Positions 1 to 38,297 of a stretch of DNA of 38,297 bases are shown here, piece after piece. Origin of the DNA: Enterobacteria phage HK620; sequence record NC_002730.1. The stretch is one strand, 5' to 3'. Both the position numbers and the translations under genes were made by a program. The notes beneath the pieces are model-generated. The model had not been told where the DNA came from and did no database searches. It worked only from the letters and a program-made list of their open reading frames with translations. Position 1 is the first letter of the stretch; each line of letters opens with the position of its first letter.

Positions 1-49
1 TGCACTGGATTGCAAGGTTTTGTTTCTATCAGATAGTGGTTAAGGTGGA

Positions 50-1243
50 TCACTCTACCTTTTCATCAAGCCAGTCCGCCCACCACTGCATCATTTCTCT
101 GCGCTTATCGAGATACTGAGCATGGTTGTAAATCCCACGCACAGATCCGCCGTTGGCATGTGCCAGTTGCACTTCAATAGCGTCAGCAGGCCATTCGTGC
201 TCGTTCATAATTGTGCTGAATTCATGCCTGAATCCGTGACCGCTTTCCAGACCCTCATAGCCGATTTGTTTGATCACAAGTAATACCGCGTTCTCGCAGA
301 TTGGCTTTTTCTTATCGTTGCGCCCGGCAAAAACAAACTCTGATACTGGTTTGGTGATTGAGCTTAGCGTAGTGAGAAGTTCAACTACCTGGTCTGACAT
401 AGGAACCACATGAATTTTGCGTCCCTTCATCACACTGGCGTCGATGGTGATAATCCTGTTTTCAAAATCGACGTTCTTCCATTGCATGGAACGAAGCTCT
501 TTCGTTCTTAGGGCGGTGTAGCGTAAAATTTTAGTAGCAATGAGCGATACGATACTTCCTGAAAATGTTGCAAGTGCTTTGTTGAATGCCGGGATCTGGT
601 CTGCTGGAAGAAACGGGAAGTTCTTCTTGCGGTATCCTTTCATGGCGTCTGCAAGGTCAGGTGCCGGGTTATATTTAGCCCTTCCAGTGACAATAGCGTA
701 ACGGAAAACCTCTCCGCATCTTCTGCGTGCTTTGTTGGCTCGCTCCATTGCACCGCGATCTTCAAATCTGCGGATTACTTCCAGCAGTTGCATCGGCTCA
801 ATATCCTGAATTTCAAGGCCGCCGATGATAGGTAAAATGTCGTCATCAAACATTTTTGCAAGTTCAGTCGCATACCCTACTGACCATACTTGCTTCTTGT
901 GCTCGTACCATTCCTTGTAAATCGCACTAAAGGAATTGTTGTTAGACGGAGCCTTTTTCGCCTTTACCGGATCGATGCCAACCGAGATGTCTTTCCTCGC
1001 GGCCCATGCTTTATCTCTTGCCTCCTGCAAAGTCATTAGCGGATATTTTCCTACGGTCAGGATTTTCTCCTTACCGTCAATCTTGTAGCGAAGCTGCCAT
1101 ACCTTTTTCCCTGATACAGGGACATAAAGGTACAGGCCATTACTATCGAGTAGGCGGTATGGTTTTTCTTTCGGCTTAGCTGCTTCAATCTGCTTAACGG
1201 TGAGCATGGGTAAAAATCCGGTGGGTAAAATTATTTTATCCAC
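50..1243 (-). CDS. int: tyrosine site-specific integrase (P4-type, N-terminal arm-binding domain plus C-terminal catalytic domain)
   Basis: 397-aa ORF; C-terminal region has recombinase-like R, HxxR (HGFRHEF) and Y (GIYNHAQY) motifs; GTG start; next to att-like sequences. Confidence 0.9.
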   Translation of the reverse strand: MDKIILPTGFLPMLTVKQIEAAKPKEKPYRLLDSNGLYLYVPVSGKKVWQLRYKIDGKEKILTVGKYPLMTLQEARDKAWAARKDISVGIDPVKAKKAPSNNNSFSAIYKEWYEHKKQVWSVGYATELAKMFDDDILPIIGGLEIQDIEPMQLLEVIRRFEDRGAMERANKARRRCGEVFRYAIVTGRAKYNPAPDLADAMKGYRKKNFPFLPADQIPAFNKALATFSGSIVSLIATKILRYTALRTKELRSMQWKNVDFENRIITIDASVMKGRKIHVVPMSDQVVELLTTLSSITKPVSEFVFAGRNDKKKPICENAVLLVIKQIGYEGLESGHGFRHEFSTIMNEHEWPADAIEVQLAHANGGSVRGIYNHAQYLDKRREMMQWWADWLDEKVE

Positions 1244-1252
1244 TTTTTACCC
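1208..1252. repeat. three copies of 8-mer GGGTAAAA/TTTTACCC (1208-1215, 1223-1230, inverted 1245-1252) overlapping the int 5' end; candidate integrase arm-type or accessory-factor sites
   Basis: Repeats read directly from sequence; same 8-mer recurs at 1443-1462. Confidence 0.4.
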
Positions 1253-1368
1253 GTCATGGAGTGCGGCTGTCAACGATCTGACGCGAACCATTACGAACTG
1301 CGAATCTACGGAAGGCTTGATATTCAGGGGATTTTACGGACTGGTACGGATTGGAGCGAACTGATAAA

Positions 1369-1383
1369 TGGTGTCCCCTGCAG
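1369..1383 (-). other. putative attP core: 15 nt matching the 3' end of tRNA-Arg (argW-type), CTGCAGGGGACACCA on the minus strand
   Basis: Lies between int and the excisionase gene, flanked by arm-type repeats; match to the tRNA 3' end is from memory. Confidence 0.45.
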
Positions 1384-1442
1384 ACATCTACTTGAAGCAG
1401 CAGGGGATTGATTGGAATGGTGTTTTTTAGATGTGAGAAATA

Positions 1443-1462
1443 TTTTACCCGCTATTTTACCC
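1443..1462. repeat. two TTTTACCC repeats (1443-1450, 1455-1462) at the excisionase gene 3' end
   Basis: Same 8-mer as the repeats at the int start, opposite side of the putative core. Confidence 0.4.
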
Positions 1463-1657
1463 ATTGGCGCGGCTTAAGAGCTTATTTTTGAATTCACAAT
1501 GGTCACGATATAACCATCTTGCTCGACCGTGGATAACTTTGGCTTTTGGCAGGTCGCCGGACTTAATCCGGTCATAGATGAAGGTTTTACCGAAGCCAGT
1601 ATCGGCCATGATGAATTTCAAATCAACCAGTGAATCAGGCTGTAGTTCGTGTTGCAT
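1457..1657 (-). CDS. xis: excisionase / recombination directionality factor, TorI/AlpA-like winged-helix protein
   Basis: 66-aa ORF (MQHELQPDSLVDLKFIMADTGFGKTFIYDRIKSGDLPKAKVIHGRARWLY...) with the AlpA/TorI pattern; adjacent to int and att. Confidence 0.8.
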   Translation of the reverse strand: MQHELQPDSLVDLKFIMADTGFGKTFIYDRIKSGDLPKAKVIHGRARWLYRDHCEFKNKLLSRANG

Positions 1658-1676
1658 GAGTGCTATCTCCGAATAG

Positions 1677-1692
1677 GGAATCGAACCTGCAA
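1677..1692 (-). other. tRNA T-arm-like fragment (minus strand TTGCAGGTTCGATTCC), matches the argW-type T-stem/loop then diverges
   Basis: GGTTCGATTCC T-loop signature read from sequence; not a complete tRNA (no acceptor stem or CCA follows). Confidence 0.4.
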
Positions 1693-1701
1693 ATCAGGCA
1701 A

Positions 1702-1726
1702 TAAAAAACCGCCATCAGGCGGCTTG
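1702..1726 (-). terminator. rho-independent terminator at the distal end of the leftward early operon
   Basis: Minus strand GC-rich hairpin (GCCGCC-TGAT-GGCGGT) followed by a T-run. Confidence 0.5.
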
Positions 1727-1788
1727 GTGTTCTTTCAGTTCTTCAATTCGAATATTGGTTACATTGTTTTCATATATGAATAAATAAA

Positions 1789-2001
1789 TTAGCTTTTTTC
1801 GTTGCCTTCGCTTTCTTTATTAATTTTAACAAACTCGTTTTTACCACGCTCTCCAAATGCGTCTTTAGAGTCGTTGTATCCGCAATCGCAGCACACATAA
1901 TCACCAGACCATCCACGCATTGTTTTTTCTTTTGCAATATTTCCAGAACCGCATTTTGGACAAGACATATCACTACCTCCAAAGCATGAGTGAGATGACA
2001 A
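1789..2001 (-). CDS. small zinc-ribbon protein (CPKCGS...CCDCGY), unknown function
   Basis: 70-aa ORF with two CxxC pairs; preferred over the overlapping 115-aa ORF in another frame. Confidence 0.5.
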   Translation of the reverse strand: MSSHSCFGGSDMSCPKCGSGNIAKEKTMRGWSGDYVCCDCGYNDSKDAFGERGKNEFVKINKESEGNEKS

Positions 2002-2064
2002 CGTAACATTGATTGGAGATTAACAATAGATTGCTGATGTAAAAGATATGTATAAGCTTCGCTT

Positions 2065-2598
2065 TCAAAGTGGAGGCTCTGGTAGCGGCATCCAGTGTGA
2101 CGGTTTCCACGACGCACCAGGAATTATCCACCCATCATTAGCGTCAGGATGACCCGGGATGTAAGTCGCCCATTTCATTCGCCAGTCACCTTTCCTGTCA
2201 AACTCCACGGCAACAAGAACGGCTGTTTTGGTATCCGGCATTCGATCACTACAGCTTATCCAACCATCCGGAGTTACCGGAGAGTTGCCATTTACATCGA
2301 AGTTTGGCTCTGCGTCCTGAACCAGGAGGATGTAACCATTCTTGGCAGTATCAAGTTCTAACGCCTCGGTGACGGTACCGAAATAGCGATTACCTAAATC
2401 CGCATCACAAGTGCTTACATCAATGGAAACCTCCATGCCTTCGATTAATTCTGGCAAGTTGTAAGTTTGGCTTACAGGTTCTGCTCCCAGTGATGCCAGT
2501 GCAATCCGTGCCACTTCCATTTGTTCGCCACGGGTAAGCCCGTTATCAAGCGGATTTTTAATGAATAATTCGATACGTTCTTTGGTAATAGTGGTCAT
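2065..2598 (-). CDS. EaA-like early accessory protein with C-terminal DUF551-type domain
   Basis: 177-aa ORF; Trp-rich C-terminal segment (DGWISCSDRMPD...GDWRMKW...HWMPLPEPP) typical of the DUF551 family. Confidence 0.65.
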   Translation of the reverse strand: MTTITKERIELFIKNPLDNGLTRGEQMEVARIALASLGAEPVSQTYNLPELIEGMEVSIDVSTCDADLGNRYFGTVTEALELDTAKNGYILLVQDAEPNFDVNGNSPVTPDGWISCSDRMPDTKTAVLVAVEFDRKGDWRMKWATYIPGHPDANDGWIIPGASWKPSHWMPLPEPPL

Positions 2599-2600
2599 AG

Positions 2601-2792
2601 CTATTTCACCTTAATCTCAACATTTCGCAGCTTTAGCTCTACTGGCAGGTCTGACTTTCCTGTTAATGCTAATGCGAGATTTTCTGGGGTAATGAGAGCA
2701 GTTATTGCTTTCCCCATTGCCAGACGAATAATTATTCGTATTTCGCGATCGTCACATGCTCCTGGTCGAACGATTGATATTTGTCCGTCCAT
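2601..2792 (-). CDS. hypothetical small protein
   Basis: 63-aa ORF tightly packed between neighbouring minus-strand genes. Confidence 0.45.
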   Translation of the reverse strand: MDGQISIVRPGACDDREIRIIIRLAMGKAITALITPENLALALTGKSDLPVELKLRNVEIKVK

Positions 2793-2793
2793 C

Positions 2794-3510
2794 TCACTCT
2801 CCTTTGATGCGAATGCCAGCGGCGCGGATTGCAGCGATGACTTCAGAAACTTTGTATGCCATTACCGTTTGGTAATCATCGTGAAAATCTGTTCGATGAA
2901 GCATGCTGCTACGTTCTGGGAGCAGTATTTCCCGATCCTCCAGTTCTGCAATGCGCTTCTCTGCGGCTTCCAGCTTCTCGCGCATATCGTCAACGTACTC
3001 GACCAGAGAACCGCCAGCAGGAATTTCGCACTCCTCGACCAGTTGGAAGTAGATATCAGCTGCGGCCCGTGTGTTGCTATGCCTAGCGTCGCCCATCTCA
3101 CCTTCACGAAGAGCATCGCGTTCGGCGGTAAGATTGGCTATTTTGCTGTCTTTGCCTTCCAGCTCAACGCGCAGCCTCCCTACCGTTAGCGCAATTTCCT
3201 CGTTCTCCTGGTCGCGGCGTTTGATGTATTGCTGTTTTCTTTCCAGCTCATCCAGCAGCGCCAAGACGGTAGCAGGATTGGCTGCGGCGATGAATTCAGC
3301 ATTGGCCTGCTGTTCCATTTGGAAATCTTCATCGAAACCGCTTTCTGGGTGCGCTCCTTCAATTCTGCAAATGGGAAGATATCCAACAACTTCACGATGA
3401 ATTAGCGCATCATCAGCATCAAATCTCTCCTCTCCATATTCGAGCGACCACACACCACTCGTTGCTTTCTCTGCCTTTTCACGCAGTGCCTGATAGTCAA
3501 TCTTGCTCAC
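2794..3510 (-). CDS. Ead/Ea22-like family protein
   Basis: 238-aa ORF; N-terminus [22 protein letters not shown] and coiled-coil middle typical of Ea22-like proteins. Confidence 0.7.
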   Translation of the reverse strand: MSKIDYQALREKAEKATSGVWSLEYGEERFDADDALIHREVVGYLPICRIEGAHPESGFDEDFQMEQQANAEFIAAANPATVLALLDELERKQQYIKRRDQENEEIALTVGRLRVELEGKDSKIANLTAERDALREGEMGDARHSNTRAAADIYFQLVEECEIPAGGSLVEYVDDMREKLEAAEKRIAELEDREILLPERSSMLHRTDFHDDYQTVMAYKVSEVIAAIRAAGIRIKGE

Positions 3511-4007
3511 TGGCTGCCTCCTTTGCGAAGCTGGTCGGCGAACAAACGTACACTAGACGCTTCACTGCGTAGAAACTTAACGGCATAATCAAAACCACCT
3601 CGTTCTGCGTCGTCTGCTACGTTGTCGAGGTTATCTGCGTACATCTCTACCCCCTGCGCCCGTACTTCAGCCAGGAAAGCGTCGGTAGTTGGGGTTTCAG
3701 TAACATCATCTTCCCATTCGCTAAACTCCTCACGACAAAAGTCATTAAATTCCTTCTCAGATTGCTTAAGCGAGGTATTTTCAGCAGCCATCTTCGCGCA
3801 TTTAGCCTCAAGGTTATCAATCGTGATTCCAGCAGAACGACACTCCCGCAACGCCGTTTCCAGTTTTGATTCAAGTTCACCGAACTTACGCACCAGATAT
3901 TCAGCGTTTGTTTCGTTAACCTTTAAATCTCGTGGGAAGCATTTACCTTTCAGAAAACCATCCATCTCAATTAGTGACATTTGTTTCATTTCTTCCCACT
4001 CCGCCAC
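3507..4007 (-). CDS. hypothetical acidic coiled-coil protein
   Basis: 166-aa ORF, overlapping start/stop with neighbours, same operon. Confidence 0.6.
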
Positions 4008-4167
4008 ATAGCATTCAGATATTTGTTTTGATTCACTGATGGAAAAGAATTTCTCTTAAGCAATTCTTCTCTCGATGGCATTGGCTTTACGCGTTGGCGA
4101 ATAATCATTTCTGCCGGAAGAATGCCGGGATTGTATGCAAGTCCTCTCATGGTAAATTCCTCAGTCA
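3986..4167 (-). CDS. hypothetical small protein, translationally coupled to the upstream gene
   Basis: Internal ATG ([15 protein letters not shown]...) overlaps the upstream stop in an ATGA arrangement. Confidence 0.45.
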
Positions 4168-4457
4168 TTACTGATAGCGCCATAGCGTGAGTGGTAATTA
4201 CGCAGGCGCGGGTCGATATATTCAGGGAAGTGGGTATATGTGGCTTTGCGGAATGGTCGGATTGATGTCTGGTAAATTCGCTCGCGTTCTTCTTTCTCTG
4301 CAAGCCATATACAATGGCGAAATTCCTTTTCCTCTTTCGTTTCCTGCGGTAGCGACATTATCCGATCGTAGTTTTTTCTGAATTTATCCAGCACCTCCGA
4401 TACGGAATTGCCGGAACAGCGGAGTGGGTCATCCGCACCATACAGAGGCGCTGGCAT
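4161..4457 (-). CDS. hypothetical protein
   Basis: 98-aa ORF in the early-left operon. Confidence 0.5.
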
Positions 4458-4480
4458 AATGGGAGCCTTATTTTCAGTAA

Positions 4481-5068
4481 TCAGAAAGGAGGGTAATCGT
4501 TCTGGCTGTAACCATAATCATCTGCATGATTCTGGCTTACGTTTTTAGAGCGATTGTCTTTATCTTTGAGGCTGGCAACCATGTTGGCGATAGTTTCTGG
4601 TTGCTTGCCTACCGCCTTTTCTTTAAGGGTTTGACCTGTTTGTGCAATAAACGGGATGCGTATTTCCATCTGGTAGCTGTCTGCGCCAGTCTTTTTGTTT
4701 GTGGTTAATACTTTCTGGAGCACTAACCCGATTTTCTTTCCATGAAATTCAGGAGCAACAAATTTACTGGCGGAAACCATATGTTGCGTTAATTGTCCAA
4801 TCCCGGCACACCCCATCATGGCGTGGACGACATTTGCGCCAAATTTATTTTCCGTTCCGTCATTTTTCTGAACACAAACGCTAAGATATTGGATTTTACG
4901 TCCGTCGTCGGATTCGCCAGAAAACTCAATAAATTTGGCTCCTTTTTCTGATTGCTTTAGTTCTGCTTCAGTAATGGTAATGATATGAGCGCCAGTTTCG
5001 TTAATAAAACCACCTTGCCCTGCGGTCAGTGCTGCTTCTTCGTTATAAGTAAAAATCACGTTGCTCAT
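4481..5068 (-). CDS. DUF669-family protein, likely ssDNA-binding partner of Sak4
   Basis: 195-aa ORF immediately downstream of, and overlapping, the Sak4-like gene. Confidence 0.6.
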   Translation of the reverse strand: MSNVIFTYNEEAALTAGQGGFINETGAHIITITEAELKQSEKGAKFIEFSGESDDGRKIQYLSVCVQKNDGTENKFGANVVHAMMGCAGIGQLTQHMVSASKFVAPEFHGKKIGLVLQKVLTTNKKTGADSYQMEIRIPFIAQTGQTLKEKAVGKQPETIANMVASLKDKDNRSKNVSQNHADDYGYSQNDYPPF

Positions 5069-5745
5069 GCGGCGTTTTCCTTAATTTGATGAACATTATT
5101 GATGCCGTAGTAATCACAAACAGTGGCATCGACGAAAGAGAGATCGTTATCAATCTCATTGGAGTCAAACATTCCCATTGGGGATTTAACAGTGTCTGCA
5201 CCGTTGTTTTTTGTGGTGAAAAAGAACTGGTCATCACGGGTAAGGGTGCGAAGAACTATAGTAAACATGCCTTCGACAGTGATTTTCTCGTCCAGCATTT
5301 TGCCGATAGTTTTCATTTTCACGCGCCCCATAGGGGTTTCTTCGGTGTGTGCAAGAAAATAGACTCTCAGGTCATCAGGTGCATCCTGTGCAGCCTTAAT
5401 CACCTCCCATGCGTGGCGGCCTATCTCAGTAAATTTATCAAACGATTTTTCTTCTGAGCGGCGCATAAACTCATTGCTCATCACATACTGGAAGTCATCA
5501 ACAATAACGATTCTTTTCCCGTATTCGTGAGCACGCTTAATTACGGCAACTATTACGTCCCATTTGTCAGTGGTAACTACGGTTCCTTTTTTTGCTCTGG
5601 CATCCCATGCCAGCCATTCTTTTGATTTAAAAGGTAGCGGCTTGCCTATTGGTTTTATAAGTATTGCTTCCTCTGGATTGATATTTCTCATGCTGGTTGA
5701 TTTTCCGGTGCCAGATTCACCGAGTATTAATGTCGCAGTTCCCAT
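5065..5745 (-). CDS. Sak4-like RecA-family recombination ATPase (AAA_24)
   Basis: 226-aa ORF with Walker A ILGESGTGKST near the N-terminus; sits where lambdoid phages carry recombination genes. Confidence 0.8.
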   Translation of the reverse strand: MGTATLILGESGTGKSTSMRNINPEEAILIKPIGKPLPFKSKEWLAWDARAKKGTVVTTDKWDVIVAVIKRAHEYGKRIVIVDDFQYVMSNEFMRRSEEKSFDKFTEIGRHAWEVIKAAQDAPDDLRVYFLAHTEETPMGRVKMKTIGKMLDEKITVEGMFTIVLRTLTRDDQFFFTTKNNGADTVKSPMGMFDSNEIDNDLSFVDATVCDYYGINNVHQIKENAA

Positions 5746-5753
5746 AATTTGCC

Positions 5754-5954
5754 TCAGAATGGTAATTCGGATGGGACGGAAAGAAATTCGCGCTCATTCA
5801 TGCGCTCTCTTTGAGCCTGCCATAAACAAAGTTGTTTCTTTGATTTATCTCCCGCTTTACGCCAGTAACGAGCCTCAGCAATGTGATATTCTCTTTTTAA
5901 TCGACTTAATTCTGGAGTTTTCGCCAGTTCTACCGGAATCATTTTGACCTCCAT
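5754..5954 (-). CDS. hypothetical small protein
   Basis: 66-aa ORF between kil-like and Sak4-like genes. Confidence 0.45.
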   Translation of the reverse strand: MEVKMIPVELAKTPELSRLKREYHIAEARYWRKAGDKSKKQLCLWQAQRERMNEREFLSVPSELPF

Positions 5955-6052
5955 TTTCTGTAGGCTTCGATGGCCTCACGAAACATCTTTTCATCGCCAA
6001 TAAAAGTGGCGATAGTGAATTTAGTCTGGATAGCCATAAGTGTTTTATCCAT
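5939..6052 (-). CDS. kil: Kil-like host cell-division inhibitor peptide
   Basis: Internal ATG gives MDKTLMAIQTKFTIATFIGDEKMFREAIEAYRKW..., resembling lambda Kil from memory; directly downstream of cIII. Confidence 0.55.
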   Translation of the reverse strand: MDKTLMAIQTKFTIATFIGDEKMFREAIEAYRKWRSK

Positions 6053-6185
6053 TTTTGGGAACTCCTGGCTGATTAAGTACGTCGATGAGTCGTTTCCATC
6101 CGTCACGTAATTTACGGGTGATTCGTTCAAGTAAAGATTCGGAAGGGCAGCCAGCAACAGGCCACCCTGCAATGGCATATTGCAT
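6045..6185 (-). CDS. cIII: CIII, FtsH protease inhibitor
   Basis: MQYAIAGWPVAGCPSESLLERITRKLRDGWKRLIDVLNQPGVPKNG is near-identical to lambda CIII as I recall it. Confidence 0.75.
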   Translation of the reverse strand: MQYAIAGWPVAGCPSESLLERITRKLRDGWKRLIDVLNQPGVPKNG

Positions 6186-6334
6186 GGTGTGCTCCTTATT
6201 TATACATAACGGAAAACGCCTCTCGTGAAGCGTTATTGGTATGCATATAAAAAGGCCCTCACATTGGAGGGCAAAGAAGATTTCCAATAATCAGAACAAG
6301 TCGGCTCCTGTTTAGTTACGAGCGACATTGCTCC

Positions 6335-6362
6335 GTGTATTCACTCATTGGAATGAATACAC
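6335..6362. promoter_or_regulatory. perfect 9-bp inverted repeat GTGTATTCA-N10-TGAATACAC
   Basis: Read directly from sequence in the intergenic region between cIII and the counter-oriented gene. Confidence 0.4.
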
Positions 6363-6482
6363 AGTGCAGTGTTTATTCGTATGCCTGTCTTTTAACCACA
6401 TCAGGCTCGGTGGTTCTCGTGTACCCCTACAGCGAGAAAAATAGTAAAATCCTCTTACCCCTACAGTAAGAGAGTAATTTAT

Positions 6483-6977
6483 ATGGATGTGTTATCTGGT
6501 ATAACTGCCGCGAAACAGGCTTATGATCTGCTGAAGACAATAAAAGAAACCAGAGACGATGCTGTTATCGCTAAAGCTATTGGTGATCTACACCAAAGAA
6601 TAACTGACTTACAGATGCTTAATGCGGAGCTCTCTGGCCTTTATCAGGCCGAGAAGGAGATCGCAATGAAGCTTCGAGATGAAAATAGAAAAATCAAGAT
6701 GTTTGTTGTGCAAGCTGAGAATTATGAACTTCATACAACTGAAGGTGGTTCTGTCGTGTATCGACCTAAGAGTCATTCCGATCATTCTATTCAGCAGCAT
6801 AACCTTTGTGCACATTGCTTCGGCGAACATAAAATATCGATACTTCAACCAAGCACGGTTACTATAAAATCTAATGGATTCTTTGTGCATTCATGTCCTC
6901 GCTGTAAGAATGAATACCGGATGTATAGAGCGCCAGACCCTAAGCCTGTATATGTACCGCCGCTGACAAATTATTAA
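6483..6977 (+). CDS. hypothetical protein: N-terminal coiled coil, C-terminal zinc ribbon (CAHC...CPRC); oriented against the leftward operon
   Basis: 164-aa ORF with ATG start; lower GC than neighbours; preceded by palindromes and direct repeats. Confidence 0.6.
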   Translation: MDVLSGITAAKQAYDLLKTIKETRDDAVIAKAIGDLHQRITDLQMLNAELSGLYQAEKEIAMKLRDENRKIKMFVVQAENYELHTTEGGSVVYRPKSHSDHSIQQHNLCAHCFGEHKISILQPSTVTIKSNGFFVHSCPRCKNEYRMYRAPDPKPVYVPPLTNY

Positions 6978-7007
6978 TTTTATTCCTGAAATGGCCTCTT
7001 CACCCCC

Positions 7008-7370
7008 TTACTTTGTCAGGGGGATATCTCCTTCAGTTTTGACCATTCGCCTTAATACTTTCCTTAAGTCGATGTAAAGTTGAAGGTCTCCATTTGCTGC
7101 GGCATCAGCCATTTTTTGCCTGACAAGCAGTAATGTTTCATACGGCTCAATAAGAATATCGTCATGAGTAATTAGGTGAAGCGTTGCCGCATCAACTATT
7201 CCTAGAGCTGCGCCAAGTATCAAAAATTCCCTGCTATTTTTGTCGCATGAGGAGATAAGCGTATTTAGCGCATACCTAATATTCTTTATAGCTGTTGTTA
7301 ATGCTGCAATTTCTTCTATGGCGTCTTCTCCAATGAGCTTTTTAAGCTCATATTTTTCTTCCTGACCCAT
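7008..7370 (-). CDS. hypothetical protein, translationally coupled to N
   Basis: ATG at 7370 with GAGG ribosome-binding site overlapping the N stop (gaggTAAttATG); 120 aa. Confidence 0.55.
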   Translation of the reverse strand: MGQEEKYELKKLIGEDAIEEIAALTTAIKNIRYALNTLISSCDKNSREFLILGAALGIVDAATLHLITHDDILIEPYETLLLVRQKMADAAANGDLQLYIDLRKVLRRMVKTEGDIPLTK

Positions 7371-7372
7371 AA

Positions 7373-7645
7373 TTACCTCGCCGTCAGTTGTTTTGATTTC
7401 CGGTAGCCTGCCGCGTAAATGGCTACGTTTGGCAGGCAAATACTTCCACTGCATTCTTCTGCCTTCTTGCAGCGAATGCTTCCGAGTGATGCTGCTTTAT
7501 CTGCTCTGACGCAACCAGAGAGCTTTAGCGCAATTTTTCGCGCCAGTCGCTGCTCTTGCATTGCCTGTTCACGTTGAGCCTGTCTGCGTGCTCTGCGGCG
7601 ATTTCTGGCGTTATCGTCAGCCAGATATGTAATGACTACTGTCAT
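7373..7645 (-). CDS. N: N-like transcription antiterminator with N-terminal arginine-rich motif
   Basis: 90-aa ORF with ARM (DNARNRRRARRQAQREQ); first gene after pL/nutL; GGAGG ribosome-binding site. Confidence 0.75.
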   Translation of the reverse strand: MTVVITYLADDNARNRRRARRQAQREQAMQEQRLARKIALKLSGCVRADKAASLGSIRCKKAEECSGSICLPNVAIYAAGYRKSKQLTAR

Positions 7646-7752
7646 GTTGACCTCCGATGATTGACTTTGGCGGTGACGCGCCGGGTGCTTATCTTCAGGT
7701 TGCCGTCGTGCAGCTGCACTTCACGTCACCCCAAAGCCAACTACTCTTTGGT

Positions 7753-7794
7753 TCCCGCATTTCGGCGGGACAATCCCATCAATGTTAAAGAGCC
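7753..7794 (-). promoter_or_regulatory. nutL: boxA-like GCTCTTTAAC plus boxB hairpin
   Basis: boxB is identical to the hairpin downstream of cro (UCCCGCCGAAAUGCGGGA). Confidence 0.55.
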
Positions 7795-7839
7795 TGCCAA
7801 TCTGTTCCGTTTGGCTTCCAGCGTCCTGCTGATGGCTAA

Positions 7840-7880
7840 AGAATACTGTAGGTATTTTATTGTGTAAATACCCAAGGTAT
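7840..7880 (-). promoter_or_regulatory. pL promoter (TTTACA-N17-TATTCT on minus strand) with two palindromic operators ATACTGTAGGTAT (7843-7855) and ATACCCAAGGTAT (7868-7880)
   Basis: 13-bp palindromes of type ATAC-N5-GTAT, 25 bp apart, overlapping -10 and -35; same family as the oR sites. Confidence 0.55.
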
Positions 7881-8012
7881 TTATTTTTGATGAAATAATG
7901 ATAAACAAATGAATACAAAGGATATTTATTTTTTCGCTGTCTGCTTGTTCAGTGATTTTTATGCGGGATATGTGAAGTGGATCCCGATAGCTATTGCTGC
8001 CGGGATTATGGG

Positions 8013-8381
8013 TTAGTCAGCGAAGGTTAAGACGAGAATTACCTTAATGATGTCTGCTACAACAGACACGGCCATAGATAAACCAAAGACGATCCAAGCC
8101 ACAGTGATGTCTTCACTACCATCGTATAGAGTTCCGTAATCACTGGTGTAAGGCGTAAATGTCGCGCCTTGATACAATAGGTATAAGCTTGATCCATAGA
8201 GGATAAATGCAGATATCCCTTGTATTGCTATGATCACAAGAATCATGAAACGAGCTGATCTATGCGCCCAAGCCTGGCTTATTTTTTCTGATAGAGATTT
8301 CGCAATAAAAGCATGCGCTAAGACGTAAATTGTCGAGATTGCCAACATCCCAAAAAAGCTTGCTATAGCGGTTCCAACCAT
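8013..8381 (-). CDS. small integral membrane protein (about three predicted TM helices) encoded immediately downstream of cI
   Basis: 122 aa from ATG at 8381 with AAGGGG ribosome-binding site; begins 18 nt after the cI stop on the same strand; hydrophobic segments throughout. Confidence 0.6.
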   Translation of the reverse strand: MVGTAIASFFGMLAISTIYVLAHAFIAKSLSEKISQAWAHRSARFMILVIIAIQGISAFILYGSSLYLLYQGATFTPYTSDYGTLYDGSEDITVAWIVFGLSMAVSVVADIIKVILVLTFAD

Positions 8382-8398
8382 AATCGCCCCTTGCGTGA

Positions 8399-9115
8399 TC
8401 AAACCAGCCTTAGTTTTGTCTCAATTGCAACGCCTATAATCTTGCAGTTTCCATTGATTGGCACGAGAGGCCATGCAGGATTAAGTCCCTTGAGGTATTT
8501 ATTTCCGCCGTCGATTATCAGCTTCTTGAATGTTGCTTCGTTAGAGTCAGAAAGTTTTGCTATGACCAAGCTGCCGTTGATCGCCTCCCTTCCGGTATCG
8601 AAAAGAACGAATGTTCCCTCTGGAATGCTTAACCCAACCGGTGCCGTCATTGAATCACCTTCCACTTTAAGCCAGAACGCATTACCTTGAATATGCGCGT
8701 CAGACTCAAGCCAAACATCTATGTCTTTAATGGTGTATGGTTCGCATGCTTCACACCACGAGCCAGCCTGGATACTGCTTAACACCGGATACCTCTTTCC
8801 TGCTCTGTATTCCCCTGCATACCTTACGTTGGCATCGCTCTTAAGGCTTTCTGCCTGTTCTGCAACCTTGGCAGCAATTGACTGGCTAAAATCAGCAATA
8901 GAGACTTGCAACAATCGTGTAAAACCAGATGCAACCTCAACGTTTAGCGCGTTTCTGCCATTAAGATAATGCCCTACCGCTCCTTGGGTGATACCCAGTT
9001 CATCAGCGATTGAGTATTGGGTTATTCCCAATTCTTTCTTTTTTGACTCATACAAAGCCTTAAGCCGCTTAGCGTCTTCGAGCTGTTCTGTCGTCAGTGA
9101 TTTTTTATTTTCCAT
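8399..9115 (-). CDS. cI: CI repressor (lambda-CI-like N-terminal HTH plus C-terminal S24 autopeptidase domain)
   Basis: 238 aa; MENKKSLTTEQLEDAKRLKALYESKKKELG... parallels lambda CI; EGDSMT serine motif and FKKLI lysine motif present. Confidence 0.92.
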   Translation of the reverse strand: MENKKSLTTEQLEDAKRLKALYESKKKELGITQYSIADELGITQGAVGHYLNGRNALNVEVASGFTRLLQVSIADFSQSIAAKVAEQAESLKSDANVRYAGEYRAGKRYPVLSSIQAGSWCEACEPYTIKDIDVWLESDAHIQGNAFWLKVEGDSMTAPVGLSIPEGTFVLFDTGREAINGSLVIAKLSDSNEATFKKLIIDGGNKYLKGLNPAWPLVPINGNCKIIGVAIETKLRLV

Positions 9116-9151
9116 AGCTTAATTCTAATAGCTAAGGTACTTAAACTAAAA

Positions 9152-9192
9152 ATACCCTGAGTATTGATTGCTTTGAATACCTGTAGTATTCT
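9152..9192 (+). promoter_or_regulatory. oR/pR: palindromic operators ATACCCTGAGTAT (9152-9164) and ATACCTGTAGTAT (9177-9189); candidate pR TTGATT-N17-TATTCT; divergent pRM implied
   Basis: Same palindrome family and 25-bp spacing as at pL; sits between divergent cI and cro. Confidence 0.55.
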
Positions 9193-9221
9193 TTGTTCAT
9201 GGTTAATAACGGAGAGTGCAT

Positions 9222-9416
9222 ATGATTCGAATGACACTTGCCGATTACGCCAAAATCCATGGACAGGCTAAAGCAGCCAGTGACTTTGGTGTAATCCAGT
9301 GCGCTATCAGCAAGGCCATTCTGGCAGGCCGTAACATCATGGTTACGGTAAAGCCTGATGGCAGTGTGATTGGAGAGGAAGTTCGTCCTTTCCCAAGCAA
9401 CAAGAAAAACAAATAG
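9222..9416 (+). CDS. cro: Cro repressor
   Basis: [24 protein letters not shown]...FPSNKK parallels lambda Cro; GGAG ribosome-binding site upstream of ATG 9222. Confidence 0.85.
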
Positions 9417-9422
9417 TAACAC

Positions 9423-9467
9423 CGCTCTTTAACAGTCATGGTCCTCATTCCCGCCGAAATGCGGGAA
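9423..9467 (+). promoter_or_regulatory. nutR: boxA CGCTCTTTAAC plus boxB hairpin TCCCGCCGAAATGCGGGA
   Basis: Canonical boxA; boxB identical to the nutL copy. Confidence 0.6.
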
Positions 9468-9524
9468 TACAACGCGCATAAGTTGATGCGCATAACTTCT
9501 TATTTGTTAAGGAAATACTTACAT

Positions 9525-9803
9525 ATGCAACTTACAAGTACTCGCAAGAAAGCGAATGCAATTACAAGCAACATCCTAAATCGAATTGCTGTACGTGGTC
9601 AGCGAAAGGTTGCTGATGCATTAGGGATCAATGAATCGCAAATTTCGCGATGGAAAGACAGCTTTATCCCAAAGATGGCCATGCTTCTGGCTGTGCTGGA
9701 GTGGGGTGTTGAAGACGAGGAGTTGGCGGAACTGGCTAAGAAAGTAGCCAGAATGCTGACAAAAGAAAAAGCCCCGAAGAACGGCGAATTCTTCGAGGCC
9801 TAA
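9525..9803 (+). CDS. cII: CII transcriptional activator
   Basis: 92 aa; ...[28 protein letters not shown]... parallels lambda CII; ribosome-binding site AAGGAAA. Confidence 0.85.
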
Positions 9804-9845
9804 TGTAGAAAGACTGGATCAATCCACGGGAGTAATTATGACAAA
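9761..9845 (-). ncRNA. OOP-like antisense RNA (approximate), terminator inside the cII 3' end
   Basis: Minus strand 10-bp stem hairpin followed by CTTTTTCTTTT at about 9761-9800; 5' end not defined. Confidence 0.4.
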
Positions 9846-9984
9846 ACAACTCAGTCCTTACCAGGACAAAATTCACAAACACATACTACGTGATCGCTTC
9901 CTGTCCAGCTTCAAGCAGCCTGGTCGATTCCGGGCTGAGTTGGAAAAAGTGAAGCTGATGCAGAAGGAGAAAGGTCATGAGTAA
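9838..9984 (+). CDS. hypothetical small protein (48 aa)
   Basis: ATG start; overlaps the start of the replication initiator gene. Confidence 0.4.
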
Positions 9985-10876
9985 CATATCTAATCTAGCC
10001 GAAGCCAGAGAGGCCAGAAGGCTACAACAACCGCATCAAAGCAGCGGTAAGGGGTATGCCTTGCTGCACCGTAAAATTATGGATGTGCCGTTTTACAAGG
10101 ACGCAGAAGCAGCGCATCTGTGGGTTCACTTAATTCTCAAAGCAAAGCATACGCCTGAGTATGTAATGACTGACGCAGGAGAAATTCTGGTAGGCAGAGG
10201 GAAGCTACTTGGCGGTAGAAACTCTCTGGCGTTTGAAACAGGACTCAAACCAGATCGCGTTCAGTACCTGCTTAGAAAGTTCAAAAAACTCGGCATGATT
10301 GACTGGGTTTCACACGGTAAATTCTCAGTTTTCTCGGTAGAGAAATATGACGATTATCAGTCAAATTTTGTACCAGCAGATTACCAGCAAATTACCACCT
10401 CAAAGCCAGCAATACCAATGCCTGTAAGCAATACTGTACCAGCAGATTACCAGCAAATTACCACAGATAAAGAATATAATAATATTATCTCTAATACTGA
10501 CGTATTAGAGAGTGCCACAGTAGACAAAAAGTCTGACAAGAAAAAACCTTCCGTTAGCTGTCAGGATGTTGTCGATGCTTACCACGAAATCCTTCCTGAA
10601 GCGCCAAAAATCCGCGCACTGAATGACAAGCGTAAAAACCAGATCCGAACGTTCTGGCGCAAAGCCGGAGTGATAACCCGCCAGCTTGACGGGCATGGGT
10701 TCACGATGCAGGACTGGAGAAATTATTTGATCTACGTAGGCGAAAATTGCCGATGGATGTTCGAAGAACGCCCAAACCATCAACGCGGAACCGTCTGGCA
10801 CAAAAAGGGATTTGATTTCCTGCTTAACGACAATACCTACCTGAAAGTTCGTGAGGGTGAACACGATGACCGATAA
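9977..10876 (+). CDS. replication initiation protein (lambda O / P22 gp18 functional analogue) with internal origin iterons
   Basis: 299-aa ORF directly upstream of the DnaB-like helicase; contains direct DNA repeats followed by an AT-rich stretch. Confidence 0.7.
10370..10464 (+). repeat. origin iterons: 29-bp direct repeat GTACCAGCAGATTACCAGCAAATTACCAC x2 (10370-10398, 10436-10464), each with two ATTACCA sub-repeats
   Basis: Read directly; encodes duplicated [10 protein letters not shown] peptide; AT-rich segment follows at about 10465-10510. Confidence 0.55.
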
Positions 10877-12302
10877 TTTTTATGCGCCGCCCCATAGCAT
10901 CGAGGCAGAGCAGGCGGTGATTGGTGGATTGCTTCTGGATGATGACAGCAGTGAGCGCGTCCAGAAAGTTCTGGCGATGCTGAAGCCCGATTCATTTTAC
11001 AGCCGACCACACAAAATCCTTTTCGAAGAAATAACCAGAATGCACCGGGAGCAAAAGCCAGTAGATGGCCTGACGCTTTTCGATGAACTGGAGCGTAAAT
11101 CGTTAACGGCGTCTGTTGGCGGTTTTGCTTATATCGCTGAGATCGCAAAGAACACGCCGAGCGCCGCAAACATCGTTGCCTATGCAATGCAGGTTCGTGA
11201 AACCGCAATGGAACGCTACGCCATCAACCGCATGACTGAAGCGACGGAATTGCTCTATTCCCGCAACGGAATGACTGCAACGCAGAAGTACGAAGCTATT
11301 CAGGCGATTTTCACGCAACTGACAGACCATGCAAAAACCGGATCGCGTCGCGGCCTTCGCTCATTTGGTGAGGTCATGGAAGACTGGGTTAGCGACCTTG
11401 AGAAGCGATTTGACCCGTCAGGCGAACAGCGAGGAATGAGCACAGGGATCCCATCGCTGGACAGGATGCTGTCACCGAAAGGTCTGGTGAAAGGTTCTCT
11501 GTTTGTCATTGGCGCTCGCCCTAAGATGGGGAAAACGACGCTATACAGCCAGATGGCAATCAACTGCGCAGTGCATGAGAAAAAGCCCGCTCTGATGTTC
11601 AGCCTTGAAATGCCAGGTGACCAGATACTGGAAAAACTGGTAGGGCAGAAGTCTGGTGTTAACCCGAATATTTTTTACCTTCCGGCGACAAATGACGCTG
11701 ATGACGGCTATCAGGGTGATTACGATGGTGACTTCAACAGGGCGATCGAAACAGCCAATCGCTTGAGTGAAATCGACATGCTTTACATCGACGACACGCC
11801 GGGATTATCTCTGGCTCAAATCGTCAGCGAAAGCCGTCGAATCAAGCGAGAAAAAGGATGTGTTGGCATGATTCTGGTCGATTACCTGACACTAATGACC
11901 GCTGAAAAGGCCGATCGCAACGACCTTGCTTACGGCATGATCACCAAAGGACTGAAGAACCTTGCCAAAGAGCTTGATTGCGTTGTTGTGCTTCTGACGC
12001 AGCTTAACCGCGCATTGGAAAGCAGAACCAATAAACGCCCATTACCAAGTGACTCACGAGATACAGGGCAGATTGAACAGGATTGCGATTATTGGGTGGG
12101 GATCCATCGTGAAGGTGCTTTTGATGACAGTGTTCCACCTGGTGAAACCGAACTAATCCTTCGTCTCAATCGTCATGGCAATACCGGCACGGTGTATTGC
12201 ATTCAGGCAAATGGCGCTATTTATGACACAGACCAACAGTCCGCTGAAATGCGCCGCCGTGAACGCGAGGAACCGCAATCCAAGAAGAAAGGAGGATTCT
12301 GA
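10866..12302 (+). CDS. DnaB-like replicative DNA helicase
   Basis: N-terminal DnaB domain (IEAEQAVIGGLLLD) and Walker A GARPKMGKTT. Confidence 0.9.
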   Translation: MTDNFYAPPHSIEAEQAVIGGLLLDDDSSERVQKVLAMLKPDSFYSRPHKILFEEITRMHREQKPVDGLTLFDELERKSLTASVGGFAYIAEIAKNTPSAANIVAYAMQVRETAMERYAINRMTEATELLYSRNGMTATQKYEAIQAIFTQLTDHAKTGSRRGLRSFGEVMEDWVSDLEKRFDPSGEQRGMSTGIPSLDRMLSPKGLVKGSLFVIGARPKMGKTTLYSQMAINCAVHEKKPALMFSLEMPGDQILEKLVGQKSGVNPNIFYLPATNDADDGYQGDYDGDFNRAIETANRLSEIDMLYIDDTPGLSLAQIVSESRRIKREKGCVGMILVDYLTLMTAEKADRNDLAYGMITKGLKNLAKELDCVVVLLTQLNRALESRTNKRPLPSDSRDTGQIEQDCDYWVGIHREGAFDDSVPPGETELILRLNRHGNTGTVYCIQANGAIYDTDQQSAEMRRREREEPQSKKKGGF

Positions 12303-12377
12303 TGACCATCTACATCACTGAGCTTGTAACAGGCCTGCTGGTAATCGCAGGCCTTTTTATTTGGGGGAGAGTAAATC

Positions 12378-12584
12378 GTGGCTGAGTTTATGCTCGTCGC
12401 ACTCAAATGCGTTGGCGTTGGATGGATTCTTCTGACGTTTTTTATTGTTCTGCATAGCTACATTCGTCTTGTGAATGACGGTAAAGACCCATGGTATACG
12501 TTGTTTGGCGCTGCATTTGTCTGGGTGATTATCGGTGTTATGCCTGTTGTCGTAGCAAAAGTGGCGTGGCGTTTTGTGAGTTGA
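12378..12584 (+). CDS. hypothetical small membrane protein
   Basis: 68-aa hydrophobic ORF; a 27-aa hydrophobic ORF (12302-12385) overlapping the helicase stop precedes it. Confidence 0.4.
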   Translation: MAEFMLVALKCVGVGWILLTFFIVLHSYIRLVNDGKDPWYTLFGAAFVWVIIGVMPVVVAKVAWRFVS

Positions 12585-12591
12585 GGTAACG

Positions 12592-13002
12592 ATGAAGCAA
12601 ACAATCTTCCTCCGAAGTAAGCAACAACAGCAAGCCGCAATCAACGCCATCCTCGAAACTCCTCTCGATAAAGACAAGCCAGTCACCATCCGCATTACTG
12701 ACTACAAGCGCAACCTTGACCAGAACGCAAAATTTCACGCGATGCTGGCGGATATCGCTTGTCAGGTTCAATGGTGCGGCAAATGGTTAAAACCAGAGCA
12801 ATGGAAGGTTTTGTTGATCAGCGGTCATGCAGTGGCAACAAAGCAGGAAGCTGATGTTTTGCCCGGGCTTGAAGGCGAATACGTCAACATTCGCGAAAGC
12901 AGCGCGCAGATGAGTGTGAAGCGTATGGCAAGTCTGATCGAGTACACAACAGCCTGGGCTATTGGTCAGGGTGTCAGATTTACCGACAGGAGGTATGAAT
13001 GA
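12592..13002 (+). CDS. ninB: NinB recombination protein
   Basis: 136-aa ORF resembling lambda NinB from memory; first gene of the nin block. Confidence 0.75.
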
Positions 13003-13181
13003 GGCGACAGCGACGAAGTATCACCGACATCATCTGCGAAAACTGCAAATACCTTCCAACGAAACGCTCCAGAAATAAACGCAAGCCAATCCCAAAAGAA
13101 TCTGACGTAAAAACCTTCAACTACACGGCTCACCTGTGGGATATCCGGTGGCTTAGAGAACGTGCGAGGAAAACAAGGTGA
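12999..13181 (+). CDS. ninE: NinE-like protein
   Basis: 60 aa, [34 protein letters not shown]..., resembles lambda NinE from memory. Confidence 0.65.
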
Positions 13182-13348
13182 TTGACCCAAATCGAAGTTA
13201 CGAACAAGAAAGCGTCGAGCGGGCTTTAACGTGCGCTAACTGCGGTCAGAAGCTGCATGTGCTGGAAATTCACGTGTGTGAGCACTGCTGCGCAGAACTG
13301 ATGAGCGATCCGAATAGCTCAATGTACGAGGAAGAAGACGATGAATGA
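13178..13348 (+). CDS. ninF: NinF-like small zinc-binding protein
   Basis: GTG start overlapping the ninE stop; 56 aa with CANCGQKLH...HVCEHCC; not in the ORF track (under 60 aa). Confidence 0.55.
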
Positions 13349-14063
13349 GTTAATAAATGGCAATGCCATCAAAATGACAAGCATTGAAATCGCTGAGTTG
13401 GTGGGTAAGCGTCATGACAATGTGAAACGTACCATCGAAACGCTGGCTAAAAATGGTGTTATCCGGCTTCCTCAAATTGAGGTTTCCGAAAGAATCAATA
13501 ACTTAGGGTTCAATGTTCAGTACGAGCATTACGTCTTCGAGGGCGAACAAGGTAAGCGAGACAGTATTGTCGTTGTTGCCCAGTTGTCGCCAGAGTTCAC
13601 CGCTCGCCTTGTTGACCGCTGGCGAGAGCTTGAAGAAACTGCGGTTAATATCCCCAAAACGCTACCAGAAGCGTTGCGCCTTGCTGCTGATCTTGCTGAG
13701 CAGAAAATGCAACTGGAAAACCAGCTCGCAATTGCCGCACCTAAAGTTGAGTTTGCCGATCGCGTTGGCGAGGCCAGCGGAATTTTGATTGGAAACTTTG
13801 CAAAGGTTGTTGGAATTGGTCCAAACAAACTGTTTGCGTGGATGCGCGATCACAAAATCCTTATTGCTTCAGGTTCCCGGCGCAATGTGCCAATGCAGGA
13901 ATATATGGAGCGCGGCTATTTCACAGTGAAAGAAACAGCGGTCAACACAAATCACGGAATACAGATATCGTTCACCACAAAAATCACCGGGCGTGGTCAA
14001 CAGTGGCTGACCAGAAAGCTGCTCGATAACGGAATGCTGAAAGTAACCGGAGAGGCTGCTTAA
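13341..14063 (+). CDS. antirepressor-like protein: N-terminal Rha-type domain plus C-terminal KilAC-type domain
   Basis: 240 aa; N-terminus MTSIEIAELVGKRHDNVKRTIETLAKNG fits the Rha pattern; C-terminal half fits the KilAC pattern. Confidence 0.7.
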   Translation: MNELINGNAIKMTSIEIAELVGKRHDNVKRTIETLAKNGVIRLPQIEVSERINNLGFNVQYEHYVFEGEQGKRDSIVVVAQLSPEFTARLVDRWRELEETAVNIPKTLPEALRLAADLAEQKMQLENQLAIAAPKVEFADRVGEASGILIGNFAKVVGIGPNKLFAWMRDHKILIASGSRRNVPMQEYMERGYFTVKETAVNTNHGIQISFTTKITGRGQQWLTRKLLDNGMLKVTGEAA

Positions 14064-14353
14064 TGGTTAACCTACGCAAAGAAGCGCGCGGCAGAGAATG
14101 CCAGGTACGTATTTACGGCGTATGCAATGGTAATCCTGAAACTACAGTTCTGGCACATTACCGGATGGCTGGAATTTGCGGAACTGGAATGAAGCCTGAC
14201 GACCTGATCGGTGCATGGGCTTGTAGTGACTGCCACGCGGAAATCGACCGACGCACCCATAACCTCGACAACAAAGACGCCAGACTTTACCACCTGGAAG
14301 GCGTGATCAGGACGCAGGCGATACTGCTGAAGGAGGGGAAGATTAAGCCATGA
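14063..14353 (+). CDS. DUF1364-family protein (YbcO-like, Cys/His-rich)
   Basis: 96 aa; immediately upstream of rusA, as in cryptic lambdoid prophages. Confidence 0.65.
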   Translation: MVNLRKEARGRECQVRIYGVCNGNPETTVLAHYRMAGICGTGMKPDDLIGAWACSDCHAEIDRRTHNLDNKDARLYHLEGVIRTQAILLKEGKIKP

Positions 14354-14712
14354 ACGAATATCAGTTTGTGCTTCCATACCCGCCGTCGGTGAACACCTAC
14401 TGGCGAAGACGGGGAAGCCAATACTACATCAGCGATAAAGGCCAGAAATACCGAAAAGACGTTCAGCAAATCATCCGCCAACTCAAGTTAGACATTTTCA
14501 CCAAATCACGACTCCGCATCAAAGTCATCGCAGACGTTCCAGACTCCCGCCGCCGCGACCTCGATAACATCCTGAAAGGTTTACTCGATTCCCTTATCCA
14601 CGCCGGATTTGCGGAAGACGACGAGCAATTCGATGACATTCGCGTAATTCGTGGTGTGAAAGTACCAGGCGGACGGCTTGGAATAAAAATCACCGAACTG
14701 GAGAACGCATGA
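14350..14712 (+). CDS. rusA: RusA Holliday-junction resolvase
   Basis: 120 aa; ...VPDSRRRDLDNILKGLLDSL... matches the RusA catalytic region. Confidence 0.9.
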   Translation: MNEYQFVLPYPPSVNTYWRRRGSQYYISDKGQKYRKDVQQIIRQLKLDIFTKSRLRIKVIADVPDSRRRDLDNILKGLLDSLIHAGFAEDDEQFDDIRVIRGVKVPGGRLGIKITELENA

Positions 14713-14897
14713 ACGCCACAATTCAAACGATACCAGAGCTTCTTATCCAGACACGAGGCAATCAGACCGAAGTGGCGAGGATGCTTTCCTGCGCAAGAGG
14801 AACGGTGCTCAAGTACAACCGAGATAGCAAAGGCGAGCGTCACGTAATAGTTAACGGCGTCCTGATGGTCAAACAGGGCAAGAGGGGAAGACGATGA
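14709..14897 (+). CDS. ninH: NinH-like protein
   Basis: 62 aa; ...GNQTEVARMLSCARGTVLKY... resembles lambda NinH. Confidence 0.75.
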   Translation: MNATIQTIPELLIQTRGNQTEVARMLSCARGTVLKYNRDSKGERHVIVNGVLMVKQGKRGRR

Positions 14898-15517
14898 GAC
14901 TCGAAAGCGTAGCTAAATTTCATTCGCCAAAAAGCCCGATGATGAGCGACTCACCACGGGCCACGGCTTCTGACTCTCTTTCCGGTACTGATGTGATGGC
15001 TGCTATGGGGATGGCGCAATCACAAGCCGGATTTGGAATGGCTGCATTCTGTGGTAAGCACGAACTCAGCCAGAACGACAAACAAAAGGCTATCAACTAT
15101 CTGATGCAATTTGCACACAAGGTATCGGGGAAATACCGTGGTGTGGCAAAGCTCGAAGGAAATACTAAGGCAAAGGTGCTGCAAGTGCTCGCAACATTCG
15201 CTTATGCGGATTATTGCCGTAGTGCCGCGACGCCGGGCGCAAGATGCAGAGATTGTCACGGTACTGGCCGGGCCGTTGATATTGCCAAAACAGAATGGTG
15301 GGGGAGAGTTGTCGAGAAAGAGTGCGGAAGATGCAAAGGCGTCGGCTATTCAAGGATGCCAGCAAGCGCAGCATATCGCGCTGTAACGATGCTAATCCCA
15401 AACCTTACTCAACCCACCTGGTCACGCACTGTTAAGCCGCTGTATGACGCTCTGGTGGTGCAATGCCACAAAGAAGAGTCAATCGCAGACAACATTTTGA
15501 GTGCGGTCACACGTTAG
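14894..15517 (+). CDS. Q: late-gene antiterminator Q (lambda-Q type)
   Basis: 207 aa, essentially the lambda Q sequence as I recall it, including the zinc-finger region CRDCHGTGR...CGRCKGVG. Confidence 0.92.
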   Translation: MRLESVAKFHSPKSPMMSDSPRATASDSLSGTDVMAAMGMAQSQAGFGMAAFCGKHELSQNDKQKAINYLMQFAHKVSGKYRGVAKLEGNTKAKVLQVLATFAYADYCRSAATPGARCRDCHGTGRAVDIAKTEWWGRVVEKECGRCKGVGYSRMPASAAYRAVTMLIPNLTQPTWSRTVKPLYDALVVQCHKEESIADNILSAVTR

Positions 15518-15559
15518 CGGCATGATTGCCACGGATGGCAACATCTTTACGGCATGATA

Positions 15560-15588
15560 TTGACTTTTTGAATAAAGTTGGGTAAATT
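15560..15588 (+). promoter_or_regulatory. late promoter pR-prime (TTGACT-N17-TAAATT) with overlapping Q-utilisation region
   Basis: Hexamers read directly; lambda-like context downstream of Q. Confidence 0.6.
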
Positions 15589-15622
15589 TGACCCAACGAT
15601 GGATAAATGCACTCGTTAAATA

Positions 15623-15653
15623 AAGCCCTGAGTTAATAGCTCGGGGCTTTTTC
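15623..15653 (+). terminator. rho-independent terminator (tR-prime-like) shortly downstream of the late promoter
   Basis: AAGCCCTGAG-loop-CTCGGGGCTT followed by TTTT. Confidence 0.6.
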
Positions 15654-16538
15654 ATTTCTGCAATCCGGTCAGGACTTTCGAGTTAATGCGTGCTGCACGA
15701 CACGTTGACACTCATACGCGAGAGCCCTGAGCCAGATTGAAGGCTATCAGGTAAGAGCATATCGACGCACTGATAGGGCTGGATTGGAAGATCATTCAGA
15801 GACCCGGCAGACAGATGTGTTCTTTCCGATGGTTTTCGTAAGCGACTTTGCGGTTTTTTAGAAACTGATCACAAAGATAAATGCAAACGAAGAAATGTAT
15901 CTGGCCGTAGCTTAACCGCTAAACACCAGTGAGGTATTCCAGTTCCTCATCAACGAATCTGGCGCACTGGCCCGGTGTGATTAATAATGGGCACACAACA
16001 GGTAAGAGCATTAAAGAACTGGCAAAGAGCTTAACGGTCTGCGAAAGCATTTCTTAGTGGCACAACTGGCCGGTACAACTGAGTGCTCTTTCCGGTGTGG
16101 TGAATGCGCAGGCTGATGCGCGCAGGAGAGCTTCGGAAGAACAAGGTGCCTGTATACAAGCCGGAGATCAGCGCCGGCCACCACAGCCAAATCCACCCAG
16201 AGCAAAACCGTTGTTCATCCTTACCATTCCCTCAGTATTTTGGGCTACAACCCTCAGCCCATTTTTTAAAGCGTACTTCCACCAAGAACCAGACCTAACC
16301 AACTCATTGCTGACACTCTGTGGATACGGTTGTCTAGTGCGCTTTAAAAAAGAAAACCCAGCATCAATGGCTGGGCTTCGTGATATGAGCGGCATGTATT
16401 GTTGGCGCAATCCACGCCTGATTTGCTCATGAATGCGGTCACGAACAAACCCGTTACAAATCAACCGTAACCCGGATTTGTTCAAGCGACCATATCCATA
16501 ATTCCTAATTTGAACAGATCCCCTTCTGGGGGTAAGAC

Positions 16539-16862
16539 ATGAAGATGCCAGAAAAAAATGACCTGTTAGCCGCCATTCTCGCGGCAAAGGAACAAGGCAT
16601 CGGGGCAATCCTTGCGTTTGCAATGGCGTACCTTCGCGGCAGATATAATGGCGGTGCGTTTACAAAAACAGTAATCGACGCAACGATGTGCGCCATTATC
16701 GCCTGGTTCATTCGTGACCTTCTCGACTTCGCCGGACTAAGTAGCAATCTCGCTTATATAACGAGCGTGTTTATCGGCTACATCGGTACTGACTCGATTG
16801 GTTCGCTTATCAAACGCTTCGCTGCTAAAAAAGCCGGAGTAGAAGATGGTGGAAATCAATAA
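16539..16862 (+). CDS. S: class I holin (lambda S type) with dual start motif
   Basis: 107 aa, [22 protein letters not shown]..., near-identical to lambda S as recalled. Confidence 0.92.
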
Positions 16863-17322
16863 TCAACGCAAGGCGTTCCTCGATATGCTGGCGTGGTCAG
16901 AGGGAACAGATAATGGACGTCAGAAAACCAGAAATCATGGTTATGACGTCATTGTTGGCGGAGAGCTATTCACTGATTACTCCGATCACCCTCGCAAACT
17001 TGTCACGCTAAACCCCAAACTCAAATCAACAGCCGCCGGACGTTACCAGCTTCTTTCCCGTTGGTGGGATGCATACCGTAAGCAGCTTGGACTGAAAGAC
17101 TTCTCTCCGAAAAGCCAGGACGCTGTGGCGCTGCAGCAGATTAAGGAGCGTGGCGCTTTGCCGATGATTGATCGCGGTGATATCCGTCAGGCAATCGACC
17201 GTTGCAGCAATATCTGGGCTTCATTGCCGGGAGCTGGTTATGGTCAGTTCGAGCATAAGGCTGACAGCCTGATTGCAAAATTCAAAGAAGCGGGCGGAAC
17301 GGTCAGAGAGATTGAGGTATGA
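16846..17322 (+). CDS. R: endolysin (lambda R-type lytic transglycosylase)
   Basis: 158 aa, [26 protein letters not shown]... Confidence 0.92.
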
Positions 17323-17786
17323 GCAGGGTCACCGCGATTATCTCCGCTCTGGTTATCTGCATCATCGTTTGCCTGTCATGGGCTGTTAATCATTACCGTG
17401 ATAACGCCATTACCTACAAAGAGCAGCGCGACAAAAACACCAGAGAACTGAAGCTGGCGAACGCCACCATTACTGACATGCAACAGCGCCAGCTTGATGC
17501 TGATGCACTCGATGCTAAATACACGAAGGAGTTAGCTGATGCGAAAGCTGAAAATGATGCTCTTCGGCGCAAGCTTGATAATGGTGGCCGGGTGCTCGTC
17601 AAAGGAAAATGCCCTGTGCCAGCCTCAGCCAAAACCTCCAGCGCCTCCGGCATGGGCAATGATGCCACCGTCGAACTCTCTCCAGTTGCTGGACGAAACG
17701 TTCTCGGTATCCGGGACGGAATTATCCGCGACCAAACAGCACTGAGAACGCTTCAGGAATACATCAGGACGCAATGCCTTCAATGA
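17319..17786 (+). CDS. Rz: Rz spanin (inner-membrane subunit)
   Basis: 155 aa with N-terminal TM segment and coiled coil; overlaps the R stop. Confidence 0.85.
17539..17745 (+). CDS. Rz1: Rz1 spanin (outer-membrane lipoprotein), nested in the +1 frame of Rz
   Basis: 68-aa ORF with lipobox (LIMVAGC) and proline-rich mature part, wholly inside Rz. Confidence 0.8.
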
Positions 17787-17960
17787 TAGCGATAATTTTA
17801 CTCATCATCCTTCACATCTGGCTCTGTAGACAGGGTGGTGATCACTTCTGGAGTGAATCCAGATTAAACATCTCATTGCTGATGCTTGAAGTTGAGCATC
17901 TGGCGCGCGGTAAGGGGCTGCGTTGAGATAAGAGCCAGTTCATTACAAATACCAGGATTT

Positions 17961-17985
17961 AGCCTCGCATTCGCGGGGCTTTTTA
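17961..17985 (+). terminator. rho-independent terminator downstream of the lysis cassette
   Basis: GC hairpin CCTCGC-ATTC-GCGGGG followed by CTTTTTAT. Confidence 0.5.
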
Positions 17986-18128
17986 TATCTGAATTTCACA
18001 GCGCATCTCACGCGCATATTAACGAGAGCCTTTCAGTAAGCGAGCCTGAGAAATGCCGTTATAGGTGGCGACCTCTCTCGGGCGGCTTTTCTGTGAGACA
18101 GGCTCACTTTCTAAAAGGTAAAGACGCT

Positions 18129-18626
18129 ATGAAAGCAATCACGCTTTTTAATACACCGATCCGTGTTGATGAATCAGGAATGATCTGCCTCACTGATATG
18201 TGGAAAGCCAGTGGTAAAAGTGAATCTGAATCTCCGTACCACTACCTGCGAAACAAGCAGACCAAAGAGTTCTTAGCCGAGCTGGAGAAAAACCACGAAT
18301 CTGTGGTTTTTACTGAGCGCGGTGTACACGGTGGAACATATGGCGGGAAGTTTGTTGCTTACGATTATGCGGCTTGGTTAAACCCCGGGTTCAAGTACGC
18401 GGCCTATAAAGTCCTCGATGACTACTTCACTGGAGAACTTCAGCATCGCAACAGCTTAAGTGCGCAGCTCAACATGAAATGTCATGAGTTTGACCAGAAG
18501 AAAGACATGGCGAGCTTCTGCGGACAAGGGCTGGCAGCATGGCGCTATACGAAGCCAGTGTTGGTCGCTGAGATTAACTCCCTGGCTAACCAGCTGCAGA
18601 TTACGATCCCCGGGCTTCCGGGATGA
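18129..18626 (+). CDS. KilA-N domain protein
   Basis: ATG at 18129 with ribosome-binding site; MKAITLFNTPIRVDESGMICLTDMWKASG... fits the KilA-N pattern; the track's upstream extension lacks support. Confidence 0.65.
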   Translation: MKAITLFNTPIRVDESGMICLTDMWKASGKSESESPYHYLRNKQTKEFLAELEKNHESVVFTERGVHGGTYGGKFVAYDYAAWLNPGFKYAAYKVLDDYFTGELQHRNSLSAQLNMKCHEFDQKKDMASFCGQGLAAWRYTKPVLVAEINSLANQLQITIPGLPG

Positions 18627-18880
18627 GTGATCGTGTCATTGAATGCGCCTCCAGAGCGGGGCGCGACTTCTCAGAGTTCATGAAAGGCGAGAAGGGCATG
18701 ATGGAAGCATTGGCCTCGGTGGATGAGTTTGGCGAGCAGCTGCGCCTCAACGGCTGTGTCAATCATCACTTTGTTAGCTACATGATGCGGAACTCGATCA
18801 TGCAGGCATTCATGGACATGGCAAAAGCCGAGAGGAAAGAAGAGCGCCGGCGTAAGCGAGCGGAAGCAAAAGCGAAGTAG
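18623..18880 (+). CDS. hypothetical protein with basic C-terminus
   Basis: 85-aa ORF overlapping the KilA-N gene stop. Confidence 0.5.
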   Translation: MSDRVIECASRAGRDFSEFMKGEKGMMEALASVDEFGEQLRLNGCVNHHFVSYMMRNSIMQAFMDMAKAERKEERRRKRAEAKAK

Positions 18881-19233
18881 CCATTACAAAGCCCATCTAC
18901 AGGTGGGCTTGATAATGAAACCGTGATTTACATCCCCACAATCCGGGTATGTAAAAGCTGGATCATGCGAGAACGGATTTAACTCAATCTGTGCGCCACC
19001 AGTTAACGGCAGTACCGCGAAACAACCCAAGCCAGTAAGTGGGGAAATAACACTGGCAGCCACTGAAAGATGAACCTCCAGCCTTATGGCAAAAAAGATT
19101 CTTTGTGGTGGCGGACTGATGGAAAGACATCGGTTATTGCAGAGGCCATTCAATGAGTGGTCTCGACAATGGCTTATACCCTACACGGGATAACTTAAAT
19201 GATATCCCTTTTAACGGATAAACGGAGCCAACA

Positions 19234-19476
19234 ATGGCAGAGATTATTCCCATGACTGAAGAACAGAAATTCCAGTTAGAGATTTACAAACTGGTCATGA
19301 ACCAGAACGCAGCCGCAGAAGAAGCATTTCAGTTCATTGGCACTGACGAGCTGAAGCTTGAGCTATTCAAAATTCACTTCCAGTCAGGTGGCGCTAATTC
19401 AGATATCACGACCCGAACCATCGAAGCGGTGCGTAAATCTAAGGAAGCGTTAGACCTGTTCACTACCGGAGCATGA
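19234..19476 (+). CDS. hypothetical protein
   Basis: 80-aa ORF with ribosome-binding site, upstream of the terminase genes. Confidence 0.5.
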   Translation: MAEIIPMTEEQKFQLEIYKLVMNQNAAAEEAFQFIGTDELKLELFKIHFQSGGANSDITTRTIEAVRKSKEALDLFTTGA

Positions 19477-19477
19477 T

Positions 19478-19657
19478 GTGAGCCGCGTAATCAATTTGGG
19501 TAAGGAGAAGAAATTCCCAATTACTCAAGAGCTATACGAGCGGCTGGAAAGCGTCATCCATGATTACGATGGTGAAATCAGTTTATGCGAGGCGATTGGT
19601 ACACTCGAATTGCTGAAGCAGTCACTGATTGAAGGCGCGAAAGAGTCCTCAACCTGA
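19478..19657 (+). CDS. hypothetical small protein (GTG start)
   Basis: 59 aa; GGAG seven nt upstream of GTG; not in the ORF track. Confidence 0.35.
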   Translation: MSRVINLGKEKKFPITQELYERLESVIHDYDGEISLCEAIGTLELLKQSLIEGAKESST

Positions 19658-19680
19658 AATGACAATTAAGTGAGATGAAT

Positions 19681-20103
19681 ATGGCGACTGAACCAAAAGC
19701 TGGTCGCCCCTCTGATTATATGCCGGAGGTGGCTGACGATATCTGCTCGTTGCTTTCTTCTGGCGAAAGTTTGCTGAAAGTATGCAAGCGCCCAGGTATG
19801 CCGGATAAGTCCACTGTTTTCCGCTGGTTGGCAAAGCATGAGGATTTTCGCGACAAGTACGCGAAGGCAACTGAGGCGCGAGCTGATTCTATTTTCGAAG
19901 AGATATTCGAAATTGCTGACAATGCGATTCCAGATGCTGCTGAGGTGGCAAAGGCAAGACTTCGCGTTGATACCCGCAAATGGGCGCTGGCCCGAATGAA
20001 TCCCCGTAAGTATGGCGACAAGGTAACTAACGAGCTTGTCGGTAAGGACGGCGGCGCAATCCAGATTGAAACATCACCGATGAGCACTCTATTCGGAAAA
20101 TGA
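19681..20103 (+). CDS. terminase small subunit (Sf6 gp1-like)
   Basis: 140 aa from MATEPKAGRPSDYMPEV...; immediately upstream of, and overlapping, the large terminase. Confidence 0.85.
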   Translation: MATEPKAGRPSDYMPEVADDICSLLSSGESLLKVCKRPGMPDKSTVFRWLAKHEDFRDKYAKATEARADSIFEEIFEIADNAIPDAAEVAKARLRVDTRKWALARMNPRKYGDKVTNELVGKDGGAIQIETSPMSTLFGK

Positions 20104-21512
20104 CCTCGATTAATCCTATCTTTGAACCGTTCATTGAGGCGCATCGCTACAAAGTCGCCAAAGGCGGTCGAGGTAGCGGTAAGTCATGGGCAATTGCGAG
20201 GCTGCTTGTTGAAGCGGCGCGTCGGCAGCCTGTGCGCATACTTTGCGCTCGTGAGCTGCAAAACAGTATCAGCGATTCGGTAATTCGGTTGCTTGAAGAC
20301 ACCATAGAGCGGGAAGGGTATTCGGCTGAGTTTGAAATTCAGCGTTCAATGATTCGTCATCTCGGAACGAATGCTGAGTTCATGTTCTACGGCATCAAAA
20401 ACAACCCGACGAAGATTAAATCGCTCGAAGGCATTGATATCTGCTGGGTGGAGGAAGCGGAAGCGGTAACGAAGGAATCATGGGATATCCTGATACCAAC
20501 CATCCGCAAGCCATTTTCCGAAATATGGGTGAGCTTTAACCCGAAAAACATCCTCGACGATACCTATCAGCGATTCGTCGTAAATCCTCCAGATGATATT
20601 TGCCTGCTGACGGTGAACTACACCGACAACCCGCACTTTCCTGAAGTTCTCCGTCTGGAGATGGAAGAGTGTAAACGCAGAAATCCGACCCTGTATCGTC
20701 ACATCTGGCTTGGTGAGCCAGTGAGCGCAAGTGATATGGCAATCATCAAACGTGAATGGCTTGAAGCCGCAACCGATGCGCACAAGAAACTAGGATGGAA
20801 AGCGAAAGGCGCTGTTGTTTCTGCACATGACCCGTCAGATACAGGGCCAGATGCTAAAGGTTATGCATCGCGTCACGGTTCGGTAGTTAAGCGCATTGCC
20901 GAAGGTCTGCTGATGGACATCAATGAAGGTGCTGACTGGGCAACTTCGCTGGCTATTGAAGACGGCGCTGACCACTATTTGTGGGATGGTGATGGTGTTG
21001 GTGCGGGGCTGCGCAGACAGACAACGGAAGCGTTCTCAGGTAAGAAAATCACCGCCACGATGTTCAAGGGCAGCGAATCGCCATTCGATGAAGATGCTCC
21101 GTATCAGGCCGGAGCATGGGCTGATGAAGTCGTACAGGGTGACAACGTTCGCACTATTGGTGATGTGTTCCGCAATAAGCGAGCGCAATTCTATTACGCG
21201 CTGGCTGACAGGCTTTATCTGACATATCGGGCGGTTGTCCACGGTGAGTATGCAGACCCCGACGACATGCTGAGTTTCGACAAAGAAGCGATAGGCGAGA
21301 ATATTCTGGAGAAGCTGTTTGCAGAACTGACGCAGATTCAGCGCAAATTCAATAACAACGGGAAGCTGGAGCTAATGACTAAGGTCGAAATGAAGCAGAA
21401 GCTCGGTATTCCATCTCCTAACCTGGCTGATGCGCTGATGATGTGTATGCATTGCCCGGCATTGGCCCGCGAAGAAACAGAAATATACGTTCCCTCATCC
21501 TCCGGTTGGTAA
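20100..21512 (+). CDS. terminase large subunit (ATPase/nuclease)
   Basis: 470 aa; Walker A KGGRGSGKS near the N-terminus. Confidence 0.95.
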   Translation: MTSINPIFEPFIEAHRYKVAKGGRGSGKSWAIARLLVEAARRQPVRILCARELQNSISDSVIRLLEDTIEREGYSAEFEIQRSMIRHLGTNAEFMFYGIKNNPTKIKSLEGIDICWVEEAEAVTKESWDILIPTIRKPFSEIWVSFNPKNILDDTYQRFVVNPPDDICLLTVNYTDNPHFPEVLRLEMEECKRRNPTLYRHIWLGEPVSASDMAIIKREWLEAATDAHKKLGWKAKGAVVSAHDPSDTGPDAKGYASRHGSVVKRIAEGLLMDINEGADWATSLAIEDGADHYLWDGDGVGAGLRRQTTEAFSGKKITATMFKGSESPFDEDAPYQAGAWADEVVQGDNVRTIGDVFRNKRAQFYYALADRLYLTYRAVVHGEYADPDDMLSFDKEAIGENILEKLFAELTQIQRKFNNNGKLELMTKVEMKQKLGIPSPNLADALMMCMHCPALAREETEIYVPSSSGW

Positions 21513-21514
21513 AC

Positions 21515-23641
21515 ATGGCAGAGACATTAGAGAAAAAACATGAGCGGATCATGCTCAGGTTTGACCGCGCCTATTCTCCACAGCAGGAAGTGCGCGAAAA
21601 GTGCATTGAAGCTACGAGGTTTGCTCGTGTCCCCGGAGGTCAATGGGAAGGAGCAACGGCGGCTGGAACTAAGCTTGATGAGCAGTTCGAGAAGTATCCT
21701 AAGTTTGAAATCAATAAGGTAGCAACTGAACTTAACCGCATCATTGCAGAATACCGCAATAACAGAATCACCGTTAAGTTTCGTCCTGGTGACAGAGAGG
21801 CAAGCGAAGAGTTAGCCAATAAATTAAATGGTCTGTTCCGTGCTGACTACGAAGAAACTGATGGCGGTGAGGCTTGCGATAATGCATTTGACGACGCTGC
21901 TACTGGTGGTTTCGGTTGCTTCCGTTTGACGTCGATGCTGGTCAATGAATACGACCCCATGGACGATCGTCAGCGTATTGCTATTGAACCGATATACGAC
22001 CCGTCGCGCTCTGTGTGGTTTGACCCTGACGCTAAGAAATACGACAAATCTGACGCGTTGTGGGCGTTCTGCATGTATTCGTTGTCACCTGAAAAATATG
22101 AGGCTGAATACGGAAAGAAACCTCCTGCTTCTCTGGACGTAACGTCTATGACCAGTTGGGAATATGACTGGTTTGATGCAGATGTTATTTACATAGCGAA
22201 GTATTACGAAGTTCGTAAAGAGTCTGTTGATGTTATCAGTTATCGACATCCAATCACTGGAGAGATTGCAACATACGACAGTGATCAGGTCGAAGATATT
22301 GAAGATGAACTGGCAATAGCTGGATTTCAGGAAGTTGCAAGGCGCTCAGTGAAGCGCCGTCGTGTGTATGTATCAGTAGTGGATGGTGATGGTTTCCTTG
22401 AGAAACCTCGACGTATTCCTGGTGAGCATATCCCCCTCATCCCGGTTTATGGAAAACGCTGGTTCATTGATGACATTGAGCGTGTCGAAGGGCACATTGC
22501 AAAAGCAATGGATCCACAGCGTTTGTACAACCTTCAGGTTTCAATGCTGGCTGATACTGCAGCACAAGACCCCGGTCAGATCCCTATAGTTGGCATGGAG
22601 CAAATTCGTGGACTTGAGAAGCACTGGGAGGCTCGCAACAAGAAAAGACCAGCGTTCTTGCCGTTGCGCGAAGTGAGAGATAAATATGGCAACATCATCG
22701 CTGGAGCTACCCCGGCAGGATATACACAGCCCGCGGTTATGAATCAGGCATTGGCTGCATTACTACAGCAAACCAGTGCTGATATTCAGGAGGTTACAGG
22801 CGGCAGTCAGGCCATGCAGCAGATGCCAAGTAATATTGCTCAGGAAACGGTTAACAACTTGATGAACAGAGCAGATATGGCTTCGTTTATCTATCTGGAC
22901 AATATGGCGAAAAGTCTTAAACGCGCGGGTGAAGTATGGCTGTCAATGGCTCGTGAAGTGTACGGTTCAGAGCGTGAAGTGCGCATCGTTAACGAAGATG
23001 GAAGTGATGATATCGCTGTCCTGAGCGCACAGGTTGTTGACAGGCAAACAGGGGCTGTTGTTGCGTTAAATGACCTTTCTGTCGGTCGATACGATGTGAC
23101 GGTTGATGTTGGACCAAGCTACACAGCACGACGTGATGCAACGGTTTCTGTACTGACAAATGTCCTTAGCTCTATGCTTCCAGCAGACCCAATGCGTCCG
23201 GCAATTCAGGGTATTATTCTGGACAATATCGATGGCGAAGGCCTTGATGACTTCAAAGAGTACAACCGAAACCAACTGCTGATATCTGGCATTGCAAAAC
23301 CACGCAATGAGAAAGAGCAGCAGATTGTTCAACAGGCGCAAATGGCAGCACAAAGCCAGCCAAATCCTGAAATGGTTCTCGCTCAGGCGCAAATGGTAGC
23401 AGCGCAGGCAGAAGCGCAAAAAGCAACTAACGAAACTGCTCAAACTCAAATCAAAGCATTTACTGCCCAGCAGGATGCGATGGAGAGTCAGGCAAACACT
23501 GTCTATAAACTGGCTCAAGCCAGAAACATCGATGACAAAGCAGTGATGGAGGCAATACGCCTTCTGAAAGATGTCGCCGAGTCACAACAACAGCAATTCC
23601 AGTCACCACCACAGTCTCCGGCAGACTTAATGCCGAGTTAA
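21515..23641 (+). CDS. portal protein (P22 gp1 / Sf6 gp3 type)
   Basis: 708 aa from MAETLEKK...; conserved block IAGFQEVARRSVKRRRVY...GEHIPLIPVYG parallels P22 portal; Gln/Ala-rich C-terminal barrel region. Confidence 0.92.
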   Translation: MAETLEKKHERIMLRFDRAYSPQQEVREKCIEATRFARVPGGQWEGATAAGTKLDEQFEKYPKFEINKVATELNRIIAEYRNNRITVKFRPGDREASEELANKLNGLFRADYEETDGGEACDNAFDDAATGGFGCFRLTSMLVNEYDPMDDRQRIAIEPIYDPSRSVWFDPDAKKYDKSDALWAFCMYSLSPEKYEAEYGKKPPASLDVTSMTSWEYDWFDADVIYIAKYYEVRKESVDVISYRHPITGEIATYDSDQVEDIEDELAIAGFQEVARRSVKRRRVYVSVVDGDGFLEKPRRIPGEHIPLIPVYGKRWFIDDIERVEGHIAKAMDPQRLYNLQVSMLADTAAQDPGQIPIVGMEQIRGLEKHWEARNKKRPAFLPLREVRDKYGNIIAGATPAGYTQPAVMNQALAALLQQTSADIQEVTGGSQAMQQMPSNIAQETVNNLMNRADMASFIYLDNMAKSLKRAGEVWLSMAREVYGSEREVRIVNEDGSDDIAVLSAQVVDRQTGAVVALNDLSVGRYDVTVDVGPSYTARRDATVSVLTNVLSSMLPADPMRPAIQGIILDNIDGEGLDDFKEYNRNQLLISGIAKPRNEKEQQIVQQAQMAAQSQPNPEMVLAQAQMVAAQAEAQKATNETAQTQIKAFTAQQDAMESQANTVYKLAQARNIDDKAVMEAIRLLKDVAESQQQQFQSPPQSPADLMPS

Positions 23642-23654
23642 CCAGGAGTAATCA

Positions 23655-24539
23655 ATGGAAAACGAACTGATCATCGACGGTCAGGTTATTGGCCTGTCTG
23701 AAACACAGGAAAATGCAGAAGAAACCATCATCCAAACAGAGTCACAGCCTGAGAATGAAAGCCAGGATGACAACGGTAAAGAGGTGGCAACTGAGCCTGA
23801 AAAAACCGAAGAGACACCAGAAGATTACGCCTTGCGTATTGGTGATGAAGAAATTCAGCTTAACGCTGACGATGATGATCACATTGACGGGCAACCTGCA
23901 CCGCAATGGGTGAAAGATCTTCGCAAAGGCTTCAAAGAAACACAGAAAGAAAACCGTGAGTTGCGCCGCCAGCTTGAGGAAGCATTAGCCAAGCCTGCGG
24001 AACATCAGCAACCACAACCAGACGCTATTCCACCAAAACCGACTCTTGAGTCGTGTGATTATGACGAACAGGCGTTTGAACAGGCATTGACTGATTGGCA
24101 TGAGAAAAAAGGCCGTGTCGAACAGCAGCAGCAACAAAAACTACGTCAGCAACAGGAATACCAACAGCGTTTCCAGCAAAGGGTAGAAGCGCATAAACAA
24201 CGGGCAGCCAAACTTCCTGTGAAAGATTATCAGGAAATGGAGGCCATTGTTCTTAGTGAGCTACCACCAATTCAGCAGGAAATCATCATTCACTGTGCAG
24301 ACGAAGGCTCTGAACTACTCGCCTATGGCTTAGGTAAGAGCCAGCAATTACGCCAGCGTGTAGCCGCTGAGACAGATCCAATTCGCGCAGCATTCCTCTT
24401 GGGGCAGATTAGCAAACAGGTAAGCCTTGCTCCAAAACCAAAGAAAGCCATCAAGCCAGAGCCGGAAGTACGTGGTGGCGGTGCTGATGCGAAACAAGAC
24501 GAATTCAACAAATTATGCCCCGGCGCAAAAATCGAATAA
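23655..24539 (+). CDS. scaffolding protein
   Basis: 294 aa, highly acidic, Gln-rich, helical; between portal and coat. Confidence 0.8.
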   Translation: MENELIIDGQVIGLSETQENAEETIIQTESQPENESQDDNGKEVATEPEKTEETPEDYALRIGDEEIQLNADDDDHIDGQPAPQWVKDLRKGFKETQKENRELRRQLEEALAKPAEHQQPQPDAIPPKPTLESCDYDEQAFEQALTDWHEKKGRVEQQQQQKLRQQQEYQQRFQQRVEAHKQRAAKLPVKDYQEMEAIVLSELPPIQQEIIIHCADEGSELLAYGLGKSQQLRQRVAAETDPIRAAFLLGQISKQVSLAPKPKKAIKPEPEVRGGGADAKQDEFNKLCPGAKIE

Positions 24540-24550
24540 GGAAAAGATAA

Positions 24551-25822
24551 ATGCCTAACAATCTCGATAGTAACGTCAGTCAAATCGTTCTGAAAAAATT
24601 CCTTCCGGGTTTTATGTCAGATTTAGTTCTGGCGAAAACCGTAGACCGTCAGTTGCTGGCAGGTGAAATCAACTCCAGCACTGGCGATAGCGTTAGCTTT
24701 AAACGTCCGCATCAATTCTCATCCCTCCGTACTCCCACTGGTGATATTTCGGGGCAAAATAAAAACAACCTGATCTCAGGTAAAGCTACGGGGCGTGTAG
24801 GTAACTACATCACTGTTGCTGTTGAATATCAGCAACTGGAGGAAGCGATCAAGCTTAACCAACTGGAAGAAATTCTCGCGCCGGTTCGCCAGCGAATCGT
24901 TACCGACCTTGAAACAGAGCTTGCTCACTTCATGATGAATAACGGTGCGTTGTCACTTGGTAGCCCCAATACTCCAATCACCAAATGGTCTGATGTTGCG
25001 CAGACGGCATCTTTCCTGAAAGACCTCGGCGTTAATGAAGGTGAAAACTATGCTGTAATGGATCCATGGTCTGCACAGCGACTTGCTGATGCGCAGACTG
25101 GTTTGCACGCTTCAGATCAATTGGTTCGTACTGCATGGGAGAATGCGCAGATCCCAACCAATTTTGGCGGCATTCGCGCACTGATGTCTAATGGGCTTGC
25201 CTCTCGTACGCAGGGGGCATTTGGCGGAACACTGACAGTCAAAACACAGCCAACTGTTACCTATAACGCAGTTAAAGACTCATACCAGTTCACTGTAACA
25301 TTGACCGGAGCGACAACCAGCGTTACAGGTTTCCTGAAAGCTGGTGATCAGGTTAAATTCACCAATACCTACTGGCTGCAACAGCAGACCAAACAGGCGT
25401 TGTATAACGGAGCCACACCAATTAGCTTCACTGCAACGGTTACTGCTGATGCTAATTCAGACAGCAGTGGCGATGTGACGGTTACGCTTTCTGGAGTTCC
25501 GATTTATGACACTACAAACCCGCAGTACAACTCTGTAAGTCGTCAGGTAGCGGCAGGCGATGCCGTATCTGTGGTAGGCACTGCTAGCCAGACAATGAAG
25601 CCCAACCTGTTCTATAACAAGTTCTTCTGTGGCCTTGGCTCTATCCCACTGCCGAAACTGCACAGTATTGATTCTGCTGTTGCAACATATGAAGGTTTCT
25701 CAATCCGCGTACATAAATACGCAGATGGCGATGCCAACGTGCAAAAAATGCGCTTTGACTTACTGCCTGCATATGTGTGCTTTAACCCTCACATGGGCGG
25801 TCAGTTCTTCGGTAATCCGTAA
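24551..25822 (+). CDS. major capsid (coat) protein, Sf6/P22-type
   Basis: 423 aa; position and length match the P22-like coat. Confidence 0.9.
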   Translation: MPNNLDSNVSQIVLKKFLPGFMSDLVLAKTVDRQLLAGEINSSTGDSVSFKRPHQFSSLRTPTGDISGQNKNNLISGKATGRVGNYITVAVEYQQLEEAIKLNQLEEILAPVRQRIVTDLETELAHFMMNNGALSLGSPNTPITKWSDVAQTASFLKDLGVNEGENYAVMDPWSAQRLADAQTGLHASDQLVRTAWENAQIPTNFGGIRALMSNGLASRTQGAFGGTLTVKTQPTVTYNAVKDSYQFTVTLTGATTSVTGFLKAGDQVKFTNTYWLQQQTKQALYNGATPISFTATVTADANSDSSGDVTVTLSGVPIYDTTNPQYNSVSRQVAAGDAVSVVGTASQTMKPNLFYNKFFCGLGSIPLPKLHSIDSAVATYEGFSIRVHKYADGDANVQKMRFDLLPAYVCFNPHMGGQFFGNP

Positions 25823-25826
25823 TAAC

Positions 25827-25852
25827 AAGGGGCTTACGCCCCTTTTATGTTT
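25827..25852 (+). terminator. rho-independent terminator immediately after the coat gene
   Basis: AAGGGGC-TTAC-GCCCCTT followed by TTATGTTTT. Confidence 0.6.
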
Positions 25853-25864
25853 TAAGGAAACAAT

Positions 25865-26050
25865 ATGGATCGCATGAGTGTATTCCTTGCCGCAGATAAC
25901 GAATCTGGGCATGTACAGGCCGTTATCGCAGAAAAAGACTTCCAGTTTTTCGAAAAGTTGGGCTTTGTTGCCTCAGTTGATGAATTGAAACCGACCAGTA
26001 AGCGAGGTCGTAAGGCGGCAGACAATGGCAACAGTACTGACAAAGGGTGA
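25865..26050 (+). CDS. hypothetical small protein
   Basis: 61-aa ORF between the coat terminator and the gp4-like gene. Confidence 0.4.
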   Translation: MDRMSVFLAADNESGHVQAVIAEKDFQFFEKLGFVASVDELKPTSKRGRKAADNGNSTDKG

Positions 26051-26507
26051 GATCGTCCTTTTTGCGCTTCGTAAGTTTGCTATTGCTTCTAATGCATCGC
26101 TGACTGATGTTGAGCCGCAATCAATTGAAGATGGTGTAAATGATCTGGAAGATATGATGTCCGAGTGGATGATTAACCCCGGCGATATTGGTTACGCTTT
26201 CGCAACTGGAGATGAGCAGCCATTACCAGATGATGAGTCAGGTCTTCCAAGAAAATACAAACACGCAGTAGGCTATCAGTTATTGCTGAGAATGCTATCT
26301 GATTACAGCCTTGAACCAACTCCGCAAGTTCTCAGTAACGCCCAACGCTCATATGATGCCTTGATGACCGACACTCTGGTTGTTCCTTCAATACGACGAC
26401 GTGGAGATTTTCCTGTAGGACAGGGTAATAAATATGACGTGTTCACATCTGACCGATATTATCCAGGCGATCTCCCTCTGATTGATGGCGATATCCCAAA
26501 CGCATAG
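26025..26507 (+). CDS. head completion / tail adaptor protein (P22 gp4-like)
   Basis: 160 aa; call is by position after coat and by size. Confidence 0.75.
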   Translation: MATVLTKGEIVLFALRKFAIASNASLTDVEPQSIEDGVNDLEDMMSEWMINPGDIGYAFATGDEQPLPDDESGLPRKYKHAVGYQLLLRMLSDYSLEPTPQVLSNAQRSYDALMTDTLVVPSIRRRGDFPVGQGNKYDVFTSDRYYPGDLPLIDGDIPNA

Positions 26508-26515
26508 GTGAATAA

Positions 26516-27934
26516 ATGCCTATTCAGCAACTTCCGCTTATGAAAGGTGTCGGCAAAGACTTTCGAAACGCGGACTATATCGACTATCTGCCAGTGAATA
26601 TGCTGGCTACACCCAAAGAAATCCTGAACAGCAGCGGATATCTTCGCTCATTCCCTGGCATTGCCAAACGTTCTGACGTGAACGGTGTATCTCGCGGCGT
26701 CGAGTACAACATGGCGCAGAATGCTGTTTATCGCGTGTGTGGTGGCAAGCTGTACAAAGGAGAAAGTGAAGTCGGTGATGTTGCCGGAAGTGGTCGTGTA
26801 TCAATGGCGCATGGTCGGACATCTCAGGCTGTAGGCGTTAATGGCCAACTGGTCGAGTATCGTTATGATGGCACGGTTAAAACAGTCTCAAACTGGCCTA
26901 CAGACAGCGGATTCACGCAGTATGAGTTAGGTTCTGTTCGTGACATTACGCGCTTACGCGGGCGTTATGCGTGGTCAAAAGACGGCACTGATTCATGGTT
27001 TATCACTGACCTTGAAGACGAATCGCATCCTGACCGATACAGCGCACAATATCGTGCCGAGTCTCAGCCTGACGGCATCATCGGCATCGGAACATGGCGA
27101 GACTTCATCGTCTGCTTTGGTTCATCGACGATTGAATATTTCTCCCTGACGGGGGCAACCACCGTTGGTGCTGCTTTGTATGTCGCACAGCCATCGCTGA
27201 TGGTGCAGAAAGGCATTGCCGGGACTTACTGCAAAACGCCGTTTGCTGATTCGTATGCGTTCATCAGCAATCCGGCAACAGGTGCGCCGTCTGTATATAT
27301 CATCGGCTCCGGTCAGGTGTCACCAATCTCCAGCGCGAGCATTGAGAAAATCCTCCGCTCCTACACCGCTGATGAACTGGCTGATGGCGTGATGGAATCG
27401 TTGCGCTTTGATGCTCATGAGTTGCTGATTATCCACCTGCCGCGCCACGTCCTAGTATATGACGCATCTTCAAGCGCCAATGGTCCGCAATGGTGTGTGT
27501 TGAAAACTGGCTTGTATGACGATGTGTACCGCGCTATCGACTTCATTTACGAAGGCAATCAGATAACGTGCGGCGATAAGCTGGAATCCGTGACCGGGAA
27601 ATTGCAGTTCGATATCAGCAGCCAGTACGACAAGCAACAGGAACACCTGCTGTTTACTCCGTTGTTCAAAGCGGATAACGCCAGAGTTTTCGACCTTGAA
27701 GTTGAATCGTCAACTGGCGTTGCGCAGTACGCTGACCGCCTTTTTCTCTCTGCAACCACTGACGGCATCAATTACGGACGTGAGCAGATGATTGAGCAGA
27801 ATGAACCGTTCGTTTACGACAAACGCGTTTTGTGGAAGCGAGTCGGGCGCATCAGGAAAAATGTTGGCTTCAAATTGCGCGTTATCACGAAGTCACCTGT
27901 AACTCTGTCTGGCTGCCAGATAAGGATTGAGTAA
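26516..27934 (+). CDS. tail hub protein (P22 gp10-like)
   Basis: 472 aa, the length I recall for P22 gp10; position. Confidence 0.8.
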
Positions 27935-28635
27935 TGGCTGATTCGAATCTCAATGAGCCAGTAATCATCCAGGCGACGCGGCTCGATACATCAATCCTTC
28001 CACGCAATATCTTCTCGCAGTCGTATCTGCTTTACGTTATCGCACAGGGCACTGATGTTGGTAACGTGGCTAACAAGGCCAACGAGGCTGGTCAGGGCGC
28101 TTACGATGCCCAGGTAAAAAACGATGAACAGGACGTTGAACTGGCTGACCACGATGCAAGAATCGCCGCAAACACAAAAGCGATAAATATCCTTGAGGTC
28201 AGGTTAACAACTGCCGAAGGGAAGATAGTCGTACTGCGTAGCGATGTTGATTACTTGCTGGATGAGGTTATCGATATTCAGGCGCATCTGGTCACTGTTG
28301 ACCAAAGACTGGATGGCGTAGAAAGCGATGTATCTGACATTAAGAGTGATTACGTATCGAAAACCGTAACCGAATCGCAGTCTCTTGCGTCACCGCTGGA
28401 TGTAAAAACATCATATTCAGTTGATGGAATTCAGGTCGTTGGAGCAAGGCAGACCGGATGGACTGCAGCCACAGGCACACCACTTCTTGGCTCATTCAAC
28501 GCTAACCAGTCATACACGGTCGGCACTACGTACACACAATCCGAAGTCGCAGCTCTCGCTACAGGTTTGGAGCAGGCGCGGCAGCGTATTCTGGCGCTTG
28601 AAACAGCACTTAGATTACATGGGCTGATTGACTGA
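27934..28635 (+). CDS. tail needle protein (P22 gp26-like)
   Basis: 233 aa; N-terminal gp10-binding region then a long heptad coiled coil. Confidence 0.85.
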
Positions 28636-29090
28636 TGATTACATTCAAACCAACGCGAAACATCGACCTGATCGAAGCAGTAGGAAATCACCCTGACATC
28701 ATCGCCGGGAGCAACAACGGCGATGGATACGACTACAAACCTGAATGCCGTTACTTTGAGGTGAGCGTGCACGGACAGTTCGGCGGCATTGTTTACTATC
28801 AGGAGATTCAGCCGCTGACATTCGATTGCCACGCCATGTACCTGCCAGAGATTCGCGGCTTCAGCAAGGAAATTGGGCTGGCGTTCTGGCGATACATTCT
28901 GACTAACACCACCGTTCAGTGCGTCACATCGTTCGCTGCGCGCAAATTCCGCCACGGGCAGATGTACTGCGCAATGATTGGCCTTAAGCGTGTCGGAACC
29001 ATCAAGAAATACTTCAAAGGCGTGGATGACGTGACGTTTTACAGCGCCACACGCGAAGAACTAATCGACTTCCTGAATCACGGGAGATAG
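28635..29090 (+). CDS. virion assembly protein (P22 gp14-like, by position)
   Basis: 151-aa ORF between the needle and ejection-protein genes. Confidence 0.5.
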   Translation: MITFKPTRNIDLIEAVGNHPDIIAGSNNGDGYDYKPECRYFEVSVHGQFGGIVYYQEIQPLTFDCHAMYLPEIRGFSKEIGLAFWRYILTNTTVQCVTSFAARKFRHGQMYCAMIGLKRVGTIKKYFKGVDDVTFYSATREELIDFLNHGR

Positions 29091-29092
29091 CC

Positions 29093-29785
29093 ATGTTATA
29101 TGCATTTAAGCTGGGCAGAAAACTGCGCGGCGAGGAACCTTGGTGCCCTGAAAAAGGCGGGAAAGGTGGCAGCTCTGATAAAAGCGCAAAGTATGCCGCA
29201 GAAGCTCAGAAGTATGCAGCAGACCTGCAAAATCAGCAGTTCAACACCATCATGAACAACCTGAAGCCGTTTACTCCTCTGGCTGATAAGTATGTCGGCA
29301 GCCTCGAGAACTTATCGTCTCTGGAAGGGCAAGGTCAGGCACTTAACCAGTATTACAACTCTCAGCAGTATAAAGACCTTGCTGGTCAGGCTCGCTATCA
29401 GAGTCTGGCTGCAGCGGAAGCAACAGGTGGATTGGGTTCCACCGCAACCAGTAATCAGTTAGCAACAATCGCACCAACGCTTGGTCAGCAATGGCTATCT
29501 GGTCAGATGAACAACTACCAGAATCTGGCAAATATCGGTCTTGGCGCTCTTCAGGGGCAGGCAAACGCCGGGCAAACATATGCCAACAACATGAGTCAGA
29601 TTTCGCAGCAAAGTGCGGCTCTTGCAGCGGCAAATGCCAACAGACCATCAGCAATGCAATCTGCTATTGGCGGAGGTGCGTCTGGTGCTATTGCTGGGGC
29701 TGGACTTGCGAAATTAATCGGTTCATCAACTCCGTGGGGGGCTGCGATCGGCGGCGGTCTTGGTCTGCTTGGCTCGTTGTTTTAA
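29093..29785 (+). CDS. DNA ejection (internal virion) protein, P22 gp7-like
   Basis: 230 aa; N-terminus MLYAFKLGRKLRGEEP...; Gly/Ala-rich C-terminus. Confidence 0.7.
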   Translation: MLYAFKLGRKLRGEEPWCPEKGGKGGSSDKSAKYAAEAQKYAADLQNQQFNTIMNNLKPFTPLADKYVGSLENLSSLEGQGQALNQYYNSQQYKDLAGQARYQSLAAAEATGGLGSTATSNQLATIAPTLGQQWLSGQMNNYQNLANIGLGALQGQANAGQTYANNMSQISQQSAALAAANANRPSAMQSAIGGGASGAIAGAGLAKLIGSSTPWGAAIGGGLGLLGSLF

Positions 29786-29794
29786 GGGGTAATC

Positions 29795-31144
29795 ATGGCT
29801 ACGTGGCAACAGGGTATTAATTCTGGTGGTTTTCTGGCTGGCATCGGTACGCAAAATGAGAATGCGCCAAAGGCAAGCGACATTAACGCAACGCTTGGTC
29901 TGATCCGCGAAAACAATGAACTGGCTCGCTCAGGTGTAAATAACGTTGGCCTGACCGCGTTACGTGGTCTGGCTGGAGTTGCTGATATTTACAATCAGGA
30001 ACAGCAACAGAAAGCTATTAGTGCGTTCAATAAGGTTCACGCTGATGCATGGGCTTCTGGTGATCCATCTGGACTATTTAAGTTTGCCCAGGAAAATCCA
30101 GCGTTTGTTGCGCAGGCACAACAGGCGTTTTCCGGTCTTAATGAGCAGCAACGCAACGATATGGGCGATTTAGCCATGAGGGCTAACGTCGCTCTTTCCC
30201 AGGGACCGGAAGCCTACAGTAAATTCATTACTGACAACAAGGACAGGTTAAATCGCGTGGGGGCGAATGCTGACTGGATGATTCAGACAGGTATCCAGAA
30301 TCCAGAGCAGCTATCACACATGCTGACTACTATGTCTCTCGGTGCACTTGGGCCAGAAAAGGCTTTTGCTGTTCAGGATAAGATGGTTGGTCGCCAGCAG
30401 GAGCAGCAAAGAATTAACGAAACCATTCGCAATAATGACATGACGAATGCGAGGGCTATTAGGGGGCAGGATCTTTCCTATAAGGCTCAAATGGCAAGAC
30501 TGAATCACGACAAGTATGTGTTTAAGCAGTCACAGGCGGCCCTTGAAAGAGCAGGACAACTTCAGGATATGGATGTTTTGTCTCTTAACTCACAGATAGC
30601 AGCGACGGGAATTGATCCGCTAACCGGTAAAGCTGCAACGTCAGCCAGAATGTCTCAGGCTAAGAGATGGCTTGATGGCAACAATAATTACAACAATGCG
30701 TTGATTACTGGTGAGCGAGGGATAGAGAAAATAGATTCTTTGCTTGGTAAGAAGGAGCTTGAAGGTATCGGTCGCTTCGAAGGAAGAAATATAGATGGCT
30801 TCACAAGTGCTGAAGGGCTTGCAAACCGTAATGCGATAGAAGAATTAAAGTCGGGTGCGTTTGTCCAGAACGTGCAGACTATGCGAGGTATGGGTAGCCT
30901 CTCCAATGCTGAAGGACAAAAACTGGAAAACCTTATCGCGAAACTCGATATAACACAGCCTGAAGAGGTCGTCAGAAAACAGTTATCTGAAATCCGATCG
31001 CAATATTCTGTATTTCAAAAGGTTGCAGCAAGGGAGGCTGAATCAATGGGATATAGTTCATCAGGTTATGACACATATGTTAGTGAGCGAAAATCAGGAA
31101 GCGACAGCAATAAGTCCGGTTTCTCGTCTTTATGGGGTGATTAA
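29795..31144 (+). CDS. DNA ejection protein, P22 gp20-like
   Basis: 449 aa; position in the ejection-protein block. Confidence 0.65.
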
Positions 31145-33312
31145 TGGCTAAAGCATGGAAAGATGTTGTCGCTTCTCCACAGTATCAGGCGTTAACTGAA
31201 GAACAGAAAGCACAGGCTCAAGCGCAATATTTTGATGAGGTTGTTGCCCCTAAGGCTGGTGACAAATGGGCTGAAGCAAGAGATCAGTTTTATGCAGCAT
31301 ACCCTCCGCATCAGCAGCAGAAAGAAGAACCATCATTGATGCAACAAGCTGGCGATTGGCTCACAGGTGGTCAAAGTGCAGGGCAAATTGCAGAACAGGC
31401 TGGTCGTGGTCTGGTAAACATACCATTTGACGTATTGCAGGGTGGCGCAAGTCTGATTAATGCAATCAGCCAGGGGCTTGGTGGCCCCAAGATTTTGGAT
31501 GATGTTTATCGTCCTGTCGATCGACCTACAGACCCTTACGCGCAAGCCGGTGAAACAATTGGTGGGTATCTCCTGCCAATTGGCACAGCGGCAAAAGCTG
31601 CTGGAGCGCCAGCAAAGCTCGCTGGAGATATCGGTTCCGCAGGAAACATGATTGCAGGTTCTCTTGCTGATGCTGCAAATCAGGATGGAGACTTTGCACA
31701 AAATGCTGCCATTAACGGTGGTATCAATATTGGTGCTCAAGGCGTTCTTTCAGGTGTCGGCCGCGTTATTGCGCCAAGGGTTTCACAGGCTCTTGGTGGT
31801 GCAGCACTGAATTCTGCTAATGATGTTTCGAAAATGGCAAAGTCTGGTACAGGAAGAGAGATTATTGCCAGACAGTCAGCTAACGTGTCAGACGAAATAG
31901 CAAAAGCAGCAGATACTGCTGGAATAGATATCAACGCATTAACTCCTGGCATGAGATCAGGTAGTCGTGGTCTTGCTCAGGCGGAGGGGATTCTGGCGTC
32001 AAAGCCCGGAATTACACAGGATGCACACACCAAAGCATTCAGTGAAATAGAGTCGAAATTTAACTCAGCATTGGATGAGTTTGGGGCTGAAGCAGGAACT
32101 GCATCAGAAAAAAGTGCAGCCATAAAACAAAGGGTTTTGGCAAGTATTGATAAAATGAAAAATTCAGAAAAGGCCGCATGGGATAGCGTCCGCTCCACGA
32201 TGCCTGACGCAAAGGCCAGAATGTCAAACCTGAACGCTACAATTCAGGGTGATATTTTGGCTGGCATGCCGCTAACTCCTGAGATGAAACAATTCGCATC
32301 TGCTTATGCTAAAACTGGTAAAAATGGAATCACGTTTGATGCCATGAAGGCATGGCGAAGTAAACTTGCTGACGCTGAGCAGAAGTATATAAGGTCTGGT
32401 GAGGCAAATACGGCAAGGCGCATGGCTGAGCTTCGTGATGCAGCCACGGAAGATATGCGCATAATGGCTCAAAATGGCGGTTTTCTTGATGACTGGCAAA
32501 AAGCTAATGATCTGTCAAAGGCAAGATTTACAGCACAAGAACAGGCTGAAGCAGCGTTTGGTAGAGACCTTGCAACTGATCAGTTGGTAACTAATGGCTC
32601 TAAGGCGTTACAGGGCTCAGCAAAAAGTGGAACAGGTCAGTTTCATAAAATAATAAGCGCCCTACCTGAGTCGGAACGCGCGCCAGCAATTGCATCAATA
32701 TTGCAAGATACGGTATCGCAAGGGGTGCGCGGAGGTAAGTCTGAAGGGGCTGGAATTAAGCATATCGCGACTATTCTTACCCCGCAAAACGTGAAGGCAA
32801 TTAGTCGATATTCTCCAGAACTTGGCAGGATTGCAAGTTCATACGGTGAACTTGCAAGAGCAGCAACAAAGCCACTTCGATATGTTGAACAGACAGGGCG
32901 CTCTATGCCAGCCATTAGCACTCTTGAGAAGGGCCTTCATCCAGTTTTAGAGAGCGTATTGTCTGGCGCTTTTCCAACCGCTGGCGCTATCGCAGGGTTC
33001 TCTGGAGGAGGTGTTATTGGAGCAATAGTGGGTGGCGCTGCAGGTGGAGCAATTGATGCAATAGCAAAAGGATCGATAGCGAAATTATCCGCAACCAGAA
33101 GCGGTCGTTACGCTATTGAAAAGGCTGTTCAAGAGGCAACAAAGGCAGTTAAGGTTGGGGCAAGTGATGGCTCATTAGCGGCGGCTGAACGCAGATTTAT
33201 GGCAAATAAGGCCGCCGTAAAAGCAATACGCGATGCACTAGGAAACGAAGAGTTCCAGCGTTTGTCGAGGGCTGGGATTGTGGCATCGCTAAGCGGAATG
33301 GCACAGGAGTAA
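31144..33312 (+). CDS. DNA ejection protein, P22 gp16-like
   Basis: 722 aa; Ala/Gly-rich; position. Confidence 0.65.
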
Positions 33313-33642
33313 TTAGTCATCCATGGATGGATTGAGCTTATCTCGTGTTGATGTGGCAATTTTCCCAACATTTTTCAACCAAGATTTTAAGAAGGATATG
33401 TCGTCCTTAATATCATGAATATCCTCATTCTTTATACGATCAACCTTATCCTCTAAGCTCTCTATAGAACGCTCAATGCTAGACAGAGAGATTTTTAAGT
33501 CCCCTTGCTCACGTTCCAGTGAGGATTTGAGAGCACAATATTCGTTTTCTAGAATTCCTATTTTTTTTGTTAGAGAGTGCATTCGATACTCATACACCAA
33601 ACCAGAAACGACTAATGCAGCCAACAGAAACCATTCAAACAC
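33313..33642 (-). CDS. small membrane-anchored coiled-coil protein, unknown function
   Basis: GTG at 33642 five nt after a perfect AAGGAGG site; N-terminal TM segment FEWFLLAALVVSGLVYEY then heptad-rich region; AT-rich; the track's upstream extension lacks a ribosome-binding site. Confidence 0.5.
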   Translation of the reverse strand: MFEWFLLAALVVSGLVYEYRMHSLTKKIGILENEYCALKSSLEREQGDLKISLSSIERSIESLEDKVDRIKNEDIHDIKDDISFLKSWLKNVGKIATSTRDKLNPSMDD

Positions 33643-33672
33643 ACCAACCTCCTTAGTTTTTCGCAGGATACC

Positions 33673-34038
33673 ATGAAAAAAGTTAACATTGGAAACGTAC
33701 CAAAGATGCTCGTTCCGCTCTTTGAGAGCGGTACAATTGTGTTTTGTAGAGACTTTCCAGAATGGCAACGCCTGCATCAAAAACTTGGCGTGGACGTGCA
33801 GGACTCGGATGCCAACGGAGCGTCTCATACAATGAGCAGCGAGAATGGTGTTTTGCATGTGATAGGCGTGTTCAATGGCAAACTATCTACTATTGCCCAT
33901 GAGTGCGCTCACATGGCATTCGATATCTGCTCAAGGGTAGGTGTTGATGTTGAACCAGGAAGAGCCAACGAGACTTACTGCTACTTAATGAGCAGGCTTG
34001 TTGAGTTCTGCGAGCGACATATCAAAAAGCCGGAGTGA
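33673..34038 (+). CDS. small putative zinc metallopeptidase-like protein (HExxH motif)
   Basis: 121 aa; motif TIAHECAHMAFD in hydrophobic context; ATG with AGGA ribosome-binding site; stop codon lies in a terminator hairpin loop. Confidence 0.5.
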   Translation: MKKVNIGNVPKMLVPLFESGTIVFCRDFPEWQRLHQKLGVDVQDSDANGASHTMSSENGVLHVIGVFNGKLSTIAHECAHMAFDICSRVGVDVEPGRANETYCYLMSRLVEFCERHIKKPE

Positions 34039-34046
34039 CCCGGCTT
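34022..34046. terminator. bidirectional hairpin terminator at the end of the HExxH gene
   Basis: AGCCGG-AGTGAC-CCGGCT with T-runs on both strands, stronger on the minus strand. Confidence 0.5.
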
Positions 34047-34321
34047 GATTATTACTTTTTGCTGTCTGGAGTTCGCTTATCTAATACCCAGCCATGACCT
34101 GGCTTTGTTGTTGGCGGAAGCCTTTCGTTGTCCTTGACGGTGGCAAAATTGTCTTTCTTACCGCCGCGCGGGCCAACTTATTGGTATATACCGCCGTTTT
34201 TTCCCGTGTTTTCACCTGGTTTTTTCGCCATGATATACCTCAACATACACCCGTTATTGGGCGATTAAATATTGATCTCATTTTATAAGTAGTCAATATG
34301 TCCCAGGTAAATGCAAAAATT

Positions 34322-34345
34322 AACCCACCGTCAGGTGGTTTTTTG
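34322..34345 (+). terminator. rho-independent terminator
   Basis: CCACC-GTCA-GGTGG followed by TTTTTT. Confidence 0.6.
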
Positions 34346-34395
34346 TACAAATCCTTCAGCCAGTACATAACTACTGACAGATAACCAACGCAACG

Positions 34396-34418
34396 ACCCA
34401 GCTTCGGCTGGTTTTTTT
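34396..34418 (+). terminator. rho-independent terminator just upstream of the tailspike gene
   Basis: CCAGC-TTCG-GCTGG followed by TTTTTTT. Confidence 0.65.
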
Positions 34419-34477
34419 ATGCCCAAAATTCACCGTGGCCATGCTGCGGCGATTCCTTGTATCTGGAGCAAATTAAA

Positions 34478-36610
34478 ATGACAGATTCAATAAATGCCAA
34501 TGTTGTAGTGAGCATGCCTTCGCAACTCTTCACTATGGCGCGTTCTTTTAAAGCCGTAGCCAATGGCAAAATTTATATCGGGAAAATTGACACTGATCCG
34601 GTAAATCCTGAAAACCGGATTCAGGTTTATGTAGAGAACGAAGACGGCTCTCACGTTCCTGTTTCTCAACCAATCATCATTAACGCTGCTGGTTATCCGG
34701 TATATAACGGACAGATTGCCAAATTCGTTACCGTGCAAGGCCATTCTATGGCTGTTTATGATGCATATGGTGCTCAGCAGTTCTATTTTCCTAATGTGCT
34801 TAAGTATGACCCTGACCAGTTCAGGGCAATTATAGAGTCACCAGAAGGTGCTGGACACGTAGGATATCAGTATCGCAGGAATACAGGGTCGACCATGAGA
34901 ATGGTAAGCGATGTGCTGGATGAGCGTGTGAGCCTGTGGGATTTTCATTGTGACCCATCCGGCAATGTAATTCAGCCAGGACCAAACGTTGACAGTCGCC
35001 AATATCTACAAGCAGCAATTGATTATGTATCGTCTAATGGAGGTGGAACAATCACCATTCCAGCAGGCTATACGTGGTATCTTGGATCTTATGGTGTTGG
35101 AGGAATTGCAGGGCATAGTGGAATTATTCAGTTGCGCAGCAATGTTAATCTAAATATTGAAGGTAGAATTCATCTTTCTCCATTCTTTGACCTTAAGCCA
35201 TTTCAGGTGTTTGTAGGCTTTGATAATGGCGATCCCGCAAGCTCTGGTAATCTGGAGAACTGCCATATTTATGGGCATGGTGTAGTGGACTTTGGTGGTT
35301 ATGAGTTTGGAGCATCCAGTCAACTACGTAATGGTGTTGCTTTTGGGCGTAGTTACAATTGTTCTGTAACAGGTATTACTTTCCAGAATGGTGACGTTAC
35401 TTGGGCTATTACCTTAGGCTGGAATGGGTACGGGTCTAACTGCTACGTGCGCAAGTGCCGCTTTATCAACTTAGTGAACAGCAGTGTCAATGCAGACCAC
35501 AGTACAGTGTACGTCAACTGCCCCTACAGCGGAGTTGAGTCCTGCTACTTCAGTATGTCTAGTTCATTCGCGCGTAACATCGCGTGCTCTGTAGAGTTGC
35601 ACCAACATGATACCTTCTACCGCGGAAGTACTGTAAACGGATACTGCCGTGGCGCATATGTAGTTATGCACGCAGCAGAGGCTGCTGGTGCAGGTTCTTA
35701 TGCTTACAACATGCAGGTTGAAAACAACATCGCGGTCATTTACGGCCAGTTCGTTATATTAGGCTCTGACGTAACTGCTACAGTCTCTGGACATCTTAAT
35801 GACGTCATCGTATCTGGTAACATCGTAAGTATTGGTGAGCGGGCTGCGTTCTCAGCTCCGTTTGGGGCATTTATTGATATTGGCCCGGACAATAGCGGGG
35901 CTAGTAATGTACAAGATATCCAGCGAGTGCTTGTAACAGGCAACAGTTTCTATGCTCCTGCTAACATCACTGATAGTGCTGCAATTACCCTGCGAGCTAA
36001 TCTTAATGGTTGCACCTTTATCGCTAACAATTTTGATTGCCGTTACATGGTCTACAACGCTCCCGGTACTACAAGCCCTGTAGTTCAGAATCTGGTATGG
36101 GATAAGTCCAATGTTATCGGCGGGACTCACGCGAATCAACGTGCAGGACAGAATCTATTTGATATGCAGTTTGCATCTGTAGTAAACAGCACTATAGAAG
36201 TACAGCTTAGCTGTGAAGATCTGAGCATGTTTAGCTGCATACTCTTCCCTGCATCATGTCAGTTGTCGTACTCGAAGATAACGGTAGATTCTGCATGGAC
36301 AAAAAGCATGTCAAATACCGCGGTATTTGAAGGTAATCAACAGGCAGGTGCTAATGTATATGTGTCGTATCCAGCTACCGTTAACCTTACAAGTTACAAC
36401 ACCCAAGGAGCGGTTCCTTTCTTTAGTACAGACACCAACTACGCATGGGTTACCAGCGCCTACTCTTTAAGTATTAACGAAAATTTAGATTTCTCGCCAC
36501 CAGCTACTTATACCAATAAAGCCAACGGACAGTTGGTTGGGGTTGGGTATAACGAGATAGGTGGGGTGCGTTCAGTTAGTGTGAGGTTGATGCTGCAGCG
36601 TCAGGTGTGA
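34478..36610 (+). CDS. tailspike protein: P22-like N-terminal head-binding domain fused to a divergent receptor-binding (O-antigen-cleaving) domain
   Basis: 710 aa from [12 protein letters not shown]...; first ~110 residues parallel the P22 tailspike N-terminus; remainder is Gly/Asn/Ser/Val-rich. Confidence 0.9.
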
Positions 36611-36750
36611 GTATTTGATATCTACGAAATAATGTGCTTTTGCATAATTTACATGATAAACCAAGAAGAATTGTTTATATAAAAGCATGTAATGGTCACA
36701 CCATAAAACAGAAAGATGTAATTGATATTACTTTTTTATTATTGCGCTTT

Positions 36751-36773
36751 AACCACCTCGTGGTGAGGTGGTT
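36751..36773. terminator. hairpin between convergent tailspike and membrane-protein genes
   Basis: Perfect 9-bp inverted repeat AACCACCTC-GTGGT-GAGGTGGTT; weak flanking T-runs. Confidence 0.4.
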
Positions 36774-36787
36774 AACCATTTGGTTGA

Positions 36788-38032
36788 TTAATGCTTAAAT
36801 ACCTTCTGATTGTAATTTGTCTGCATGTGAATATTTTTGTTGTCGTTCATTTTTTTAGTGAAAAATCTAAACACAACAAACATACATAGCAATAGTTTAA
36901 TATTTCCAGAGAGATTGGTTATTATGGTTTCACTCATGAATTGAGTAATTAAACTCACACTAAGAACTGAATAAAGACCAAGCATAACAAGGTTTCCTGC
37001 TTTTGCAGACGAGTATATTGCAGACAAAAGCACTCCATATATCACAGCGCCAAAAGCAACCCCATAAATACCCATATCGCTATAGAACGGCTGCATTACA
37101 GAATAAACATTTGTTGGTGATGGAACATATACGTAATCAAGGATTGTCTTTACTGGTTCTACTGAAGAAATACCAATCTTATAATTAATCGCATTAATAA
37201 ATCTAAGGGTGTAGTCACCACTCCAATTAATTCCGGAATCAATCAATGTTCCAAATGCAATCAAAGGTGAATAAATATAAGTGCCAAAAATATAAGCTAT
37301 CGTCGCCGAGTCATCATCAGACATTCTATAAAAATGCATGATAATAATACACGCAAGAACTACTGGGGCATATATGAATATCTTCTTCATGCTTATGCCG
37401 TTTTTTAATTCGTATATGGTAACAAACATCATTATTGGTGTAATAACAGCAAACTTACCCATTGTACCAATTGCAAATAATAAAACCCATGTGCAAACAG
37501 AAATCTTATCTATCCACCTTGATTTGAATATACATATAGATGCAAACATTGCCATAATTACCGGGTAAAAAGATGGCATAAATATAAACGTCGGGTACTG
37601 ATAGTCATCTTCTATATTAGCAAGCCTAAGATTCAGCAAGAAATTAACAGGACCATTTGAACCAACCTTGTAAATTTCATAAGCTGTTATTAAGCAAGCG
37701 GGTATCGCTAACAATGAATATCTTGAGCATATCCTGTTTTTTTCTTTGATTTTATATTTTAATGGTTTGTTTCGTTGTGCAATTTCGAATACAGCATAAG
37801 AAAATGATGTTAATGATATCCATATCAACAAGCAGTAAAATGTTTCAACTCTGAAATCATAAAAGCTATCATAGGAAATAATTCCAGTAAAAGCCATAAA
37901 ATACCATGAGAATAGACTTAGCGATAACGGAGACGTAATTCTGCATCTCATATATTTTATAGCCAAAATATGCATGGCAGAACAAAGTACAAATATAATA
38001 ATAAGATATGTCATAAAATAAGCCCGCAACAA
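36788..38032 (-). CDS. polytopic integral membrane protein (at least 10 predicted TM helices), candidate lysogenic-conversion / O-antigen-modifying enzyme
   Basis: 414-aa ORF, markedly AT-rich versus the rest of the genome, aromatic-rich hydrophobic segments; lies between tailspike and int/att. Confidence 0.7.
   Translation of the reverse strand: MLRAYFMTYLIIIFVLCSAMHILAIKYMRCRITSPLSLSLFSWYFMAFTGIISYDSFYDFRVETFYCLLIWISLTSFSYAVFEIAQRNKPLKYKIKEKNRICSRYSLLAIPACLITAYEIYKVGSNGPVNFLLNLRLANIEDDYQYPTFIFMPSFYPVIMAMFASICIFKSRWIDKISVCTWVLLFAIGTMGKFAVITPIMMFVTIYELKNGISMKKIFIYAPVVLACIIIMHFYRMSDDDSATIAYIFGTYIYSPLIAFGTLIDSGINWSGDYTLRFINAINYKIGISSVEPVKTILDYVYVPSPTNVYSVMQPFYSDMGIYGVAFGAVIYGVLLSAIYSSAKAGNLVMLGLYSVLSVSLITQFMSETIITNLSGNIKLLLCMFVVFRFFTKKMNDNKNIHMQTNYNQKVFKH

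Positions 38033-38297: not shown

Follow-up and report, generated by a model that had tools for sequence, protein, structure and literature searches.

Here, we found that the long gene-free leader between the antiterminator gene Q and the holin gene S of a lambdoid phage is, as judged from conservation and covariation, an array of structured RNA modules, placed at the Q-S hotspot, in which related phages have tRNA genes. The main element of this leader, module 1 (positions 15830-15993, + strand, of the window, i.e. of the whole stretch of 38,297 nucleotides analysed), is one member of a large phage RNA family. It carries a predicted tmRNA-type template, with UA at -5/-4, GCA, a 10-codon tag, a stop codon in a helix-5-like hairpin and two pseudoknots, and ahead of this template an arm with a predicted extended and conserved complementarity to host tmRNA; arms of the enteric type and that of the divergent member L026 match different host tmRNAs. 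Trans-translation by tmRNA-SmpB is a nearly universal bacterial system of ribosome rescue and protein quality control and an antibiotic target, and the module 1 family suggests that phages may block or reprogram it. We see an even chance that the module array with its tmRNA-directed RNA would serve a template swap or, at the least, antisense inhibition of host trans-translation.

Organization of the late leader

The leader extends over about 880 bp without a gene, after a lambda-type Q (14894-15517; Pfam Antiterm Q, 192 bits), the late promoter pR' and a short terminator, up to the holin gene S (16539-16862; Pfam Phage_holin_3_1). In GenBank, the HK633 record (100% identical to the window) has no gene at 15651-16538; its annotation calls pR' 'similar to lambda PR' with 2bp mismatch' and includes a Qut site. 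The longest ORFs between 15651 and 16538 comprise 111 aa (+ strand, GTG start), 64 aa (+ strand) and 151 aa (- strand). None of the three has a Pfam match or a GenBank gene; we rejected a protein-coding reading of the leader on these grounds, in agreement with an earlier note on this DNA that had seen no credible ORF here. The leader contains the following elements:

15560..15588, + strand: late promoter pR' with qut, TTGACT-17-TAAATT (sigma-70 promoter scan, 9/12 matches)
15622..15658, + strand: tR' intrinsic terminator, a 13-bp hairpin with a U tract (terminator scan, 15622-15650)
15660..15743, + strand: segment A, a leader like that preceding tRNA-Ile/tRNA-Arg in other lambdoid phages (~78% identity to Klebsiella phages)
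15744..15832, + strand: module 2A, a diverged copy of a conserved long hairpin, CTATCAGGTAAGAGCA ... TGTTCTTTCCGATGG; putative processing or boundary element
15830..15993, + strand: module 1
15994..16099, + strand: module 2B, a long hairpin, CACAAC-A-GGUAAGAGCA ... UGCUCUUUCC-GGUGUG, also in lambda
16097..16184, + strand: module 3, a three-helix element of tRNA-like topology, GUGGUGAAUGCGCAGGCUGAUGCGC ... GCCGGAGAUCAGCGCCGGCCACCAC
16346..16379, - strand: intrinsic terminator (terminator scan), candidate 3' end of a convergent small RNA
16436..16538, + strand: lambda-collinear S upstream region, a CGGTCACGAACAAAC...GGATTTGTTC hairpin and a CCCC/GGGG stem-loop with the SD directly before the S start codons

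The site had been suspected to be a tRNA and moron hotspot, and segment A confirms this: it is homologous to the leader that precedes tRNA-Ile and tRNA-Arg in Klebsiella phage RothD, where the homology stops exactly at the start of tRNA-Ile, again between Q and holin. Convergent sRNAs have been described for the PR' moron site (PMC4104026).

Alignment with lambda, which the earlier note had proposed as a means to delimit an extra segment, left 15655-15993 without a lambda counterpart. The lambda-like sequence begins at 15994, within a few bases of the boundary expected at about 15990, and is marked by CACAACAGGTAAGAGCATT, which in lambda comes just after orf-64, annotated within the Q-S leader. 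The extra segment is thus absent from lambda as supposed, but instead of a single novel block, at least four RNA modules that are conserved and covary were found, in line with the guess that a structured RNA might reside here. Likewise, the distal part is lambda-like from 15994 onward, but it is only patchily collinear (strong at 15994-16012, 16083-16105 and 16436-16538, weak between, with parts of 16160-16190 aligning) and consists itself of two conserved RNA modules. The best-conserved block, 16436-16538, presumably has a role in the control of S translation, in accordance with the lambda literature. The lambda late leader from tR' to S shares modules 2B and 3 and the last 100 nt before S with HK633 and lacks module 1, module 2A and segment A, all present in HK633. 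The transcript from pR' to tR' is only ~60 nt long in HK633, whereas the distance from pR' to module 2 is far longer in lambda. Part of the long-unexplained late leader of lambda can hence be reinterpreted as two members of conserved RNA-module families. The tmRNA-like tag template and the antisense match to host tmRNA had escaped the first reading of this DNA.

A tmRNA-type template followed by two pseudoknots

Module 1 is composed of the following parts:

15830..15870, + strand: antisense arm, complementary to E. coli tmRNA nt 57-106
15871..15882, + strand: A/U-rich linker of 12 nt ending in UAAAU, with U at -5 and A at -4 of the resume codon
15883..15915, + strand: tag reading frame GCA...TAA, ANEEMYLAVA*, without a start codon
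15901..15929, + strand: helix-5-like hairpin, CUGG/CCAG outer and AGC/GCU inner, with the stop codon in its loop
15930..15962, + strand: first H-type pseudoknot, hairpin 15930-15934/15945-15949, loop CCAG (15939-15942) with CUGG (15959-15962)
15963..15993, + strand: second H-type pseudoknot, CGCACU (15963-15968)/GGUGUG (15974-15979) and GGCCC (15969-15973)/GGGC (15989-15992), conserved loop AUUAAUAAU

The sequence UAAAUGCAAACGA is invariant in A2, the same context is found in genuine permuted tmRNAs, and the A/U linker measures 12-17 nt across the family. The tag frame comprises 10 codons and a stop in 33 of 34 members and 13 codons in L026, while the other frames over this region have erratic lengths. 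Its 21 nucleotide variants encode 13 peptides, all of the form A-N-[DE]-x-x-[FYVM]-[LM]-x-[AV]-A (e.g. ANEEMYLAVA, ANDNVFLAVA, ANDDVVLMAA), with third codon positions varying most and with hydrophobic, Ala-rich, degron-like ends.

The structure of module 1 is supported by compensatory changes. Across 34 sequences, 92.9% of the cells are paired, compared to 35-43% when the partners are slid, and 20 of 27 pairs show double changes; the observed values were reached by 0 of 500 shuffles. A covariance analysis had been proposed for the region. In the helix-5-like hairpin, covariation was seen at 3 pairs of helix 1 (99.2% paired). In the first pseudoknot, helices 3 and 4 (99.4% and 93.9% paired) show double changes at 3 and 4 pairs, and in the second one, 4 and 5 pairs covary in helices 5 and 6 (98.0% and 81.8% paired). 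Helix 4 was left out of the model used for the alignment, and the support includes two pseudoknot helices outside this model.

Is module 1 a tRNA or tmRNA gene in the ordinary sense? We rejected this reading: ARAGORN found no gene in the window and no tmRNA in the five loci first scanned, the Rfam tRNA model has no match in the leader, and Rfam tmRNA models match only weakly. These matches fall on the template region in the window and in all four loci scanned, align this region only and stay below the gathering thresholds, the best one being tmRNA_permuted with 33 bits in IME11. The closest sequence relatives of the template region are permuted tmRNAs called by ARAGORN, and the family model R1 has no match to one-piece tmRNAs. 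A tRNA-like domain (acceptor stem with G3.U70, T-arm, 3' CCA) was found neither before nor after the template, with nothing similar 3' of the second pseudoknot. A domain of this kind hidden in modules 2 or 3 was also rejected, as these show no G3.U70 and no proper acceptor geometry and have features that do not occur in all phages. A 5' acceptor strand (GGGG...), a D-loop motif and the upstream acceptor piece of a two-piece tmRNA were not found, PK1 and helix 2 are absent, and the 5' region shows only a 3-bp helix and no consistent covarying fold.

An arm complementary to host tmRNA

As no consensus fold of the 5' domain was obtained, this domain was tested against host tmRNA. In HK633, 15830-15839 (UGGUUUUCGU) would pair with tmRNA nt 97-106, 15842-15846 (GCGAC) with nt 87-91, which include the resume codon G90, 15847-15860 (UUUGCGGUUUUUUA) with nt 68-81 and 15865-15870 (CUGAUC) with nt 57-62. 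The target thus comprises the 3' half of PK1, the A-rich linker, the resume codon and tag codons 1-6. In the main subfamilies, the complementarity covers tmRNA nt 57/68-106, compared to nt 80-106 in divergent subfamilies, and most subfamilies contain a 10-12-nt perfect complement to the codons GAC GAA AAC UA, which is shorter in one subfamily and in L049.

A BLAST of the arm against both strands of ssrA was used instead of a lenient Smith-Waterman pairing score, which discriminated poorly (p ~0.05 for HK633; not significant for Felix, L042, L087 and L049). Relatives of HK633 gave gapped minus-strand alignments to E. coli ssrA nt 68-106 of up to 32/41 with E 8.7e-6; the HK633 arm itself matched more weakly (blastn-short, minus strand, 13/14 and 8/8 with E 0.005 and 0.26). 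Sense-strand matches were limited to 6-7-mers with E ~1 or worse. The resemblance of GUUUUCG to the GGUUUCGAC motif is therefore better read as antisense to the codons CGAAAAC, given an antisense E of 9e-6 against 6-mers in the sense direction.

Predicted energies point in the same direction. RNAduplex gave -43 kcal/mol for the HK633 arm, compared to -29.7 +/- 3.6 for shuffles, and -39 to -50 kcal/mol (z -2.8 to -5.5) for the main subfamilies; a window scan of the leader against tmRNA was too noisy to stand by itself, with an unrelated leader window reaching -37.8 kcal/mol. As a thermodynamic prediction, cofolding favours the hybrid with tmRNA by 5-17 kcal/mol in four of five members tested (ddG -11.8 for the HK633 arm).

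The arm appears to follow its predicted target rather than a fixed sequence. Of the divergent subfamilies, L042 (GCGGCUGUUUUU) and L049 (GCGAUUAUUUU) differ in sequence, and both would pair with AAAA(A)UAGUCGC. By predicted energies, all 26 distinct arms besides L026, which stem from phages of E. coli, Klebsiella and Salmonella, prophages and plasmids of E. coli, and metagenome contigs, bind E. coli tmRNA better than Haemophilus tmRNA or their own template. L026 shows the reverse preference: its AUUGUUCGUC is the exact complement of Pasteurellaceae GACGAACAAU, whereas the enteric form UAGUUUUCGU is found in the Erwinia phage member closest to L026. L026 is an N4-like metagenomic contig with an unproven host and no close relative in a DNA similarity search; a sibling contig carries a 7000000-series sample number, which we take to denote the human microbiome. 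The family model had no match in the Pasteurellaceae ssrA neighbourhoods searched.

Distribution and genomic setting of module 1

The module 1 family has matches in 754 phage records (P1, Felix O1-like, Vi01-like, N4-like, T1-like and lambdoid phages) and in 350 of 5426 E. coli genomes (~6% of complete genomes). Members share 70-93% identity across unrelated phage families. Among the phage matches listed, almost all are without annotation at the module 1 site, and PGAP annotates almost nothing at the E. coli sites. A conserved RNA gene thus stands unannotated in over 750 phage genomes, among them P1 and phages related to Felix O1, Vi01, N4 and T1, and in some 350 complete genomes of E. coli. 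We found no description of the family in Rfam, genome annotations or the literature searched, nor is tmRNA mentioned in a 2025 review on phage sRNAs.

Module 1 adjoins or lies within tRNA arrays, or it lies between Q and holin; in P1 it is placed in the ban operon, far from the lysis genes. The predicted 5' end of the family RNA is (AGAU)AGUUUUCG, with a promoter, a tRNA or a module-2 hairpin upstream. In swi2, ZX4 and the Felix-like TP1, strong promoters end 6-8 nt upstream of AGAUAGUUUUCG, which puts the 5' end ~50-57 nt ahead of the resume codon. Since module 1 has its own sigma-70 promoter in lytic phages, it looks like a trans-acting RNA gene and not like a cis leader. The promoter scan of HK633 gave no such promoter for module 1.

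Proposed mechanism and alternatives

We propose that the phage RNA would pair with host tmRNA where PK1 and the host template normally sit and, by pairing over them, would mask the host tag. The phage template would then be offered at about the same distance from the tRNA-like domain as the host's own, a chimeric two-piece tmRNA would form, and rescued ribosomes would append the phage-encoded tag. The minimum effect would be antisense inhibition of host trans-translation. In HK633, transcription of the RNA would start solely at pR' and require Q antitermination, with release from the late transcript at the flanking conserved hairpins, modules 2A and 2B. More tentatively, and with the odds somewhat against it, phages of enteric (and probably other) bacteria may encode a parasitic coding piece that turns the one-piece host tmRNA into a chimeric two-piece one, so that each trans-translation event would add a tag chosen by the phage. 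Weighing against a template swap, one degron would merely be exchanged for a similar one.

Alternatively, the RNA could be a plain antisense inhibitor that blocks or destroys host tmRNA, e.g. via RNase III, and turns tagging off, its body co-localising with tmRNA partners and staying untranslated; rescue would then go via ArfA/ArfB without degradation tags. The antisense arm and its tracking of the host fit such an RNA, and antisense oligonucleotides against tmRNA alone reduce trans-translation in vitro by >95% (PMC7038980). Moreover, a TLD-only mini-tmRNA of mycobacteriophage DS6A is reported by the authors of the tmRNA database to inhibit host tmRNA, perhaps by titrating SmpB (PMC4131195, PMC11915505), so that phage interference with the tmRNA pathway has precedent. 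RNase III might cleave a duplex of 40 bp between the two RNAs, and plain inactivation would then be more likely than a template swap. We nevertheless regard this reading as rather unlikely, because it leaves unexplained why the tag is kept in frame, length, stop and degron chemistry over 21 variants with coding-type third positions, and why UA at -5/-4 and the 12-17-nt linker are conserved. Improbable, in our view, is a protein decoy, i.e. a tmRNA-derived fragment that titrates binders of the template and pseudoknots (ribosomal protein S1, RNase R, possibly SmpB). The well-supported tmRNA-like template and pseudoknots would suit it, and its arm complementarity would be an incidental relic of an inverted ssrA duplication; the arm does read as the reverse complement of ssrA nt 68-106 minus 5 nt, as such a duplication would leave. 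A relic would decay, however, and divergent subfamilies have stayed complementary to one tmRNA site despite differing sequences, the arm pairs far better with host tmRNA than with the RNA's own template, and the L026 arm matches the tmRNA of another host family.

A cis-acting late leader whose structure tunes stability, processing or translation of the S, R, Rz transcript, without a target in trans, would account for HK633 and for ~140 sites in E. coli chromosomes (of which one in an O26 prophage was inspected) that have module 1 in the pR' leader without its own promoter, and for the conservation of 16436-16538 with lambda up to the S start. It is very improbable, as the RNA is also found, under a promoter of its own, within the tRNA arrays of lytic phages and the ban operon of P1, at a distance from lysis genes, and as lambda lacks module 1 entirely. 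We give hardly any credence to a tRNA/tmRNA island that has decayed to a functionless remnant or an insertion scar, despite the position at a tRNA/moron hotspot and the tRNA-like traits of modules 2 and 3: strong compensatory covariation contradicts it, as do the identity across unrelated phage families, the preserved reading frame and the own promoters. The insertion scar considered in the earlier note has accordingly given way to conserved, covarying modules. Equally far-fetched is a small-protein gene starting at the AUG within the invariant AAAUGCAAACGA (MQTKKCIWP in HK633). This AUG occurs in all members, but also in genuine tmRNAs; there is no Shine-Dalgarno sequence, conservation ends after MQT, and the micropeptide was rejected for its erratic ORF length of 4, 6, 7, 8 or 12 codons.

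Relation to known systems

Module 1 has in common with tmRNA (SsrA; RF00023, clan CL00001) the resume context (U-5, A-4, GCA AAC GA...), a start-less 10-codon tag of the ANDxxxxLAA type, a stop codon in the helix-5 loop and H-type pseudoknots 3' of the template. tmRNA usually has three pseudoknots 3' of the template, whereas module 1 has two; it is ~165 nt long compared to ~360, lacks the acceptor stem, T-arm, CCA and PK1, has a 5' end antisense to the host's tmRNA, and is missed by tmRNA finders and Rfam thresholds. In two-piece (permuted) tmRNAs of alpha-/beta-proteobacteria, cyanobacteria and some marine phages, a coding piece works non-covalently with a separate acceptor piece, as we propose for module 1. 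In contrast to these, module 1 has no upstream acceptor piece, no 5' acceptor strand and no helix-2 strand, and its proposed partner is an intact one-piece host tmRNA, bound via an antisense duplex instead of acceptor and P2 helices.

The DS6A mini-tmRNA and module 1 are both phage-encoded partial tmRNAs, yet mirror images of each other: DS6A has a tRNA-like domain without a template, module 1 a template without a tRNA-like domain, plus the antisense arm. Anti-sRNAs of EHEC prophages, AgvB and AsxR, also lie between Q/PR' and the lysis genes and base-pair with host non-coding RNA; they are ~60 nt long, Hfq-bound, encoded on the opposite strand with terminators, and mimic mRNA targets of GcvB or FnrS (PMC4104026). 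Module 1 differs in lying on the late-transcript strand, in its length and high degree of structure, and in having tmRNA as its predicted target.

If our reading is correct, phages would manipulate trans-translation directly, by an RNA that pairs with the tmRNA template and bears a replacement. Template-only plus antisense arm would then be a fourth tmRNA architecture beside the one-piece, two-piece and TLD-only forms, and a natural blueprint for reprogramming tags in trans. A template swap would represent the first natural trans-replacement of a tmRNA template and a new class of host-takeover RNA.

Neighbouring modules 2A, 2B and 3

Modules 2 and 3 appear to be tRNA-like modules that are not called as tRNAs. 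Module 2 has 30 unique copies in the loci, all on the module 1 strand where module 1 is present; in the analysis of this hairpin family, module 2A was represented by a near-identical copy from L056. The family shows compensatory changes, an excess of GU pairs (GU/UG 16 vs AC/CA 2), an invariant bulged A and a U.U mismatch. Both the GU excess and the shared orientation with module 1 disfavour terminal inverted repeats of a MITE. The lambda copy of module 2B was found at L126 988-1063. UCCA/UCCG follows a possible 7-bp stem AAGAGCA/UGCUCUU in module 2, and some copies elsewhere have a T-arm beside the 3' strand, which neither window copy has.

For module 3, 15 unique copies show compensatory changes, both in the closing stem and in each of the two hairpins, and lambda has a reduced version. 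It ends in CACCA and places a T-like hairpin beside the closing stem. A hammerhead or other ribozyme, considered because of its CUGAUG box, was rejected, as module 3 had no Rfam match even at E <= 10. Annotated small CDSs over neighbouring modules, e.g. plp and upl of P1, may be artefacts.

The leader between Q and the holin gene

The interval 15518-16538 is 100% identical to JQ086377 (Escherichia phage HK633) and is flanked or occupied by the following landmarks.

Landmarks of the late region in HK633
14894-15517, Q, antiterminator of lambda type
15560-15588, sigma-70 promoter 3' of Q (promoter scan), labelled in GenBank as lambda-like PR' plus Qut site
15622-15650, strong intrinsic terminator 3' of Q (terminator scan)
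16539-16862, S, holin of the lambda family

The longest ORFs within 15651-16538 (111 aa and 64 aa on the plus strand, 151 aa on the minus strand) have no Pfam match or annotation, which bears out the ORF-free leader between Q/pR' and holin described in an earlier note. The note was also correct in placing the start of lambda-like sequence at about 15990, since the alignment with lambda begins at 15994, at CACAACAGGTAAGAGCATT, a sequence found in the Q-S leader of lambda slightly 3' of the annotated orf-64; collinearity 3' of 15994 is patchy. The segment 15660-15743 is ~78% identical to the leader of the Klebsiella phage RothD between Q and tRNA-Ile/tRNA-Arg, upstream of holin, and this match stops at the tRNA start. 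ARAGORN found no tRNA gene in the whole window, and the tRNA position of relatives is occupied in HK633 by a series of non-coding modules. The extra segment proposed in the note is real but was understated, as the element it holds (module 1, 15830-15993) is, by its sequence, a structured RNA with a tmRNA-type template.

A tmRNA-type tag template

Here, we found that UAAAUGCAAACGA is invariant across all members of the module 1 family. The frame read from its GCA comprises exactly ten codons and a stop in 33 of 34 members; the divergent L026, from an N4-like contig, has a 13-codon tag, ANDDSFEVARLAA. HK633 encodes ANEEMYLAVA, and other members encode ANDNVFLAVA, ANDNTFLAVA, ANDDVVLMAA, ANDDLMLMAA, ANDEQFLAVA, ANDDLMMVAA and others. 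The 21 nucleotide variants yield 13 peptides, all A-N-[DE]-polar-x-[FYVM]-[LM]-x-[AV]-A, the same pattern as the enterobacterial ssrA tag ANDENYALAA, which is recognised by SspB through its N-terminal part and by ClpX through its C-terminal LAA. Variability is highest at third codon positions, at codons 3, 4, 8, 9 and 10, and the stop (TAA, TAG or TGA) is fixed in position, while the lengths of the two alternative frames are erratic. The Rfam models tmRNA_permuted, alpha_tmRNA and tmRNA match the template region both in the window and in each of the four loci scanned, with every score under the threshold (best score 33 bits, E 1e-4, in IME11).

The 14-mer UAAAUGCAAACGA also retrieves genuine tmRNAs from viral contigs, called as permuted by ARAGORN. 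Such permuted (two-piece) genes occur in the IMG/VR contigs L044, L012, L016, L047, L088, L010 and L092, with tags ANDNAFLMAA, ANESVYRLAA, ANDERFLMAA and others, and share the resume context AUAAAUGCAAACGA with the phage template-only family.

Covariation and the missing tRNA-like domain

We scored a structure of helix 5, with the stop codon in its loop, and two H-type pseudoknots, using slid partners as control. In a plain MAFFT alignment of 19 members, 88.4% of cells were paired (36-43% in slid controls), with double changes at 16 pairs. In a model-based alignment of 34 members, the paired fraction was 92.9%, compensatory changes occurred at 20 of 27 pairs and in 116 cells (at most 21 in slid controls), and 0 of 500 shuffles reached any observed measure. 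Two of the pseudoknot helices were left out of the covariance model, and their paired fractions are nevertheless 93.9% and 98.0%, each helix having four covarying pairs; thus, the support is not a product of aligning to the structure. Judged by this covariation, module 1 is a structured RNA.

Several results indicate that module 1 is without a tRNA-like domain. ARAGORN detected no tmRNA in the window, nor in any of the first five loci to be scanned. A near-consensus promoter (TTGACA-17-TAGATT or TATAGT, 10-11/12 matches) ends 6-8 nt upstream of the conserved AGAUAGUUUUCG in swi2, ZX4 and the Felix-like TP1, and places the predicted RNA start just ~50-57 nt 5' of the resume codon, insufficient for the acceptor strand, helix 2 and PK1. 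The family model matched neither E. coli ssrA at E <= 10 nor Pasteurellaceae ssrA loci at E <= 0.01. Without the defining domain of tmRNA, the phage RNA is classed neither as a tmRNA nor as a canonical two-piece coding piece. The tmRNA database papers report phage tmRNAs only in mycobacteriophages and Bacillus phage G and a TLD-only (tRNA-like domain) form in DS6A, of which the module 1 RNA is the mirror image; a template-only form is absent from their listings (PMC4131195, PMC11915505).

A 5' arm complementary to host tmRNA

Because we obtained no consistent fold for the 5' domain, we compared it with E. coli ssrA. RNAduplex pairs 15826-15873 with E. coli tmRNA nt 54-109 at -43 kcal/mol (shuffles -29.7 +/- 3.6), and the arms of relatives reach -49.5 kcal/mol, with z to -5.5. 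When we searched the arm by BLAST against both ssrA strands, gapped minus-strand alignments to ssrA nt 68-106 reached 32/41 identities with E 8.7e-6 (L034, L074), followed by L024 (E 1e-5), L075 (E 3e-5) and Felix (E 0.011), while plus-strand matches were 6-7-mers only, with E ~1 or worse. The HK633 arm matches in two blocks, 13/14 and 8/8.

Predicted pairing of the HK633 arm with E. coli tmRNA
15830-15839, (UA)GUUUUCGU(C), with the tag codons GAC GAA AAC UA, nt 96-106
15842-15846, GCGAC, with GUCGC including the resume G90, nt 87-91
15847-15860, UUUGCGG plus U-run, with UAAAAAGCCGCAAA, nt 68-81
15865-15870, CUGAUC (CUGACC in most other members), with GGUUGG, nt 57-62

Divergent subfamilies use different sequences against the same target: L042 GCGGCUGUUUUU, L049 GCGAUUAUUUU and L131 GCGACUGUUU each show unbroken pairing to AAAA(A)UAGUCGC. 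The hybrid is preferred in full-length cofolding of four of five members tested, by 11.8 (HK633), 16.8, 14.1 and 4.7 kcal/mol. Generic duplex-energy scans are noisy, and a lenient pairing score gives p ~0.05 for HK633 and is not significant for AU-rich subfamilies. By these alignments and predicted duplexes, the 5' arm is complementary to the template region of host tmRNA.

For each of the 26 distinct arms of members other than L026, predicted binding to E. coli tmRNA (-23.6 to -49.7 kcal/mol) is stronger than to H. parainfluenzae tmRNA and than to the RNA's own linker and template. The host codons D-E-N, the target of the first pairing block, occur in none of the 13 phage tags. The order is reversed for the L026 arm (Haemophilus -25.2, E. 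coli -18.7, self -12.7), whose first block AUUGUUCGUC is the exact complement of GACGAACAAU (tag ANDEQYALAA), present in Pasteurellaceae tmRNAs in a scan of reference genomes. Its antisense alignment to Pasteurellaceae tmRNA covers 24/29 (E 1.9e-4), and its nearest relative, from an Erwinia phage, carries the enteric UAGUUUUCGU. The match to Pasteurellaceae tmRNA suggests a host of that type for L026. In this contig (L026/L072) the element lies directly 3' of tRNA-Arg, and the 7000000-series sample number of L072 presumably denotes a human-microbiome sample.

Spread and genomic setting

By megablast of the leader, 15813-16185 is 80-93% identical to DNA of unrelated phages, where it nearly always goes unannotated. 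With a more sensitive search, the core (~15842-15995) was recovered from 754 phage records, including Vi01-like Ackermannviridae, Felixounavirus, N4-like Gamaleyavirus, T1-like Klebsiella phages, swi2 and P1. The element is also present in 350 of 5426 complete E. coli genomes, at 141 chromosomal places and 219 on plasmids, with almost no PGAP annotation. The context is consistent: within tRNA arrays (a Felix-like phage, Erwinia phage phiEa21-4), upstream of tRNAs (P1 ban operon, swi2, Vi01, IME11, an SSU5-like plasmid) or between Q and holin (an E. coli O26 prophage, as in HK633). The phiEa21-4 member (L253 ~355-545, record 24053-24243) lies between tRNA-Arg and tRNA-Leu of the array and has its own promoter, TTGACA-17-TAATCT, and the tag ANDAQFLAVA.

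Possible template swap or inhibition of host tmRNA

Our comparisons of sequence and predicted pairing demonstrate an RNA family that is conserved and structured, carries a coding-type tmRNA template, lacks a tRNA-like domain and is complementary, through its 5' arm, to the template region of host tmRNA. We propose that the arm anneals to host tmRNA, such that the phage RNA in its 3' direction would exit the duplex at host nt 57-68, the place of PK1 beside helix 2. The phage resume codon would then follow after 12-17 unpaired A/U-rich nt, the PK1-G90 spacing in E. coli being 11 nt. The host resume codon, together with the UA at -5/-4, would be sequestered, with the phage RNA bringing its own, and the product would be a chimeric two-piece tmRNA of host tRNA-like domain and phage template. 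The phage RNA would work partly like tmRNA and partly like a two-piece coding piece. The main rival, plain antisense inhibition of host tmRNA, has a precedent in antisense oligonucleotides that cut trans-translation in vitro by >95% (PMC7038980), but fails to account for the conserved frame, stop, degron chemistry and linker, and we consider it less likely. We infer that the simplest account drawing on all conserved features is a template swap; if confirmed, it would be categorically new. On the present comparisons we regard the tmRNA-derived, template-only RNA with its antisense arm as real and its functional steps as predicted.

The promoter scan found no promoter directly before module 1 in HK633, where the module would be transcribed from pR' only once Q antiterminates and then be excised from the late transcript. 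AgvB/AsxR come from the same type of locus (PR' moron site) and likewise are phage RNAs that base-pair with a non-coding RNA of the host, but differ in strand, size, structure and target (PMC4104026). tmRNA goes unmentioned in a 2025 review of phage sRNAs, and the tag strings were not found in the searched literature, the coverage of which is incomplete, leaving room for an earlier description elsewhere.

Flanking modules

Copies of modules 2 and 3
15744-15832 (diverged) and 15994-16099, module 2, either side of module 1
16097-16184, module 3
Module 2 elsewhere: lambda (L126) 988-1063; P1 (L005) 3105-3191 and 3607-3685; L131 3445-3533; also SSU5-like plasmids
Module 3 elsewhere: P1 (L005) 3422-3517; L131 3661-3756; IME11 (L003) 2765-2888

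Module 2 is a long hairpin, CACAAC-A-GGUAAGAGCA ... UGCUCUUUCC-GUUGUG, with 30 unique copies, on the same strand as module 1 wherever the latter is present. The bulged A is invariant, a U.U mismatch nearly so, and the interior is variable, at times containing a tRNA T-arm. Compensatory changes occur (e.g. AAGCUGC/GCAGCUU, AAUGACA/UGUCAUU), and the excess of G.U over A.C pairs (16 vs 2) argues for selection at the RNA rather than the DNA level. Module 3 has three helices, a closing stem GUGGUG...CACCAC and two hairpins (GCGCA/UGCGC with loop GGCUGA; GCCGG/CCGGC with T-loop-like AGUUCAGCA), with compensatory changes in every helix among 15 copies; its topology is tRNA-like, yet it gives no tRNA call. 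Module 2 is interspersed among tRNAs in phage arrays, and in swi2 a single promoter precedes modules 1, 2 and 3, tRNA-Met and a terminator. In the late leader of lambda, module 2 is retained and module 3 is reduced, with module 1 absent. We infer that modules 2 and 3 are processing or boundary elements of tRNA-array type and portable recombination junctions; the latter would account for movement of the block between unrelated phages.

In P1 (L005 3074-3643; AF234173 69153-69722), two CDSs annotated on the minus strand, plp ('putative lipoprotein') and upl ('unknown protein function'), overlie plus-strand copies of modules 2 and 3 and may be spurious gene calls on non-coding RNA modules. IME11 (L003) carries a tRNA-like element at ~2960-3025, in which T-arm GGTTCGAGTCC precedes an acceptor-like strand and ACCA, and a second T-arm, GGTTCGAATCC, at ~3070-3115; neither ARAGORN nor the record annotation calls them.

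Other elements of the leader

The best lambda-conserved block, 16436-16538, lies immediately 5' of S and contains a hairpin, CGGTCACGAACAAAC...GGATTTGTTC, and, at the S ribosome-binding site, a CCCC/GGGG stem-loop, presumably the sdi-type control of dual S starts described for lambda. The pR'-to-tR' transcript (15595-15655) is only ~60 nt, and the distance from pR' to module 2 is far greater in lambda; short pR' transcripts of Stx phages are regulatory sRNAs (StxS). On the minus strand, a strong intrinsic terminator, GAAGCCCAGCCAUUGAUGCUGGGUUUUCUUUUUU, at 16346-16379, possibly to ~16440, may mark where a convergent small RNA of the EcOnc/AgvB class has its 3' end, such RNAs having been described at the PR' moron site (Tree et al. 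2014; PMC4104026).

Follow-up and report, generated by a model that had tools for sequence, protein, structure and literature searches.

In phage P22, rha is a gene of the late operon that is harmful to lytic growth when IHF is missing (PMC4936722), and RNA-seq of BTP1 described the late operon as one polycistronic unit (PMC7067206). In the T-even phages, the homing-endonuclease genes (I-TevI, -II and -III, segB and mobE) are controlled by terminators and by hairpins that sequester the ribosome-binding site (PMC2988022). Here we compare with these systems a gene cluster located between the lysis cassette and terS of Enterobacteria phage HK620, the window being the entire stretch of 38,297 nucleotides that was analysed (NC_002730.1). 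A further term of comparison is BstA of prophage BTP1, a KilA-N abortive-infection protein that Owen and colleagues are said to have presented in 2021 and whose gene reportedly adjoins the immunity region, with expression in the prophage state.

The whole window probably represents a complete P22/Sf6-like prophage, and the cluster its rha region, a non-essential mosaic piece of a single late operon running from the lysis cassette to terS, in which a leader would damp translation of the KilA-N gene; we give this reading a probability of about 0.6. The cluster corresponds to the segment rha–orf25–(pid)–orf80–orf59c of the P22 late operon, as judged from the P22 annotation, a tblastn map and an alignment. 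It is an ordinary, swappable set of genes, of the sort that P22-like phages routinely have between the genes for lysis and those for DNA packaging. All the features named in a preliminary description of this DNA (Rz, the terminator, the KilA-N gene, the 85-aa gene, the palindrome, the 80-aa and 59-aa genes and terS) were recovered where it had placed them, and they are given below with the additional ones.

17319-17786, + strand: Rz (Phage_lysis, E 5e-29).
17774-17926, + strand: 50-aa ORF that overlaps the stop of Rz; homologue of Sf6 gene 65.
17961-17985, + strand: T1, a terminator of intrinsic type found by scan, hairpin followed by U5; 5' edge of the cassette.
18001-18015, + strand: hairpin S1, GCGC-AUCUCAC-GCGC.
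18029-18118, + strand: long leader hairpin, from minimum-free-energy folds, covariation and a covariance model.
18129-18626, + strand: gene of the 165-aa KilA-N and ORF11CD3 protein, from Pfam and PHROG matches; allele of the P22 rha slot.
18623-18880, + strand: gene of the 85-aa protein (phrog_875), overlapping the KilA-N stop in ATGA.
18882-18917, + strand: hairpin 2, the palindrome (inverted repeat I5); 3' edge of the cassette.
18997-19233, + strand: conserved non-coding backbone upstream of DUF2560.
19234-19476, + strand: gene of the 80-aa DUF2560 protein, equivalent to P22 orf80 (147.7 bits).
19478-19657, + strand: gene of the 59-aa protein, equivalent to P22 orf59c (phrog_3546, E 4.4e-43).
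19675-20103, + strand: terS (Sf6_terminase).

The P22 segment (NC_002371, 39575-41437) occupies the same place between Rz and terS. The two segments have in common the non-coding backbone, the products of orf80 and orf59c (99% and 97% amino acid identity, respectively) and a first gene that is preceded by the same terminator and leader family and ends in an ORF11CD3 domain. They differ in the N-terminal domain of this first product, which is Phage_pRha in P22 and KilA-N in the HK620 window, and in the 85-aa gene, which is an extra gene of the window following the KilA-N gene. In addition, the pid moron of P22 has no counterpart in HK620, where its site is empty, and the terS gene of the window is of the Sf6 type. 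The genes of the cluster can take over their annotation from P22 and Sf6; flagging them as an anti-defence island is not warranted.

The part of the segment lying ahead of terS belongs to the conserved backbone. Its non-coding portion (18997-19233) recurs with 80-99% identity in 198 phage records, where it mostly bears no annotation; it is uninterrupted in the HK620 window and interrupted by the pid locus in P22 and by gene 66 in Sf6, the moron insertion points being located at about 19131-19155 and at 19192. Its nucleotide diversity is 0.021, compared with 0.078 at the third codon positions of DUF2560. It folds with a z-score of -3.9, with one-sided changes only and no double covariation in the 18997-19233 alignment. 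Between 19070 and 19193, small ORFs of 28 aa and 35 aa and one resembling P22 orf25 were discarded because relatives carry frameshifts and start-codon losses. An 89-aa ORF on the − strand (18884-19153), considered as a pid-like moron, was likewise dropped: it matches no family, and pid of P22 lies in an insertion absent here. The 80-aa ORF, previously counted with the accessory genes, is by its conservation a backbone gene. It covers positions 1-72 of the 72 of the DUF2560 profile (PF10834), 79 of the 80 IMG/VR loci that were kept encode an identical protein, and its diversities by codon position (0.011, 0.004 and 0.078) point to strong purifying selection. The 59-aa gene starts with GTG 1 nt past the DUF2560 stop, and many loci are devoid of it. 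DUF2560 and orf59c are two small acidic backbone genes ahead of terS. The comparison of related phages that had been proposed to tell conserved ORFs from the others singles out DUF2560 as conserved, whereas the cassette and orf59c occur only in some relatives.

Upstream of these two genes is inserted a portable cassette that spans about 950 bp (17961-18911) and comprises, in this order, T1, a structured leader, the KilA-N and ORF11CD3 gene, the 85-aa gene and hairpin 2. The KilA-N gene sits in the rha position, yet by its domain content the product is not a Rha protein. The KilA-N domain (PF04383) scores 58.5 bits (gathering cut-off, 23.8) over residues 7-101, and the C-terminal ORF11CD3 domain (PF10549) 50.5 bits (gathering cut-off, 25) over residues 109-161, while the Pfam search returned no match to PF09669 (Phage_pRha). 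The Rha-like family phrog_518 matches only the C-terminal part, at residues 105-163, where the sequence resembles Rha of P22 and Sf101; the ORF11CD3 domain is also present in the Rha-type and P22_AR_N proteins that fill the same slot in related loci. A TTG start at 17886, which would define a 246-aa ORF, was rejected, as the homologues and the SD point to the ATG at 18129.

The 85-aa protein had been described as basic and indeed has a pI of 9.1, with an acidic body and a very basic tail of 20 aa. Its AlphaFold2 model consists of three helices and the basic tail (pLDDT 92.8); a fold search with this model returned generic helical bundles only, with E above 1, and a PDB sequence search with the KilA-N and 85-aa proteins gave no match. 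Its 138 homologues, of about 83-87 aa, are found in Enterobacterales. The protein also shares homology (E 3e-11) with T5orf172/MUG113 proteins encoded in the same slot, in their N-terminal domain. The ATGA overlap indicates that its translation is coupled to that of the KilA-N gene, and the gene is present in all 12 loci that hold this KilA-N allele whole.

This co-occurrence, together with the overlap, would also be expected if the two genes formed a toxin-antitoxin or abortive-infection pair in which the small basic protein neutralizes a DNA-binding toxin. The first gene is predicted to be tightly repressed by the burial of its SD, and its KilA and Rha relatives are harmful if mis-expressed, KilA of phage P1 being a case in point. 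We nevertheless regard such a pair as highly improbable: neither protein matches a toxin-antitoxin or defence-system family, the late-operon position argues that the lysogen does not express them, the homology of the 85-aa protein is to a nuclease N-terminus and not to known antitoxins, and other alleles of the slot have no partner gene.

The 342 bp that separate the Rz stop from the KilA-N ATG had been presented as about 340 bp of non-coding DNA. This is correct to the extent that they contain no conserved protein gene, but the gap is not featureless since it holds a conserved terminator and, inside what had passed for plain non-coding sequence, a covarying RNA leader that had been missed. 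The 50-aa ORF related to Sf6 gene 65 is probably not a real gene and was set aside, its variation by codon position being without a coding signature: among 36 unique alleles, variable sites number 11, 10 and 13 at the three positions, distinct codon changes are synonymous in 12 cases and non-synonymous in 29, and internal stops occur in two alleles. T1 lies 175 nt past the Rz stop. Its hairpin (17961-17980; AGCCUCGC-AUUC-GCGGGGCU) has 8 bp, six of them GC pairs, and is followed by TTTTT. In the 97 sequences examined first, it was found at 59 places, cargo-less loci included; across 79 sequences, its pairing amounts to 98% and seven of seven pairs show compensatory changes.

The leader that follows, of about 130 nt (18001-18128), is a conserved folded RNA that would keep the KilA-N gene's ribosome-binding site hidden. 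Its core is the long hairpin, in which an anti-SD arm (18029-18048) pairs with a 3' arm (18099-18118) containing the SD, AAAGG (18114-18118), to form the SD helix. Above it are stacked P3 (18049-18052 with 18089-18092) and P4-P5 (18055-18086), and a bulge, GUGAGA (18093-18098), interrupts the 3' side. The loop of the S1 hairpin, UCUCAC (18006-18011), is complementary to this bulge. Of 74 unique elements, 73 show such complementarity over 5 bp or more, a share to be compared with a mean of 47% and a maximum of 61% in 1000 permutations; it falls into four covarying classes. The ATG is always found 31-35 nt downstream of a CUGUG motif.

Several lines of evidence support this architecture. Minimum-free-energy folds reproduced it in six of the seven diverged classes tested. 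In the window, the probability that the SD is unpaired at 37 C is 0.001-0.013. The SD helix is maintained through compensatory changes in 29 of 29 arm variants, and duplexes between cognate arms average -22.1 kcal/mol, compared with -14.5 for non-cognate arms taken from diverged classes. P3 and P4 are 100% and 95.9% paired, respectively, with compensatory changes in both. In alignment A3, 95.9% of the cells are paired, against 40-50% in slid controls. In alignment A6 (79 distinct sequences), which was fitted to the covariance model so that its pairing is inflated and whose sequences are related by descent, the corresponding values are 90.5% and 36-52%, S1 is 94% paired, both-sided changes affect 29 pairs against 6-10 in controls, and the covariation score is 0.280 against at most 0.074 in controls; none of 500 shuffles attained the observed value. 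A MAFFT alignment of 36 leaders (A4) was mis-registered and unfit for column counts, and the covariance-model alignment was used instead. The leader of the window scores 170 bits against the covariance model (E 2.5e-34), and the G-U pairs assign the fold to the + strand, in the mRNA sense. A role as a thermometer was rejected, the SD remaining at least 96% paired at 45 C.

This leader is unannotated and absent from Rfam, and it constitutes a new result of the present analysis. Rfam 15 gave no match with E up to 1 in 17961-18134 of the window, and no match for the leaders of P22, Sf101, PhiR49_1, Dewey and FSL SP-016. A literature search on orf80, DUF2560 and a KilA-associated RNA motif returned nothing relevant. 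The element is widespread: a close variant is present in 955 of 5,426 complete E. coli genomes (about 18%), and it is also encountered in Stx2a, Salmonella, Klebsiella, Enterobacter and Hafnia phages. Among the late-operon slots examined, it precedes almost every gene of the Rha, KilA-N, Ant or HNH type. It is absent from cargo-less loci and elsewhere occurs between structural genes. In some loci such as L083 the terminator and SD are kept and the leader is missing, and cargo such as the Tad2-like gene and gp66 is found without it, indicating that the leader is dispensable for the slot.

The earlier view of this position as an accessory, mosaic slot is well founded. Across about 200 related loci it is occupied by Rha, KilA-N (other alleles included), P22_AR_N, AntA, HNH, T5orf172 or Tad2-like genes, or by nothing; as judged from these matches, the first cassette gene is either a Bro-network DNA-binding protein (Rha, KilA-N, P22_AR_N, AntA) or a nuclease of homing-endonuclease type (HNH, T5orf172). 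Nearly all these interchangeable cassettes share the leader architecture. The same cassette is located after Rz in lambda-like, P22-like and Salmonella phages, it is absent in Sf6, Kapi1 and the related loci L036 and L077, and other genes replace it elsewhere. Hairpin 2, whose arms (18882-18898 and 18901-18917) include a conserved 9-bp stem with a tetraloop (18888-18910) and no U run on the + strand, is found downstream of differing cargo genes, its variants preserving the stem via G-U and compensatory changes; homology with phage FSL SP-016 stops at 18911. Five leader clusters and 16 gene clusters assort freely, which implies recombination at the leader/gene junction.

One could ask whether the hairpins and leader are essentially DNA-level boundary or linker sequences that serve cassette exchange, through homology or folded single-stranded DNA, any function in RNA being incidental. 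Recurrent megablast breakpoints at T1 (17961), just before the ATG (18124) and at hairpin 2 (18911), the free assortment of leader and gene types, the existence of tandem cassettes and the "boundary sequences" annotated in Sf6 all agree with this explanation, which we consider very doubtful all the same. Simple homology does not need compensatory changes, the many G-U pairs of the fold become A-C mismatches on the opposite strand, the SD is integral to the helix with a fixed spacing to the ATG, and no recombinase is associated with the element.

The preliminary description had envisaged a site for morons and anti-defence genes and raised the prospect of independent expression. A moron or anti-defence island with its own promoter, expressed in the lysogen and protecting host or phage, would be in keeping with the true morons and candidate anti-defence genes that the slot holds in relatives: pid in P22, Tad2-like genes in Kapi1 and Huey, and gp49/66, which are annotated together with the Tad2-like proteins as anti-CRISPR in phage Huey. 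BstA of BTP1, reportedly a KilA-N defence protein, offers a parallel, and the sole match of the cluster in a defence library is a domain-level one of KilA-N to the PADLOC candidate PDC-S22 (E 6.8e-9). As far as the window is concerned, this part of the claim found no support: its four cluster proteins match no anti-defence family in Pfam or NCBIfam, the latter giving no matches, and Tad2-like proteins (PF11195) were confined to relatives, as part of their alternative cargo. Nor does the KilA-N protein, with its 165 aa and ORF11CD3 C-terminus, share the build of BstA.

Independent expression is equally at odds with the transcriptional setting. A PR'-like promoter (15560-15588) and a terminator (15622-15650) directly follow Q, matching the P22 annotation, and apart from this PR'-like site a consensus scan of 15400-20200, which weak or non-sigma-70 promoters might escape, detected no promoter-like site on the + strand. 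The promoter of P22 pid has a poor -10 box. In the same region, weak tmRNA-like Rfam matches at 15805-16190 were dropped (fold z-score -0.03). The cluster genes are embedded in the late operon and share its orientation, a terminator lies directly upstream and the SD is sequestered, all of which makes an island with its own promoter quite unlikely. As no promoter was found, the cluster is most likely expressed from the Q-dependent late transcript. T1 would halt any RNA polymerase not modified by Q, so that the cassette would be transcribed only within the antiterminated late transcript.

In the rha-region reading, the long hairpin would then bury the SD on a very abundant late mRNA, and tertiary pairing of the S1 loop with the bulge would lock the fold. 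A DNA-binding protein, potentially harmful if what is known for Rha carries over to it, would be made only late and in small amounts, and translational coupling would yield the 85-aa protein, which probably partners the KilA-N protein in its action. Alternatively, the KilA-N protein may be made only once the hairpin is opened or cut. A constitutive hairpin sits poorly with the retention of the KilA-N gene, which counts against simple damping.

Cutting is central to another explanation, which sees in the leader chiefly an element of RNA processing or stability: as an RNase III site, it would split the lysis mRNA from the packaging mRNA and, by freeing the SD, activate translation instead of repressing it. 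Stacked on each other, the SD helix, P3 and P4 amount to about 30 bp interrupted by internal loops, as is typical of RNase III sites in phages, T1 and hairpin 2 could shield the new 3' ends, and the leader of lambda N, in which RNase III cleavage frees the SD, is a precedent. We find this rather unlikely because the element tracks particular cargo and not the boundary between lysis and packaging, being missing where there is no cargo and lying between structural genes elsewhere. As a tentative proposal, possible but less than probable, the terminator and leader may form an undescribed and widespread class of cis-regulatory RNA of enterobacterial temperate phages, acting as a switch and not as a static damper. 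Its loop-bulge pseudoknot and SD helix would be opened or cut on a specific signal, whether RNase III, a phage late protein or a host factor connected with the harm that Rha does only when IHF is missing, and the switch would gate all the Bro-network and nuclease cassettes.

Whatever its mode of action, the leader could explain how poorly understood and sometimes harmful DNA-binding genes are carried in the most heavily transcribed operon. It offers, through defined compensatory mutants, a handle on the 40-year-old Rha/IHF phenotype and marks the junction where genes of the Rha, KilA-N and nuclease types shuffle among phages. Its covariance model can be used to find such cassettes and to fix start codons.

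Among known systems, the T-even homing-endonuclease genes resemble this locus in having a stable hairpin over the SD of a gene that is optional and potentially harmful, within a long polycistronic phage transcript, with a terminator upstream, and some of the cargo behind HK620-type leaders consists of HNH or GIY-YIG-like nucleases. The HK620-type leader differs in its occurrence in lambdoid temperate phages, in its cargo, mostly Bro-network DNA-binding proteins, and in the addition of a covarying loop-bulge pseudoknot; the consensus scan did not reveal an internal late promoter by which its SD would be freed. BstA shares with the HK620 protein an N-terminal KilA-N domain, a P22-like prophage as its setting and the weak PADLOC domain match, but is reportedly about twice as long with another C-terminal domain, and the HK620 gene belongs to the late operon, behind a terminator. 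The lambda cIII thermoregulator (RF01804), itself present in the window at 6140-6198, is likewise the leader of a phage mRNA and governs access to the ribosome-binding site through alternative pairing; it shows no sequence or model similarity to the KilA-N leader, whose hairpin is far too stable to melt. Finally, the lambdoid boundary or linker sequences (bsq features of Sf6 and HK620) are short conserved non-coding module junctions where alleles are joined by recombination, as at the leader/gene junction. The latter differs from them by a conserved, covarying structure tied to the SD, which argues for a function in RNA as well.

The window is an entire P22/Sf6-like prophage of the Lederbergvirus type. 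A PR'-like promoter and a terminator follow its Q-like ORF, as in the P22 annotation, and the genes downstream of this late terminator are ordered holin, endolysin, Rz, Sf6-type terS, terL and portal. With Q and PR' ahead of it, and the lysis genes and then terS, terL and portal around it, the cluster between Rz and terS therefore lies within the late operon. The elements listed in the preliminary description are all present there, as ORFs, domain or PHROG matches and hairpins.

50-1243, minus strand: integrase-sized ORF
6140-6198, minus strand: lambda cIII thermoregulator (RF01804), full-length match, 88.5 bits
14894-15517: Q-like ORF
15560-15588: PR'-like promoter, downstream of the Q-like ORF
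15622-15650: terminator after the PR'-like promoter
17319-17786: Rz
17961-17980: terminator-like hairpin T1, then TTTTT
18129: start ATG of the KilA-N gene (165 aa; KilA-N 58.5 bits, C-terminal ORF11CD3 50.5 bits)
18623-18880: 85-aa ORF (phrog_875), its start overlapping the KilA-N stop (ATGA)
18882-18917: arms of hairpin 2 (stem-loop 18888-18910), directly 3' of the 85-aa ORF
19234-19476: 80-aa ORF (DUF2560, 147.7 bits), 353 bp beyond the 85-aa ORF
19478-19657: 59-aa ORF (GTG start, phrog_3546), terS next
19675-20103: terS, Sf6-type

Between the late terminator and holin, 900 bp (15640-16545) are 100% identical to phage HK633 and devoid of the tRNA genes present there in Sf6, Kapi1 and S107; about 370 bp of it (15813-16185) share 82-88% identity with unannotated DNA of the E. 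coli phage vB_EcoS_swi2 and of Klebsiella phages such as ZCKP8. Rfam returned only weak tmRNA-like matches for this stretch (E 0.2-0.4) and a folding signal was absent (z -0.03).

The KilA-N gene starts 342 bp beyond the Rz stop, an upstream TTG having been rejected in favor of ATG 18129, and encodes a DNA-binding protein of the Bro network. Its 85-aa partner (pI 9.1) combines an acidic body with a very basic tail, and its 138 Enterobacterales homologues are constant in length. It shares homology with the N-terminal domain of T5orf172/MUG113 proteins (28% identity over 67 aa, E 3e-11), nuclease-like proteins that occupy the same position in other phages, and represents a stand-alone copy of that domain. 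The protein is modelled with confidence as three helices (pLDDT 92.8), and a fold search with this model found no informative structural neighbours. A 50-aa ORF at 17774-17926, annotated as a hypothetical protein in Sf6 (gene 65), Sf101, Kapi1 and RefSeq E. coli, is probably not a genuine gene since it bears no sign of protein selection: a coding signature was not found (11/10/13 variable sites by codon position), 29 of the distinct codon changes are non-synonymous against 12 synonymous ones, and stop codons occur in two alleles.

The gene cluster itself is already known. P22 is annotated with rha, orf25, orf80 and orf59c between Rz and gene 3; identity is 99% between the 80-aa protein and the orf80 product and 97% between the 59-aa protein and that of orf59c, and the KilA-N gene takes the position of rha. 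The ORF11CD3 domain is common to the KilA-N protein and the Rha-type proteins of this slot, and comparison of the translations reveals a C-terminal sequence visibly like those of P22 Rha and Sf101 Rha. P22 additionally carries pid, an experimentally studied moron that is transcribed from the opposite strand and has orf25 on one side and orf80 on the other (PMC3573128; PMC8835761), in an insertion, whereas the site is uninterrupted in the window.

The content of the slot was compared by mapping known proteins onto 87 loci collected via DUF2560. Of the 80 IMG/VR loci retained, 79 encode an identical DUF2560 protein. Nucleotide diversity of this backbone gene by codon position (0.011, 0.004 and 0.078) points to strong purifying selection; orf59c occurs in some loci only. 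The Rz-DUF2560 interval is combinatorial: empty or filled with Rha alleles, KilA-N types, HNH, Tad2-like, gp66 or mixtures of these. The KilA-N genes are of two types, the second being distinct from the window allele, which is accompanied by its 85-aa partner in 12/12 loci possessing the whole allele. Tad2-like (Thoeris anti-defence 2) cargo corresponds to Kapi1_043 (PF11195) and was located at 1809-2327 of the Kapi1 locus L002 and 934-1434 of the Huey locus L216, while Sf6 gp66 belongs to PF13876; the annotation of Huey labels both protein types anti-CRISPR, and neither gene type has a structured leader. This combinatorial cargo, with the Tad2-like and gp66-type genes of relatives, bears out the earlier view of a common site for morons and anti-defence genes, and the reading as an accessory slot prone to morons holds in general. 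An anti-defence role was not upheld for the window's own genes, which matched no anti-defence family and met a defence library at the level of the KilA-N domain only.

Upstream of the KilA-N ATG, the RNA at ~18001-18128 forms a leader with the following parts:

18001-18015: S1, small GC hairpin with loop UCUCAC (18006-18011)
18029-18048: 5' arm of a long hairpin, beginning CCUUU, paired with 18099-18118
18099-18118: 3' arm, ending in AAAGG, the Shine-Dalgarno sequence (SD)
18093-18098: six-nucleotide 3' bulge GUGAGA, exact complement of the S1 loop
atop the long hairpin: helices P3, P4 and P5

Among the first 97 sequences examined, the conserved T1 hairpin recurs in 59 places, loci without cargo included. 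Between T1 and the start codon, at least four to six diverged leader classes (55-70% identity) precede quite different genes. RNAalifold on 14 representatives gave compensatory double changes at six pairs, the pair count reached 95.9% of cells paired vs 40-50% in slid controls, and minimum-free-energy folds run independently on seven classes agreed on one architecture for six of them. Scanning IMG/VR with a degenerate pattern added 119 leader loci. Pairing of the S1 loop with the bulge, which occurs in four covarying versions (UCUCAC/GUGAGA, UCACAC/GUGUGA, UCGCAC/GUGCGA and CCGCA/UGCGG), extends over 5 bp or more in 73 of the 74 unique elements (1000 permutations: mean 47%, maximum 61%). All 29 arm variants form a 17-21 bp duplex with CCUUU:AAAGG, at a mean of -22.1 kcal/mol for cognate arms vs -14.5 for arms of different classes. 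A covariance model matched the window once (170 bits, E 2.5e-34) and found 84 matches in 79 loci, some with tandem cassettes. Its alignment comprises 79 distinct sequences; with the pseudoknot counted, paired cells make up 90.5% vs 36-52% in slid controls, both sides change at 29 pairs vs 6-10, and the covariation score is 0.280 vs at most 0.074, values reached by 0/500 shuffles; these figures are generous because the model itself shaped the alignment and the sequences share ancestry, and the structure-blind analyses (RNAalifold, pair count, loop-bulge and arm duplexes) agree with them. Since G-U pairs are frequent, the fold is assigned to the plus strand, which has the sense of the late mRNA.

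A CUGUG motif precedes the start codon, always by 31-35 nt. Behind the leader are found Phage_pRha+ORF11CD3, KilA-N (with ORF11CD3 or P63C), P22_AR_N+ORF11CD3, AntA, two kinds of HNH_3 and T5orf172/MUG113 genes; leader cargo thus comprises the Bro network and homing-endonuclease-type nucleases. The window's leader type alone occurs in 155 phage records, among them 73 of Stx2a phages and others of Klebsiella, Enterobacter, Hafnia and Citrobacter phages, and in 955 of 5,426 complete E. coli genomes, with almost no annotation beneath it among the E. coli records listed. No leader class matched Rfam and, as far as Rfam and a limited literature search show, the terminator-leader element is undescribed.

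Megablast breakpoints recur at 17961, 18124, 18911, about 19052, about 19222-19243 and 19475. Homology to Salmonella phage FSL SP-016 spans exactly terminator to hairpin (17962-18911) and so defines a cassette of ~950 bp. A lambda-like phage whose terminase is Nu1/A has this cassette 3' of Rz as well. Rz is the upstream neighbour of the leader in 75/118 loci, replaced elsewhere by an endolysin, structural or Q-like gene; the cassette is therefore mobile within late operons. Leaders (five clusters) and genes (16 clusters) assort freely, and the KilA-N allele of the window stands behind two leader types. Recombination therefore takes place where leader and gene join, in agreement with the 18124 breakpoint.

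Some phage contigs bear two tandem leader-gene cassettes, or a weaker second copy elsewhere in the late region (L129 2744-2909 and 3242-3384; L114 2311-2476 and 2630-2794; L124; L186; L119; L003 4505-4646). In the second copy of L129 the top of the hairpin is shortened and P3 has changed from AGAA/UUCU to GGCA/UGCC. In locus L083 (2374-2420), terminator and SD stretch (AAAGGTAAAGACG) are kept ahead of an unrelated 95-aa gene and the entire leader between them is lost, a natural deletion variant offering a possible comparison.

Downstream, in the second gap (18881-19233), hairpin 2 occurs 3' of several different cargo genes, its stem maintained via G-U and compensatory changes, and a 60-bp piece (~18931-18991) is an indel. 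The non-coding backbone ahead of DUF2560 (18997-19233) is highly conserved (diversity 0.021 vs 0.078 at neighbouring synonymous sites), its core (19030-19194) being ~3.7 times less diverse than adjoining synonymous sites. This backbone folds well (z -3.9); no double compensatory changes or clear covariation were found in it, and its small ORFs are not conserved among relatives. In relatives, gp66-type genes land at ~19131 (Sf6 gene 66) and pid at ~19192 (P22).

The computed probability that the SD is unpaired is 0.001-0.013 at 37 C, compared with 0.7-0.98 for the DUF2560 SD. It is at most 0.04 at 45 C, which argues against a thermometer; because the SD appears almost fully paired even at this temperature, we infer that the leader is a strong translational block. 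The cluster had been proposed as possibly independently expressed; the terminator ahead, the lack of a promoter in our scan and the late-operon position speak against this. Given that terminator and promoter scan, the KilA-N gene is most simply read as being under a double lock, terminator plus buried SD. Only Q-modified polymerase would reach the gene, and few ribosomes would initiate on it, even on abundant late mRNA; RNase III cleavage or a trans-acting factor might relieve the block. The terminator-leader element would be a new family within an established type of regulation. In T-even polycistronic transcripts, homing-endonuclease genes are controlled by terminators and RBS-sequestering hairpins (PMC2988022), a parallel to the double lock suggested for HK620. 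Such a lock also fits the reported behaviour of rha in P22 and phi80, a late-operon gene described as harmful to lytic growth without IHF (PMC4936722).
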